Assembly (NCBI GenBank): GCA_963796275.1
Contig: CAWCKY010000004.1
Location: forward strand, 224,001-288,000
Source: an uncultured Acidobacteriota bacterium
Lineage (GTDB): Bacteria > Acidobacteriota > Blastocatellia > RBC074
Direction of reading: 5' to 3'
Length of the DNA: 64,000 nucleotides
Below the pieces are notes generated by a model that made no database searches, had not been told where the DNA came from, and worked only from the letters and a program-made list of their open reading frames with translations. A program made the translations under genes and the position numbers. Below, one piece after another: positions 1 to 64,000 of this stretch (the first letter of the stretch is position 1; every line of letters starts with the position of its first letter).

Positions 1-152
1 TCCACCCCTGGCTGTTTTATTGGCGCCCCTTTGGGGCTTAGGAGCCAGCCTGATCCTTTATCTTGATGCGTATGACCTATGTATCTGCCCCGGAGAGGGG
101 CCACCGTGGACCCGGGGCATACACACTGGTGACATATAGGTCTGCCCCTACG
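1..152. repeat. REP-like palindromic elements (partial, window edge)
   Basis: GCCCCTTTGGGGC hairpin near 26-38; imperfect inverted pair GACCTATGTATCTGCCCCG...CGGGGCATACAC...AGGTCTGCCCCTAC (reverse complement starts GTAGGGGCAGACCT, GTAG-type REP). Confidence 0.45.
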
Positions 153-404
153 TGGTTGCTTTATTTTTTTCAAAGAACATCGACGCCAGGTAGATATAGC
201 AAGAGCGTTGCGTCTCATAGCGACGGTGAATTGTGGCCAATGTGTGATAGATGCCGGTGCCGGTATTGAAACGCAGTGTTGAAACGCCGGCCTAACTTAT
301 CCTGGGGCTACGCGGCAATTCGGCATGGGAGTTAAACGACCATGCTGAATGTCAATAAATTCTATTGTTTTTTGTTTTTACCTCGTTCCATCGAGTAACG
401 TGCA

Positions 405-3400
405 ATGTTAGTGACGAATAACCCGGCTCCCGCCGAAGATCATATCTCCCAGATAACAGCATTGCAGTTGCTGCAAAATCTCGGATACGTGTATCTGCGC
501 TCGCATGAGGTATATCAGGAAAGGAAATGGGACCGGTCAAATGTCCTGCTCGAAGGTATACTCGAACAGCAATTGCGGCGACTCAACCGTATTAAGTATA
601 GAGGTGAAATACACGAATTCTCGGAGAGAAACATTCAGGCCGCAATTGATACCATCAGGGATGTTCCATTCGATGGACTCATACACACTAACGAGAAGAT
701 ATATGACCTGATCAACCTCGGCAAAAGTTTTGAACAAACAATCGGCGGAGCCGCGAGGAGCTTCACGCTGAATTACATCGACTGGGATAATCCTGCAAAT
801 AATGCTTTTCACGTCGCCGAAGAGTTCGAGATCGAGCGCGCTGGCAGCCGCCAGATATGCCGAGCAGGCATCGTAATTTTCGTGAACGGCATACCGTTTG
901 TTGTGATCGAATGCAAACATCCTGATGAGAAAGATTCGCTGAATGCGGCCATCTCCCGCCACCTGCGCAATCAGGATAACGAAAATATCCCACGGCTTTT
1001 TCTCTACTCTCAGCTTCTGCTGGCAGTAAGCAACGACGAGGCGAAATACGGGACGACCGGGACTCTGAAAGAGAGCTGGTCGCATTGGCATGAGAAGGCA
1101 GACGATATCTATAAAATCGATAAAGTCGATCATCTTATCAACAGATCGCTCACCAGAGAGCAGAAGGATAAACTCTTTTCGGACCGTTACGCCTATGCCA
1201 GGCGATATTTCGATAATCTCGATCTGGAAGAGAGAGGAGTGAACGAGCAGGACAGAGCGATTTACAATCTCTGCCGCCCCGAACGCCTGATTGAATTGAC
1301 ACGTCAGTTCGTAGTATTCGATGCTGGGGAAAAGAAGCTGGCCCGCTACCAGCAATATTTTGCGGTCAAGAACACATTGATGAGAATCAAGCGGGTAGGC
1401 GCTGAGGGGAAGAGGACGGGCGGTGTAATCTGGCATACTCAGGGTTCGGGCAAAACTCTTACTATGGCGATGCTGGCGAAGGCGATTGTCAGCGAGCGCG
1501 CGATCGCCGATCCGCGCATAGTGCTGGTGACTGACAGCATTGCCCTCGACGATCAAATCCGGGGAACGTTTCAAAACATCGGAGTGGAACCCGTTCACGC
1601 TAAGACTGGCAGGCAGCTGCTCGAACTGCTCGCCAGCGACAACGCGGCCGTTATCATGACCGTGATCGACAAATTCGAGTCGGCGATCAGGGCGCAAGGC
1701 TATCAAAATCCGGCGAACAACATTTTCGTGCTGATCGATGAAAGCAATCGTATCCAATACGGAGATACGTATGCGAAAATGCAAAAGCTGTTACCCAATG
1801 CCTGCTTCATTGGATTCACAGGGACTCCTCTAACAAAACGGGACAAGGATACAGCCGCGAAGTTCGGCGGCATCATCGACGTCTATTCGATCGATCAGGC
1901 AGTAAAAGATAGAACTATTGTTCCGTTACTTTACGAATGGCGAAACATACAGCACGGGAATGAACCGAGTATTTACAGGACCGCCTGGGACATCAGCGAA
2001 CACTTCAGTAAAAACTGGCTGGGAACTCCGTTCAAGGCCCAACTGCTCGCGGATTCAAAGCTCTCCGCCTTGAAATTCAAAAAGTATCTGGACGAGTTCG
2101 GAAAGGTAAGCTCTGAGGTTTTGATCTCAAGCCCCACCACGCGCGAAGGTGATGAGTCTCTCGAGCACGAGGGCGAAGAAATTCAGGCCTTCTGGCAACG
2201 AATGATGGAGAAGTACGGCAGCGAGAAGGAATATAACCGTTCTCTGATCAATGCCTTCAAGCACGGGGAGAAGCCTGAAATAATGATAGTGGTCGATAAG
2301 CTGCTCACTGAATTCGACGAACCTCGTAATACTGTGCTTTACATAGCGCGCAGCCTGAAAGAAAACGCATTGCTACAGGCTCTGGCGCGCGTGAACCGGA
2401 TTCCATGAAGGCAAGGACTTCGGTTATATCATCGATTACTATGGCGATCTGGGCGAATTGAAGGCAGCGGCGGGCACCTCGGAATACGAGCAGGAAGACT
2501 TGATTGGCGTGTTGGTAGACATCAGTGATGAAGCGGCGCGACTATCTGAACGGCATGCAGAATTGTGGGATATTTTCAACAAGATCGATAACCCGCGAGA
2601 CGATGAATCGGTCGAACAATTTCTGGCTGATGAAGTCATGCGCGCAAGCTTTTATACGAAGTACTCGGCATTCAACCGCACGATGGGCGTGGCCGTCTCG
2701 AGCGTGAAATTTATGAGCGAGACCCCGCCGGAATTGCTCGATCGATATCAGCGAGATTTGGTCAATTTTCAGAGTCTTCGCGTAAAGGTGAAGCGGCGTT
2801 ACGCCGACCAGATCGATTGCGGCGAATTTGAGTCCAGGGTGCAGAAGCTCATCGGGACATCTGCAGATTCGAGCGAAGGGCTGCAAATTCTCCCTCTGAT
2901 AAATATCTTCGAGATAGAAAAATTCAATTCAGAGCTTGAAAACCTGGCGGCGGAAGCTGCCAAAGCCGACACAATCGCCTACCGTACGAAAAAGACGATT
3001 GTCGAGAAGATTGGTGAAGACGAGAATTTCTATCGCCGCTGCTCGAAGAGCCTCGATGAGTTGATTGAGGGATGGCGTGATAAGCGCATCTCGGACGCCG
3101 ATTATTTAAATACGGCGATTGGTATAATGAATTCGGTGAGAGACCGCACAGGTCATAATATTCCGGATGAATTGCAAAATAGCGGTCAAGCCAGTGCGTT
3201 CTTCGGCATAATCAACGATGCGCTCGCCCGGTACTCGCTCCCGGAGAATGTTTCGGTTAGGGCCGCTCTAAAGATAGACAAAATCATTCAGGAAAACATA
3301 GTCGTTAATTGGACTGCGAACCAGGACGTGCAGAATCAGATGAAAAATCAGATAGAGGATTATCTCTATGCGATGAAAGAATTTCACGGCATCGGTCTCA

Positions 3401-3468
3401 GGCCTGACGAGATGGATATTATTTTAGATAGGGCAATAGAGATAGCAAAAACCAGATACTCACAATAA
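405..3468 (+). pseudogene. hsdR: Type I restriction enzyme R subunit, degenerate, split by a +1 frameshift near 2402 (ORFs 405-2408 and 2458-3468)
   Basis: FVNGIPFVVIECK, WHTQGSGKT, GFTGTP and LLQALARVNR motifs. Removing one base from ATTCCAT restores VNRIHEGKDFGYIIDYYG into the downstream frame. Several conserved residues are altered (see findings). Confidence 0.85.
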
Positions 3469-3704
3469 AAAGGATGAGACAGAGAGTTCTTTGTTATCTC
3501 AACTCCGGGCGAAATCAGCCTTACCATCCCGCTTTAATTTGGCAGGCAAAATCGAAACAATGAAGATTGGTGCGGTACAGGGCCCTAAGCAGCGTAAGCG
3601 ACAATGAGCCTTGTTATTTTCACGCCCGAAGTCGCAGGACGCCGGCGCGTCTCTGAAATCTCGAGGAAAAATCCGCAAAAAAAGAGGGAAGCTGGTAGGA
3701 AACT

Positions 3705-3729
3705 AAAAAGGCGTCTCAAAGTGACGCCT
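3705..3729 (-). terminator. Intrinsic terminator downstream of tRNA-Thr
   Basis: Minus strand AGGCGTC-ACTTTGA-GACGCCT followed by TTTT, about 20 nt past the tRNA CCA end. Confidence 0.6.
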
Positions 3730-3750
3730 GCAGATCAATCAATGATTTGA

Positions 3751-3829
<79 letters not shown>

Positions 3830-3906
3830 ATGCACTTAATGCAATATTTATGCGACACAACGCTGTGTCAAACAACTTACTTTGTATGACAGTAGTGTGG
3901 CAGTGT

Positions 3907-4104
3907 TCAAAAATCAGGCGAAAGAATGCTTTCGAATCTAATCGCAGTCTGAGTCTGCATATTAGGCAACACGTGAGAATAAATTTCAAGAGTCAAAGTG
4001 ACTGTTGAATGTCTTAAACGCTCGTTGACTACTTTAGGATTCTCGTCAGCGAGCAAGAGCAAGGTTGCGTGCGTATGTCGCAGATCGTAAAGAGAGAGTG
4101 TCAT
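3907..4104 (-). pseudogene. Tyrosine recombinase/integrase C-terminal remnant
   Basis: LYDLRHTHATLLL...KVVNERLRHS...TLEIYSHVLP matches the box II and catalytic Tyr region; only 65 aa remain. Confidence 0.85.
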
Positions 4105-4482
4105 AAAGATTGTGTGTAGAAATATCTGACACCCTTAGCGCAAGTGCACCAATCAACGAGAATGAAGCTGAGCATCGAAGTGTTGCCTTAGCTGTACATT
4201 CAACAAGATAATCCACACGCCATATTCTTTGATATTCTGTCTTCTCTATCGATTAACCAGCTACAGTTAAAATACCTCTCGGCAGCAGAGCGACCGCCGT
4301 GGATATATGATTAGGTAGCTGGTTAATGCTTATTAGATTCTGAATAGGTTCTCACATCTTGATTTGAATCTGACTGAAGATTAAAATGATTGCCTGTCTT
4401 CACCCCGCAATCCAGCATTTTGCTTTAGTGAATGCTTACAACCTCAACAATAGCAGTATTTGACAATTAAATGGAGGCTTGT

Positions 4483-5049
4483 ATGACAATGTTTAGCCGT
4501 GCACTGTTTCTACTTTGTCTATCAATCTTCACGCTAGCTCCAGTTTCACAAACTCCAAGAACCTATAAGATTCACGATCTTGAAAATATTCAGACAGTTT
4601 TAAAGGAAGTAATAGAAATCCAGAATATCGAGAAGCTTCAATCTGATAAGTTTCCTGAAGATTTTGAAATAGAAGTCAAAAACATATCGAAGAAGCCAAT
4701 CTACTTTGTTGACATAGTGGTTATCTTTCGCGGGCCAGCTTTAATAGGATCAATCCCTATTGGATTCAGAGTAGGTTTTGGTGACGGGAAGCTTATAGAC
4801 ATCGATAATCGTCCAGGTCCAACAGATATTCCAATCAACCCTGGTGAGACAGGTATACTGAAGCCTTATCCTGCGAACGTGAATAGCGTTCGCAAGTTTT
4901 TAGAAAACAGACTAGGCAGCGATAATGTCGAGAATGCGTTGAGTAGTGTCGCTCTATCATTCCAAGTAATCAGTTTTGGAGATGGAACTGGATACATTGC
5001 AGGACAGGCATATCCATCGAAAAAGGGATCACAAGGCTTCACCAGATAG
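4483..5049 (+). CDS. Hypothetical exported protein (AT-rich)
   Basis: GGAGG RBS before ATG 4483; hydrophobic N-terminal signal-like segment; no family recognised. Confidence 0.7.
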   Translation: MTMFSRALFLLCLSIFTLAPVSQTPRTYKIHDLENIQTVLKEVIEIQNIEKLQSDKFPEDFEIEVKNISKKPIYFVDIVVIFRGPALIGSIPIGFRVGFGDGKLIDIDNRPGPTDIPINPGETGILKPYPANVNSVRKFLENRLGSDNVENALSSVALSFQVISFGDGTGYIAGQAYPSKKGSQGFTR

Positions 5050-5166
5050 TGAAATTTCATGAAATTAGCCTGTTGATGACGTTTTAAGTGTCGAACCCTG
5101 AAGTCAATAATATTTATAAAAAAGCGTCGCATCATCGCGATTGCGTGTATCTTGCTGCCGACTGAT

Positions 5167-8044
5167 TTATTTATTGCTCTTGTATCTACGCAATTTCGGA
5201 TAGCAGGCGCCGAATACCAGAATCGCCATACCAATACCCGAATAAATTGCCCCTCTGCGAAAACTGGGCGCTTCATATACAAATGATATTGAATGTTCTC
5301 CCGGAGGTACCATGAGTCCACGCAGAGTGTGATCTACACGGTATAATGGCCTCTTAACACCGTCCACCTGCGCAATCCAGCCGGGGTAATAGACTTCGCT
5401 CAAAACAAGGAATCCGGGTTTTTGATTGCGCGTTCTCACCTCAATTCTCTGAGATTCGTATCTTGTGACCGCCACATCTGAATCGATCCTGCCGATGGAA
5501 GAAAAAAGATCGGTCTCCTCCGGACTGAAGCCCTCCTTCTCTATCAGTGCGGTCTCTGCTGGATCGAATTGTTGTCCATCGCGCGTTTTTCCTTGCCTGA
5601 TTGTTTGCAGTATTTCGTCACCAGGTATCGCCAACATCTTATTAACGAACCATGCCCTCGGCATCGCTTTTATATTCTGATAAATATCTACCTCGCCGAA
5701 ATTCATAAGCTTTTGCCATCGCTCCGGCGGTAGGTTTACTGTATCCAAGGAAATGGACAACCCGATTTTGGCATCAAATAAGGATGCTCCCCTTATTTGA
5801 ATCATCGCATCCGGTCTGAGATAGTCCATCTCGACCCGAACTATCTCCGTTCTATCAAATGGAAGCCTCGCCAGATAGTTATGGCCTTGAAATCCGCCCA
5901 TCTCGTCACTTACGAACCAGCTCTCGGCCAAACGCGCGCGCGCGTGCTTGATCCGGGCATTCACATCCGGACGATCAAATGCCCATTCAGACGAATCGCG
6001 CCCGGCCTGCAACTCGCGCTCAAATACTTTCCCATCTTTCGTGTGAAGCTTAAATTTTACGATAGGTGTGCCATCGTCAATGTGAACCGAGTCAATCAAA
6101 CCTGAAACTATTGCCAATTCCGTGGCAGTAGTTTCTTTCACACCCATCTCGTGATGATCGCCCGGCTTCAGAAACAGATCGATCGGTATTAGGCGGAACC
6201 GCACTCCATCATAGACCCTGCCCTTCCCTGCTTCCAGAGGCACCCCACGATCCGTAAATAGATATTTAATATTGAACAGATTGAGACCTTGATCTGTCAT
6301 ATTAAAAACGCCGGTCTGTTGTATTACGCCAAGCTGGCTGATTTCACCCATCACCTCCGCGGGACGCCTCAGCTGCAACATCTCACAGCCAGCTGCGCTC
6401 TGTAACCCTCGGGCGATCGAGTTATTCGGGTGATTTAGCAAATCATAATTCCCAGCGAAGGGCTCCGCGGTGTAGGTCAGGACTCGAAATGAATTCAGGT
6501 CCGCCTCGCGAGTTTTGATATATTTCACAGTCGGGGGGTCCCCGAGTCGGTCAGCCACGCTGAAGGTGTAACTGCGCCAGTCCAGAAAATGTCCATAAGA
6601 CGCGAGATCGGCCAGTAGAACCGATACGAGAAGTGCGGCGGAACTCAATGTGCGGCGCCGCGCATAATTCCACAATACGACAACACTCAAGGAGAAGAAT
6701 ATAAGCGGAACTAAAATCTCCGGATTTGTTATTGAATAGCCTTGCGCGGGCCGGGGAGTAGCGGTTTCAAAATACCGCAAGCCGAAAATATAGATTGATG
6801 ATGTTATAACCACGAAGATTATCATCGCCGCCACGCCAGCCCTGAATGCCCTGCTTGCCTGTTTTAAATCACTCTGTCCCAAGTAATTCACTCCCATACC
6901 GGCAAGGACGGCCAAGGCAAAGGTGAATTCAACCATATGGCGAAATGATGCCCGAAACAGATTATAAACAGGTATCTGATATAACAATTTGTTCAGTCCG
7001 AATGGCAGGAAAGATCCGATGGAGAGCGTAAACGAGAGGATGACAACACCTACCCAAAACCATAGTAACGATTGCTTACGTAACCCGGCCACTGCCACAA
7101 TTGCGAGCAATAAAGCCAGCATCCCGACATAACCACAGGTAACATAGATACCCACATCCCCCCAGTATGAAATATGATAAGGAGATACTTGACCCACCCC
7201 CATAAAAGTATGGGAATACCAGGGCCGGAAGCTGAGGCAGCGGAAAGGAGTACTCCGCAAAATGCTCGTAATCGAGTTTCGCTCGCCCCCCCAACAGTTG
7301 CAATTCCCGCAGCGGTAGCAACTGGACAGCTGAGAGCAGGGCGCCGCATATGGCCATAACAGATACACCAAGTACAAACCTACTCCGTGGTTGCTGTCTA
7401 TCTCGCATCAGTGCTGAGAAGAGGAAATAGGCACCGCCCACCAACACCGTATACCACGTTATCTGCGGCACTCCGGCGAAAAATTGCAATGCTATGAAGA
7501 TAGCTCCCAATACTACCCAGCGCCACGAAAACCTTTTGTACAACTTTTCAGTCGCTAACAAGATCCACGGCATCCACGCGGCTGCAGCGATGGTGGATGC
7601 CTGCCCCATCGCCGACACAATGAACCCGCCGAAGGTAAACGCCACGCCGGTAACAATCGCGCCGGCTCGATTTATCCCGATAGCCCGGGCATAGCGATAA
7701 GCGCCGGCGAGCGCTATTTGATAGGTCGTGATTACTACGATGTTTACTGCGACGCCGGGCGGGAGTAACCCGAACAACCAGTTGGGCGGGTAGAGTGCGC
7801 CGGTATAGATTTCAGCCAACAACGGCATACCGCCGAATATATGGGGGTTCCATAACGGAAATACTCCTTGCGCAATTGACTGACCCAACGCGATGTGTAG
7901 GCCGAGGAGGTCCGTCCATCCATCGCCCTGCACCAATGTCACAGTGCCCAGGACCGCAGGATACAGATAGATCAACGGCAGAAGAATAATAATCAGTGTG
8001 GAAAGATTACGCCCGGAAAGAAGGCGAGGTATCGTTGGCGCCAT
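5167..8044 (-). CDS. YfhO-like multi-TM membrane glycosyltransferase, split by a frameshift near 7190
   Basis: PLWNPHIFGGMPLLA N-terminal motif and LVLSEVYYPGWIAQVDG C-terminal motif. The frames join as ...FYGGGS(V)SPYHISYWG if one base is removed. Confidence 0.8.
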
Positions 8045-8165
8045 AATTTTACGAATTAAATCCAGTCAAGTAAGTTTTAGGATTGCTCAGGGCCGCCACA
8101 TTACTTCCCGATGAGGGGTAGAAGAAATATATTTCGAAATGACAAATGCGGGAGTATTGCCCAAT

Positions 8166-10004
8166 TCAGTCGGCTATCGTCCTGCTCAATTCACGCGCCT
8201 GTTCTTTGTACTGCAGCATATAGAGTTTGTAATATATTCCGCGATTCGCAAGCAGCTCCTGATGGTTTCCCATCTCGCGGATCTTCCCCTTATGAAGGAC
8301 GATAATATTGTCTACCCTTTGAATTGTCGATAGACGGTGCGCGATTATGATTGATGTTCTCCCCGCCATCACCCTTTCGATCGCCCCTTGAATCAGCTGC
8401 TCGGTCTCCGTATCGATACTCGATGTCGCCTCGTCCAGGACCAGGATGCGCGGATCGAAGGCCAGAGCGCGGGCGAACGAAATCAACTGTTTCTGTCCCA
8501 CCGAAAATCCGGCTCCGCGTTCTCTCACCTTCGTCCGATATCCCTCCGGCAACTGCTCGATGAAGTTACTCGCATGGACTTCGCCCGCTCCCCATTCAAT
8601 CCGATCGTCGGCTATCGTCCTGTTCCCCAAACGAATATTGCTCGCTATATCGCCCGAGAACAAGAATACATCCTGCAGAACGACGGCGAAGTTCTCGCGC
8701 AGTTTTCGCAGATCCCACAGGCGAATATCGAGACCGTCGAGCAATATTTGACCGCGTTGAATCTCGTAAAAACGCATCAGCAGGCTCGTGATCGTGGTTT
8801 TCCCCGAGCCCGTATGACCGACCAGTGCGACCGATTCACCCGGTTCAACAGTAAACGAAACATCTTTCAGTACCCAGTCTTCATCCTGATAAGCAAACCA
8901 GACGTTGCGGAATTCGATTCTACCAAGCGCGCGCGCTCCGGTGACGGGAAGTTGCGGGACCGCCGGCGACTCGATCTTATCCGGTGTGTCGAGCAATCTG
9001 AAAATACGCTCGCTCGCGACCACGGCGGCCTGGAAGATATTGAACTTGTCGCTGATGTCCTGAATCGGTTGCCATAACCTCTGCGTGTACTGAAGGAAAG
9101 CCACGAGCGTGCCCACGGTGATGGCGTTTTGAATCACCTGCCCGCCCCCGTACCAGACGATCGCCGCGATCCCGATGGCCGATATCAGGTTCACTAACGG
9201 ATAGAAGACCGCGTAATAAAAGATCGTATCGATATTGGCCTGTCGATATGAGGCATTGATCTCCGAGAATTGATTGAACGCTTTCTCTTCGCGATTGAAG
9301 AGCTGCACCGTCTGAGCGCCGGAGATGTGTTCCTGTGTGAAGGCGTTCAATCGGGCGATCTTAGTCCGCACCTGTCTGAATCCTTCGCGCGCGCCTCGCC
9401 GAAACCATGCGGTCGCCGCAATCAGCAACGGCACGACCAACAGCGAAACGATGGCGAGTCTCCAGTTGAAGTAGAACATCATTCCCAGAGCACCCGCGAT
9501 CAGCACTATGTCGCCGAGCACTTCGACCATGCCCGAGGTGAATAGCTCGTTGAGCGAGTCGACATCGGTGGTCAGCCTGGTAACCAAACGCCCGACGGGA
9601 TTCTTATCATAGAATGCCAGTTCTACAGTCTGCAGTTTGTCGAATATCTGATCTCTGAGGTCGAACATCACGCGCTGACCGATCGTGTTGAGCAGCACAT
9701 CCTGAAAATATCCGATGCAGAGCGTGACGAGCAATGAAATGAAGTAAACGGCAGCAAGCAGCGTGATTCCATGGAACGCGTCATCGAATCGCATCGCGCC
9801 GTCAGTCGCCGGAGTCACATAATCGTCGATCGCCCACTTGGTCAGCAACGGGCCGACCTGCCGCACGAGGTTCACTACGATGGTCAAGCCCAAAGCTATG
9901 AGGACCAGGTGCTTGTAAGGCGCGAGGTAGCGGGTGAGCCGCCGCGCGGTTCTCGTATCGTAGGGTTTACCCAGTTGTTCTTCTTCGTGGTGATCGGATG
10001 CCAT
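8166..10004 (-). CDS. ABC exporter TMD-NBD, second subunit (MdlB/YheH-like)
   Basis: [31 protein letters not shown]; start placed at MASDHH after the intergenic repeat. Confidence 0.93.
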
Positions 10005-10010
10005 AGAGAT

Positions 10011-10093
10011 AATTGAGAATTGAGAATTGATAATTGATAATTCAGGTAAAGCCTGACAGCAATCTATCCTAACTATCAAATATCAATTCCCAT
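10011..10093. repeat. 7-nt-period (AATTGAG/AATTGAT) imperfect inverted-repeat spacer
   Basis: AATTGAGAATTGAGAATTGATAATTGATAATT...CTATCAAATATCAATT. Confidence 0.55.
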
Positions 10094-11907
10094 TAACTAG
10101 CCGCCAATTCCTCCTCCAACAATTGCCGCTCATATAAATCGGCATATGCTCCCTCCAGTAACATCAACTCATCGTGTGTCCCGCGTTCCACTATTCGGCC
10201 GTGGTCGAGGACACATATCAGATCTGCGTCTTTGACGGTTGAAATCCGATGCGCGACGATGAGCGTGGTGCGCGATCGCATAACCTCGCGCAGTCGCGCG
10301 AGAATCTTCTCTTCTGTGTAAGTGTCCACCGCGGACAGCGAATCATCGAGAATCAAAATTCTCGGGTCGCGCATGACCGCGCGCGCAATCGCCGTTCGCT
10401 GTTTCTGCCCGCCCGAGAGCGTTATCCCGCGCTCACCCAGAATCGTTTGATATTTTTTCGGAAAGTCTTTCACATCATCGGCGAGACCGGCGACCTCGGC
10501 GGCCCGTTCGATTTTCCATTCCCGCTCAACCCCATCGTGCGAATTATTGTTGACTCCGAAAGCGATGTTCTCAGCCAGCGTTTCACTAAAGAGAAATGTC
10601 TCCTGCGGCACATAGCCTATCTCCTCACGCAGTTGCTTCAGTGGAATATCGCGAATCGGTCTGTCATCGATAAATATCATGCCCGGGGCGGCATCGAGCA
10701 GCCGCGGTATCAGGTTCATCAACGTCGATTTGCCGGATCCGGTTCGGCCGATGAATGCGACCGCCTGTCCGGGCTCGATGACGAGGTCAATATCGCTCAA
10801 TACCGGCGCAGAGTCGGGAGCGAAAGCGAACGTCATATTGCGGAATTCGATCTTGCCTCTGATCCCCTCGACGAGGTCTCCCGATCGGTCGCGGTATTGC
10901 GCCGGCTTGACGATTGGCGAGTCGGCAATGGCCGGTTCAATCTCCAGAATCTGAAACATTCTTTTCAGACTCGCCGTGCCGCGCTGCACCATATTGGTGA
11001 CGTAACCCATCGCGATCAGCGGCCAGATCAATTGTTCGAGGTAAAGGTTGAATGCCGTAAATTGGCCGAGAGTGATCCGTCCCTGCGCTGTTTCCCTTCC
11101 GCCTATCAGCAGTATCGCGACGAAACCGAGGCCTATAAAAAACTGCAGGAGCGGGCGAAAGACTGCAGACAGCTTCACCAGACTGATGTTGCGGTCGACG
11201 TACTGCTGATTCAAACGAGCGAATTCCTCCCGTTCGGCATGCTCCTGCGCGTATGCGCGCACTACTCTAACTCCCGTCAGGTTCTCTTGTGCCCGCGCCG
11301 TGATATCTGCAAAGAACTCTTGAATTCTCTCGAAACGCACATGAATTTGATGGCCGAAGTATTTCACGGTCAGAGAGACGAACGGCATCGTCAGCAACAG
11401 AATCCAGGTGAGTTTGACGCTGATCTGGAACATGATCGGCAGAATGATCAACACCCGGAAAAGGGTCTGTTCGCTGTACATTATCGCCGGGCCGGCAATC
11501 TGACGCACCGCACCTAGATCGTTGGTCGCGCGCGCCATGAGGTCGCCCGTGCGGTGCCCCTGGAAGAACGCGAGTGGAAGTTTTTGCAGATGACCGTAAA
11601 AATCCTCGCGCAGATCGTATTCGATGTAGCGCGACATATTTATCAAGGTGCGCCGCTGAAGATAGAGGAATATGCCGCTGATAATGCTTGTGCCGAGAAT
11701 GATCAGGACCGATCGCAGAAGCTTCTCATAAGTCACACCGCTGGCCATCAGGTCGTCAATCGCGTGCCCCACGTAACGCGGGACGAAAACTCCGAAGACT
11801 ACTGAAATGAGCACAAAAAGTGTGCCAAAGATCAATCGCCAACGATACTTTTTGAAATAGTAGACCAGCCAGGCCAGGCTACTCTCGAATTTAATGTTCC
11901 TGCTCAA
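10093..11907 (-). CDS. ABC exporter TMD-NBD, first subunit (MdlA/YheI-like)
   Basis: [16 protein letters not shown], degenerate Walker [11 protein letters not shown] typical of heterodimeric exporters. Confidence 0.93.
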
Positions 11908-12022
11908 TGTTCAAACTCTATGAAGACATCAATGATCCCACCACCCGAATACGATTCTACTGATGATTCGCCGTCACCTCAACCTTGTGATCTGCTCGTG
12001 GCGCTTGTAGCCTGTTAATCTG

Positions 12023-12658
12023 ATGAATAAACTGACAATTTTTAATCACATCGTCGAAGAGGCCGCTACTTGTATCATTTGCGAACGACTACGCGAACGC
12101 AAGGCAGTGCTCAGCCACCTCAACGGCTCCATCAGTCCGCGAGTAATGTTCATCGCGGAAGCCCCGGGGCGAAATGGGGCCGACCGCACGCGCATCCCAT
12201 TCCACGGAGACACTTCGGGCGAAAACTTCGAAATATTACTCAAATCAGCCCAGCTCACACGCGATGAGATTTTTATCACCAACAGTGTTATGTGTAGCCC
12301 GCGAAAGGCCAGCGGGGCAAATGACAAGCCGAAGCGCACCGAGATTCGCAACTGTTCGGGCTTTCTGCGTCGGCTGATCGAGACCATCGACCCGCCGGTA
12401 ATCGCCACCCTTGGGGCCGTCGCGTTGGATTCGCTGAGGTTGATCGAGCCACACGATTATCGATTGCGCGAGCACGCGGCACAGGTATTGAAATGGTATG
12501 GTCGCGTGCTCGTTCCGCTCTATCACCCCAGCCCCCAGGTAATTATCACCGTTCGGCCATTGGAGCAGCAGAAGCGCGATTTTGGTGCGTTATTGGGAGC
12601 AATTGAATCAGTACCGCGAGCGGTAGCGAGCGACTCTCAACCAAAGATCGATCGATAG
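12023..12658 (+). CDS. Uracil-DNA glycosylase (family 4/5 type)
   Basis: CxxC, FIAEAPG, ITNSVMC, LYHPSP motifs. Confidence 0.88.
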
Positions 12659-12690
12659 AGACTCGATCGCTACCGCTCGCGGCTCTACTG
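12610..12690. repeat. REP doublet (AGTACCGCGAGCGGTAGCGA family)
   Basis: CCGCGAGCGGTAGCGA...TCGCTACCGCTCGCGG inverted pair; the same family recurs at 32489-32610. Confidence 0.75.
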
Positions 12691-12775
12691 TAATCTTTTG
12701 CCACTAAAAATTCTTTTCAACGTTTAACGAACCAGCCGAGTAGTTATAGGTGAGCACGCGAGGAGGATTAAAACT

Positions 12776-13435
12776 GTGTCGGGCGATGTTATGAAGATCG
12801 CACTGATGGCTGATAAATTTGGATCGGTTGGCGAACCAGCGGATGAAGCCATATTGTCATTAATGGCACGCGCCCGGGCCGGCGATGCGGCGGCATTCGA
12901 TCAGATCATCGTCAGCCAGCAGCACAGGGTGATTGCGCTCGCGTGGCGGCTGCTGGGCAACCAGGACGACGCGCGCGATGCGGCGCAGGAAAGTTTCCTG
13001 CGAATTTATAAAAACCTCAACAAGTTCGACCCGACCAGGGATTTCTCCGGCTGGCTCTACCGTATCGTCGTCAACGTCTGCCATGACATCGCGCGCAAGC
13101 GCAACCGAATCGATAATGCCTCTCTCGAAGCCGAATTCGAGGCAGGTAAGCTCAGAGAACCCGCGAGCGCTCACGATACAGAAACCGCTGCGATGCTCTC
13201 GCAGGAGCAGGCGCTCATCGCTCGCGCCCTCGCGAGTTTGACCGAGAGAGAACGCGCGGCCATCGTGCTACGCGATTTCGAAGGTTTGTCGACCGAGGAA
13301 GTTGCGCGGATTTTAGGAACGAGGCCGGCGACTGTCAGATCGCAAATCTGTTCGGCGAGATCGAAGATCAAGGCATTCAGAGATCGCTGGCTGAAAAATA
13401 AGACGCGCAAAAGCGCGCAGCAAGACCCCATATGA
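12776..13435 (+). CDS. ECF RNA polymerase sigma factor (start uncertain, 12776-12806)
   Basis: DARDAAQESF, FSGWLYRI, and region 4 EGLSTEEVARILG...TVRSQI. Confidence 0.92.
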   Translation: MSGDVMKIALMADKFGSVGEPADEAILSLMARARAGDAAAFDQIIVSQQHRVIALAWRLLGNQDDARDAAQESFLRIYKNLNKFDPTRDFSGWLYRIVVNVCHDIARKRNRIDNASLEAEFEAGKLREPASAHDTETAAMLSQEQALIARALASLTERERAAIVLRDFEGLSTEEVARILGTRPATVRSQICSARSKIKAFRDRWLKNKTRKSAQQDPI

Positions 13436-14187
13436 ACTGCACACACATCAATAGACTGATCCCGCTTTACGTTAGCGGAGATTTAAATCCGCAAGAGATT
13501 AACGGCGTGCGAAAGCACATCGAAACGTGCGAGCTATGCCGCGACCTGGTAGCTGAGTTCGAAGAGAGTCAGAGCTGGCTGCGCGATTTTTCTTCGCCAC
13601 TGTTCGATGATGCGGTTTTTGACAATCTGCGTAATGCGATCCGAGAAGAGATCGCCCGGGCAGGGTCCAGGCCGTCGTTATTCGAGCTGCTGCCGCCCAT
13701 CTGGAATTGGCGGTCTGTGATCGCGGCTTCATCGGCAGTGGTGCTATTGACTGCGGGTTTATTGCTTTATACCGGCCAGCCAAAATCGCCGGAAAAGCCA
13801 CTCATAGTGAATGAGGAAACAGTTCCCGTTCCAAAAGTTGTGACTGAACAGAACCATCGAGATGTCATCGACATAGGCGAGCAACGGCATTCCGACCGGC
13901 AGAAGTCGGCCGCATCTCATCGCACGCATCACTACCCGGCTCCTTTGGTAGTCAATACGAAATATGAGACACAACTGCCGGTTCTTGGAGTTATCGCTTT
14001 AAATAACCACTTCATAGGGCGTCATTTGGGTATCGAAGAGCGCGCGCTTCCGTCTCAATCCGATATTACATTGGACCGGAATGAGGATCGAGAGATGCTG
14101 AGGATTGAGATGCAAACTGCCGATCCGAATATTCGGATAATCTGGTTCGTTCCGAAGGATGATACGACACCAACATTTAGTCATTGA
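13432..14187 (+). CDS. zf-HC2 single-TM anti-sigma factor
   Basis: HIETCELC (HxxxCxxC), one TM segment, ATGA overlap with the sigma gene. Confidence 0.85.
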   Translation: MNCTHINRLIPLYVSGDLNPQEINGVRKHIETCELCRDLVAEFEESQSWLRDFSSPLFDDAVFDNLRNAIREEIARAGSRPSLFELLPPIWNWRSVIAASSAVVLLTAGLLLYTGQPKSPEKPLIVNEETVPVPKVVTEQNHRDVIDIGEQRHSDRQKSAASHRTHHYPAPLVVNTKYETQLPVLGVIALNNHFIGRHLGIEERALPSQSDITLDRNEDREMLRIEMQTADPNIRIIWFVPKDDTTPTFSH

Positions 14188-14207
14188 TCGAGACCAAGGG
14201 AGAAGCT

Positions 14208-15038
14208 ATGTTTTACAGAACCGCCAAAAACATCAACACCTTCCTTCTGCTTCTTTTACTTAGCACATCTGTTCTAAGTCAGCAGAAACCGGAAACAGAA
14301 AAATCCCCTGACTATGTCGATTTCAACGGATTCAAAGGGAAGATATTTGAGATAAGACATGGCGACCCGCGCCGTATCGCATCAATAATCAGCCCGCTCG
14401 GGAGCGGGTTTAAGGGAGCCACGATACAAGCCAGTCGCGATCCCAATTTTATTACGGTCCGTGATTTCCCCGAAAATATCGCAGTCATCGAAGAAGCCAT
14501 CAAACGACTGGATGTGGCAACACCCCCGCCACCCCCGCCACCCCCGCCATCTAATAATCGCCCTCCCAACCTTGAGATGCGGCTCTTTTTGTTGTTAGCC
14601 TCAAACAAAGAGGGCGCCAGTACTCAGTATCCCGATGAACTTAAGGACGTGCTCAAACAACTCCAGAGCACACTCAATTACAAAAACTATTATCTTCTGA
14701 CGCCAATCGTACAGCGGGTCTATGCACCAGCTGGCGCCCGCGGAGAGGGGGTTACGACTGTAGGCGGACCTCTCTTTATAAAAAACATCAATGCCAAATA
14801 TACCTATACAATTCAGAGATTTCGGACGGAACCTCCACATATAGAGAAGGGGAACTTTTTGCTCGATAGTTTTGAATTCAAGATTGATGGCGTGACCCCC
14901 GAAGACCATTATTTGTTCGGTAGCGCTGGAATAAGCAACCAATTGATGATTCGAGATGGCGAGAAAGTAGTCCTTGGCACTGCCAGTTTGATGGATAAAG
15001 CGCTGGTTCTGGTGCTTTCGGTAAGAATCGTTCCATAA
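14208..15038 (+). CDS. Exported protein with secretin N-domain-like module
   Basis: Signal peptide; IFEIRHGDP...NFITVRDFPENIAVIEEAIKRLD resembles the secretin N3/NolW repeat; poly-Pro linker. Confidence 0.65.
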   Translation: MFYRTAKNINTFLLLLLLSTSVLSQQKPETEKSPDYVDFNGFKGKIFEIRHGDPRRIASIISPLGSGFKGATIQASRDPNFITVRDFPENIAVIEEAIKRLDVATPPPPPPPPPSNNRPPNLEMRLFLLLASNKEGASTQYPDELKDVLKQLQSTLNYKNYYLLTPIVQRVYAPAGARGEGVTTVGGPLFIKNINAKYTYTIQRFRTEPPHIEKGNFLLDSFEFKIDGVTPEDHYLFGSAGISNQLMIRDGEKVVLGTASLMDKALVLVLSVRIVP

Positions 15039-15223
15039 ATATATTGTAACAACCATGGATCGGCTCGGATGCGGCGGATCGACGCGGATAAAATCCGTGA
15101 GAATCCGTCGCATCCGTGTCAACCTGTGGTTTAACGACAATATCTCACCCTTTCAACATCCCACCTCTTGCTGTATAACAGCACCGACCATCACACAAGC
15201 TCACTACAACAATGAGGTAAAAA

Positions 15224-16138
15224 ATGATGAGACTCACCCTAGCGACCTGCGCTTCCCTGCTGCTGACGTTCTACGCTTTTGCTACTGCGTTAGCGCAAAA
15301 CTCAAATCAAACTTCGAATCAACCGCCCGCACAGCCCCTCTGGTCCGAAGGCGCGCCCGGAGCGAAAGGAACTCAACCCGAAGACATTCCGAGCATCCAG
15401 CTCTACCAGGCTTCCGCAGACAAGGCTACGGGATCGGCGGTCGTCGTCTGCCCCGGCGGCGGTTATCGCCATTTAGCACCGCACGAGGGCCACGATATCG
15501 CCGTCTGGCTCAACAGCATCGGCGTGACGGCGGTCGTTTTGAAATATCGCCTTGCGCCCAATTACGGCCATCCCGCGCCGATGCAGGATGCGCTGCGCGC
15601 CATCCGCACCGTGCGCGCAAAAGCGGCCGATTGGAAGATCGATCCGATTCGAATAGGGATCATGGGTTTCTCAGCTGGCGGCCATCTCGCTTCGACTGCG
15701 GCGACCCATTTCGATTCAGGCAATCCGAATGCAACCGACTCCATCGAAAAACAGAGCAGCCGGCCGGATCTGCTGATCCTGGGCTATCCGGTCGTCACGA
15801 TGACGCAAACTACCACGCATTCCGGCTCGCGCCAGAACCTGCTCGGCAAAGAGCCATCGCAGGAGTTGGCCGATTTGATGTCGAATGAAAAACAGGTCAC
15901 CGATAAGACCCCGCCGACATTCTTCTTCCATACGGAAGACGATAAGGCGGTTCCGGTCGAGAACAGCCTTCTGTTTGCTGCGGCACTGAGAAAAGCGAAA
16001 GTGCCGTATGAACTGCACGTCTATCAAACCGGCAGACACGGCGTGGGATTGGCGCAAGACAATCCGGCGCTGAATACATGGCCGAAGCTGCTGGAAAACT
16101 GGCTGCGTGCTCAAGGCTTCCTTAATCAACCTCGGTGA
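15224..16138 (+). CDS. Exported alpha/beta hydrolase (carbohydrate esterase-like)
   Basis: PGGGY oxyanion motif, GFSAGG nucleophile elbow, GRHGVGL His motif. Confidence 0.9.
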
Positions 16139-16236
16139 TAATTAGGGACTCGCCAGAAATTCGCAAAAATTACAAATAATATAAACGAATCGGTTAAATT
16201 GCCTCGTTACCAATGCTCGCGTAAAATCTCACCGCT

Positions 16237-17703
16237 ATGAGCAATACCCGAATCCGTTCGTTCGCGATTTTCTTCATTTCTTGTTCAATTCTCGCATTCT
16301 CGACCGGCGCGCAACGTCGCGACCAAACGCCGAGCTACGGCTATAGTTCACAACTTCTGAACGAATTGAAACAATTACAACAAGCTGCGCTGGCTAGCGA
16401 TTACGCGCTCAGGCAGACCGCTTATCTGTGCAACAACATCGGACCACGATTGAGCGGCTCACCCCAGGCGCAACGTGCGGTCGAATATGTAGCCGAGGAG
16501 ATGCGCAAGCTCGGTCTCGAAGTGAAGCTTGAGAAGATGATGGTCCCGCACTGGGTGCGCGGCATCGAGACCGGCGAATTGACGCAATTTCCCGGCATGG
16601 CTCGGGGCACGACACAGAAGATCGTTCTGACAGCGCTCGGCGGGAGCGTCGCGACGCCTGCCGATGGCCTGCTCGCCCCAGTCGTCGTCGTCAATAACTT
16701 CGGTGAACTGAATGCGCTCGGCGAAGGCGGCGTAAAAAACAAGATCGTTCTCTTCAATGTGAAGTTCGATGAGCAGTTGCAGGCACAAGGATTCGGCGGC
16801 GATGCCTATGGCCAATCGGTGATCTATCGCGGTGGTGGCGCGAGCGCAGCGGCGCGGTTGGGCGCGGTTGCCGCTTTAAACCGTTCAGCGGGCGGCGGCG
16901 CCTTTCGGCTGCCTCATACAGGCAGCACGCGCTACGTCGATGGCGTGCGGCGGATACCTGCCGCAGCGGTCACGGCTGAAGACGCTGAACTCATCGAACA
17001 GCTTGCGGCGCAGGGTGAAGTAAAAATGCGGCTCGTGCTCACACCTCAGACTTTGCCCGATGTCGAAAGCCACAATGTCATCGCGGATATTAAAGGCAGC
17101 GAATCGCCCGATCAGATCGTCATCGTCTCCGGCCACCTCGATTCCTGGGACCTTGGCACAGGGGCGCTCGATGATGCAGCCGGCGTGGCCGTCTCTATGC
17201 AGGTCGCGAACCTGTGCAAACAGCTGAAGCTCAAACCCAAACGCTCGATTCGCATGATCGCGTGGATGAATGAGGAGAACGGCCTGGCAGGCGGCAGGAC
17301 CTACTTTCAAAATCAGGCGAACAATATCGCCAACCACATTGCGGCGATTGAAAGCGATCTGGGCGCGGGGCATCCGATAGGTTTTTTTGCTCGCGTCATG
17401 CCGGACGCATTACCTATGCTGCAACCCGTGGCCAATATTTTACGAAGTTCGGGTGCCGGGGTAATTCGAGTAGTGACCGATTCCGTCGGCGCCGATATCT
17501 CTCCGCTCGAACGGGCGGGCGTGCCCGGATTCGCGCCAATCCAGGATGAGCGGACTTATTTCAATTATCATCACACACCCGCTGATACGTTCGATAAGAT
17601 CAATCCCCGTGAATTGGCGGAGAACGCGGCGGTGATGGCCGTTCTGGCTTATGCGATTGCAAATCTGCCGGAGCCGTTGCCCAAGCAAACCGGTAATAAT
17701 TAA
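16237..17703 (+). CDS. M28 family peptidase (carboxypeptidase Q-like)
   Basis: IGPRLSGS, GHLDSWD, GALDD, NEENG, YHHT motifs. Confidence 0.9.
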   Translation: MSNTRIRSFAIFFISCSILAFSTGAQRRDQTPSYGYSSQLLNELKQLQQAALASDYALRQTAYLCNNIGPRLSGSPQAQRAVEYVAEEMRKLGLEVKLEKMMVPHWVRGIETGELTQFPGMARGTTQKIVLTALGGSVATPADGLLAPVVVVNNFGELNALGEGGVKNKIVLFNVKFDEQLQAQGFGGDAYGQSVIYRGGGASAAARLGAVAALNRSAGGGAFRLPHTGSTRYVDGVRRIPAAAVTAEDAELIEQLAAQGEVKMRLVLTPQTLPDVESHNVIADIKGSESPDQIVIVSGHLDSWDLGTGALDDAAGVAVSMQVANLCKQLKLKPKRSIRMIAWMNEENGLAGGRTYFQNQANNIANHIAAIESDLGAGHPIGFFARVMPDALPMLQPVANILRSSGAGVIRVVTDSVGADISPLERAGVPGFAPIQDERTYFNYHHTPADTFDKINPRELAENAAVMAVLAYAIANLPEPLPKQTGNN

Positions 17704-17781
17704 ACGATGAATGTTTTCGGTTTTCAGTTTTCAGATGACCTTCAAACTTAAAACTGAGACCCGAAAGTAACGGCTCAGACG

Positions 17782-18335
17782 CTTCCCCGCGTTAGCGGCG
17801 TTTGATTGTAGCCGTGGGGGACTTCGCCCGTTAGCGGCGGTTGATTGTAGCCGTGGGCCACTTCGCCGCGTTAGCGGCGGTTGATTGTAGCCGTGGGCCA
17901 CTTCGCCCGTTAGCGGCGTTTGATTGTAGCCGTGGGGCACTTCGCCCGTTAGCCGCGGTTGATTGTAGCCGTGGGGCACTTCGCCGCGTTAGCGGCGGTT
18001 GATTGTAGCCGTGGGCCACTTCGCCGCGTTAGCGGCGGTTGATTGTAGCCGTGGGCCACTTCGCCGCGTTAGCGGCGGTTGATTGTAGCCGTGGGCCACT
18101 TCGCCGCGTTAGCGGCGGTTGATTGTAGCCGTGGGCCACTTCGCCGCGTTAGCGGCGGTTGATTGTAGCCGTGGGCCACTTCGCCGCGTTAGCGGCGGTT
18201 GATTGTAGCCGTGGGCCACTTCGCCGCGTTAGCGGCGGTTGATTGTAGCCGTGGGCCACTTCGCCGCGTTAGCGGCGGTTGATTGTAGCCGTGGGCCACT
18301 TCGCCGCGTTAGCGGCGGTTGATTGTAGCCGTGGG
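17782..18335. repeat. Tandem array of 14 units (39-40 bp) of the REPIN left end
   Basis: Consensus CTTCGCCGCGTTAGCGGCGGTTGATTGTAGCCGTGGGCCA. Units 3 and 6-13 are identical; units 1, 2, 4 and 5 are variant; unit 14 continues into the intact REP. No spacers. Confidence 0.95.
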
Positions 18336-18345
18336 TTTTAACCCA

Positions 18346-19736
18346 CTGGTATCTACACATTTCCGACGGTTAGGAATAGCCTGGCACAATGAGCCGGGCC
18401 ATCTGTTTAAGGTCATTGAGGTCATAATGTTCGAGCAATTCAAGTGTCGACAAGAAACTCCAAAACCCAGCCAACAATGCTGGTGCAGTGGGTTGCCCAC
18501 GCCGAACTTGTCGACCGCTCAATCGCACCAAGAGATTGCGCAGGGTGACCGTCTGCGGATCCGTTGCGCGTTGGATGTGCCAGACTACGACACAAGCCAT
18601 GGCCACCACCAACAAACGTTTGGCAATCGCCTCAGCAGTTTCCTGCTGCCACTGGTCGACTTGGAAACCATGGCTTTTAAGCAACTTGAAGTAAGATTCA
18701 ATTCTCCAGCGCCAGTAGTACCATTCGGCCAGTTGCTCAGCGCTGATGCCAGCCGGCACGTTACTGAGCAAGTACCATTCAGCCGCAATCGTTTCATCGG
18801 GCAAGCGCAGTTGACAGACAATCAAGCGCAGTTCGAGCGGCTCACCTTTGATCCATTGACGCTTGCCCCCGTCGCGCGCGCGGGGAAAGGCCGGACGATC
18901 AATGACGATGCTGGTTTCGCCCACAAACAGTTGCCCAATGAGATTGGCCGAAATCTCTACCGCTTGGCTAGCGCGCAAGGCGACCTGTGCTGCGACCTGG
19001 CTCAACGGTTGTGTCCGCTCCTGCCAAACAACTCTCTGTTCCCCGTTGGCACGTACTTCAAACAGATGGCCTTCACTATTCCATTGACGATAGTGAAAGA
19101 TCGAGTCGCCTTCCCGATCAATGATGTGGACCAGCGGCAACGACAGTTTTTGCTTCTGCGAAGCCCGCATTGTCTGGCTCACCAATCCCAGGGGCGACCA
19201 ATCTCTGTGCCTCTCTTCATCAAGCGTTGTGTGCCATCCATCATTGGCCCACAGCCCAAGGCTGATCGGCGCTATCGGCGCCCCGCTCTGGTCGCTCAGC
19301 AGCAACGTGGTCGCCAGTTTGTAGCCCAAGTCGCTGCCGATTTTTTTCCGATCCTTCTTGCTCGTGTGCGTTCCGTAGCGCAGATCAGACCAGTCGTGGA
19401 TCGCCAGTCCATACCGTCGACAGACAAGCGGCATCTCCCGCCGAGCTTGTTCTACCAACGGTTCGACCAGCCCCGTCAGCTTCACATTGGGGTTGGCATA
19501 AAATCGCCAGGCCGCTTGCGTGCTGGCAAACGCTTCATTAACGCTCGGCAGCGCACGCGATCCAGCAGCTTGATTCTCGCTTGTATGGAGATGTTCATTC
19601 ACCAGCCTCTCATACCGTCTTTGCAAACGGGGGTCAAATGGAGGTTTGAGGAGAAACATTCAAAGAGCATATTCTTCGGTAGGTTTGATTGCGATAACTC
19701 TTTGCAACCAAACGCAAAAACTTGTGTAGATACCAG
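18346..19736 (-). mobile_element. IS4-family (IS50/Tn5-like) IS, copy 1, 1391 bp
   Basis: IRs CTGGTATCTACACA; direct repeat TGGGTTTTAACCCA at 18332-18345 and 19737-19750. Confidence 0.95.
18370..19659 (-). CDS. IS4-family DDE transposase
   Basis: AAWRFYAN, AIHDWSD, IIDREGD, YYWRWRIESYFKLLK (YREK signature). Confidence 0.95.
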   Translation of the reverse strand: MFLLKPPFDPRLQRRYERLVNEHLHTSENQAAGSRALPSVNEAFASTQAAWRFYANPNVKLTGLVEPLVEQARREMPLVCRRYGLAIHDWSDLRYGTHTSKKDRKKIGSDLGYKLATTLLLSDQSGAPIAPISLGLWANDGWHTTLDEERHRDWSPLGLVSQTMRASQKQKLSLPLVHIIDREGDSIFHYRQWNSEGHLFEVRANGEQRVVWQERTQPLSQVAAQVALRASQAVEISANLIGQLFVGETSIVIDRPAFPRARDGGKRQWIKGEPLELRLIVCQLRLPDETIAAEWYLLSNVPAGISAEQLAEWYYWRWRIESYFKLLKSHGFQVDQWQQETAEAIAKRLLVVAMACVVVWHIQRATDPQTVTLRNLLVRLSGRQVRRGQPTAPALLAGFWSFLSTLELLEHYDLNDLKQMARLIVPGYS

Positions 19737-19856
19737 TGGGTTTTAACCCACGGTAGTAGTACGAAATTCTACCGCGTCGCGTCAGCGACGGTTGAATTCA
19801 AGCGTCGCTGACGCGACGCGGGAATATACTTCAAGCCTTCCGTGGGTTAAAACCCA

Positions 19857-21247
19857 CTGGTATCTACACATTTCCGACGGTTAGGAATAGCCTGGCACAA
19901 TGAGCCGGGCCATCTGTTTAAGGTCATTGAGGTCATAATGTTCGAGCAATTCAAGTGTCGACAAGAAACTCCAAAACCCAGCCAACAATGCTGGTGCAGT
20001 GGGTTGCCCACGCCGAACTTGTCGACCGCTCAATCGCACCAAGAGATTGCGCAGGGTGACCGTCTGCGGATCCGTTGCGCGTTGGATGTGCCAGACTACG
20101 ACACAAGCCATGGCCACCACCAACAAACGTTTGGCAATCGCCTCAGCAGTTTCCTGCTGCCACTGGTCGACTTGGAAACCATGGCTTTTAAGCAACTTGA
20201 AGTAAGATTCAATTCTCCAGCGCCAGTAGTACCATTCGGCCAGTTGCTCAGCGCTGATGCCAGCCGGCACGTTACTGAGCAAGTACCATTCAGCCGCAAT
20301 CGTTTCATCGGGCAAGCGCAGTTGACAGACAATCAAGCGCAGTTCGAGCGGCTCACCTTTGATCCATTGACGCTTGCCCCCGTCGCGCGCGCGGGGAAAG
20401 GCCGGACGATCAATGACGATGCTGGTTTCGCCCACAAACAGTTGCCCAATGAGATTGGCCGAAATCTCTACCGCTTGGCTAGCGCGCAAGGCGACCTGTG
20501 CTGCGACCTGGCTCAACGGTTGTGTCCGCTCCTGCCAAACAACTCTCTGTTCCCCGTTGGCACGTACTTCAAACAGATGGCCTTCACTATTCCATTGACG
20601 ATAGTGAAAGATCGAGTCGCCTTCCCGATCAATGATGTGGACCAGCGGCAACGACAGTTTTTGCTTCTGCGAAGCCCGCATTGTCTGGCTCACCAATCCC
20701 AGGGGCGACCAATCTCTGTGCCTCTCTTCATCAAGCGTTGTGTGCCATCCATCATTGGCCCACAGCCCAAGGCTGATCGGCGCTATCGGCGCCCCGCTCT
20801 GGTCGCTCAGCAGCAACGTGGTCGCCAGTTTGTAGCCCAAGTCGCTGCCGATTTTTTTCCGATCCTTCTTGCTCGTGTGCGTTCCGTAGCGCAGATCAGA
20901 CCAGTCGTGGATCGCCAGTCCATACCGTCGACAGACAAGCGGCATCTCCCGCCGAGCTTGTTCTACCAACGGTTCGACCAGCCCCGTCAGCTTCACATTG
21001 GGGTTGGCATAAAATCGCCAGGCCGCTTGCGTGCTGGCAAACGCTTCATTAACGCTCGGCAGCGCACGCGATCCAGCAGCTTGATTCTCGCTTGTATGGA
21101 GATGTTCATTCACCAGCCTCTCATACCGTCTTTGCAAACGGGGGTCAAATGGAGGTTTGAGGAGAAACATTCAAAGAGCATATTCTTCGGTAGGTTTGAT
21201 TGCGATAACTCTTTGCAACCAAACGCAAAAACTTGTGTAGATACCAG
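19857..21247 (-). mobile_element. IS4-family IS, copy 2, 1391 bp
   Basis: Same IRs; direct repeat TGGGTTAAAACCCA at 19843-19856 and 21248-21261. Confidence 0.95.
19881..21170 (-). CDS. IS4-family DDE transposase (protein identical to copy 1)
   Basis: Identical 429-aa translation. Confidence 0.95.
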   Translation of the reverse strand: MFLLKPPFDPRLQRRYERLVNEHLHTSENQAAGSRALPSVNEAFASTQAAWRFYANPNVKLTGLVEPLVEQARREMPLVCRRYGLAIHDWSDLRYGTHTSKKDRKKIGSDLGYKLATTLLLSDQSGAPIAPISLGLWANDGWHTTLDEERHRDWSPLGLVSQTMRASQKQKLSLPLVHIIDREGDSIFHYRQWNSEGHLFEVRANGEQRVVWQERTQPLSQVAAQVALRASQAVEISANLIGQLFVGETSIVIDRPAFPRARDGGKRQWIKGEPLELRLIVCQLRLPDETIAAEWYLLSNVPAGISAEQLAEWYYWRWRIESYFKLLKSHGFQVDQWQQETAEAIAKRLLVVAMACVVVWHIQRATDPQTVTLRNLLVRLSGRQVRRGQPTAPALLAGFWSFLSTLELLEHYDLNDLKQMARLIVPGYS

Positions 21248-21414
21248 TGGGTTAAAACCCACGGCTACAATCAACCGCCGCTAACGCGGCGAAGCGTATG
21301 AGCGATGAGATCGGAAAAGTTGACAGACTGACTGGTGAATCGTCCGCGCCGCGACGCATTCGCCTTTCTGTCACAACTGAAACCCATTTTTTGAGGAGCA
21401 CACGAGGAGCACAC

Positions 21415-22290
21415 ATGGAAATGCATGATGAATTAAAAGGCCTGTTCCCACCGGCGCCGGAGGTAACACGCCGCACATTTGTAGTCACGTCTTTATCGGC
21501 AGGTTTCGCGCTCGCCGTCCAGCCGATTCAAGCGCAGAGCATCATTACGACTGATAACAACGGTCTGACAGAAGGTGAAGTGAAAATACCAGTTAAGGGA
21601 GGCGAGGTTCCGGCTTATAGGGCCGCGCCAACAAGAGGCAGAAACTTCCCGACCGTTCTGGTGGTACAAGAGATATTCGGCGTCCACGAACACATTAAGG
21701 ATATCTGCCGACGGTTTGCCAAGCTCGGCTATCTGGCCATCGCTCCGGAGATGTATGCGCGGCAGGGCGATGTATCGAAAATGACCAACATCAATGAAAT
21801 CATCCAGAAGGTCGTCTCAAAAGTACCGGATGATCAAGTTATAGCGGATATTGATGCGACGGTGGCCTGGGCCAAGAAGAACAACGGTGATACCGATAAG
21901 CTCGCCATCACCGGCTTCTGCTGGGGCGGCCGCACCGTCTGGCTCTATGCCGCACACAATCCCAAACTGAAAGCAGGCGTCGCCTGGTACGGTCGGATCG
22001 TCGGCACCACAGATGAGCTGCATCCGAAGAACCCGATAGATGTAGTCAAGGACCTGAAAGCTCCGGTACTCGGACTTTATGGTGGAGCTGATCAAGGTAT
22101 CCCCAATGAAACCGTCGAACAAATGCAGAAGGCGCTGAAAGACGCGGGCAAACCATCTGAGATCAAGCTCTATCCCGATACGCCTCATGGGTTCCACGCC
22201 GATTACCGCCCGAGCTATAGAAAGGAACAAGCGCAGGATGGCTGGAAGCTTTTGCTCGAATGGTTCAATAAGAATGGAGTCGCCGTTTAG
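21415..22290 (+). CDS. Dienelactone hydrolase family protein
   Basis: [22 protein letters not shown]; TRRTF twin-Arg-like motif; GAGGAG RBS before ATG 21415. Confidence 0.92.
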
Positions 22291-22295
22291 GTGAC

Positions 22296-22397
22296 TTTTG
22301 ATTTTAGATTGCGAATTGCGGATTGCAGATTTAAGGTTAATTTAGCAATATTTGGTTTTTGCAAACCACCAATCGGCATTCCGCAATTCGCAATCAA
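22296..22397. repeat. 7-nt-period (GATTGCG/CGCAATC) inverted-repeat spacer
   Basis: GATTGCGAATTGCGGATTGC...CATTCCGCAATTCGCAATC. Confidence 0.6.
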
Positions 22398-22400
22398 ATT

Positions 22401-23222
22401 ATGGCCTACGCACACAAAATCACCGGCGCGCATCCGATAAAACTCAATGACTTCGATCCGGAAGATGACGGAGGACTCGATCGCGTAGTAGGCGAGGAGA
22501 AACTCAAAACTCTGGGTAAGGAGCTGACGCGCCTGCAGGAACTGCTCTACGCCGCTAGCGATAATTCGGTCCTTATAGTGCTGCAGGGGCGCGATACGAG
22601 CGGGAAAGACGGGACTATCAGAGCGGTGATGGGGCCGCTCAACTCGCTCGGCTGCACGGTGGCGTCTTTCAAGGTTCCTACGGAAAAAGAGCTCGCACAT
22701 GATTTCCTCTGGCGCATTCATCAACACACGCCGGCGCGCGGAGAGATCGCGATCTTCAACCGCTCGCATTACGAAGATGTGCTCGCCGTGCGCGTTCAAA
22801 AAATAGTGCCCGACAAAATCTGGCGAGCGCGTTTCGATCACATCAACAACTTTGAAAGACTTTTAACCGACAGCAACACGATCCTTCTCAAGTTCTATCT
22901 TCATATCAGCAAGAAAGAACAGGAGGAACGTCTGCTCGCGCGGGAACAGGAACCCGAGAAATACTGGAAGCTATCGGTCGGCGATTGGAAGGAACGCGAG
23001 AATTGGAACGATTATACGCGCGCCTACGAAGACGCGATCAACCGCTGCAGTACGCCATCTGCCCCGTGGCATATCGTGCCTGCCAACAAAAAGTGGTTCC
23101 GCAACCTGGCCGTAGCTGAAGCCATAGTGAACGCCCTCAGATCGTTACAGAATGGTTGGCGGCGAAAACTCGAGGCAATCGGTAAAAAAGAAAAAGCGGC
23201 AATCGAAGCGTACAGAAGTCAG

Positions 23223-23243
<21 letters not shown>
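22401..23243 (+). CDS. ppk2: Polyphosphate kinase 2 family (class III-like)
   Basis: [36 protein letters not shown]. Confidence 0.92.
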
Positions 23244-24017
<774 letters not shown>

Positions 24018-24296
24018 CGTTCAGGGGAAATACAGAGGGAAAAGAATAAGGTAAAAAGTCGCAATCAAAACCTTTATCAGTTATGCGGCTCTGCCCCACC
24101 CAAGGAGCAAATCTAGTACCATGGGTAGAGCGGAGCGCAAACTCAAAGACGCATCATCAACCAAGCATCAAGCTCCCCAAAGAGCGTAACCGTAAAACGC
24201 CCGATTTATTGCGCCTTACATGATCGACGCTCTTTCGACACTCGGCTCGCGCGCAATTCGCCCCGACCAATCCACGCGGGCCGATTTAGGCATGAC

Positions 24297-25843
24297 TTAT
24301 AAGACCGGCCCAATCCGCCACGGGACGAATTCCTGGTGACCAAGCATTTCGCTTTTAGTTCTTTCACCAGATGCGGTGCGGCGGATCAATTCAAAAATCT
24401 TTCTTCCGACTTCCGGTATCGTCGATTTGCCATCGACGATAGTGCCGGCGTTGACGTCGATATTGTCATCCATCATTCGGGCGATGCGAGAATTCGATGA
24501 TATCTTTATCACCGGTACGACCGGAAAGCCGATGCCCGAGCCTCTGCCAGTCGTAAAGCAGATAATATTCGCTCCGCCTGCCGCGATTCCCGTCAGCGAG
24601 ACCGGATCATACCCCGGCGTATTCATCAGCACGAATCCGCTGCGATTAATGCGTTCGGCATAGGTGAAGACGCCGGTCAGCGCGGTTGTTCCGCCTTTCG
24701 CTACAGCGCCCAGCGATTTTTCCGTGATATTCGAAATACCCCCGGCCTTGTTTCCCGGGGATGGATTGTCATCCCATCCGCCACCGAAGCGCTCGAGATA
24801 TTTCCGGTACCATTCGACAATGTCGATCACTTTTCGACCCGTCGCCACGTCAGCCGCGCGGCGCGTGAGCAGGTGCTCCGCTCCCACGCATTCGGGTATT
24901 TCGGCAAGCACCGATGTTCCCCGGACCGCACCAACAGATCACTGGCGTAGCCAAGCGATGGATTGGCTGAGATTCCGGAGAACGCATCCGAGCCGCCGCA
25001 GTTCGTTCCGAGCAGAACCTTGCTCAACGGTTGCGCCGTGCGTTTCAGCTGCTGGCAATGTTTGATCAACTCTTCAACCTGTGCGACTCCATTGGCGACT
25101 GTCTGGCGCGTCCCCCCGCTCGATTGCATTTCGAGTCCGACGATCAATTTGCCTTTGCGAAACGATTGCTGCCCTAACTGCGTCGTGCCGATATATTTGG
25201 AAATCTGGTTGACCTCGCATCCCAAACTCACCATGAGGACGGCCCCCACGTTCGGATGAAAGATCATCCCGGCAATGGTTCTTTCAAGCTGCCAGGTGTC
25301 TTCGCCCTGTGAATGTCCACAACCTTCCTGGTGCGGGATGGCAACCACACCATCGATGCCGTGCGTATCGGGCCCCACGTCCCGCAGTTGATAAGCGATC
25401 TGACTTGCAACGTGGCTCGAACAGTTGGATGTCGCAATCACCGCAATGTAATTGCGCGTACCGACATCGCCATTCTCGCGCAAATAACCCATAAATGTAC
25501 CCGCATCTTCGGGAGCGAAGAATTCGGTCGCCGGCGTATCCGTCGCATATTCGTACTCCTTGCCGGAGAAATCCGGCTGCAAATTGTGTGTGTGAACCCA
25601 TTCGCCGGGGGCGATATCTTTGGTGGCCGTTCCGATGGTTTCGCCATACTTGACGATCTTTCCCCCTCCGGCTATCGGGCGCAACGCTATTTTGTGTCCG
25701 GGAGTGATTGTTTCGCGCAAACCTATCTTCGATCCGAAGGCAAGGATTTCGGTTCCGCCTGAAACCGGCGCGCGCGCGACGCCTACATTATCCTTTTCAT
25801 TCAGAATAATTATGGGGCTAACATCCTCATTGACGGGATTCAT
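24297..25843 (-). CDS. uxaA: UxaA/GarD-family dehydratase with SAF domain, split by a frameshift near 24921
   Basis: [38 protein letters not shown]. One extra G in the GGGG run restores VRSGGTSVLAE. Confidence 0.85.
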
Positions 25844-26034
25844 TTATGCTCCTCTACAAAGTAGACAGGTTTGTCAGGATTTAGTGATCGAGGTTAATCT
25901 TGAATATCCTGGGAATCCTGCCCGAATTTTAATCGTATTCAGTGGTCCGTCCGTGACCGCTTGTCCGATATATCCAAATTCTACTGAATGGAAGGAGACT
26001 AAGTAAAATGCGCGTGCGGATTCTGATCGAAAAG

Positions 26035-26080
26035 AAAAAACGCCTCCGAATTGCTTATTCGCTTTCCGGAGGCGTTTTTT
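26035..26080 (-). terminator. Intrinsic terminator lying between divergent genes
   Basis: AAAAAACGCCTCCG...CGGAGGCGTTTTTT; the minus-strand reading adds a G-U pair and a longer U tract (TTTTTTCTTTT). Confidence 0.8.
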
Positions 26081-26315
26081 CGCTGAGGACGCTTTACTCT
26101 GGTCGATTTATTTTTATTTCATAAATGCAGCACCAGAGGTGATGAAACCCTATCTAATGTCTGCTGGCCGAGTAATCCCCTAATGGCTTTTTCCGTCATT
26201 CACTGGCTGTTACCCTAATGGCTGAGCACTTGCTTGCTAGTCCTCATCACCTCTGATCTGCAACTGTTTGAATCGATCTCAATAACTCATTTTTTGAATT
26301 TCTTCTCCCTATATC
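26035..26315 (-). ncRNA. Candidate sigma54-dependent structured small RNA or leader
   Basis: Promoter-like motif upstream, long closing stem (26126-26145 with 26244-26262), repeated CATTAG motif, terminator, no long ORF. Confidence 0.45.
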
Positions 26316-26325
26316 GATACTAAAT

Positions 26326-26342
26326 ATCAATCTTCGTGCCGG
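26326..26342 (-). promoter_or_regulatory. Putative sigma54 -24/-12 promoter
   Basis: CCGGCACGAAGATTGAT versus consensus TGGCACG-N4-TTGC; exact GG-N10-G spacing, GA instead of GC at -12; divergent from a bEBP gene. Confidence 0.5.
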
Positions 26343-26554
26343 AGAGTATATGTTTTGAGGCGCCGTGCGGTTGAGGTGAGAGAACAAGTTGACTAATATG
26401 GGGTTAGCGCTAAGGGAATCATTGTCAAAACCTGAATCGGGATACATTTGAAGGGCGTGAATTGTCGCAATCAAATTTGATTGCAGCTATCAATATTGAT
26501 TATCTACTATCAATTTTGATATCGGCCAAATATCCGGGAGGGGGAAATCATCCG

Positions 26555-28543
26555 ATGAACTCAGAGAAGAATCCTTCTTTACCAAAGCTCATCTCCATCT
26601 CCGGCCCATCAGAAGGCTCCATCTTTGTGCTAATCGGGGATCAGACCCCGATCGGACGGGACCCGTCCAACTCGATCTGTATCGCCGATCCCCTGCTCTC
26701 ACGACGGCACTGCAGCCTTTTGAAGAAAGGCGAGGATGTGAGCATCGCCGACACCGGCAGCGCGAACGGGACATTTGTCAACGGAGTGCCTATTACGGAA
26801 CGCGCGCTGGTGCACCGCGACGTGATTAAAGCCGGAGATTCATTATTGCTCTTCATCAGCTACGAAGAAGAAGAAGACTCATCACATACCGATAACACCG
26901 TTCAACTCAATGACGATCCGCTGATCACGAAAGCGACGATCATCCTGCGTCAGGAAGAAGGCTTCTATCTGAATGAGCAGGGAGCGCTGCCCTTGACCGA
27001 ACGGACGACCCAAAACTTCCAGGCGCTTTTACGGATCGGCATCGAGATCAACACGATTCGCGACCTGCAGACTCTGCAGAAGAGACTGCTCGAGTTGATC
27101 TTCTCAGTGGTGCCCGCGGAACACGGCGCAATACTCTTATCCGATGATCAGGAAGGAGAGGTAAGATCGAGCTTCGGTTGGTCGCGAACGGAGCAAGATC
27201 AACAGACGGTGATCGCCAGCCGCACCATTCTGCAGACAGTTTTGCGCGACGGGGTTGCGATACTTCGCAATGATGTAGCGGAAGATGCCGCTCTCCAGAT
27301 ATCGAAAACCCTGGTCCGCTCGGGAGTCCGGTCGATTCTCGCGGTGCCGCTCTCTTATTTCCGGGATACTTTTGGAGTGATCTATCTGGACACAACAAAC
27401 CCGGCCGACAGTTTTGACGAGGAGCACCTGCAACTAGTCACAGCGGTTGCCAATCTGGCCGCGGTCGCATTGCAGAATGCGCAGCATCTGGAACAGTTGA
27501 ATAACGAAACGAAGCGGCTGCAGGCCGAGCTCAATTTCGACCGGGAAATGGTCGGCGAGAGCCCGCGGATGCAGGAGGTCCGTCAGTTGATCGCTAAAAT
27601 CGCGCCGACCGCCTCGACCGTCCTCATCTGCGGGGAGAGCGGTACCGGCAAGGAGCTCGTCGCGCGAGCGATTCACCTCAACAGCCCGCGGGCCAACAAA
27701 CCATTCATTGCCATCAACTGTGCAGTCTTGAATGATACCCTGCTCGAGAGCGAGCTTTTCGGCCACGAAAAAGGCTCCTTTACCGGCGCCATAGCGCAAA
27801 AGAAGGGAAAGCTCGAGATGGCCCAGGGCGGCACCGTATTTTTGGATGAAGTCGGTGAAATGTCTCCTGCGCTCCAGGCCAAGCTTTTGCGCGTTCTGCA
27901 GGAGCGGGAGATCGAACGCGTCGGCGGCACCCGTCCGATCAAACTCGACATCCGACTCATTGCAGCCACCAACAAGGACGTAGAGGTCGCTATCAGGAAC
28001 GGAGAATTTCGCACCGACCTTTACTTCAGGCTCAAAGTCTTCGAAATACCGATGCCACCCCTGCGCGAACGTCGCACTGACATCTCGCTTCTCGCCAGTT
28101 ACTTCGCCAACAAGTTCGGAGCCAAATGCGGTCGACAATTCAAAGGGATTTCCCACGCGGCGCGCACCTGTCTGAAGCATTACGATTGGCCGGGCAATGT
28201 GCGAGAACTCGAGAATGCTATAGAACGAGCCGTAGTTATGAGTACGACCGAATTCATCCTGCCCGATGATCTGCCCGACGAGGTGATCGAAGCCGATTCC
28301 TCATCATCGGCTCATATAAGATCGGCTCAACCCGATGTGGGGGCTCAGACGCTGCCCGTCACCATCGGATCTGTAATGAACTATCACGAGGGGATGATCG
28401 AGGCGAAGCGGCAGCTCATCGTCAAGGCATTCGACCAGGCCAAGGGCAATCACTTCGAGGCGGCAAAATTGTTGGGGCTACATCCGAACAATCTTCATCG
28501 TACGATCCGCAACCTCAACCTCAAATCACAGTTGAAGAAATGA
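26555..28543 (+). CDS. Sigma54 enhancer-binding protein, FHA-GAF-AAA+-HTH
   Basis: FHA ([18 protein letters not shown]), [37 protein letters not shown]-terminal HTH. Confidence 0.95.
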
Positions 28544-28547
28544 AAAT

Positions 28548-28722
28548 TAGTTTTCAGTTTTCAGTTTGATAGCTAAAAACTAAAACCTAAAACTGATAAC
28601 TGATAATTAAAAACTAAAAACGGCTTTGTTGCATAAATCGTAAATGAATATTTTCAGTTGACAGTTGATAGTTTTCAGTCGCTGATCGAAATAGCTCAGC
28701 AAAAACTAAAAACTGAAATTAA
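28548..28722. repeat. AGTTTTC/AAAACTG heptamer inverted-repeat hairpins
   Basis: Two nested-arm hairpins; the same family occurs at 17712-17760, 30332-30420 and 46711-46905. Confidence 0.7.
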
Positions 28723-28883
28723 CTACTCACCCTCTTCGCCGCGTTAGCGGCGGTTGATTGTAGCCGTGGGTTTTAACCCAAGGTGGCGGTAGATTTTTTC
28801 TCGTCGCGTCAGCGACGATTGAATTCAGGCGTCGCTAACGCGACGCGGGAATATCCTTCAAGCCTTCCGTGGGTTAAAACCCA

Positions 28884-30274
28884 CTGGTATCTACACAAGT
28901 TTTTGCGTTTGGTTGCAAAGAGTTATCGCAATCAAACCTACCGAAGAATATGCTCTTTGAATGTTTCTCCTCAAACCTCCATTTGACCCCCGTTTGCAAA
29001 GACGGTATGAGAGGCTGGTGAATGAACATCTCCATACAAGCGAGAATCAAGCTGCTGGATCGCGTGCGCTGCCGAGCGTTAATGAAGCGTTTGCCAGCAC
29101 GCAAGCGGCCTGGCGATTTTATGCCAACCCCAATGTGAAGCTGACGGGGCTGGTCGAACCGTTGGTAGAACAAGCTCGGCGGGAGATGCCGCTTGTCTGT
29201 CGACGGTATGGACTGGCGATCCACGACTGGTCTGATCTGCGCTACGGAACGCACACGAGCAAGAAGGATCGGAAAAAAATCGGCAGCGACTTGGGCTACA
29301 AACTGGCGACCACGTTGCTGCTGAGCGACCAGAGCGGGGCGCCGATAGCGCCGATCAGCCTTGGGCTGTGGGCCAATGATGGATGGCACACAACGCTTGA
29401 TGAAGAGAGGCACAGAGATTGGTCGCCCCTGGGATTGGTGAGCCAGACAATGCGGGCTTCGCAGAAGCAAAAACTGTCGTTGCCGCTGGTCCACATCATT
29501 GATCGGGAAGGCGACTCGATCTTTCACTATCGTCAATGGAATAGTGAAGGCCATCTGTTTGAAGTACGTGCCAACGGGGAACAGAGAGTTGTTTGGCAGG
29601 AGCGGACACAACCGTTGAGCCAGGTCGCAGCACAGGTCGCCTTGCGCGCTAGCCAAGCGGTAGAGATTTCGGCCAATCTCATTGGGCAACTGTTTGTGGG
29701 CGAAACCAGCGTCGTCATTGATCGTCCGGCCTTTCCCCGCGCGCGCGATGGGGGCAAGCGTCAATGGATCAAAGGTGAGCCGCTCGAACTGCGCTTGATT
29801 GTCTGTCAACTGCGCTTGCCCGATGAAACGATTGCGGCTGAATGGTACTTGCTCAGTAACGTGCCGGCTGGCATCAGCGCTGAGCAACTGGCCGAATGGT
29901 ACTACTGGCGCTGGAGAATTGAATCTTACTTCAAGTTGCTTAAAAGGCATGGTTTCCAAGTCGACCAGTGGCAGCAGGAAACTGCTGAGGCGATTGCCAA
30001 ACGTTTGTTGGTGGCGGCCATGGCTTGTGTCGTAGTCTGGCACATCCAACGCGCAACGAATCCGCAGACGGTCACCCTGCGCAATCTCTTGGTGCGATTG
30101 AGCGGTCGACAAGTTCGGCGTGGGCAACCCACTGCACCAGCATTGTTGGCTGGGTTTTGGAGTTTCTTGTCGACACTTGAATTGCTCGAACATTATGACC
30201 TCAATGACCTTAAACAGATGGCCCGGCTCATTGTGCCAGGCTATTCCTGACCGTCGGAAATGTGTAGATACCAG
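28884..30274 (+). mobile_element. IS4-family IS, copy 3, 1391 bp, opposite orientation
   Basis: Same IRs; direct repeat TGGGTTAAAACCCA at 28870-28883 and 30275-30288. Confidence 0.95.
28961..30250 (+). CDS. IS4-family DDE transposase (4 aa differences from copies 1 and 2)
   Basis: I>V, S>R, V>A and D>N substitutions; TGA versus TAA stop. Confidence 0.95.
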   Translation: MFLLKPPFDPRLQRRYERLVNEHLHTSENQAAGSRALPSVNEAFASTQAAWRFYANPNVKLTGLVEPLVEQARREMPLVCRRYGLAIHDWSDLRYGTHTSKKDRKKIGSDLGYKLATTLLLSDQSGAPIAPISLGLWANDGWHTTLDEERHRDWSPLGLVSQTMRASQKQKLSLPLVHIIDREGDSIFHYRQWNSEGHLFEVRANGEQRVVWQERTQPLSQVAAQVALRASQAVEISANLIGQLFVGETSVVIDRPAFPRARDGGKRQWIKGEPLELRLIVCQLRLPDETIAAEWYLLSNVPAGISAEQLAEWYYWRWRIESYFKLLKRHGFQVDQWQQETAEAIAKRLLVAAMACVVVWHIQRATNPQTVTLRNLLVRLSGRQVRRGQPTAPALLAGFWSFLSTLELLEHYDLNDLKQMARLIVPGYS

Positions 30275-30437
30275 TGGGTTAAAACCCACGGCTACAATCA
30301 ACCGCCGCTAACGCGGCGAAGAGCATATATAGAGTTTTCAGTTTTCAGATGCCGATTTAGACTATCCAACAGAAACTTGAAACTGAAAACTGAAAACTGA
30401 TAACTGATAACTGAAAACCATTTCCCCAGGAGGACTA

Positions 30438-32111
30438 ATGAGCGCCAGCGATATTAAATTACATTTTGGATCGCCCTATGCGGAGAAACCCTGGCTCAAA
30501 CATTACGATATTTGGGTTCCGGCCGAGATCAATCCGCCCCGCCAGCAGCTCTATCAGATACTACAATTTGCCTCCACCAGTTATCGCGAGAAACCCGCAA
30601 CTTCGTTTCTGGGGGCGAATCTGACTTTTGGCGAAGTGAAAGACCAGGTCGATCGTCTCGCAACCTCCCTCTCTCAACGGGGAATCGGCAAAGGCGATCG
30701 CGTCGGTATTATGCTTCCCAATTGCCCGCAATACATGATCGCTTTTTTCGCGATCGTGCGGCTCGGCGCGATAGTTACGAATATCAATCCCATCTATACG
30801 CCTCGTGAAGTCGAGATGGTCGCGCGCGATTCGGGCTTGCGCGCAATCATTTCGCTCGACCTCATGGCTCCTGTTGTGCTGGGCGTCCAATCGAATACAT
30901 CGATCGAACACATCATTACGACCAGTCTCCAGGAATACTCAGCCGAATCGAGCACAGCACCGGCAGTTCCGCAAGGTACGATCTCATTCAAATCGCTGAT
31001 CGACGGCGTGGCTGAAATCGACTTGCCGCGTGTAGAGATCGATGCAGAGGAAGACGTAGCAGTATTGCAATATACTGGCGGGACGACGGGCGTTCCGAAA
31101 GCGGCGATGTTGACCCATACGAATCTTTACACCAACACACTGCAGTCTTTCATCTGGAGCGGCCCGCTGACGCAGCGAGGCGATGAGCGCTATCTGATAG
31201 TCATCCCGTATTTCCACATCTATGGCCAGACAATCGGCCTGCTGCTGGGCGCTTGGAATGGCGCGATGCAGATACTGATTCCGAAATTCGACGCGAATCT
31301 GCTGATCCAGGCTATCAGGCAACACAAGCCAACGTACTTTCCGAGCGTTCCCACGCTCTACATCTCGATGCTGGCTCATCCCGAGTTCAAGAAGTGCGGC
31401 CTCGGATCGATCAAACGATTCAACAGCGGTTCGGCCCCGATGCCCATCGAAGTGCTGGAACAGTTCGAAAAGCAGAGCGGCGCCATGCTCTATGAGGGCT
31501 ACGGATTGACCGAGGCTTCGCCGACGACCCACTCGACCCCGACGCTTGCGAAGCGCAAGGTCGGAAGCATCGGGCTTCCATATCCGTCGACCGAATGCAA
31601 GATCGTAGATCTGGAGACCGGCACGCGCGAAGTCCCGCTCGGAGAAGACGGCGAGCTCTGCGTTCGCGGGCCGCAGGTGATGAAAGGCTACTGGAACCGC
31701 CCGGACGAGACGGCAATTGCGCTGCGCGACGGATGGCTCTACACTGGCGACGTTGCGCGGATGGATGAAGATGGATTTTTCTACATCGTACAACGTAAGA
31801 AGGATATGATTATCGTCAGCGGCTTCAATGTCTATCCGAACGAAGTCGAGGACGTCCTCTTCGCTCATCCGGCAGTCGCCGAAGCCGCAGTCATCGGAGT
31901 TCCCGACGGATATCGTGGAGAGGCGGTCAAAGCCTTCGTAGTTGCGAAGGACAATGCCGGCGTGACGACAGATGAATTGATCGAACACTGCCGGGCGAAC
32001 CTGGCGAAATACAAAGTCCCATCATCTATCAACCTCGTGGATAAACTGCCCAAGAGCGCTGTCGGCAAGGTGCTGCGGCGCGAATTGCGCGAAATGGCGA
32101 AGGAGAAATAA
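30438..32111 (+). CDS. Long-chain fatty acid-CoA ligase
   Basis: [32 protein letters not shown]. Confidence 0.93.
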
Positions 32112-32114
32112 TCG

Positions 32115-32483
32115 ATGTCGGAAGCAACAGCGGCAAACAATTCGCCGCATTACGATGAACGACCGTGGGGAAGTTTCACTGTCCTCGATGAAGGCGAGGG
32201 GTATAAGGTCAAGAGGATCGAGGTCCTGTCCGGCAAGCGCCTGAGTTATCAAAAACACGCGCGCCGCGCCGAGCATTGGATGGTCGTTCAGGGAACAGCA
32301 AAGGTCACGCTCGATGGGAAGGAAATTTTATTGAAGAGCGGCGAGGTCGTCGATATTCCCGTCGGCGCTGCGCATCGCATCGAAAATCCGGGTGATGTGA
32401 AGATGATCTTTATTGAAATTCAACGAGGCAGTTATTTAGGTGAAGACGACATCGTACGATTACAGGATGATTTCGGACGTTGA
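32115..32483 (+). CDS. Stand-alone type II phosphomannose isomerase C-terminal cupin
   Basis: ERPWG, LSYQKHARRAEHW, YLGEDDIVRLQDDFGR. Confidence 0.92.
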   Translation: MSEATAANNSPHYDERPWGSFTVLDEGEGYKVKRIEVLSGKRLSYQKHARRAEHWMVVQGTAKVTLDGKEILLKSGEVVDIPVGAAHRIENPGDVKMIFIEIQRGSYLGEDDIVRLQDDFGR

Positions 32484-32488
32484 GAAAC

Positions 32489-32610
32489 AGTACCGCGAGC
32501 GGTAGCGAGCGGCTTGGAATTCGTGAGAAACAATCAGTACCGCAAGCGTTAGCGAGCGAGACGCCATCGATCAATTGGTGGATCCTCGCTCGCCACCGCT
32601 TGCGGTACTA
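32489..32610. repeat. REP cluster (AGTACCGCGAGCGGTAGCGAGCG family): two direct copies and one inverted copy
   Basis: Matches 12610-12690; lies between convergent genes. Confidence 0.75.
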
Positions 32611-33830
32611 AATTCATCTGTTCGGCGCGGCAGGAGCGAGACGGCAATGGCGCCAATCGCAGCCAGGATGATCAACGTCGCAAAACCGTTCACGTAATTC
32701 TTGCTCAGGTCATAAAGTCGGCCGACGATAAAGGGAGCGAACGCTTCAGCCAATCCATCGGCCGTAAGAATTATTCCCATTATCCTGCCCATCACCTTCA
32801 GCCCGAAAAGCTCAGCGGTCATCAGGGGAATGATCATATAATCGCCGCCGAGCCCAATGCCGAAGATAATAGCAAAGAGGTAGATCACGCCGGGGACGGA
32901 AGCGAAATAGAGAAGCGGGATCGCGAGCGAGACCAGAGAATATATGAGCAGCATGACGTATTTCTTCGGATAACGATCTGCCAGCCAACCCATCAGCAAC
33001 CGCCCGACGATACTCGATGTCAAAACCAGCGAGATGATCTTTGCGGATTCGGTTTGCGAATATCCCTGATCGATACTGAGAAAGAGCTTGAGATGTTGAT
33101 TCGTTCCGGCAACCGCTCCGATCGAACACATACTTCCAATTGCAAGAAGGTAGAAAGGCCAGCTCTTAACTATGCTTCCGATCGGCGCCTTGGGCGCGGC
33201 TGCGCCCCTCTCCCGCAATCTGTCCGGCGGCTCTTTGACGATCAAGACCATCGGGAAGGAGACCACGATCATCAATATTCCGATCACCATCAATGCGCGC
33301 TGCCATCCGAGGTTCTCGGTCAGAAAATTGGCGATCCAGGGGACGATCGCGCCGCCGACGCCGATGCCGAGATAGGCAAACCCCATGGCCTTTCCCCGCC
33401 CCTTATCGAACCACCGGGAAAGCAGAACCTGGTTCGGCAGCGGCCCGCCGCACACATAACCGAGGGCGTTGAACAAATAGCAGAGATAAAACATCCAGAG
33501 CATCGATATCTGGCTGAGACCTATCACCGCAAATCCGCCCATCAGTATGCCCGCGAGCATCAGCTTCCGCGGGCCGAAACGATCGATAAACCACCCGGCG
33601 AGGAAGCCGAATAGAATACCGACGACGATCTTGCCCGTTAAATTGCCAGATGTAATAGTGCCGCGCGACCAACCGTATTCCTTCACCCAAAAATCGTAAA
33701 AGAACGGCAGCCCGTAGAACGACAATCCGACGAGCGAAAAAAGGCTCAAGAATGCAGTTACAGCGACCTGCGCCTTCGCGCCACTCAGCTTTTCTCCGGC
33801 AATTTCCCCGGTCAAGACAGATTCTTTCAT
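32571..33830 (-). CDS. MFS transporter
   Basis: About 12 TM segments; GWFIDRFGPR and GWLADRYPKK motif A. Confidence 0.9.
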   Translation of the reverse strand: MKESVLTGEIAGEKLSGAKAQVAVTAFLSLFSLVGLSFYGLPFFYDFWVKEYGWSRGTITSGNLTGKIVVGILFGFLAGWFIDRFGPRKLMLAGILMGGFAVIGLSQISMLWMFYLCYLFNALGYVCGGPLPNQVLLSRWFDKGRGKAMGFAYLGIGVGGAIVPWIANFLTENLGWQRALMVIGILMIVVSFPMVLIVKEPPDRLRERGAAAPKAPIGSIVKSWPFYLLAIGSMCSIGAVAGTNQHLKLFLSIDQGYSQTESAKIISLVLTSSIVGRLLMGWLADRYPKKYVMLLIYSLVSLAIPLLYFASVPGVIYLFAIIFGIGLGGDYMIIPLMTAELFGLKVMGRIMGIILTADGLAEAFAPFIVGRLYDLSKNYVNGFATLIILAAIGAIAVSLLPRRTDEFSTASGGERGSTN

Positions 33831-33831
33831 A

Positions 33832-34734
33832 TTATCTGCTCGTAAATGGCTCCATCAGCTCAGCCCTGCTTCCATCGGGATCGTACAGATTGAGCTGCCA
33901 ACGATTGTTGCGCCCGACCTGCGGCGACCGGATGGACGATGGATCAGTCGCCCGCCCTCTCAGAATTTCGAGAGATGCCTGAATATCCGGCACAAGCAAT
34001 GCTACGTGGTGTAGTACGCCGAGTTGCTGTCGATTCGGCTTACCGGTAGTCAGCATATATTCGATGTAATCGGTCCCGTCCGGCACTTTCATATTGATCC
34101 AGTTGAGCGTGGCCTCATCCCGGCCGCCGCGCCATATCTCCGAGAAGCCCAGGATATCCTTGTAAAACTTATCGGCGGCCGCAAGGTCTGCCACTGTGAT
34201 GCCGGCATGCAGGATACGATTTGAGATTCTCCGCGACGATACGTATCGGCCTTTGTTCTTGAGATGGAGCGACCCAGGCCGGTATTGCACGAACTCGACG
34301 CGATGGCCGTCGGGGTCTTCGATGGTCATATTCAAATTGCCATCGCGCCCCTGATTGACCCCGGCAGGCACCTTCACGCTTTTCGCATTCAGGTAAACGC
34401 GCAATGCCTCGATGTCAGTCGTTTCGAGGGCGACGTGCAGCAGCCGTTCGTCCTTGTCGGGCGGCAACCCGGGAAAGATTTCGATGTATTGCCGCTCGTT
34501 CACTTTGAAATAGGTCAACGCAAGAGCGCCGTCTTCCTTGTATATCTGAAACGGCTCTTCATAGCCGAGCTGTTCGCCATAGAACGCGCGCGCCTTCGCC
34601 AGATCGCTTACCTGAAATGCGATATGGGCAATACCCGTGATCAACGGACGTTTTATTTCCTGTTCTTGAGCTGCAGCGCCGAACACACAACACCCGGCCA
34701 ATGCCATCAGAATAAGAATTCGACATGCCTTCAT
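33832..34734 (-). CDS. Exported two-domain VOC/glyoxalase family protein
   Basis: Signal peptide; HIAFQVSDL...DPDGHRVEF repeated twice. Confidence 0.85.
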   Translation of the reverse strand: MKACRILILMALAGCCVFGAAAQEQEIKRPLITGIAHIAFQVSDLAKARAFYGEQLGYEEPFQIYKEDGALALTYFKVNERQYIEIFPGLPPDKDERLLHVALETTDIEALRVYLNAKSVKVPAGVNQGRDGNLNMTIEDPDGHRVEFVQYRPGSLHLKNKGRYVSSRRISNRILHAGITVADLAAADKFYKDILGFSEIWRGGRDEATLNWINMKVPDGTDYIEYMLTTGKPNRQQLGVLHHVALLVPDIQASLEILRGRATDPSSIRSPQVGRNNRWQLNLYDPDGSRAELMEPFTSR

Positions 34735-34760
34735 CGTCTTACCTCATGGTGATTAGAGAA

Positions 34761-35423
34761 CTACTGTTTGGTCTCTCCTTTGAGTTCAAGAACGCGGATA
34801 TTTTTGAAACGCGCTTTGCTTTTCTCTCCCCACGCGCCCTCGCCGCCGTGAACCTGAAGCCCGATGTAACCCTCGCGCGGATATCGGTCGCGGTTGTCCT
34901 GGAAATCGGTCATCTTGACATCGTTCAGCCAGGCAGTCACGTGAGCGGGTTGGCCTACAACACGCGCGCGCAGTTTGTTCCACTGGTCCTTGCGATAATA
35001 CTTCTGCCAATCCTTGTTCTGTTGAATGAACCCTCCGGCAGCGGGGGCATAGAGGCTGCCGATGAATCCGCCATCGCGGTAATCGATGGTGATCTGATAG
35101 CCCATCCCGTCATCGCGCGTTCGCAGAAACAAACCGGTATCGACCGGAAGGTCCGCTTTGAATTCGAGTTCGATCTCAAAGTCGGAATACTTGCGATCGG
35201 TGCCAAGTAATCCGCCCTTGTGATCAGTCTCCTGGTCGGCGACGATCGAGCCGCCCTCGACGACCCACACCCCGCCATTTCCTCCGTGAACGGCTTTCTT
35301 CTCCCAACCATTCAACGTCTTACCATCGAATATCTTCTGCCATTCGTCGGCAGTCGCGACTTGAGAAGCAATTACAGAGATGCTCACTAAAATCGAAAAG
35401 ATAATTAACGCCTTTTTCCTCAT
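34761..35423 (-). CDS. DUF1080 (3-keto-disaccharide hydrolase-like) exported protein
   Basis: IFDGKTLNGW, YSDFEIELEFK, GYIGLQVH, RFKNIRV. Confidence 0.88.
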   Translation of the reverse strand: MRKKALIIFSILVSISVIASQVATADEWQKIFDGKTLNGWEKKAVHGGNGGVWVVEGGSIVADQETDHKGGLLGTDRKYSDFEIELEFKADLPVDTGLFLRTRDDGMGYQITIDYRDGGFIGSLYAPAAGGFIQQNKDWQKYYRKDQWNKLRARVVGQPAHVTAWLNDVKMTDFQDNRDRYPREGYIGLQVHGGEGAWGEKSKARFKNIRVLELKGETKQ

Positions 35424-35552
35424 AATTTTTCCTCCCTAATTTAGCGGATATCGTAGAACATATTCATAAAGTCGGCGCGATTATGCATTAAAAGGAATTG
35501 GTTAGTCCATCATTCACGTGACAATCGCAAGGCGAATTCGTAGGATTACCGA

Positions 35553-37013
35553 ATGGAAACGAAGAAAGAGAACGAAGCAAATGAAAACAGCGAATCGAAC
35601 GAACACGATGGGACTATTCGTTTGTTTCCTACTTTTCGTCAATTTCGTCTTCTCACCTGGGCATCAGTATGCGGCATACTGATCCTGACATGTTTCCCGA
35701 CCAGCAGTCAGGTTTCGTCAACCCGACTCGGCGCGGGGCGCAAATACACCACGCTCGAGCGATTGAAACCGGAGCGCCTGCGCGCCGTGCGTGAAGATCG
35801 ATTGCGGTATCAAAATTCGCGCAGAACCCTCAAACCGGTCATGGGATATCAGGATTACCGTGCGATCCTTCACGCGCACGCCGAAGACTCATCGCATACA
35901 GGCGGAACGCTTCTTGAATTACTGGCTGCCGCAAAACAGACGGGAGTTAAGATCATTCTGCTCGGCGATCACGTGCGCCCGCCTCGTGACTTCATCAATG
36001 AGAGGTGGCGCGGCGTTCGCGAGGGAGTCCTGTTCATTCCGGGCGCGGAATCTGAAGGCTTCATCGTTCATCCGACACGGTCGATCATCTCCGCCTATAT
36101 CAATAAAAGCTGGAAGACGCGCGATGAATACATCCGGCTGGTCAAGCAGGATGGCGGCAACATCTTTCTTTCCCATGTCGAAGAGCGACTCGATTGGGAT
36201 ACATCTCAACTGGACGGATTGGAGATATACAACCATCACACGGATTTCAAAGACGAGTTCGGATTCGTGACGTGGCTGCGGGGCTCTTTCACAAATCCCG
36301 ATCGATTGCGGGAAGTCGACCGGCTGCTCACGGAATTCCCGATGGAGTTTTTCGGTTCATTGCAGGATTATCTGTCAAAGGTCATCACCAAATGGGACAG
36401 TGATCTGCAAACGCACCGACTTACCGGCATCGCCGCCAATGACTGCCACCACAACCAGGTCTTCACCATCAAAGCGGCGGCATCTGATGCGATCGAACTA
36501 AGCATCATCGGCGACCCTCCGCGCAAGCTTACCGCGAAACAATCTCCTCGCGTTGCCGAAATGGTGAAGGATCGTGAAGAGGGCGATGTGATTGCAAAGA
36601 TCGATCTCGATCCTTACGAGAGGAGTTTGAGCTATGTCTCAACCCATATCCTTCTGCGCGATTTCAATGAGAGGTCGGTGCGGCAAGCGTTGAAACAGGG
36701 CCGCGCATATGTGGCGCACGACTGGCTTTGCGATCCGACGGGTTTCACTTTCAGTGCGGAACTGAACGGGAAGCAGCGCGCGATAATGGGCGATGAATTG
36801 AAACTTGAACGTGGCTTGCATCTGCAGCTGGAAACCCCCTCAGCTGGCGCCATCAAGCTCATTCGCAACGGTACGGTGATCCGGGAATCGAAGTCGGACA
36901 AACTCGAATTCGAGGTAACTGAAGGCGGCGTATATCGCGCTGAGGTCTGGCTGGAGATCGACGGGGAACAGCGGCCTTGGATTTATGCCAATCCGATCAG
37001 AGTCGTTTTGTGA
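35553..37013 (+). CDS. PHP-like metallohydrolase (start uncertain)
   Basis: HAH, DH, GAE, SH, GLEIYN, NDCH and WIYANPI pattern. Confidence 0.75.
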   Translation: METKKENEANENSESNEHDGTIRLFPTFRQFRLLTWASVCGILILTCFPTSSQVSSTRLGAGRKYTTLERLKPERLRAVREDRLRYQNSRRTLKPVMGYQDYRAILHAHAEDSSHTGGTLLELLAAAKQTGVKIILLGDHVRPPRDFINERWRGVREGVLFIPGAESEGFIVHPTRSIISAYINKSWKTRDEYIRLVKQDGGNIFLSHVEERLDWDTSQLDGLEIYNHHTDFKDEFGFVTWLRGSFTNPDRLREVDRLLTEFPMEFFGSLQDYLSKVITKWDSDLQTHRLTGIAANDCHHNQVFTIKAAASDAIELSIIGDPPRKLTAKQSPRVAEMVKDREEGDVIAKIDLDPYERSLSYVSTHILLRDFNERSVRQALKQGRAYVAHDWLCDPTGFTFSAELNGKQRAIMGDELKLERGLHLQLETPSAGAIKLIRNGTVIRESKSDKLEFEVTEGGVYRAEVWLEIDGEQRPWIYANPIRVVL

Positions 37014-37142
37014 ATGTGAAGGGGAGCAAAAAAGACAAAAAGGGAGCATAAAAAGGCTTAGCGCCTGCATTTTTTTACGACCTTTGCCACGTCTTGCCAT
37101 TTTTGTTTCCAACCAGCCTTTCGGTAAACAGGAGGAATCAAC

Positions 37143-38108
37143 ATGCGAGTTGTTACCGGCTATATTGTGTGCATCTTTATGGCATCGACGCTCTTTCTCG
37201 CTGAGTCTGCTGTGTACGGCCAGTCGTGGAAGCCGCCCGCCGACTCCGAACGCTGTCCATCGAAATGGGGCGCCGGCGATCAAAGGGGAGCCGGCAATCA
37301 CATGAAACCGGAAACAGTGCTCCGGGCTGTCAAGCTTATCCGCTCCGGCGAGGTGATCGAGCTAGGCCACGCGCTCAACTCCTCGATGCCTTTTTTCGGA
37401 ACGCGACGCTTCGATCTCCACACCAAGCGCACCTTCATGAATCCGCAGTCGAACCAGCGCGGGAGCAATGAAGAATTCGTCGCCGGAGAAATAGGTCAGG
37501 TCGGCACGCAGTTCGATGGCTTCGCCCACCAGACGATCGGCAGCGGCATGTACAATTGCTTTAAGCTCGATGAGATATCGACCCGCAACGGATTCGATAA
37601 GCTGGGAATCGAGAATGTCGGCGCGTTCTTCACACGCGGTGTAATGATTGACATTGCCGGATTGAAAGGCGTGGAGATGTTGCCGGACAACTACGAGATA
37701 ACAGTGCAGGATATCGAGGAGGCGCTGGCGAAGCAGAAACTGAAGTTGCAGAGCGGCGATGCCGTCATCCTTCACACAGGCTGGGGTAAGCTGTGGGGCA
37801 AGGACAATGCACGGTATACCAGGAGCTGCCCGGGCATCGGCGTCGGTGCGGCATTGTGGCTGGCTCGGCAAGATCCGATACTGGTTGGTGCCGACAACTC
37901 TTCTGTAGAGGTATCGCCCAACCCCGACCCGAAAGTTTCGCTCCCCATCCATCAGATTATGCTTGTTGTGAACGGAATCCATCTGCTTGAGAATATGAAA
38001 CTCGTCGAACTGGCGGCCAAGCGTATTCAAGAGTTCGCATTTATCGTGCAACCGCTGAAGATACAGGGTGGCACCGGCTCGACCGTAGCCCCCATCGCTG
38101 TGCACTGA
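37143..38108 (+). CDS. Cyclase family (kynurenine formamidase-like) exported protein
   Basis: GTQFDGFAH, GDAVILHTGW, GIHLLENM, GGTGSTVAPIA. Confidence 0.9.
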   Translation: MRVVTGYIVCIFMASTLFLAESAVYGQSWKPPADSERCPSKWGAGDQRGAGNHMKPETVLRAVKLIRSGEVIELGHALNSSMPFFGTRRFDLHTKRTFMNPQSNQRGSNEEFVAGEIGQVGTQFDGFAHQTIGSGMYNCFKLDEISTRNGFDKLGIENVGAFFTRGVMIDIAGLKGVEMLPDNYEITVQDIEEALAKQKLKLQSGDAVILHTGWGKLWGKDNARYTRSCPGIGVGAALWLARQDPILVGADNSSVEVSPNPDPKVSLPIHQIMLVVNGIHLLENMKLVELAAKRIQEFAFIVQPLKIQGGTGSTVAPIAVH

Positions 38109-38117
38109 GGTTTCCTG

Positions 38118-38222
38118 TTTTGAGCTCCCGTTTGGAGCTCCCGTTTGGAGTTCCGCGTTTACGCGGTCTTTCCATTCCGAACGTGATGTTCTGACCGCCT
38201 GAAGGCGGAACTCCAAACGGGA
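38118..38222. repeat. REP doublet (GTTTGGAGTTCCGC family) with reiterated left end
   Basis: CCCGTTTGGAGTTCCGC...GCGGAACTCCAAACGGG; related element at 50544-50600. Confidence 0.7.
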
Positions 38223-38255
38223 ACAACGATTATCCATAGATATTTTCCGATAAAA

Positions 38256-39749
38256 ATGAATCAACACAATTCAATCAAAAATACAGCATCCGCGGATTCT
38301 GGCCTGGACCTAAACAACCTATCGGGCCTGGCAGCCGAATATGACAGCTACGATGCTCTCGGTCTGGCCGAGTTGATCGCCAAAAAGGAGATCACGCCGA
38401 TCGAGCTGCTCGACGCAGTTCGCCAGAGAGTTGAAGCCATCAATCCCCAAATCAATGCATTCAGCCAGCTCTTCTTCGACAAGGCCGAAGCAAGCATCAA
38501 TGATGGGCTGCCTGACGGGCCGTTTCACGGCGTGCCATTCGCCTTGAAAGATCTGGGCCAGTATTTGCGCGGCACTATCACAACTGCAGGCAGCAGAGTA
38601 TGGAAAGACGACATGGCCGAATACGACAGCACCCTGGTTGCTCGATACAAGCGAGCCGGCCTGGTCATCTTCGGCAAGACGACCACACCAGAACTAGGTC
38701 TGACAACCAGTACCGAATCGGTCCTTTTCGGTGAGACGCATAATCCGTGGGATCTCGACAGCGTACGAGCGGGGGTTCATCGGGTGGATCTGCAGCCGCA
38801 GTGGCGGCGCGCATCCTGCCAGCCGCGCACGCCAGCGATGGTGGAGGATCGATACGCATTCCCGCTTCGTGCTGTGGCCTGTTCGGCCTGAAGCCGACCC
38901 GCGGCCGCGTGCCGATGGGACCGGACCAGTTTGAAGGATGGAACGGTTTCTCGGTCCATCACGTTGTGACGATTTCGGTGCGAGATTGCGCTGCGCTGCT
39001 CGATGCTACCGCCGGCGCTGAACTCGGCTCGCCCTTCTTCTCGCCGCAGCCGCAACAACCTTTTGTGAAAGAGACCCTTATCGCTCCCAAAAAGCTGCGG
39101 GTCGCGGTCGTCATCGACCCTCCAGGCGGAACTCCGCTCGACCCCGCGTGCAAGAACGGCTGCACTCGAAGCCGCGAAGTTATGCGAGAGCCTGGGCCAT
39201 CTGGTCGAGGAGCAAAAGTTGCCGATCGAGCATGAGGTAATGTTCGAGGCGTTTCTCACCGTCATCAATGCTTCCACCGCCAGAACATTGGCCGATGCCG
39301 CCCGAACGCTCGGACGCGAAGTGACCGAGAAAGACGTCGAGACGGTGACTTGGGTGATGAACCACCAGGGGCGCAAGATAGACGCTGTATCTTACTCGCG
39401 TGCCATCCTCACAGCTCATCAGGTGGGCCTTGCGATGGCCAGGTTTCTGGAAAACTACGATGTAATCCTGAGCCCGACTCTGGGGAAACCTCCGGTGCCA
39501 CTGGGCGTGCTGAGTCTCTCTCCCGCAAATATCCAGGACTTCACGAAAGAGATCACGGAATTTGGCCCGTATACTGCGCTCTATAACGTGACGGGACAGC
39601 CTTCAATGTCGGTGCCATTGCATTGGACGACGGATGGCTTGCCGGTGGGTGTGATGTTCTCAGGACGATTCGGCGACGAGGCGACACTTCTTCGCCTGGG
39701 AGCACAGCTGGAGAAAGCGAAGCCGTGGGCTGGGCGTAAGCCTGTATAA
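38256..39749 (+). CDS. Amidase-signature enzyme, split by two frameshifts (near 38760 and 39155)
   Basis: [43 protein letters not shown] across three consecutive frames. Confidence 0.88.
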
Positions 39750-39998
39750 GCCCAGATTGGAGGCGGAGACAATAGTACGAAAGTTCAACTGAATGCAGCC
39801 GTTCGTATAGATAAGGTGCTGACTGGCCCAGGAGGAAAACTGTAAATGAAATGCTCCAGATGGTGGAGCATGGCGCAAGAGGGTTTGAAAGATTGAACGG
39901 TTTGAATAGTGATGAGAGGCAGACGATTCCGATTTCTCCAGATGGCCGGCAGGCAGATAAGATCTCAATTTAATAGTGTATCCGACGCTCGGATTCAA

Positions 39999-40790
39999 TC
40001 ATATACCTTTGCTCAGCTCCCGCACCAGCCGGGCCACGCTTTCAACCAACCCCGGTGAGCCCAGATTGTTTTCTATCTCCTGCACCAATCGGCTGCCGAC
40101 AACCGCGCCATCGGCATAGCTCCAGACTTCGCGCACGTGTTCCTGTGTCGAAATACCGAACCCGACGGCCACAGGCAATGCCGAGTATCGCCGAACCCGT
40201 TCGGCGATCGAGCGAACTTCTGCAGAGATGTTTTCCCGCATACCCGTCACTCCGGTGCGCGCTACGATGTAGATAAACCCGCTTGAATTTTCGGCTATCA
40301 GTTTGATCCGGTCATCTGTCGAAGTGGGAGCTACCAGAAAGACCGTATCCAGTTGCGCCTGCCGCATCTGTGCGACAAACCCTGCTGCTTCTTCGGGAAT
40401 TAGATCCGTCACCAGGACGCCATCGACGCCAGCTTCCTTCAGCTTCGATCCGAGCCCCTCGCGTGCAAACTGTAATAATGGATTGAAATAGGTGAAGAGG
40501 AGGATCGGAACCTCGCTCTTTCTCCTCACTCGTTCAACTACCGGCAGAATATCGGCAACGCCGATTGGATTATTAAGCGCGCGTTCCGAGGCGCGCTGAA
40601 TCACCGGCCCGTCAGCCATCGGATCCGAAAACGGCACGCCGAGCTCGATAATATCGGCGCCGGCTTCATCAAGCGCAAGTAATATTTCTTCGGTCGTCGC
40701 GAGATCTGGATCGCCCGCCGTGATGTAAGGAATGAATGCCCGCCGGCCCTCGCGTCTCAAGCTTTCGAACTTTTCTGTTATCCGAGTCAT
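39999..40790 (-). CDS. trpA: Tryptophan synthase alpha
   Basis: ELGVPFSDPMADGPVIQ, VGFGIS, ADGAVVGS. Confidence 0.97.
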   Translation of the reverse strand: MTRITEKFESLRREGRRAFIPYITAGDPDLATTEEILLALDEAGADIIELGVPFSDPMADGPVIQRASERALNNPIGVADILPVVERVRRKSEVPILLFTYFNPLLQFAREGLGSKLKEAGVDGVLVTDLIPEEAAGFVAQMRQAQLDTVFLVAPTSTDDRIKLIAENSSGFIYIVARTGVTGMRENISAEVRSIAERVRRYSALPVAVGFGISTQEHVREVWSYADGAVVGSRLVQEIENNLGSPGLVESVARLVRELSKGI

Positions 40791-40868
40791 AGAGAGTCAG
40801 GATTCACCACACCACACAAAACTACAGATTAACTACAATTTGCGCTTTGCGGTGAATGCAATTTATTT

Positions 40869-42161
40869 CTATTTATTCCCCGTATATGTCACCCGCCAAA
40901 TCTTCTTCCCGCCATCGTCGACGACCAGAAGCGAGCCGTCGCCAATCATCGCCAATCCTACCGGGCGCCCCCAGACCTCCCTCGCCGAAACGTCCGGGAC
41001 CCAGCCCACCAGGAAGTTCTCATAACCGCCTTCGGGTTTGCCATTTTCGAAAGGTATACGTACAACCTTGTAGCCACTGCGCGTCGACCGATTCCACGAA
41101 CCGTGCATCGCGACGAATGCATCACCTTGATATTCCTGGGGAAACATCGGGCCCGTGTTAAACACCAGGCCGAGCGCCGCACAGTGAGCTTCAAAAAGAA
41201 CATCCGGCACTAACGCTTTCTCTACCATGTCCTTTCCCTTTCCCTCCATCCTCGGGTCTAGATTCTTGCCGATGTAGGAATAAGGCCAACCATAGAATCC
41301 GCCGTCCTGCACCGAGGTGGCATAATCCGGCACCAGATCGTCGCCCAGACCGTCACGCTCGTTCACCGCCGTCCACAGTTGCCCGGTGGTGGGGTTCCAG
41401 GCCATCCCGATCGGGTTGCGGATGCCCGACGCGTAGATACGATGGCCCGTTCCATCCGCGTTATATTCGTTGATTGCGGCGCGGCGCGGCTCTTCTTCAC
41501 CGACATTCGTTTCAGAGCCGACCGAGACATACATCTTTTTGCCGTCTTTGCTGAAGATGATATTGCGCGTCCAGTGTTGGCGATATCCCTCACCCGGCAG
41601 ATCGACTATCTTCTCTCCGCTTCCCTCCAACTTCGTCTGGCCCGGTTTATATGTGAAACGAAGAACGGCATTGGTATTCGCGACGTAAAAGTATTCATTC
41701 TGAATCGCCATTCCGAAAGGCTGATTCAATCCAGTGGCGAATTCAAACCGTTCGGTCTTGTTGTCAATCGCACCGTCTTTGTTGGCATCGCGCAAGAGTG
41801 TGATGCTGTTCACCTGGTTATCGGAAAGGAAGAGGTCTCCGTTCGGTCCTTCGATAATCCAGCGCGGATTACGAAACTCACCTTCAGCAAAAACCTTGAC
41901 CTCGAATCCCGTGGGCAAGGTGAGCCCGGCTCCCGTCGGCGCGGGAGAGACCTCCGGATGATTATTTGCGGAGCCGGATGCGAATGGCTTCGGCAATGAT
42001 TCCGGTTTGATCACAATGCGATCGGAATCGATTTTCTGCACAATTCCGCCACCGCCCTGGCCAGCTGGCTGGCCTACTTGTGCGCACGCGGACAGCAGAA
42101 TTATCGATAAGATTGCCCCTGTAATTGCTAAATAGAAACCCGTCTTTTGTTCTCCTCTCAC
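40869..42161 (-). CDS. Sorbosone/PQQ-dependent sugar dehydrogenase family lipoprotein
   Basis: LSAC lipobox, GIRNPIG, NERDGLGDDLVPDY, HGSWNR, GRPVG. Confidence 0.9.
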   Translation of the reverse strand: MRGEQKTGFYLAITGAILSIILLSACAQVGQPAGQGGGGIVQKIDSDRIVIKPESLPKPFASGSANNHPEVSPAPTGAGLTLPTGFEVKVFAEGEFRNPRWIIEGPNGDLFLSDNQVNSITLLRDANKDGAIDNKTERFEFATGLNQPFGMAIQNEYFYVANTNAVLRFTYKPGQTKLEGSGEKIVDLPGEGYRQHWTRNIIFSKDGKKMYVSVGSETNVGEEEPRRAAINEYNADGTGHRIYASGIRNPIGMAWNPTTGQLWTAVNERDGLGDDLVPDYATSVQDGGFYGWPYSYIGKNLDPRMEGKGKDMVEKALVPDVLFEAHCAALGLVFNTGPMFPQEYQGDAFVAMHGSWNRSTRSGYKVVRIPFENGKPEGGYENFLVGWVPDVSAREVWGRPVGLAMIGDGSLLVVDDGGKKIWRVTYTGNK

Positions 42162-42252
42162 TCGATTCTCCTTAATAACTGGCAGACTTCAATTATGATT
42201 TTGAAGACTAGATGCAATTACGTGCAACAACGTATTCGGCCGCAATAAAGGT

Positions 42253-43469
42253 TTAAATTTTTGTTCCAATCGCATTCGCGTCGAGTAAATCAGCCACCGT
42301 ATTGACATCTTTATCACCCCGGCCCGAGAGATTGACCAGAACGATCTCTTCTTTCGACAAGCGCGGCGCGAGCTTTACCAAATGAGCTATGGCATGCGCC
42401 GATTCGAGCGCCGGCATGATGCCTTCCGTCCGCGTCAACAGAAGAAACGCCTCGAGCGCTTCCTGATCGTCCGCTGAAACATATTCGACGCGCCCTCGAT
42501 CGTGTAAATAAGCGTGCTCGGGACCGACGCTCGGATAATCGAGCCCAGCGGAGATCGAATGCGTCGATGCGATCTGGCCGCGATTATCCTGTAAAACGTA
42601 GCTGCGCGTCCCCTGCAGGACGCCGGTGCTGCCGCCACCCTCCTCCAGGAACCGCGCCGCGTGTTCCCCAAGAGCTAATCCCCTGCCGCCAGCCTCGACG
42701 CCTATCATCTTCACGTTTGGATCATCCAAAAATTCATAGAAGAGCCCCATCGCGTTGCTCCCACCGCCGACACACGCGAGCAGGTAATCGGGCAATCGAT
42801 TGCAGCGTTCGAGCATTTGCGCCCGCGCTTCCCGTCCGATCACGCTCTGAAAATCGCGCACCATCATCGGATATGGGTGAGGGCCGAGCACGGATCCGAG
42901 CAGGTAATGAGTATCGCCGACATTGGTCACCCAGTCGCGTAAAGCTTCGTTGATTGCGTCCTTGAGCGTTCGGCTGCCCGCATCGACTCCGACGACCTCT
43001 GCGCCGAGCAACTTCATGCGGAAGACATTCAACGCCTGCCGTCGCATATCCTCGGTGCCCATGTAAACCAGACACTTCATTCCGGTCATCGCACAAACGG
43101 TCGCGGTCGCCACGCCGTGCTGCCCTGCCCCGGTCTCGGCGATGATACGGCGTTTGCCCATTCGTCTGGCGAGCAGTATTTGCCCCAGTGCATTGTTGAT
43201 CTTATGCGCACCTGTATGATTGAGGTCTTCGCGCTTCAGGTAGACTTGTGCGCCTCCCAGATGCTTCGTCAGTCTCTCGGCCAATGTGATAGGAGTCGGG
43301 CGGCCCACATATTCGCGCAACAGGGTTTCAAATTCGCGTTGAAATGACTGATCAAGGCGAGCTTCGGCATAAGCGGCTTTGAGCTCTTCCAGGGGATGCA
43401 TCAATGTTTCCGGGACGAAGCTGCCGCCGTAATGTCCGAAATGCCCCCCGTTGTCCGGCAAAGAATCGA

Positions 43470-43473
<4 letters not shown>
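42253..43473 (-). CDS. trpB: Tryptophan synthase beta
   Basis: [40 protein letters not shown]. Confidence 0.98.
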
Positions 43474-44099
<626 letters not shown>

Positions 44100-44145
44100 G
44101 ATGCCGGGCCCAAGCCCCCCCACAGAATCGATCGTCTCGCAACCA

Positions 44146-44299
44146 GCGCCGGAGGCGCGCAATGTCTATAGTTCACGGCTATCACCATAACCCAAGCTCC
44201 GAAAGGAGCGAAATGTGACCGCGCCCACATTTCGCTCCTTCCGGAGCTTGCCAGATTTGGGTGATCGAATACTATAGATATCCGGCTCCTCCGGAGCCA
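44146..44299. repeat. REPIN-like element (AGCTCC..GGAGCGAAATGT family)
   Basis: Core IR CAAGCTCCGAAAGGAGCGAAATGTG...CACATTTCGCTCCTTCCGGAGCTTG at 44193-44250, with degenerate outer arms. Confidence 0.7.
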
Positions 44300-44352
44300 T
44301 CAGAACTGCAATCAGAACTGATTGATAACAGAACAGCTTTAATTTGCACTCG

Positions 44353-45129
44353 TCAACTAATCAAATCTCGCAGCGCCTTCCCTTCATCAGCTGCACGCAA
44401 CAGTTCCTCGCCGATCAGGAAAGCGTCGAACCCTGCGGCGCGCAAACGTTCAATGTCTTCACGCGTGCGAATTCCGCTTTCGCTGACGAGCGTGATCGAT
44501 TTCGGTAATTTATCGGCAAGCTCCAGGGAATTCTCGATTTTCGTCTCGAATGTCCGCAGGTCGCGATTGTTGACGCCGAGCAAACGCACATCGCACCGCA
44601 TCGCTCGCTCGACCTCAGCGAGGTCGTGCACCTCGACGAGCGCGTCGAGCCCCAGGCCATAAGCCGTCTGCAACAGGTCACTCAATTGCGTTTCGTCAAG
44701 TATCGAAACAATGAGGAGAATCGCATCAGCTCCGGCGTGCGCCGCTTCATAAATCTGATACTGATCGAAGATGAAATCTTTTCGCAGCAGCGGGCGGTCC
44801 GTCACTTCGTCCACGAAGCGCAGAAAATCGAGCGAGCCGTCGAAAAAATCTTCCTCGGTCAACACCGAGAGCGCGGCAGCGCCGTTCGACGCATAGTTGC
44901 GCGCGATCGTCACGGGATCGAAGTTTTCGCGAATGATTCCCTTCGAAGGCGAGCGTCTTTTTATCTCGGCAATAACGTTGATGCCATCGTTCTGCAATGG
45001 CCTGATGAAGCGGCCCGTGCCAAAGCTGGTCGGCATCGTCGAGAGCAATTCGCCGAATGGTATCTGATTCTTTGCCTCATTCAGCCTTTCGCGTTTGCGC
45101 GAGAGTATCCGTTCCAGAATATCGTTCAT
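44353..45129 (-). CDS. trpC: Indole-3-glycerol phosphate synthase
   Basis: IAEIKRRSPSKG, LRKDFI, GVNNRDL, SESGI. Confidence 0.97.
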   Translation of the reverse strand: MNDILERILSRKRERLNEAKNQIPFGELLSTMPTSFGTGRFIRPLQNDGINVIAEIKRRSPSKGIIRENFDPVTIARNYASNGAAALSVLTEEDFFDGSLDFLRFVDEVTDRPLLRKDFIFDQYQIYEAAHAGADAILLIVSILDETQLSDLLQTAYGLGLDALVEVHDLAEVERAMRCDVRLLGVNNRDLRTFETKIENSLELADKLPKSITLVSESGIRTREDIERLRAAGFDAFLIGEELLRAADEGKALRDLIS

Positions 45130-46142
45130 AAATTACTCAAATGTCGCAGCGACTCGAGTTTATGCATAGCTGCACCTTCATCGATCATCTCTCCTGCCAG
45201 TCGAATCGAGTCGACGAACGTCGCGTCTCCATCTGCTACGTGCAGCGAGGCGGCGGCGTTTATCAGTATCAGATCGCGCGCAGCATCGCGCCGTGCTCCC
45301 GATAACACATCACCAATAAGCTTCGCATTATCTTCCGCTGAACCGCTTCTCAGGCTATCGGGCGTTCTGCGCCGCAATCCGAACTCTTCAGGGGAAACTT
45401 CGAAGCGTTTTACACCATGCAGGGAAACCTCGTGTATGACCGTTTTATCAAATATTGTTATTTCGTCCAACCCATCTGCGCCTCTGACTATCCAGGCGCG
45501 TTCTGTGCTGCCCAACCTTGACAACGCCATCGCCACTTTACCGCACGCCGCCTCGTGTGAGACGCCGATGACCTGAAACGGCGCGCCCGCCGGATTGGTA
45601 AGCGGGCCGAGAAGGTTGAATATCGTTCGCACGCCGAGATCGCGGCGAACTATAGCTACCCGCCTCGTAGCCGCGTGATGCAATGGCGCGAACATAAAAC
45701 ATAAACCGATCTCGTCAAAAATCTCACCGACGCGGCCGGGATCCAGATCGACCTTTACGCCGAGTGCGCGCAGGACGTCGGCGCTTCCCGCTTTGGTCGT
45801 CACCCCAACGTTCCCGTGTTTGGCGACCGGCATACCCGCCGCCGCGACTACGAATGCCGCAGCCGTCGAGACGTTGAAAGTTTTAACCTGGCTACCTCCG
45901 GTGCCGCAGGTGTCGACAAATTTCGCATGCTTCGTCGCAATCCGGGCACAGCGGGAGCGCATAGTCTCGGCAAATCCGGCCAGCTCCTCTTCCGTCTCGC
46001 CCTTCGCCGCGAGGGCGACCAGCGCGGCTGCGATACGAGCATCGGTAACATCATCGGCAAGAATCGCATTGAGCAGCGACGCCGCCTCAGTCTGCGTCAG
46101 GTCCTTGCCAGCGATAATCTGGTCAAGCAGCGATGTGAGCAT
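45126..46142 (-). CDS. trpD: Anthranilate phosphoribosyltransferase
   Basis: DTCGTGG, FNVST, AKHGN, RTIFNLLGPLTNP; TGATG overlap with trpG. Confidence 0.97.
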   Translation of the reverse strand: MLTSLLDQIIAGKDLTQTEAASLLNAILADDVTDARIAAALVALAAKGETEEELAGFAETMRSRCARIATKHAKFVDTCGTGGSQVKTFNVSTAAAFVVAAAGMPVAKHGNVGVTTKAGSADVLRALGVKVDLDPGRVGEIFDEIGLCFMFAPLHHAATRRVAIVRRDLGVRTIFNLLGPLTNPAGAPFQVIGVSHEAACGKVAMALSRLGSTERAWIVRGADGLDEITIFDKTVIHEVSLHGVKRFEVSPEEFGLRRRTPDSLRSGSAEDNAKLIGDVLSGARRDAARDLILINAAASLHVADGDATFVDSIRLAGEMIDEGAAMHKLESLRHLSNL

Positions 46143-46708
46143 CAATTCAACCTGAGGAAATTGCGAAGTAAATCTTTTCCGGCACCGGTCATTATCGACT
46201 CGGGATGAAACTGTACGCCCTCGCATATGAATTCGCGATGGCGCAATCCCATAACCAGCCCGTCTGATGTAGTCGCGGATATCTCCAATACGGCGGGAAC
46301 GCTCGCCCGATCGACGATCAGCGAGTGATATCGCGTGGCCGTGAAGGGATTTTCCATACCATCAAAAACCGTGCGTCCATCGTGCAGGATTTGACTCGTC
46401 TTCCCGTGCATAATATACGGCGCGCGCACAACCGACCCGCCGAAGACTTGACCGATCGCCTGGTGTCCCAGGCATACGCCGAGCAGCGGAATAGCGCCGG
46501 CGAAATGGCGAATCACATCGATCGTGATGCCAGCGTGCTCAGGATCACAGGGTCCCGGTGAGACGACGATTCGCGCGGGCGCAAGTTTTTCAATCTCTTC
46601 GATAGTGATCTGATCGTTGCGCGCTACTTTTATCTCAGCCCCGAGCTCGCCCAAATACTGCACGAGGTTGTAAGTGAACGAGTCGTAGTTGTCTATAACC
46701 AGGATCAT
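46142..46708 (-). CDS. trpG: Anthranilate synthase component II
   Basis: [28 protein letters not shown]. Confidence 0.96.
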
Positions 46709-46710
46709 AG

Positions 46711-46916
46711 CAGTTTTCAGTTTTCAGTTTTCAGTTTTCAGTTTTCAGTTTTCAGTTCGCTGTGTTGATTCACAGTTACCAGATGTTGGTTCACCAACTG
46801 AAAATTTAAAACTGAAAACTCATTTCTTCCTTCAGTTTTCAGTTCGCCGTTTTGATTCACAGTCCAGATATTGGCCCACCAACTGAAAACTTAAAACTGA
46901 AAACTCATTTCTTCCT
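46711..46916. repeat. (AGTTTTC)n hairpin element duplicated in tandem (about 85 bp unit)
   Basis: Two diverged copies ending in AAAACTCATTTCTTCCT (about 46745-46831 and 46832-46916). Confidence 0.8.
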
Positions 46917-47798
46917 GTATGCCTGACAGGAAGATTTATCAATGCGAATCAGAAGCGCAAGAGCCAACCGGTAACCTAGATGAACGCTCTCTATTTTAAC
47001 GTTTTCCGCTTTATCATTGCCCGTGTGCAGGATATTTTTCCAATTATTGCTCAGCCCGTGAATCGTAATGGCCGGTATATTTTTCTTGATAAACGAATCC
47101 GAATCGGAGCTTCCGCCGGTGAAGTACCTGCGCTCGAATGGAATGTTCATTTCCTTGGCGAGATTGGCCACCAATTCGATCAGCTTCTTGCTCGAAATGC
47201 TCTCGATCACTTGCGGTACAGCGAGGCCAATGCTGTCCATATTGATCATCGCGCAATACTCCGCCGCCTGCGCTTTCTTGATCGTATCGACCATGGCGGC
47301 TGATCCGAACAGTCCCTTCTCTTCTTCACCGAAAGCGACGAATACGAGGGTCTTGTTGAGCGGGACTTCTTTCAGCGTGCGATAGATATGAGCCAGAGCG
47401 ACGATCCCGGTCCAGTTGTCTACTGCCCCGCACCCCGAACCGGTTTTGTCGTAATGCGCGCCAATAACGATCTTCTCATTCGTAGTCTCGGGAGAAGCCG
47501 CAACCTTGCGAATGACGACATTCTCGACGTTTTTGAATTTGTCGATAGTTATCTCCGCCGGGTCCGCCCCCATTCTTTCAAACAAAGCCTTGACCGCGTT
47601 CAGGCGTTCATCATTCTGACAGGGGACCGAATCAAACTCAGCCCTCATCTCATCAGCGGTGGAAAGCTGTATCCCATTCCCGTCTTGTGCGCAGATGCTA
47701 ATCTTGAGGCTAAAGCAGAAGAGGATGGAGAGGATAGCCGCGACAAAATATTTTTCGCCTTTCTCTTCCTTTTTTGCTTTTTTTATATCACTTTGCAT
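46905..47798 (-). CDS. M28 family peptidase
   Basis: GAHYD, GAVDNWTG, GEEEKGLFGS, SDSDSF, HTGND. Confidence 0.85.
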   Translation of the reverse strand: MQSDIKKAKKEEKGEKYFVAAILSILFCFSLKISICAQDGNGIQLSTADEMRAEFDSVPCQNDERLNAVKALFERMGADPAEITIDKFKNVENVVIRKVAASPETTNEKIVIGAHYDKTGSGCGAVDNWTGIVALAHIYRTLKEVPLNKTLVFVAFGEEEKGLFGSAAMVDTIKKAQAAEYCAMINMDSIGLAVPQVIESISSKKLIELVANLAKEMNIPFERRYFTGGSSDSDSFIKKNIPAITIHGLSNNWKNILHTGNDKAENVKIESVHLGYRLALALLIRIDKSSCQAYRKK

Positions 47799-49022
47799 TT
47801 AAGGTTTGATCACCGCTTCAATCAATTCGATTCGTTCAACAGGTGTTTGCCCATCCTCCCGCCGGTTCACCTTCTCCAACAGGTCTAGCGTCTCGAAGCC
47901 GTCAACGACCCTTCCGAAGATCGTATACTTGCTGTCGAGATTGGGCGCGGGCGCAACCACCAGGAAAAATGAGGTCGCCGCCGAATCAGGATCATTGGTG
48001 CGCGCCATTGAAAGGACTCCGCGCAGATGTTTGCGCGTCTGGCTGAATTCGCCTTTCAATTTTCGCACCCATTTATCGGCATAATGTGACGTCTGGCCGG
48101 CGCGCGTCTCACCCACTCCCCCCTGCACAACGAAGCCGGGCACGATGCGGTGAAAAGCCGTGTGATCGTACCAGCCTGTCTGCACCAGCTTCAGAAAATT
48201 TCGGACATGTTCGGGCGCGAGCTCCGGTTCGAGCGCCACGGTAATATCGCCGAGACTGGTATGCAAGAAAACCTCTTTTCGCATCTCATCGATGCCGGCG
48301 TCCGTGAACGGCTCTTCGCGCTTCGGCTCGATCTTGATGCTCAGGATCTTGACCGGTGTGACGGTTTTCTGCTCGGCGTCAGCCTCGACCAGCGAAATCT
48401 TATCGACAACCTCTATCCCCTCGGTCACCTGGCCAAAAGCCGAGTATTGACCATCGAGAGCCGATTGCGGCGAGGCGCAGATAAAAAATTGTGCGCCATC
48501 GCTGTTCGCCTTTCCCGAGATGCGCACGGTCGAAACGATGCCGCGCACGTGTTTGACATCGCTAAATTCATCGGGGATCTGGTTGAGTCCCCCTGTCCCC
48601 CAACGCGCGCGCGGCGTCTTCGTATCTTTCAAGAGCGGGTCGCCGCCCTGAATGACCCCGCGCTCGATAACGCGGTGGAATGCCGAGCCGTCATAAAATC
48701 CGCCCCGCGCGTTCTTGACGAACGCCTGTACGTGCTTCGGTGCTTTGTCGGGAAGAAATTCAAAACGAATCGTCCCCAGATCTGTGGTGATAACCGCTTC
48801 GAGCTTGGCCGCTTCCTCGAGCGAAACCGGCGGCTCCGCTCCTGCCCGGGGTGCGTTCTTTTTCCGCGGCGGTTGCGCCAATGAAGTTATGCTCAGCAAT
48901 ACGAAGCAGACCAGTACCGCGAACGATTGCGAGCGAGTCTTCACCAATCGATCATTGAGAATTGGCTCGCCAGCGCTTGAGGAGCTGTCCGATTCGAGCC
49001 GCGCATGCCGCGATAGTCTCAT
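47799..49022 (-). CDS. Tandem two-domain cyclophilin peptidyl-prolyl isomerase, probably exported
   Basis: Two YDxxxFHR...QGG...FF...Y..FG.V domains; ATGA overlap with trpE (a later GTG start is possible). Confidence 0.9.
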   Translation of the reverse strand: MRLSRHARLESDSSSSAGEPILNDRLVKTRSQSFAVLVCFVLLSITSLAQPPRKKNAPRAGAEPPVSLEEAAKLEAVITTDLGTIRFEFLPDKAPKHVQAFVKNARGGFYDGSAFHRVIERGVIQGGDPLLKDTKTPRARWGTGGLNQIPDEFSDVKHVRGIVSTVRISGKANSDGAQFFICASPQSALDGQYSAFGQVTEGIEVVDKISLVEADAEQKTVTPVKILSIKIEPKREEPFTDAGIDEMRKEVFLHTSLGDITVALEPELAPEHVRNFLKLVQTGWYDHTAFHRIVPGFVVQGGVGETRAGQTSHYADKWVRKLKGEFSQTRKHLRGVLSMARTNDPDSAATSFFLVVAPAPNLDSKYTIFGRVVDGFETLDLLEKVNRREDGQTPVERIELIEAVIKP

Positions 49023-50530
49023 AACTCTTTCTCCGCCATTTCGATCGCGCGAACCAACGCGCGCGATTTGTTGATCGTCTCCTGATATTCCATATCGGGG
49101 ATGGAATCGGCGACGATGCCCCCGCCCGCCTGTATGTATGCTCTTTTGCCGCGCGTATACATCGTTCGAAGCACAATGCATGAATCCAAATTCCCTGAAT
49201 AATCGAAGTACATTACCGCCCCGGCATAGGCTCCTCTGCGGGTCGGTTCGAGCTCATCGATGATCTCCATGGCGCGGACCTTGGGGGCTCCTGACAAAGT
49301 GCCGGCGGGGAATGTCGCGGCGAGCGCATCGAAGCAGTCCAGACCCTCCTCGAGCGTAGCCTTCAACGATGAAACCAGATGCATGACGTGCGAGAATCGC
49401 TCGACAAACATTAAGCCGGCGACCTGAACCGAACCATACTTCGCGACGCGGCCGAGATCGTTGCGCCCCAGATCGACGAGCATAACGTGCTCGGCCCGCT
49501 CTTTTTCGTCAGCGAGCAATTTTTCCGCCAGTTCGTCATCCTCGATTTCAGTCTCGCCGCGCCGGTATGTCCCGGCGATCGGTCGATATTCCAATTGCCC
49601 GCTCGCACAGCGGACGAGCATTTCGGGAGAGGCCCCGAGTAACGTCTCGTCTCCTCCCAATTTCAAAAAGAACATATACGGCGATGGATTGATAACCCTC
49701 AATGCCCGGTAGACCTGAAATGGATGCGAGGCCAGGTCGGTTTCGAATCGTTGCGAAAAGACGACCTGAAAAGCATCGCCGGCGCGGATGTACTCCTTAA
49801 TCCGGTCGACCGAGGCGAGATAATGCTCCATCGGCATATTCGATCTGATTTGCAACGGCTCCGTGCGACGCGTTACCGGCGGCAGTTCTACCGGCGCAAG
49901 GAGCGATGCCTCGAGTCGCGCAATCTCGCCGCAGGCCGATATATATCGTTCGCGCAGATTGTCGCCATCCCTCGCGCCTTCCGTAAAAACATTGGCGATG
50001 ATATGAATTTGATGTTTGACGTGATCGAATGCGAGGAGGCTGGAGAAGAACATCACCATCGCCGTGTCCATCTGCAGATCGTCTTTGGCCCGATCGGGCA
50101 GGCGCTCGAACCAGCGCACGGCATCGTATCCGAAAAACCCGACCGCTCCGCATGAAAATGGAGGCAAGCCAGGAGGTTTGACCGGACGCTCGCGCCGCAT
50201 CATTTCGCGTAACACATCTATCAGAGAATCCTTGAGGCTCTCGCGTTTCCCATCGGCTCGATCGATCGTCACTTCATCGCCTCTGGCTCGCACGATCGTG
50301 TGAGGGGCACAGCCCAGGAAGGAATAACGCGCTATTTTCTCTCCTCCCTCGATCGATTCGAGCAAGAAAGCGTGCTGCGATTTGCGTTCGATGCGCAGAT
50401 AAGCCGAGACGGGCGTGAGCAAGTCGGCCATCACCGTTTTGACGAGAGGCACAACCGTCCCCTGCGCGGCGAGCGCGAGAAACTCTTCGTAAGTTGCTGG
50501 TGTTATCTGGGACATAGAGACAGATGCCAT
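49019..50530 (-). CDS. trpE: Anthranilate synthase component I
   Basis: FLLES, NPSPYMF, EHVMLVDLGRND, PAGTLSGAPK, QAGGGIV. Confidence 0.96.
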   Translation of the reverse strand: MASVSMSQITPATYEEFLALAAQGTVVPLVKTVMADLLTPVSAYLRIERKSQHAFLLESIEGGEKIARYSFLGCAPHTIVRARGDEVTIDRADGKRESLKDSLIDVLREMMRRERPVKPPGLPPFSCGAVGFFGYDAVRWFERLPDRAKDDLQMDTAMVMFFSSLLAFDHVKHQIHIIANVFTEGARDGDNLRERYISACGEIARLEASLLAPVELPPVTRRTEPLQIRSNMPMEHYLASVDRIKEYIRAGDAFQVVFSQRFETDLASHPFQVYRALRVINPSPYMFFLKLGGDETLLGASPEMLVRCASGQLEYRPIAGTYRRGETEIEDDELAEKLLADEKERAEHVMLVDLGRNDLGRVAKYGSVQVAGLMFVERFSHVMHLVSSLKATLEEGLDCFDALAATFPAGTLSGAPKVRAMEIIDELEPTRRGAYAGAVMYFDYSGNLDSCIVLRTMYTRGKRAYIQAGGGIVADSIPDMEYQETINKSRALVRAIEMAEKEL

Positions 50531-50644
50531 AGCATCTCGAAATCGTTTGGAGTTGCTCGTACGTTTGGAGTTTTTTTGGAGTTCCGCGTTTTGCGGTATT
50601 CTCCCCGGTAAATCTCCCGGTAAAAACCGCCGCTCTTGACCTCC

Positions 50645-51040
50645 CTATACCTTCAATTGTTCGCAAGAAAACTCTAAAAGATTTCCATCGGGGTCTTTTA
50701 TCGTGCAGAAATATCCTACGATCGGGCCGGCATACTGCGGCTCATCGACGAGAATCCCCGCGATTCGCGCCCGCCCGGCAATCGCATCGACGTCAGCGCG
50801 CGAACTGACATGAAATCCGAAGTGATCCATCCTCCCCTTCGCACCTCCCTCGTCGCTCTCGACCAACACAATAATCAAGCCCGATTGATCGTGCGCGAGC
50901 CTCACCCACGAAACGCGATGTGCCGATCCGGCGTCCTGCCGCTGGTGTACCACTCGCATGGCAGCCCACTCGGTGTAAAATCGAGCGGCGCGCTCCGTGT
51001 CTGCCGTCAACATTGCAACATGATCAAGTCGTTCAATCAT
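50645..51040 (-). CDS. VOC/glyoxalase family protein
   Basis: [21 protein letters not shown]. Confidence 0.85.
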
Positions 51041-51825
51041 TTCTTTTTGCCGGTTCGCTCGTTCAACTCATTCAGGATATCCTGCAGACTGACATTTCGT
51101 TCGACCATCAACACGAGCAGGTGATAAAGCAGATCGCTGATCTCAGCCGAAAGCTGCTTCCTCCCCTCTTCCAAATCGGTGTTTTTTGCCGCGATGATGG
51201 TTTCGGCCGACTCTTCACCGACTTTCTTCAAAATCTTGTCGAGCCCGCTATTGAACAGATAAGTAGTGTATGAGCCTTCGGGGCGTTGATCTTGCCGCTC
51301 CTGTATCAGGTTGAATAAATCCTGGAGCAGGATGCCCAGGTCCATAGCCGCCACATTGACCAGAGAGAGCGCTGTCTGCGCCTGTTCGATCTTTGACTCC
51401 GGTTTTTCTAGCAGTCCGGCCGCTTGCCCTCCCGCGTCCTCTTCGTTGCCCCCACGACTGGGATTTGAAATTTGAACTCTCTCTTTATCACCCCCAGTGG
51501 CTCCGGCAGTTTGAAAGAAGCAGGTTCTCTCGCCCGTATGACACGCCGGTCCTTTCGGATCGACGCGCACCAATAATGCATCGCCATCACAGTCGAGTCT
51601 GATATCCACCACCCGCTGGATATTTCCCGATGTCGCGCCTTTGTGCCAGAGCTCCTGCCGCGAACGACTCCAGAACCAGGTCTCACCCGTCTGCAAAGTC
51701 TTGGCGAGGCTCTCCGCATTCATATAGGCGGCCATCAAAACTTCGTTCGTGCTATCGTCCTGAACGATAGTTGTGATCAGGCCGCGGTCATCAAAAACCA
51801 GATTGTGAATCAGCGCTTCAGTCAT
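51037..51825 (-). CDS. hisIE: Bifunctional PR-AMP cyclohydrolase / PR-ATP pyrophosphatase
   Basis: [22 protein letters not shown]; SYT, KKVGEE, DLLYH. Confidence 0.96.
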
Positions 51826-51862
51826 GACTCGGATATAAAATCATTTATCGATATAACATCAA

Positions 51863-52615
51863 TTATCGAACGAGTATACCGCGTTGGCGCAGATACTGCT
51901 TCGCCTCGCCAATGGTAAATTCGCCGAAATGAAAAATGGAAGCGGCCAGCACGGCGCTGGCCTTCCCCGCTGTCAGTGCTTGATGAAGATGTTCAAGATT
52001 TCCCGCCCCGCCCGAAGCAATTACCGGGATATTCACGGCTTCGGCAACCTCGCGTGTAAGTTCGAGATCATATCCGTCTTTGTGACCGTCGCGGTCCATA
52101 CTGGTGAGAAGTATTTCTCCTGCGCCGAGTTCTGCCGCTTTCTGCGCCCACTCGATCGCATCGATTCCCGCAGGCGTACGCCCGCCGTGGAGAAAGACTT
52201 CCCAGGCATTCCCCTTTCTTTTGGCATCGATGGCGACGACGATGCACTGCGCGCCAAAACGCTCCGCTCCCTCCCGAATCAGGCTTGGATTTTGCACGGC
52301 GGCTGTATTGACCGAAATCTTATCCGCGCCGGCTTTCAGAATCATCCTGATATCCTCAACCGTGCGGATGCCGCCTCCCACGGTGAAGGGGATGAAGACG
52401 CGATCGGCGACGCGCCGTACCATATCGGCTACGATCTCTCGCCGATCCGAGGACGCCGTGATATCCAGAAAGACCAGCTCATCCGCCCCCTCGCCATCAT
52501 AACGCGCGCCCTGCTCTACTGGATCGCCCGCGTCAATAAGATTGACGAAGCTTATGCCTTTTACCACGCGGCCGCGGTCTACATCCAGGCAGGGAATGAT
52601 TCGTTTCGCAAGCAT
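51863..52615 (-). CDS. hisF: Imidazole glycerol phosphate synthase cyclase subunit
   Basis: [34 protein letters not shown]. Confidence 0.98.
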
Positions 52616-52763
52616 ATTGATGGCGTCTGCGGAACCCGATTATAGATGCGCAATCACAGACAGAAGGAGGTAGGGAAGTTATATTTCCCGACCTCTCTCC
52701 TTCTATTGTATTTTTGTCAGCTTGTTATTTCTGCGGCGAATCTTCAATCGCAATTCGCAGCCG

Positions 52764-54344
52764 TTATAAATTAATCTGTTTCACCGAAATTACGTGCTGG
52801 ACTTTTGCCAAATCAGCCAGCGTCGCTGAGTCCAGCGCGCTGTCGATCTGATAGACGGCCATCGCCGTCCCGCCCGCGCGATTGCGGCTCAGGTAAAGTT
52901 GGGCGATGTTTATCTTCTGATCGCCGAGAAAGCTGCCGACGCTGCCGACAACTCCGGGCTGGTCATCATTCTGAAGAATCAACATCTGGCCTTCCGGCAC
53001 GGCTTCGAGCCGATAAGACCCGATATTGACGATCCGGATATCTCTGCGTCCGAATAGCGTCCCGGCCACTCTGCTCTCATGCGCATCATTACGCACCGTG
53101 ACTTCGATCAAGCTCGTGAAATCCTGCACCCCGAGCTCCTTCGATTCGGTCACGCGCAGGCCGCGCTCTTCAGCTATCAAAGAAGCGTTGACATGATTGA
53201 CGCGCGCGCTGACCGATTTAAGCAGACCGGTGAGTACGGCTTGCGTCATCGGGCGGACATCCAGCTGAGCGGCTTCGCCGCTGAAACTGATCCTCACTTC
53301 ATTGACCGGCTTATCGAAGAATTGTGCCTGGAAGCTGCCCAGCTTCTCACCGAGCGTAATGTAGGGAATGATGTTTTCGAGCGCTTCAGCCGTGACCGCG
53401 GGCACGTTGACAGCGCCGGCGACCGCGCCGTTGAGTAAATAGTTGGCCACTTGATCGGCGATAGTGACGGCCACGGCATCTTGCGCTTCACTGGTCGAAG
53501 CGCCGAGATGCGGCGTGACGATCACGTCATCAAGAGATAGTAAGGGATGATCTGCCGGTACGGGTTCCTGTACGAAGACGTCGAGGGCTGCTCCTGCTAC
53601 TTTGCCAGCTTTGATCGCATCATGCAGTGCTTGTTCGTCCACCAGCCCGCCGCGCGCACAATTGATGATCCTTACGCCGTCTCTCATTTTCTCGAATGCC
53701 GAGCGTCCGATGATGCCGCGCGTATCATCGGTCAAAGGAGTGTGCACCGTGATAAAGTCCGCTCGTTGAAAGACTTCATCGAGGGTGCCCAATTCGATGC
53801 CGGATTTCGACGCGATCTCCCTTGAAATGAACGGATCGTATGCTATGACCTTCATCGCCAACCCCACGGCGCGCGATGCCACGATCTTACCGATATTTCC
53901 GAGCCCTATGACGCCGAGCGTCTTGCCCGCCAGCTCCACTCCCATAAAACTCTTTTTATCCCATTTGCCGCCTTTGAGTTTGCCGTGTGCCTGAGGGATC
54001 TTGCGGGCAAGCGACATGAGGAGCGAAATGGTGTGCTCGGCTGTCGTCACACTGTTGCCCGCCGCGGCGTTCATCACGACAATGCCCTTCCCCGTCGCCA
54101 CGGGGACATCGACGTTGTCGACTCCGGTCCCGGCGCGGCCGATGACTTTCAGGTTATCAGCGGCGCTGAGAATATCAGCGGTCACCTTCGTCTCGCTGCG
54201 GACGATCAGCGCTTGATAATCGCCGATGATCCTCTTCAATTCTTCCGGCTTCAATCCGGTGTTGACGTCGACCTGGAACTGTTCGTTCCTGCGCAGTAGA
54301 TCGATGCCTCGTGCGGAAAGATTGTCACTTATTAAGATTTTCAT
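52764..54344 (-). CDS. serA: D-3-phosphoglycerate dehydrogenase (long form with ACT domain)
   Basis: GRAGTGVDNVD, GLGNIG, NCARGG, TPHLGAST, NDDQPG...INIA. Confidence 0.96.
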   Translation of the reverse strand: MKILISDNLSARGIDLLRRNEQFQVDVNTGLKPEELKRIIGDYQALIVRSETKVTADILSAADNLKVIGRAGTGVDNVDVPVATGKGIVVMNAAAGNSVTTAEHTISLLMSLARKIPQAHGKLKGGKWDKKSFMGVELAGKTLGVIGLGNIGKIVASRAVGLAMKVIAYDPFISREIASKSGIELGTLDEVFQRADFITVHTPLTDDTRGIIGRSAFEKMRDGVRIINCARGGLVDEQALHDAIKAGKVAGAALDVFVQEPVPADHPLLSLDDVIVTPHLGASTSEAQDAVAVTIADQVANYLLNGAVAGAVNVPAVTAEALENIIPYITLGEKLGSFQAQFFDKPVNEVRISFSGEAAQLDVRPMTQAVLTGLLKSVSARVNHVNASLIAEERGLRVTESKELGVQDFTSLIEVTVRNDAHESRVAGTLFGRRDIRIVNIGSYRLEAVPEGQMLILQNDDQPGVVGSVGSFLGDQKINIAQLYLSRNRAGGTAMAVYQIDSALDSATLADLAKVQHVISVKQINL

Positions 54345-54416
54345 GTTTGTATGAATTCAGCCTTTCTCCATGATATTTGAGTGGATGTTGAGGAGCCGGC
54401 GGAATGGCGCGCTCGA

Positions 54417-54578
54417 CTACCGCTGCCAGGACCAAGTGTGCGAACACCAGGTTGCTGAAGATAATAAGCGGCGCCAGGAGAAGAGAGAGTGACCGGTAGA
54501 AGAAGATAATGGATGAGCGCAAATGTGAATACCACGCGCTGCACGATTCACCAGGATGTATGTCAGGTCTCCGGTCAT
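54417..54578 (-). promoter_or_regulatory. Candidate Ser-rich leader peptide (53 aa) upstream of serA
   Basis: MTGDLTYILVNRAARGIHICAHPLSSSTGHSLFSWRRLLSSATWCSHTWSWQR*: 9 Ser in the last 29 codons, stop 72 nt before the serA ATG. Confidence 0.45.
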
Positions 54579-54699
54579 TTTTTATATTTTATAGAATGCC
54601 ACATTTAAATGCCGCTTTGAAGAGGACCAGGAGATGATCTCGCCAAAGCGAAGGCTAATAATACGTAGGGCGCGTATAAAAATCAAATTTTCCTGATGC

Positions 54700-54728
54700 T
54701 TGCCTTTTCCCATTCCCACTCTTAAACT
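54700..54728 (+). promoter_or_regulatory. Putative sigma70 promoter for sucC
   Basis: TTGCCT-N17-TAAACT, 47 nt before the ATG. Confidence 0.35.
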
Positions 54729-54775
54729 CCCTCTTTATTTCGCTCGCCCCAACCAAATCGGCATGAGGCATTCTT

Positions 54776-55942
54776 ATGAAAATTCACGAATACCAAGGTA
54801 AAGAATTGCTGCGCCGCTTCGACGTCAAAGTACCGCGAGGTTTCGTAGCGCACACTGTGGCTGAAGCCGAGGCGGCAGCCAGAGAACTGGGTTTACCCGT
54901 CGTCGTCAAGGCTCAAATTCACGCCGGCGGCCGCGGCAAAGGCGGGGGAGTTAAACTCGCGAAGACGATGGATGATGTCCGCAACATGGCCGGGCAAATG
55001 ATGGGAATGAATCTGGTAACGCATCAGACGGGCCCCGAGGGGCGTACCGTGCATACGCTCCTGATCGAAGAAGGCCTGAAGATCAAAAAGGAGTTTTATC
55101 TTGGTATGCTGCTCGACCGCTCGGTCGCTCAGCTCGTCTTTATGGCCTCATCCGCAGGCGGAATGGATATCGAAGAAGTCGCGGCGAAAACGCCCGAGAA
55201 GATATTGAAGGAATATATCGACCCGGGGGTCGGTATGCAGGCTTATCAGGCGCGCAACCTGGCTTTCGGCCTGGGACTGGCGCCTGAACTCACGGGGAAG
55301 GCGACGAAGTTCATGCTCTCGCTCGCGCGCGCGTTCGTCGAACTCGATGCCTCGCTCGTCGAGATCAATCCCTTCCTGTTGACCGAAGACGGCGAACTTT
55401 ACGCGCTCGATGCGAAAATCAACTTCGACGACAACGCGCTCTATCGCCACAAAGAATTGGCCGCGCTGCGCGACCTGAACGAGGAGGCGCCGCTTGAAAT
55501 CGAAGCATCGAAACACGACCTGAACTACATCAAGCTCGACGGGAACATCGCGTGTATGGTCAACGGCGCCGGATTGGCGATGGCAACGATGGATATCATC
55601 AAGCTCGCGGGCGGCGAACCGGCGAATTTCCTCGATGTCGGCGGAGGAGCGTCGCAGGAACGCGTCGAGAACGCTTTCCGCATCCTGCTCGCCGATCCGA
55701 ACGTCCAGGCTGTGCTGATCAATATCTTCGGGGGGATAGTTCGCTGCGATATGGTCGCGCGCGGTGTAGTGGAGGCGGCTCGGATTCTGCACGTCACGAG
55801 GCCGATCGTCGTACGGCTGGAAGGAACAAACGTCGAAGAGGGCCAGAGCGTCTTGCGCGAATCTGGTCTCAACTTCATCGTGGCAGACGGAATGAAAGAT
55901 GCCGCGGATAAAGCGGTGGCAGCAGCCTCGGGCAGGAAATAA
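54776..55942 (+). CDS. sucC: Succinyl-CoA ligase beta subunit
   Basis: [42 protein letters not shown]. Confidence 0.98.
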
Positions 55943-56238
55943 GCGGTAAACATTTATCATTTTACATTTGTCATTTTACATTTGTCATTTGTAGAGCTGC
56001 AGTTCTTCAATGACAAATGACAATTGTAAGCGGAGGATATAAGCGGTAACGCAATTACATTTGTCAATTTAGATTTGTCATTTGTAGAGCTGCAATTCTT
56101 CAATGACAAATGACAATTGTAAGCGGAGGATATAAGCGGTAACGCAATTACATATTTGTCAATTTACAATTGTCATTTGTAGAGCTGCAGTTCTTCAATG
56201 ACAAATGACAATTGTAAAATGATAAATGTAAAATGGAA
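55940..56238. repeat. Three tandem copies (93-106 bp) of a TTTGTCA/TGACAAA hairpin element
   Basis: Units start TAAGCGGTAA at 55940, 56040 and 56133; shared core TTGTCATTTGTAGAGCTGCARTTCTTCAATGACAAATGACAATTGTAA. Confidence 0.9.
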
Positions 56239-57900
56239 TTAGATCTCCAGCACGACCGGAATAATCATCGGCCGCCGCCCGGTCTCCTTCTGGATATATC
56301 GTTTAAGATCGAGCCGGATCTTCTCTTTTATCACCGCCCAATCTACGCGTTCTTCGTGACTCGCGCACTCAATCGTCTCTCCCACGATAACACGGGCCTT
56401 GTGGAGAAATTCGGTGCCGTCATCACTCAAGGCCAGGCCGCGCTGGATCACTTCGGGCGTGGATTCCAGTTCACCCGATATTTTGTTGATCGCCACGATC
56501 GGGAGAACGATGCCATCGTAGGCCAGATGTTTGCGATCGCGCAGCACCATATCGTCTATCCGCCCAGAACCGGAGTCGTCGATCAATGTGCGGCCGACCG
56601 TCACTTTGTCGGCGACCCTTGCGCTCGATTCGTCGAGCTCGATGACGTCCCCGCTTTCGGCCAGCACGATCCGATCGCGCGGCACGCCCCAGCTGATGGC
56701 GGCTTCGGCGTGACGATAAAGCTGGCGCGTCTCGCCGTGAATCGGAATGAGAAACTTCGGTCGCACGGCTTCATACATTATCCTCAGGTCATCCTGTCGC
56801 CCGTGGCCTGAAACGTGGATCCGCGCGATGCCGCTGTCTATGACGCGCGCATCCTTTTTGAATAGATGGTTCATCATCCGCGAAATTGACCGTTCATTAC
56901 CGGGTATCTGCCGGGCCGAGATAACGACCGTATCTCCCGGAATGACGCTCGCTTCTTTATGTGAGTCAACCGCCATCCGCGCGAGCGCAGACAGCGGCTC
57001 GCCCTGGCTGCCCGTGACTAGAATGCAAACCTCTTCCGGCGACATCTTCCGCGCCTGCTGGGTGCTGATCAACTGCCCAGCTTCGATGTCCAGATAGCCG
57101 TATTTCATCGCGGTCTCGACGTTGCGAATCATGCTCCGGCCGAGCAAGGCTACGGAGCGGCCCTGTTCCGCCGCCATATCGAAAACTATCTGCAGGCGAT
57201 GGATGCTGGTCGCAAAGCAAGTGACGATGATTCGCCCGGCGGCATTTCCGAAAATCTTTTCAAATGCCGGGATAACGGCTTTTTCCGATCCGGTCCGCCC
57301 TTCCCTCTCGACATTGGTTGAATCCGCGAGCAATGCGAGAACCCCGCTGTCGCCGTACTGGTTCAACCGCTTCAGATCGATCGGGTCACCCAAGACAGGC
57401 GTCTCGTCGACTTTGAAGTCTCCCGTATGGACGATTACTCCCGCGGGCGTGTGAATCGCCAGCGCAACGCAATCGACCAGCGAGTGGGACACGCGGATGA
57501 ATTCTATTTCAAATGGGCCGAGCGCGAACTTCTGGCGCGGCTTGATGGTGTGCGTTTCCACCTTATCGATCAGTCCGAACTCCTGCAACTTGCTCTCGAC
57601 CAGGGCATGCGTGAACTCCGTGGCATAGATCGGCAGATTGACCATCTGTAGGACGAACGGAAGGGCTCCGACATGATCCTCGTGCGCGTGCGTCAGCACA
57701 ATGCCAATCAATTCATCGCGATGGGCTTCTATGTAAGTTAGGTCGGGAATTGCGATATCGGCACCGAGGAGGTCTTCATCAGGAAACATCATTCCGCAAT
57801 CGACGATTATCATCTGGCCATCGTAGCGGAATGCCGTGATGTTCATTCCAAATTGTCCGAGACCGCCCAGGGGGGTGATCTGAAGTTTGTCATTGGTCAT
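56239..57900 (-). CDS. rnj: Ribonuclease J
   Basis: [42 protein letters not shown]. Confidence 0.96.
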
Positions 57901-57980
57901 TTAATAGTTTCGCTTTCAATATTTGTCCGCCCGAGTATATCCAAAGAGAATCAAAAAAGGCAAAATCATCAACAATTGCA

Positions 57981-58784
57981 TCATTTCTTTTCTTCCGGCT
58001 GAACCATCGCTTTCAAACGTACGATCTCCTCGATCGAGAGCGTCTCGGCGCGCCGCCGCGGATCGATCCGAGAATCATTGAGAGCAGATGCAATACCGGC
58101 CTCATCCCGTAACCCGAGCCTGTTTCCGCCGGCACGCAAATTATTGAGGATCGTTTTGCGGCGTTGGGAGAAAAGTACCTTTATCAGGTCGAGAAGCCCT
58201 CTATCATCGTCGACCGTTGGGCGCGTGCGCAATCGCACGACGCTCGAATAAACTTTCGGGGTGGGTCGAAATGCTCCGGGCGGAACATCGAACAATTTTT
58301 CAACTTCACAATAAAATTGCACCAGTACCGAAAGATATCCGTATTCTTTGCCGCCGGGTTTTGCAATCAGCCGTTCTACCACTTCGCGCTGCAGCATAAG
58401 CGTCATCTCGTTTATGCAAACGCGCTGCTCGATCAGGCGCTGCAATATCGGAGTCGCCACGTAATAAGGCAGATTGGCGACAACGCGCGCAGAGCCGCCC
58501 GCATCGACCAACCGGCAGAAATCGACATCGAGAGCATCGGCTTCGATCAACTTGAGATTGGTTATTCCGGCAAACCGCTCATTCAGTTCAGCGATCAGGC
58601 CGCGATCCAGTTCGATCGCGAAGATCTGCGCTCCGCTCTCAACCAAAAGCGCAGTGAGAGCTCCATGCCCCGGCCCGATCTCAACTATCGTTTCGTCACT
58701 CCGGGGAGAGACCGCATCAACTATGCGCTGTGGGTAGTGTGCGCCGGTCAGAAAATTTTGACCGAGTCCGCGTTTAGCTCGCAT
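57981..58784 (-). CDS. rsmA: 16S rRNA m6(2)A dimethyltransferase
   Basis: [31 protein letters not shown]. Confidence 0.96.
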
Positions 58785-58791
58785 TGTTATT

Positions 58792-59925
58792 TCAGCTAGG
58801 GTAACCGGTGATCTCCCAATCGGCGCCTCGCCGCAAGACTTCGACTTCTCGCAACTCGAGAGCATCGCTCAATTTCTCGAATCCGGATCCTCCGATCGCC
58901 GCAACGGAATGGCGCCCGCCGATGATTCTCGGGGCCACGAAGAATGTCACCTTATCGACGAAACGCTCTTCGATGAATGAACCCGCAATATCCGACCCGC
59001 CCTCGACGATGAGGCTTGTCAGTTGGCGCTTGCCGATCTCAGACAATATCGCCCGCAAATCAAGCCTTCCGCAAGTGGAAGCGACACAAATGATTTCTGC
59101 GCCCAGTTCTGCCAGCCTATCCCGCTTTGACGCCCAGGAATCGTACGCCCCTGCTCCTTCGCCCTCTTCCTGCCGTGCCGTGCAAACAATCAGGGGAGAC
59201 TCGCCTGCTGTGCGGACGAGTTGAGAGGTTAATGGAATGCGTAATCCGGCATCAAGCACAACGCGGACGAGGGTCTTGCGGCGCGCTCCGGTCGTGCGGT
59301 CGGTCAGCAGAGGATCATCGGCCAGTACAGTTCCTATACCGATAAGGATCGCGTCATATTCGTGCCGCAACGATTGCGAGGCGGCCCGCGCCTCCTTTCC
59401 CGTTATCCACTTCGAATCGCCGGTGCGGGTCGCTATGCGGCCGTCAAGAGAGCACGCCGACTTGAGATGGACGAACGGCAATCCCGTCGTCACATACTTC
59501 GCGTACTTCTCATTCAATTTCCGCGCTTCCTGTTCCATCAATCCGACTTCGACATCTATGCCTGCTTCGCGCAAACGCGCGACACCCCGCCCGTTGACGC
59601 GCGGGTTCGGATCGATCATCGAAGCCACGACGCGGCCGATGTGCGCTTCAATCAACGCTTCCACGCACGGTCTCGTGCGTTTGCCCGGGCCTTGATGTGA
59701 GCACGGCTCGAGATTGACGTAGACTGTCGAACCGCGCGCACTTTCGCCCGCCTCTTCGAGCGCCCATATTTCAGCGTGTTTCAAATCGTCATAGCGATGA
59801 TAGCCGCGACCTGAGATCACGCCGTCTTTGACGACAACCGATCCGACCAGCGGATTGGGAGTGACAAGGGCTGTACCTTGAGCGGCGAGTTGGATGACAA
59901 ATTGGATGTACTCGAGGTCGCTCAT
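58792..59925 (-). CDS. ribD: Riboflavin biosynthesis deaminase/reductase
   Basis: PNPLVG, HAE, LEPCSH, SLDGRIA, VEGGS. Confidence 0.96.
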
Positions 59926-59947
59926 AAAAAAATCAAAAGGCGTAATT

Positions 59948-60036
59948 GAAAGGGAAACGAAAGGGGCAAAAAGAAGCAAAAAAGACCAAAATTATTTCGC
60001 CTTTTTTGTCCTTTTTTGCCCCTTTCGTTTCCCTTT
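59948..60036. repeat. 9-nt-period purine/pyrimidine inverted repeat
   Basis: AAGGGAAACGAAAGGGGCAAAAA...TTTTTGCCCCTTTCGTTTCCCTT; similar elements near 37025-37110 and 62355-62425. Confidence 0.65.
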
Positions 60037-60054
60037 ATGATTTTGCCTTTCGAT

Positions 60055-61113
60055 TTATTCAAAAAGTCCGTCAACATAGGTTACAGGATTGAAAACGACG
60101 AGGTCATCTGCCTTCTCGCCGATCCCACAATATCGAATCGGTAAATTCAGCTCCTTCGCGATGGCCACCGCGATTCCGCCCTTCGCAGTGCCATCGAGTT
60201 TCGTCAGCACCAGGCCGGTTATATCGGCAGCCTTCATGAATTCGCGCGCCTGGCTCAATCCATTTTGCCCCGTCACCGCATCGACGACGAGCAAGGTCTC
60301 GTGAGGCGCGCCTTTCACCTCGCGGCGGGCGATCCGATTCATCTTTTCGAGTTCGGCCATCAGGTTCGCCTTGTTGTGCAAACGGCCCGCCGTATCGACG
60401 ATCAATACGTCTGCATTACGAGCTCTGGCCGCCTTCAGCGAATCGAACAAAACCGCCGCCGGATCGGTCCCCTGCTTCTGTTGAATCAACGGCACGCCGG
60501 CTCGCTCGGCCCAGATTGCCAGTTGATCGGTAGCCGCGGCTCGAAAGGTATCTGCCGCGCAGATCAATACATCGTATCCGTCGCCTTTTATGCGCTGCGC
60601 AAGTTTACCTATCGTCGTAGTCTTCCCGGTACCGTTCACTCCGACGATCATCATGACATAGGGCCGCACATCGTCGGGCACCGATGTCTCTGATGCCACG
60701 CCGCGCGCTTCCTCCGCTTTCTCAAGGATATCGAGCAGGTGCCGTTTGATCACCTGCTTCAGCTCGTTGACATCTTTGAGGGTCTGGCGATCAACTTGTT
60801 TGCGCACATCATCGATAATCTCGAGCGTAGTCTGAATGCCTATGTCGGCCCCGATCAGCGCTTCCTCCAGGTCGTCGAGTGTAGCGGCGTCGATCCGTTT
60901 CTCGCCCTTGACGACATCCTCGATCCGGGCAGAGATGTTTTCCCGTGTCGTAGCTACCGCTTTGCGAAAACGGGCATAGAAATTCTCTTCCTCGACCGCT
61001 TCTTCCGATGCGGCTTCGACGGGCACCTCCGCCTGCTCGGGCGCTTCGACGGGTTCTGACAACCCCAGAGTGATAAAATCGCTACCGCCTTTACGTTTCC
61101 AGAAAATACCCAT
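60055..61113 (-). CDS. ftsY: SRP receptor
   Basis: [34 protein letters not shown]. Confidence 0.98.
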
Positions 61114-61116
61114 TTC

Positions 61117-62346
61117 TCAATCTCCGACCGCAAGCGCCTCTTGCTGCGACAGACTCGCCGTCTGCTCATCCTTGGGATAACGCCACAACAACACCGCTGA
61201 AACCAGCGGCAGAATCGACATGTACATGAGAGCTCTGGTGAATCCGTAACGCTGGCTCATCGCCCCGGCGAGCGGCGTCAGCAACGCTCCCGCGCCCCAC
61301 GCGAAACCCATCATCAATGCGGAAACGGTGCTCGCGCCGCCGGGCACCAGCCTCTGCGCCATGACCACACTGATCGGAATCGGCAGGTTTAATACGGTTC
61401 CACCCGCCATTAAGAGTGTATAGCACAACACGCCCTCCGTTGAGAACGATGCGAGGAGGAGCGGCGCCGCCAGCAGCATCGCGACGATCGTCACCCGACG
61501 GGCGCCCAGGCGGTCCGCCAATGCGCCGCCGAAAAATCCCCCGACGCCTCCGAAAAAGAGAAACCCGGCCAGCACCCAGCTGGTCGCGTTCGTCGTCATC
61601 CCACTCTGTTGCAACGAAAATGGAAGGTAGGTCTGGATGCTGACGGATGCAGCCGAACGCAGTACTACGGCAAAATAAAGGAGCGTCAGCGGGGCCCAAG
61701 CCGCCCGGAGAGCGTGCGTCAACGGCGGCACATCGCGATCGCGCTCCTTACGCTCGAGCGGTGGACAGTATTTATACAGCACGAACCAAAAGGCCAATCC
61801 CCAGACGGCCGTATACCAACTGTACTCCAATCCGAAACGGCTCACCACCGCAGCGACCAGAACCGGCCCCAGGGCATAACCGACCGTACCGGCCGAAGAG
61901 AAAATCGACATCGCCATGCCTTGATGCCTGCCGTGCATCCCCGCCCCAGTTGCCCCATTTACCCCGTTAGAGGATGCGGCGTGCGATACCAGGGCAGCGC
62001 TCTGCGGATGGAATATCCCTACGCCGATGCCTCCAACTATCACCAGCATTATCAGGATCGGCAGACTATCCGCCGCTCCCAGGCATGAAAGAAAGATCGC
62101 GGCGATGAGCGGCCCGAAGACCGCCATCGAACGTTTCAGATATCTATCAGAGATAATCCCATAGACTGGCTGCATGAGCGACGAAGCGATCGTCAACGTC
62201 GGCGGCAATAGACCGGCCTGCGCCGGGGTCAGTTTGAGCTTCATCGCCAGCAACGGCAGCAATGGAAAGAGGAAGCTCGAATATGAGTCCATCACAAAAT
62301 GTGCCGTCGAGAGCAACCCGATCGTAAATTTGTTCTTATTGTTCAT
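61117..62346 (-). CDS. MFS transporter (Fsr-like)
   Basis: HFVMD, QPVYG..SDR, FHPQ, GGALADRLG. Confidence 0.88.
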   Translation of the reverse strand: MNNKNKFTIGLLSTAHFVMDSYSSFLFPLLPLLAMKLKLTPAQAGLLPPTLTIASSLMQPVYGIISDRYLKRSMAVFGPLIAAIFLSCLGAADSLPILIMLVIVGGIGVGIFHPQSAALVSHAASSNGVNGATGAGMHGRHQGMAMSIFSSAGTVGYALGPVLVAAVVSRFGLEYSWYTAVWGLAFWFVLYKYCPPLERKERDRDVPPLTHALRAAWAPLTLLYFAVVLRSAASVSIQTYLPFSLQQSGMTTNATSWVLAGFLFFGGVGGFFGGALADRLGARRVTIVAMLLAAPLLLASFSTEGVLCYTLLMAGGTVLNLPIPISVVMAQRLVPGGASTVSALMMGFAWGAGALLTPLAGAMSQRYGFTRALMYMSILPLVSAVLLWRYPKDEQTASLSQQEALAVGD

Positions 62347-62472
62347 TTCATTTGGCCACAAAAAGGCAATAACTTTCTATCCCTCTCCTTCTTCCCAATT
62401 TTGCCCTTTTTGTTTCCCCTTTGCATTCCTATGACATCATTCCAATTATGGGGCCGGCGATAAAATAAATAT

Positions 62473-63192
62473 TTATAAAGTCGCTTCGATGAATCTCCTG
62501 AAGATCGCCCTCGAAAAGTGATCGCGTTCCCAACCGACCTCAGGATGCCACTGCAGGCCGAGCACGAACCGGTCGGGGCGCGAATCGACCACTGCCTCGA
62601 TCACGCCATCGGGCGCGCGAGCGATCACCCGCAAATCGCGCCCGACCTGTTTGATCGCCTGATGGTGGCTGCTGTTGACCCGCGCTAAATCGCTACCGTT
62701 CAATTGAGCCAACAGCGAATTAGTCTCGATCTTTATGTGATGCGATGGTCGATCAGGAACCTGTCCCTGCTGATGTTTGAGCGCATCAAGATTCTGCGAT
62801 TCTATATCCTGTATCAGCGTTCCGCCGCGCGACACGTTGAGGGATTGCATCCCGAAACAGATGGCCAGGACAGGCATTTTCCGCTCTTCTGCAAGCTCGA
62901 GCAGGAGCAAATCCGTCTGGTCGCGCTCGGGCGTGACCGTCCCCAGTTTCGGATGCGGTTCTTCGCCGTAAAATATCGGATCCAGGTCGCTGTTGCTTCC
63001 CGACAACAACAGACCATCGAGTTTACCGGCGAGCGAGCTGAGATACTGCCGATCGGGGATCAATGGGATATAGACCGGTGCACCGCCCGAAGATTCAATT
63101 GCTTCGGCATAATAACGCCTCAGGTAGAAAGTGTTTTCAGCATCGAGACGCGTAGTGATGCCAATCAGCGGATAGTGTGTAACTGAGGCCAT
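62473..63192 (-). CDS. Peptidase C26 / PuuD-like glutamine amidotransferase
   Basis: [20 protein letters not shown]. Confidence 0.9.
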
Positions 63193-63284
63193 TGTTAATA
63201 GCTAACTGTGCGATAACTCCTTCGATGAGTTCAACAAGTAAACGAAAAGTTTACGGGTTGGTGTTGGGCTTGTCAAAAGCAGGG

Positions 63285-64000
63285 TCACTCGCCCTTTCGT
63301 GCGGCAGCCATGAAAACCAAACCCAGACCGATCCAACAAAACATCCGTATCTTTCGGATTATCGCCAGCGCAACCCCGACCGTCACACCGAAGCCCAGAG
63401 TGCTGGTCATTAGACCCGTACCCGCTTCATCGACTCCCACCAGCACGGGTACAAAGATAAATACGATGTTCATTGCCCGGTTTATCGCCTCGAGCATAAA
63501 CGCGGTTGGGAGAACAAGGTCTACTCCGATCAATCGCAGAGTCGCATAAATTTCGACCACGCCCGACAGGTGAAAGGCCAATTCGCACAAGGCGACGATA
63601 AAGAAATCCCGCCGTCGATGCGCGTAAAAATCGAAGATATAGTTCTCCAGCTTGCGCAGATGAACGATCTTATCATCGATCATGCTTCTTCTAGTTTTAT
63701 CGCGGATAAACGCTCTATTAAGGAATCCCGCGATATCCGAGCCTAGGTTTATGCGCCGGCCGATCACGACGAAAACCGCGATTGAAACGATGAAGACCAC
63801 AGCCAGCGACGCGATCACCGCCGTGCGAAGAGATTCGTGCAAACCGAAACTTGCCAACAACGCGATCGCTCCGGCCATCACCATGAGGCAGCTCGATATC
63901 GTATATGCGATATCTTCAACCACTAAAGAAGACATCCCGGAAGAAACGGAGAGTCTTTTCCCCAGGGCGAGAACCTTCATCGGTTCGCCGACCACCGGGC
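63285..64000 (-). CDS. Lysylphosphatidylglycerol-synthase-TM/flippase-like membrane protein (5' truncated by window edge)
   Basis: GEP.K motif, multiple TM segments, FVP...GVDE, IIRKIR. Confidence 0.7.
   Translation of the reverse strand, partial: PVVGEPMKVLALGKRLSVSSGMSSLVVEDIAYTISSCLMVMAGAIALLASFGLHESLRTAVIASLAVVFIVSIAVFVVIGRRINLGSDIAGFLNRAFIRDKTRRSMIDDKIVHLRKLENYIFDFYAHRRRDFFIVALCELAFHLSGVVEIYATLRLIGVDLVLPTAFMLEAINRAMNIVFIFVPVLVGVDEAGTGLMTSTLGFGVTVGVALAIIRKIRMFCWIGLGLVFMAAARKGE

Follow-up and report, generated by a model that had tools for sequence, protein, structure and literature searches.

Among the described insertion sequences (IS), ISRm22 of Sinorhizobium meliloti, a member of the IS4 family (subgroup IS4Sa), can be likened by its published description to the element analyzed here. 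Every copy of ISRm22 is reported to lie within a REP, at the axis of the palindromic consensus, and some copies carry hybrid repeats that were attributed to recombination (PMC1525189); its target arms are described as conserved (PMC2266710). Both elements are of the IS4 family and insert at a REP axis, although the direct repeats reported for ISRm22 are of 6 bp instead of 10 bp and its host phylum and REP family are different. In our plasmid search for relatives, Sinorhizobium appeared only among the weak matches listed. IS3 elements move through circle intermediates and leave 3-bp repeats, while IS110 elements rely on a bridge RNA to guide their DEDD recombinase and leave repeats of 0–2 bp. 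REP specificity has also been described for IS1397 and ISKpn1 (IS3 family), ISPpu9, ISPpu10, and IS621 (IS110 family) (PMC1525189), which differ in chemistry and recognition from the Tn5-fold enzyme and 10-bp duplication found here.

IS231A, from a different IS4 subgroup (Firmicutes), duplicates a palindromic 11-bp target, GGG-N5-CCC (PMC2577343, Table 1), and its family has 5'-CA(T) ends (PMC2266710); as described, it shares both traits with the present IS, but its target is a consensus and not a REP. The Drosophila P element cuts with a stagger within a longer palindrome, which the last three letters of its inverted repeat rebuild after insertion, blurring the border between end and target (Linheiro and Bergman, 2008; PMC2577343). 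It is eukaryotic, with an unrelated transposase and an 8-bp duplication in a 14-bp degenerate motif that is not a genomic repeat family, but the same blurring accounts for the 14-bp duplication that an earlier note had read in our IS. An IS4-family element that targets REPs (ISRm22, published in 2006; PMC1525189), palindromic Tn5 and IS231 targets, and ends restoring a palindromic target (P element) are thus already in the literature as far as these sources describe them, which weakens the novelty claimed for REP targeting by such an IS. New here are the putative scars, a copy with a 112-bp repeat, and distant relatives on other REP families.

The analyzed stretch of 64,000 nucleotides (hereafter the window), from the genome of a soil Acidobacteriota bacterium, contains three copies of the IS at two intergenic loci, with the following features (coordinates, strand where assigned, description; duplications as read with the revised borders).

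17782..18335, plus strand: tandem array, 13.9 units of 40 bp
18329-18333: stem CCGTG left of IS copy 1
18334..18343: 10-bp target duplication GGTTTTAACC on the left side of IS copy 1
18344..19738, minus strand: IS copy 1, 1395 bp, revised ends CACTGG...CCAGTG
18346-19736, minus strand: IS copy 1 in the earlier borders, 1391 bp
18370-19659, minus strand: transposase ORF of IS copy 1, 429 aa
19739..19748: right 10-bp duplication GGTTTTAACC of IS copy 1
19749..19844: REPIN middle between occupied hairpins h1 and h2, by comparison with an empty REPIN
19845..19854: 10-bp duplication GGTTAAAACC on the left side of IS copy 2
19855..21249, minus strand: IS copy 2, 1395 bp
19857-21247, minus strand: IS copy 2 in the earlier borders, 1391 bp
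19881-21170, minus strand: transposase ORF of IS copy 2
21250..21294, minus strand: right 10-bp duplication of IS copy 2 (21250-21259), then stem and inverted REP arm (21258-21294)
28734..28783, plus strand: REP arm (28734-28770) and empty hairpin h1 (28764-28783) with one stem mismatch, CCCAAGG
28784..28871: second REPIN, middle part as far as stem CCGTG (28867-28871)
28872..28881: 10-bp duplication GGTTAAAACC on the left side of IS copy 3
28882..30276, plus strand: IS copy 3, 1395 bp
28884-30274, plus strand: IS copy 3 in the earlier borders, 1391 bp
28961-30250, plus strand: transposase ORF of IS copy 3 (P0001), 429 aa
30277..30321, minus strand: right 10-bp duplication of IS copy 3 (30277-30286), stem CACGG, and inverted REP arm (30285-30321)

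All three copies noted earlier are confirmed, both in position and in the identity of their flanks. In the earlier borders each runs from CTGGTATCTACACA to TGTGTAGATACCAG and is bordered left and right by the same 14 letters (TGGGTTTTAACCCA, or its AA form); the TT or AA centre matches between the two sides of each copy, and copies 2 and 3 have AA in both in spite of their opposite orientations. Copies 1 and 2 are identical in sequence. The array units consist of a REP arm followed by an apex-less hairpin stump (CCGTGGGCCA), the final unit merging into the occupied hairpin h1, and the REPIN middle at 19749..19844 reads CACGG, an inner palindrome centered on GAATTC, and CCGTG.

The transposase is a single ORF of 429 aa without frameshift, shorter than the 477–481 residues of the Tn5 chains in the PDB. 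It carries the DDE triad (D89, D181, and E321, aligned with the catalytic blocks of Tn5) together with Y314, R317, E321, and K328, invariant or nearly so in 37 homologues, that is, the Y-(2)-R-(3)-E-(6)-K signature given for the IS4 family (De Palmenaer, 2008; PMC2266710). A profile search against solved structures returned the Tn5 transposase as the sole match (E 2e-10), with DDE, YREK, and the AYRF..NP motif region aligned. In Foldseek, the AlphaFold model (pLDDT 83) had the Tn5 transposase or its inhibitor as the top six matches (E 3e-16 to 1e-10, TM 0.51–0.59, 17% identity in the structural alignment). IS50/Tn5 is the only solved relative by both profile and predicted fold, in agreement with the Tn5-like DDE/YREK enzyme proposed in the earlier note. 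Among the family models, Pfam DDE_Tnp_1 exceeded its cut-off (27.3 bits against 23), the best NCBIfam IS4 model stayed below it (99.7 bits against 160), as did the Tn5 N-terminal domain PF14706 (16.7 bits against 24), and no Tn5 dimerization domain was among the matches listed in the Pfam search of the transposase. The short terminal inverted repeat (16 bp perfect, 17/19 overall) and a duplication of around 10 bp next to 5'-CA ends are those of an IS4-family element. The predicted fold is that of the IS50 subgroup, but the 5'-CT extremities described as the signature of that subgroup (PMC2266710) are replaced here, with the revised borders, by 5'-CA.

Mapping the IS ends genome-wide gave 13 copies (99.1–100% identity), 12 of them inserted at the same nucleotide of a hairpin, CCGTG-GGTTNNAACC-CACGG, and one at a non-REP site with a 9-bp duplication. 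The exact 14-mer of this hairpin occurs 88 times in the genome against an arithmetic expectation of ~0.6. The association is far beyond chance. The hairpin belongs to a family of 107 arms in 44 clusters, typically in "><" pairs 146 bp apart, i.e., GC-rich short palindromic repeats mostly in inverted pairs and present around a Y1 (RAYT-type, PF01797) transposase gene (C4:611677-612021, intact, with 4 + 4 REP arms around it), which are the traits of REP/REPIN-RAYT systems. The common break position in 12 of 13 copies corresponds to type 1 of the REP-targeting IS of Tobes and Pareja (2006), and the targeting of a true REP, as originally suggested from three copies, is strong. In 11 of the 12 REP copies the loop letters stand in direct orientation on either side, which supports assigning the hairpin to the target instead of the IS. 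The hairpins are evidently not saturated. The observation that three of the four arms in the window are occupied and the empty one is mismatched (CCCAAGG, 28764-28783) is correct locally but does not extend to the genome as a whole, where 53 perfect 20-bp hairpins are empty; among arm-adjacent hairpins, 9/54 perfect ones are occupied versus 0/10 with one mismatch (Fisher p = 0.33). The IS lies in either orientation relative to the REP arm (4 versus 5). Distant relatives of the IS target other REP families; in one genome (G034) the four copies of such a relative all sit at one position of another REP family, at the foot of the hairpin instead of its apex and with an 8-bp non-palindromic duplication.

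On the sequence comparisons, the IS is 1395 bp long with ends CA...TG (5'-CACTGGTATCTACACA...TGTGTAGATACCAGTG-3'), two letters outside the borders first drawn, and it duplicates 10 bp when in a REP and 9 bp at the sole non-REP site. The stagger is thus not constant, and both values are inside the normal range of the IS4 family, whose members are described as typically having 5'-CA ends and duplicating about 10 bp (PMC2266710). With these borders ten of the 13 copies show an exact 10-bp repeat, one a 9-bp repeat, one a 112-bp repeat, and one an extra letter at a junction. Since the target is palindromic, the REP copies alone cannot give the borders. The non-REP copy reads ...TAGGTAAGAGC, CA-IS-TG, GGTAAGAGCTA..., and at both of the positions that discriminate, the orthologous empty site in a genome of the same genus (G001, only 80–85% identical in this region) has the IS-distal letter. 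A 9-bp repeat plus four letters beyond the GGTATC anchor is seen in relatives whose sites are non-palindromic or only partly palindromic (L057, L069, and L006/L007), another relative, on a finished plasmid (L104), has CATA...TATG and an exact 9-bp repeat, CCCAAGATG, and in L046, with a different right terminus (GATA), only 10–12 letters are repeated. Many further relatives, in metagenome contigs and MAGs, have inverted flanks or no repeat at all. The 19-nt end including CA gives a gap-free alignment with the Tn5 outside end, the two being identical at positions 1, 9, and 11–19.

Two other placements of the borders were weighed. A 1391-bp IS (CTGG...CCAG) with a genuine 14-bp duplication, TGGGTTNNAACCCA, and a longer stagger would explain the 14 letters flanking both sides in 12/12 REP copies, and its end would begin with CTG as in Tn5, 5'-CT being described for the IS50 subgroup (PMC2266710). 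However, the 13-letter "repeat" it requires at the non-REP copy has two mismatches at mirror positions, precisely where the empty site matches the IS-distal letters; the relatives L046, L006/L007, L057, L069, and L104 have 9–10 bp plus four IS letters beyond the anchor; a 2-letter gap has to be opened to align this end with that of Tn5; and the 17 scar-like sites described below all retain 10-mers, with none of a 14-bp type in the genome. The outer TG/CA of the "14-bp repeat" belong once to the hairpin stem and once to the IS, so that only the inner 10 letters are duplicated, and this reading is already contradicted and has very little chance of being right. On the other hand, most of the informative 9-mers begin with G and end with C, which leaves room for ends one letter further out (CCACTGG...CCAGTGG), 8-bp duplications in REPs and 7-bp ones elsewhere, excision leaving one IS letter per end. 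The letter beside CA/TG is compatible with an inverted repeat in G000, L057, and L104, and the CC-(N)-GG of the putative scars could represent terminal letters left behind. We regard this as improbable, given that the neighboring letters are T and G in L006/L007 (no inverted repeat, exact repeat of 9 bp) and G and C, not C and G, in L069, that the conserved block would shift by one against the Tn5 end, and that 7–8 bp is under the usual IS4-family range as described (PMC2266710).

The likeliest explanation, which we favor with fair confidence for the locus as a whole, is that this is an IS4-family element with a Tn5-fold DDE/YREK transposase that moves by cut-and-paste and generates a 10-bp duplication at the REP apex. 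A two-fold symmetric complex of transposase and ends, presumably a symmetric dimer, would bind the palindromic apex and cut the strands 10 bp apart (9 bp at the non-REP look-alike), duplicating the inner 10 bp, and the terminal CAC/GTG of the IS would restore the stem at both junctions, making the repeat appear as 14–16 bp. The half-sites GGTT and AACC agree with the weak target consensus known for Tn5, which the non-REP site, A-GGTAAGAGC-T, matches at 10 of 11 positions (A-GNTYWRANC-T); that site also has the 9-bp duplication typical of Tn5. Tn5 shows only a weak preference, while site choice is near-absolute in the present IS. Movement would most likely be by cut-and-paste, and on exit the two 10-mers would be rejoined with zero or one added letter by some repair route. 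REPs being intergenic, they would be harmless landing places. The case illustrates how a palindromic target and matching ends can inflate an apparent duplication from 10 to 14–16 bp, and how empty sites, relatives, and scars can resolve it.

Several features could nevertheless be read in other ways. The intergenic location of REPs and the weak Tn5 consensus would suit a Tn5-like preference followed by survival of only the harmless REP insertions, which we consider extremely unlikely because 12/12 REP copies, whichever their orientation, share a single nucleotide position in one REP family, the putative scars lie in the same hairpin, and the G034 relative is likewise confined to one position (4/4). 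In addition, the REP type accounts for all 12 insertions into GGTTNNAACC, while 193 of the 258 empty GGTTNNAACC sites are non-REP (by arithmetic, (77/270)^12 ~ 3e-7), and the vacancy of those 193 indicates that recognition extends past the 10-mer. What is recognized might be DNA structure (an extruded hairpin or cruciform, a bendable apex) and not base sequence: relatives occupy the apexes of unrelated hairpins (a GG-N5-CC apex in CCGGTGG...CCACCGG, CACTGGT-CGA-ACCAGTG, and others) and the non-REP site is an imperfect hairpin, CCGTAG-GTAAGAG-CTATGG. This is conceivable, if doubtful, as the non-REP site also has CCGT.GGT in common with the REP, so that a sequence reading is equally good, and the G034 relative sits at a hairpin foot with a non-palindromic duplication. 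As for excision, 17 genome sites consist of a 10-mer, 0–1 nt, and a 10-mer, and look like putative excision scars. They could instead be REP variants (apex slippage, RAYT activity) of an IS that may never excise. Searches with two models detected no Ku in this genome, which is 94.7% complete (the repair-gene search gave only a LigD-like gene), scars of this type were absent from the papers that our literature search listed, the 17 sites represent 14 distinct flank pairs, some plainly copied with REP arrays, and none was detected in G034. We hold this to be unlikely, since the duplicated unit is exactly the 10-mer independently inferred as the duplication, 15/17 sites are at the insertion position (between ...GTG and CACGG), one is within a REPIN carrying an IS copy, the same search with five control palindromic motifs gave no pairs in the genome, and the fillers vary (t, a, g, c, or none), pointing to separate events.

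If the scar reading holds, the genome would contain a rare natural record of bacterial IS cut-and-paste excision and donor repair, a single target being present in 12 occupied, at least 12 putatively scarred, and 53 untouched copies, so that donor-site repair and the dynamics of REPs as "safe harbors" would be directly testable. A strongly site-choosy Tn5-fold enzyme would also be of interest to transposase engineers. More tentatively, there may exist a soil Acidobacteriota clade of Tn5-fold transposases whose target choice has become near-absolute and fits the REP family that each host carries: the hairpin apex in the present genome, other hairpins in relatives, and another position of the REPIN in G034. 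Each protomer would read one half-site, excision would be clean, and the donor would be resealed with 0–1 added letter without Ku. If true, excision would be like a bacterial equivalent of eukaryotic transposon footprints and the enzyme a natural site-specific Tn5.

One copy (G000:C6:1405046-1406440) has an exact 112-bp direct repeat on both sides, running exactly from the cut position in h1 to the cut position in h2 of the same REPIN. A protomer-per-half-site arrangement would explain it if the two ends had used both hairpins of the REPIN; recombination plus excision could be an alternative origin. Direct repeats of 8–514 bp are described for IS1634 and IS1549 (PMC2266710), which this copy echoes in only 1 of the 13.

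The three copies described in the earlier note are present in the sequence when coordinates and flanks are re-read. Each carries one ORF of 429 aa and, by the borders used there, ends in CTGGTATCTACACA...TGTGTAGATACCAG, with TGGGTTNNAACCCA on both sides, inside CCG...CGG.

Window 18346-19736, minus strand, IS copy 1, 1391 bp by these borders
Window 19857-21247, minus strand, IS copy 2, 1391 bp by these borders
Window 28884-30274, plus strand, IS copy 3, 1391 bp by these borders

The flank centre reads TT/TT at copy 1 and AA/AA at copies 2 and 3, despite the opposite orientations of the latter two. A fourth hairpin in the window (28764-28783), with a mismatch in its stem, is empty. The three copies occupy two loci, both intergenic, one lying between genes for an M28 peptidase and a dienelactone hydrolase, the other between genes for a sigma-54 activator and an AMP-binding enzyme. 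An antisense open frame of 475 aa spans the whole IS (window 18319-19746, plus strand, and 28874-30301, minus strand) and is most likely a shadow frame and no gene, because it shares the codon register of the transposase ORF.

The host genome (9.46 Mb in seven contigs, C1 to C7), placed in Acidobacteriota/Blastocatellia by its relatives, contains 13 full-length copies at 99.1–100% identity, varying at just 19 alignment columns. Copies 1 and 2 are identical; the distinct flanks of both and the arm spacing argue against an assembly duplication. Among the Logan contigs of four soil runs, the best was a collapsed IS of 1423 bp that had 16 nt of hairpin on its flanks, and none bridged the 120-bp spacer between these two copies. 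Genome-wide, the hairpin specificity proposed from the window was found in 12 of the 13 copies, which occupy the identical position in the hairpin, but one copy sits elsewhere, with a 9-bp duplication.

C3:1145083-1146475, 13th IS copy, at a non-REP site

Since 11 of the 12 REP copies share the same loop letters left and right (TT, AA or TC), in direct orientation, the hairpin is the target and not an inverted repeat, as had been proposed, and a hairpin belonging to the IS as an extended terminal repeat is ruled out. Among nine copies with one recognisable arm, IS orientation relative to the arm is 4 versus 5, as predicted for a symmetric target. Two copies are irregular: at C3:262267-263657 a single extra C separates the IS end CCAGTG from the right 10-mer (the hairpin apex duplicated by the IS), and the copy at C1:494761-496154 is broken, a 2-letter insertion having cut its transposase ORF in two (residues 1-376 and 373-429).

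Together with an arm, the hairpin makes up a unit of ~50 bp, of which it forms the tip. The genome has 107 such arms, grouped in 44 clusters and mostly paired in inverted orientation at a spacing of 146 bp (REPINs); in occupied pairs the spacing is 1551–1554 bp. There are nine matches to the Y1 transposase (PF01797), one of them flanked by REP arms and one beside an IS copy, and the target of the IS is a true REP.

C4:611677-612021, best Y1 (RAYT-type) transposase gene, intact ORF, 4+4 REP arms around it, scar-like site (see below) at C4:612691
C6:308723-308959, second Y1 (RAYT-type) gene, with a stop codon, 224 bp from the IS copy at C6:307109-308499

Of 88 occurrences of the 14-mer, 23 adjoin an IS end and 65 are empty, and the hairpins are not saturated by the IS. 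The emptiness of the mismatched hairpin in the window had been linked to its stem, a link that fades genome-wide: 53 perfect 20-bp hairpins are also empty, and the occupancy of perfect versus one-mismatch hairpins (9/54 vs. 0/10) is not significantly different (p = 0.33), so that protection by a stem mismatch is not supported. IS copy 1 is abutted by a tandem array (window 17782-18335) in which a 40-bp unit, a REP arm plus a hairpin stump without apex (CCGTGGGCCA), is repeated 13.9 times, and arm arrays of other periods (73/84, 180, and 244 bp) are found elsewhere in the genome, also beside RAYT genes. A/T-rich microsatellite-like repeats of 6–7 bp (CTAAAAA, AACTGA(A)) flank REPINs in the intergenic stretches at window 28567-28621, 30368-30418 and also 17720-17760. 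In a cluster near C4:1435400-1435800 (minus-strand position 205618 of C4) a REP hairpin is followed by CATTGGTATTTAC..., which looks like the lone, decayed end of a related IS with the TTGG-type end seen in L001, a locus of a relative.

The target duplication in the REPs is probably 10 bp and not the 14 bp given in the earlier note. Because the target is palindromic, any even duplication up to 14–16 bp is compatible with the REP copies by themselves, and the 14-bp stagger is an artefact of this palindromy; the border is set by five lines of evidence. The non-REP copy reads ...CCGTAGGTAAGAGC-CA[CTGG...CCAG]TG-GGTAAGAGCTATGG..., and its flanks, taken as a 13-bp "repeat", have two mismatches at mirror positions. 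An empty orthologous site in a genome of the same genus, G001, that is without the IS (...GCCGCAGATAAGAACTATGAAC...) has the IS-distal letter at both, and therefore CA and TG travel with the IS, which is thus 1395 bp long and leaves here an exact 9-mer, GGTAAGAGC. Relatives at non- or partly palindromic sites likewise show a repeat of 9 bp, with four letters beyond the GGTATC anchor.

L057, 9-bp repeat GGCGAAGCC
L069, 9-bp repeat CTTGGCAAG
L006/L007, 9-bp repeat GCTAACCAT, neighbouring letters that cannot be an inverted repeat
Citrobacter element (36% identity) on a finished plasmid, ends CATA...TATG, flanked by CCCAAGATG
L046, right terminus GATA, not AGTG, repeat limited to GGTTTCAACC(CA)

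For a further relative, on an Acinetobacter plasmid (L105), the ends could not be identified. With CA included, the transposase-proximal end (CACTGGTATCTACACAAGT) and the 19-bp Tn5 outside end (sequence as in PMC2566895) can be aligned with no gap and are identical at positions 1, 9, and 11–19, while the earlier border needs a 2-letter gap. In the IS4 family 5'-CA ends are the norm, as are duplications of about 10 bp (PMC2266710). The scar-like sites described below point to the same length. With CA...TG borders, 10 of the 13 copies have an exact 10-bp repeat, and the apparent repeat of 14–16 letters comes from the IS termini CAC/GTG, which are identical to the stem letters that follow. Ends that restore a palindromic target in this way have already been described for the P element (PMC2577343). 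True ends of CCA...TGG, with duplications of 8/7 bp, are improbable beside this evidence.

The target consensus of Tn5, A-GNTYWRANC-T (as cited in PMC8224930; PMC2577343, Table 1), has half-sites GNTY and RANC that are matched by GGTT and AACC of the REP, which has one more base pair in the centre. Ten of 11 positions agree with the consensus at the non-REP site, A-GGTAAGAGC-T, which also forms an imperfect hairpin and has CCGT.GGT in common with the REP. The 10-mer alone is not enough for targeting, because 193 of the 258 empty GGTTNNAACC sites in the genome are not of REP type, yet all 12 GGTTNNAACC insertions are (probability about 3e-7 by our own arithmetic).

The transposase has a match above cut-off to Pfam DDE_Tnp_1 and matches below the cut-offs of the NCBIfam IS4 models. 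A profile was needed, as a single-sequence search of PDB sequences gave just a chance peroxiredoxin match; a profile of 37 homologues found only the Tn5 transposase (E 2e-10), with D89, D181, E321 and Y314-R317-E321-K328 within the aligned catalytic and YREK blocks. The six best structural matches of the AlphaFold model (pLDDT 83) are all to Tn5 transposase or its inhibitor (E 3e-16, TM 0.56–0.59). Profile and fold both confirm the Tn5-like transposase with DDE/YREK motifs recognised from the sequence, and the IS is Tn5-like in fold and end sequence. Its 5'-CA does not fit the 5'-CT ends of the IS50 subgroup (PMC2266710) and it is for this reason filed under the IS4 family only. REP targeting has been published for five IS families, among them IS4 with ISRm22 (PMC1525189), which targets REPs as the present IS does; palindromic targets of Tn5 and IS231A, and transposon ends that restore such a target, are also already in print (PMC2577343). 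The IS is a clean, apparently new REP-targeting addition to the IS4 family, and the putative scars, the 112-bp repeat and the host-matched targets of relatives described below are side observations worth an experiment.

Seventeen sites in the host genome read GGTTNNAACC, 0–1 letter, GGTTNNAACC (e.g., C4:806786, C6:1015224, C6:2503145, C7:609974-610606), 15 of them in REP hairpins, between ...GTG and CACGG. The filler letters on the plus strand are t (6), a (4), g (1), c (1), or none (5). With 14 different flank pairs among the 17, some sites were copied together with REP arrays. No doubled pairs were found in this genome for five control motifs, nor any scar-like sites of the 14-bp type. Judging from these sequences, the 17 sites are quite likely to be excision scars of the IS. 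The hairpin mechanism of Tn5 leaves blunt donor ends, and rejoining of such ends with 0–1 added letter would fit. Against this, searching the genome for end-joining genes gave a LigD-like gene only (region C6:240598-241332), Ku not being found with PF02735 or TIGR02772, and no scars of its own relative were found in G034, another genome. The same-genus genome G001 and three others (G002, G003, and G018) have 0, 0, 6, and 1 hairpins and no scars, hairpin numbers too few for a control.

The sole AA/TT copy (C6:1405046-1406440) has an exact 112-bp direct repeat on both sides, and to its right a scar-like site (10-mer-a-10-mer) in h2. Within one REPIN, the repeat starts with the first letter of the 10-mer in hairpin h1 and ends with the last of the 10-mer in h2. 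The shortest account would be one insertion whose two ends used both hairpins, with a 112-bp stagger, followed by a visit to h2 and excision from it. Alternatively, unequal exchange between two copies arranged as at the first locus of the window could have given the same structure after two losses, while recombination of two different REPIN loci is ruled out by flanks that are an exact local repeat.

Soil metagenomes are rich in homologues (2387 proteins at E <= 1e-10 among 8000 candidates scored), and 40 loci come from metagenomes. Of 87 genomes in the host family, nine contain a match at E <= 1e-60, only the host genome has more than two, and a wider genome search in the family gave no further loci. 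Most relatives lie, as judged by eye, in palindromes that are rich in GC and belong to several unrelated families. A relative at 38–46% identity in G034 (40 contigs) has all four copies at a single position of another REPIN family, each with the exact 8-bp repeat GCGCAGGC; the REPIN motif occurs 111 times versus once for a control. This REPIN (e.g., L101:1480-1600; about 111 half-sites) folds to a long hairpin of -104 kcal/mol. Two copies in another genome, G029 (44% identity), have no clear duplication.

Against this picture, at nine loci from MAGs or metagenome contigs the two flanks are inverted repeats of each other over 17–40 nt, without a direct repeat, and about a dozen such loci have no repeat at all.

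Inverted-flank loci: L002, L005, L047, L048, L050, L051, L062, L063, L068

These flanks may be chimeric joins of a multicopy IS in short-read assemblies, although this hardly accounts for L005, a degenerate copy that is unique, and the inverted ones may instead reflect real rearrangement. Long flanking repeats were rejected as a general source of the inverted flanks, none being found among 27 loci of relatives beyond the 9–10 bp cases, and so was loop flipping for the host genome, where none of 75 arm-adjacent loops is flipped. In L046 (1709-1745), an 88%-identical relative, a second IS-like end (CAGTGATATCTACACA) directly follows the right 10-mer, which suggests that two elements abut in one hairpin.
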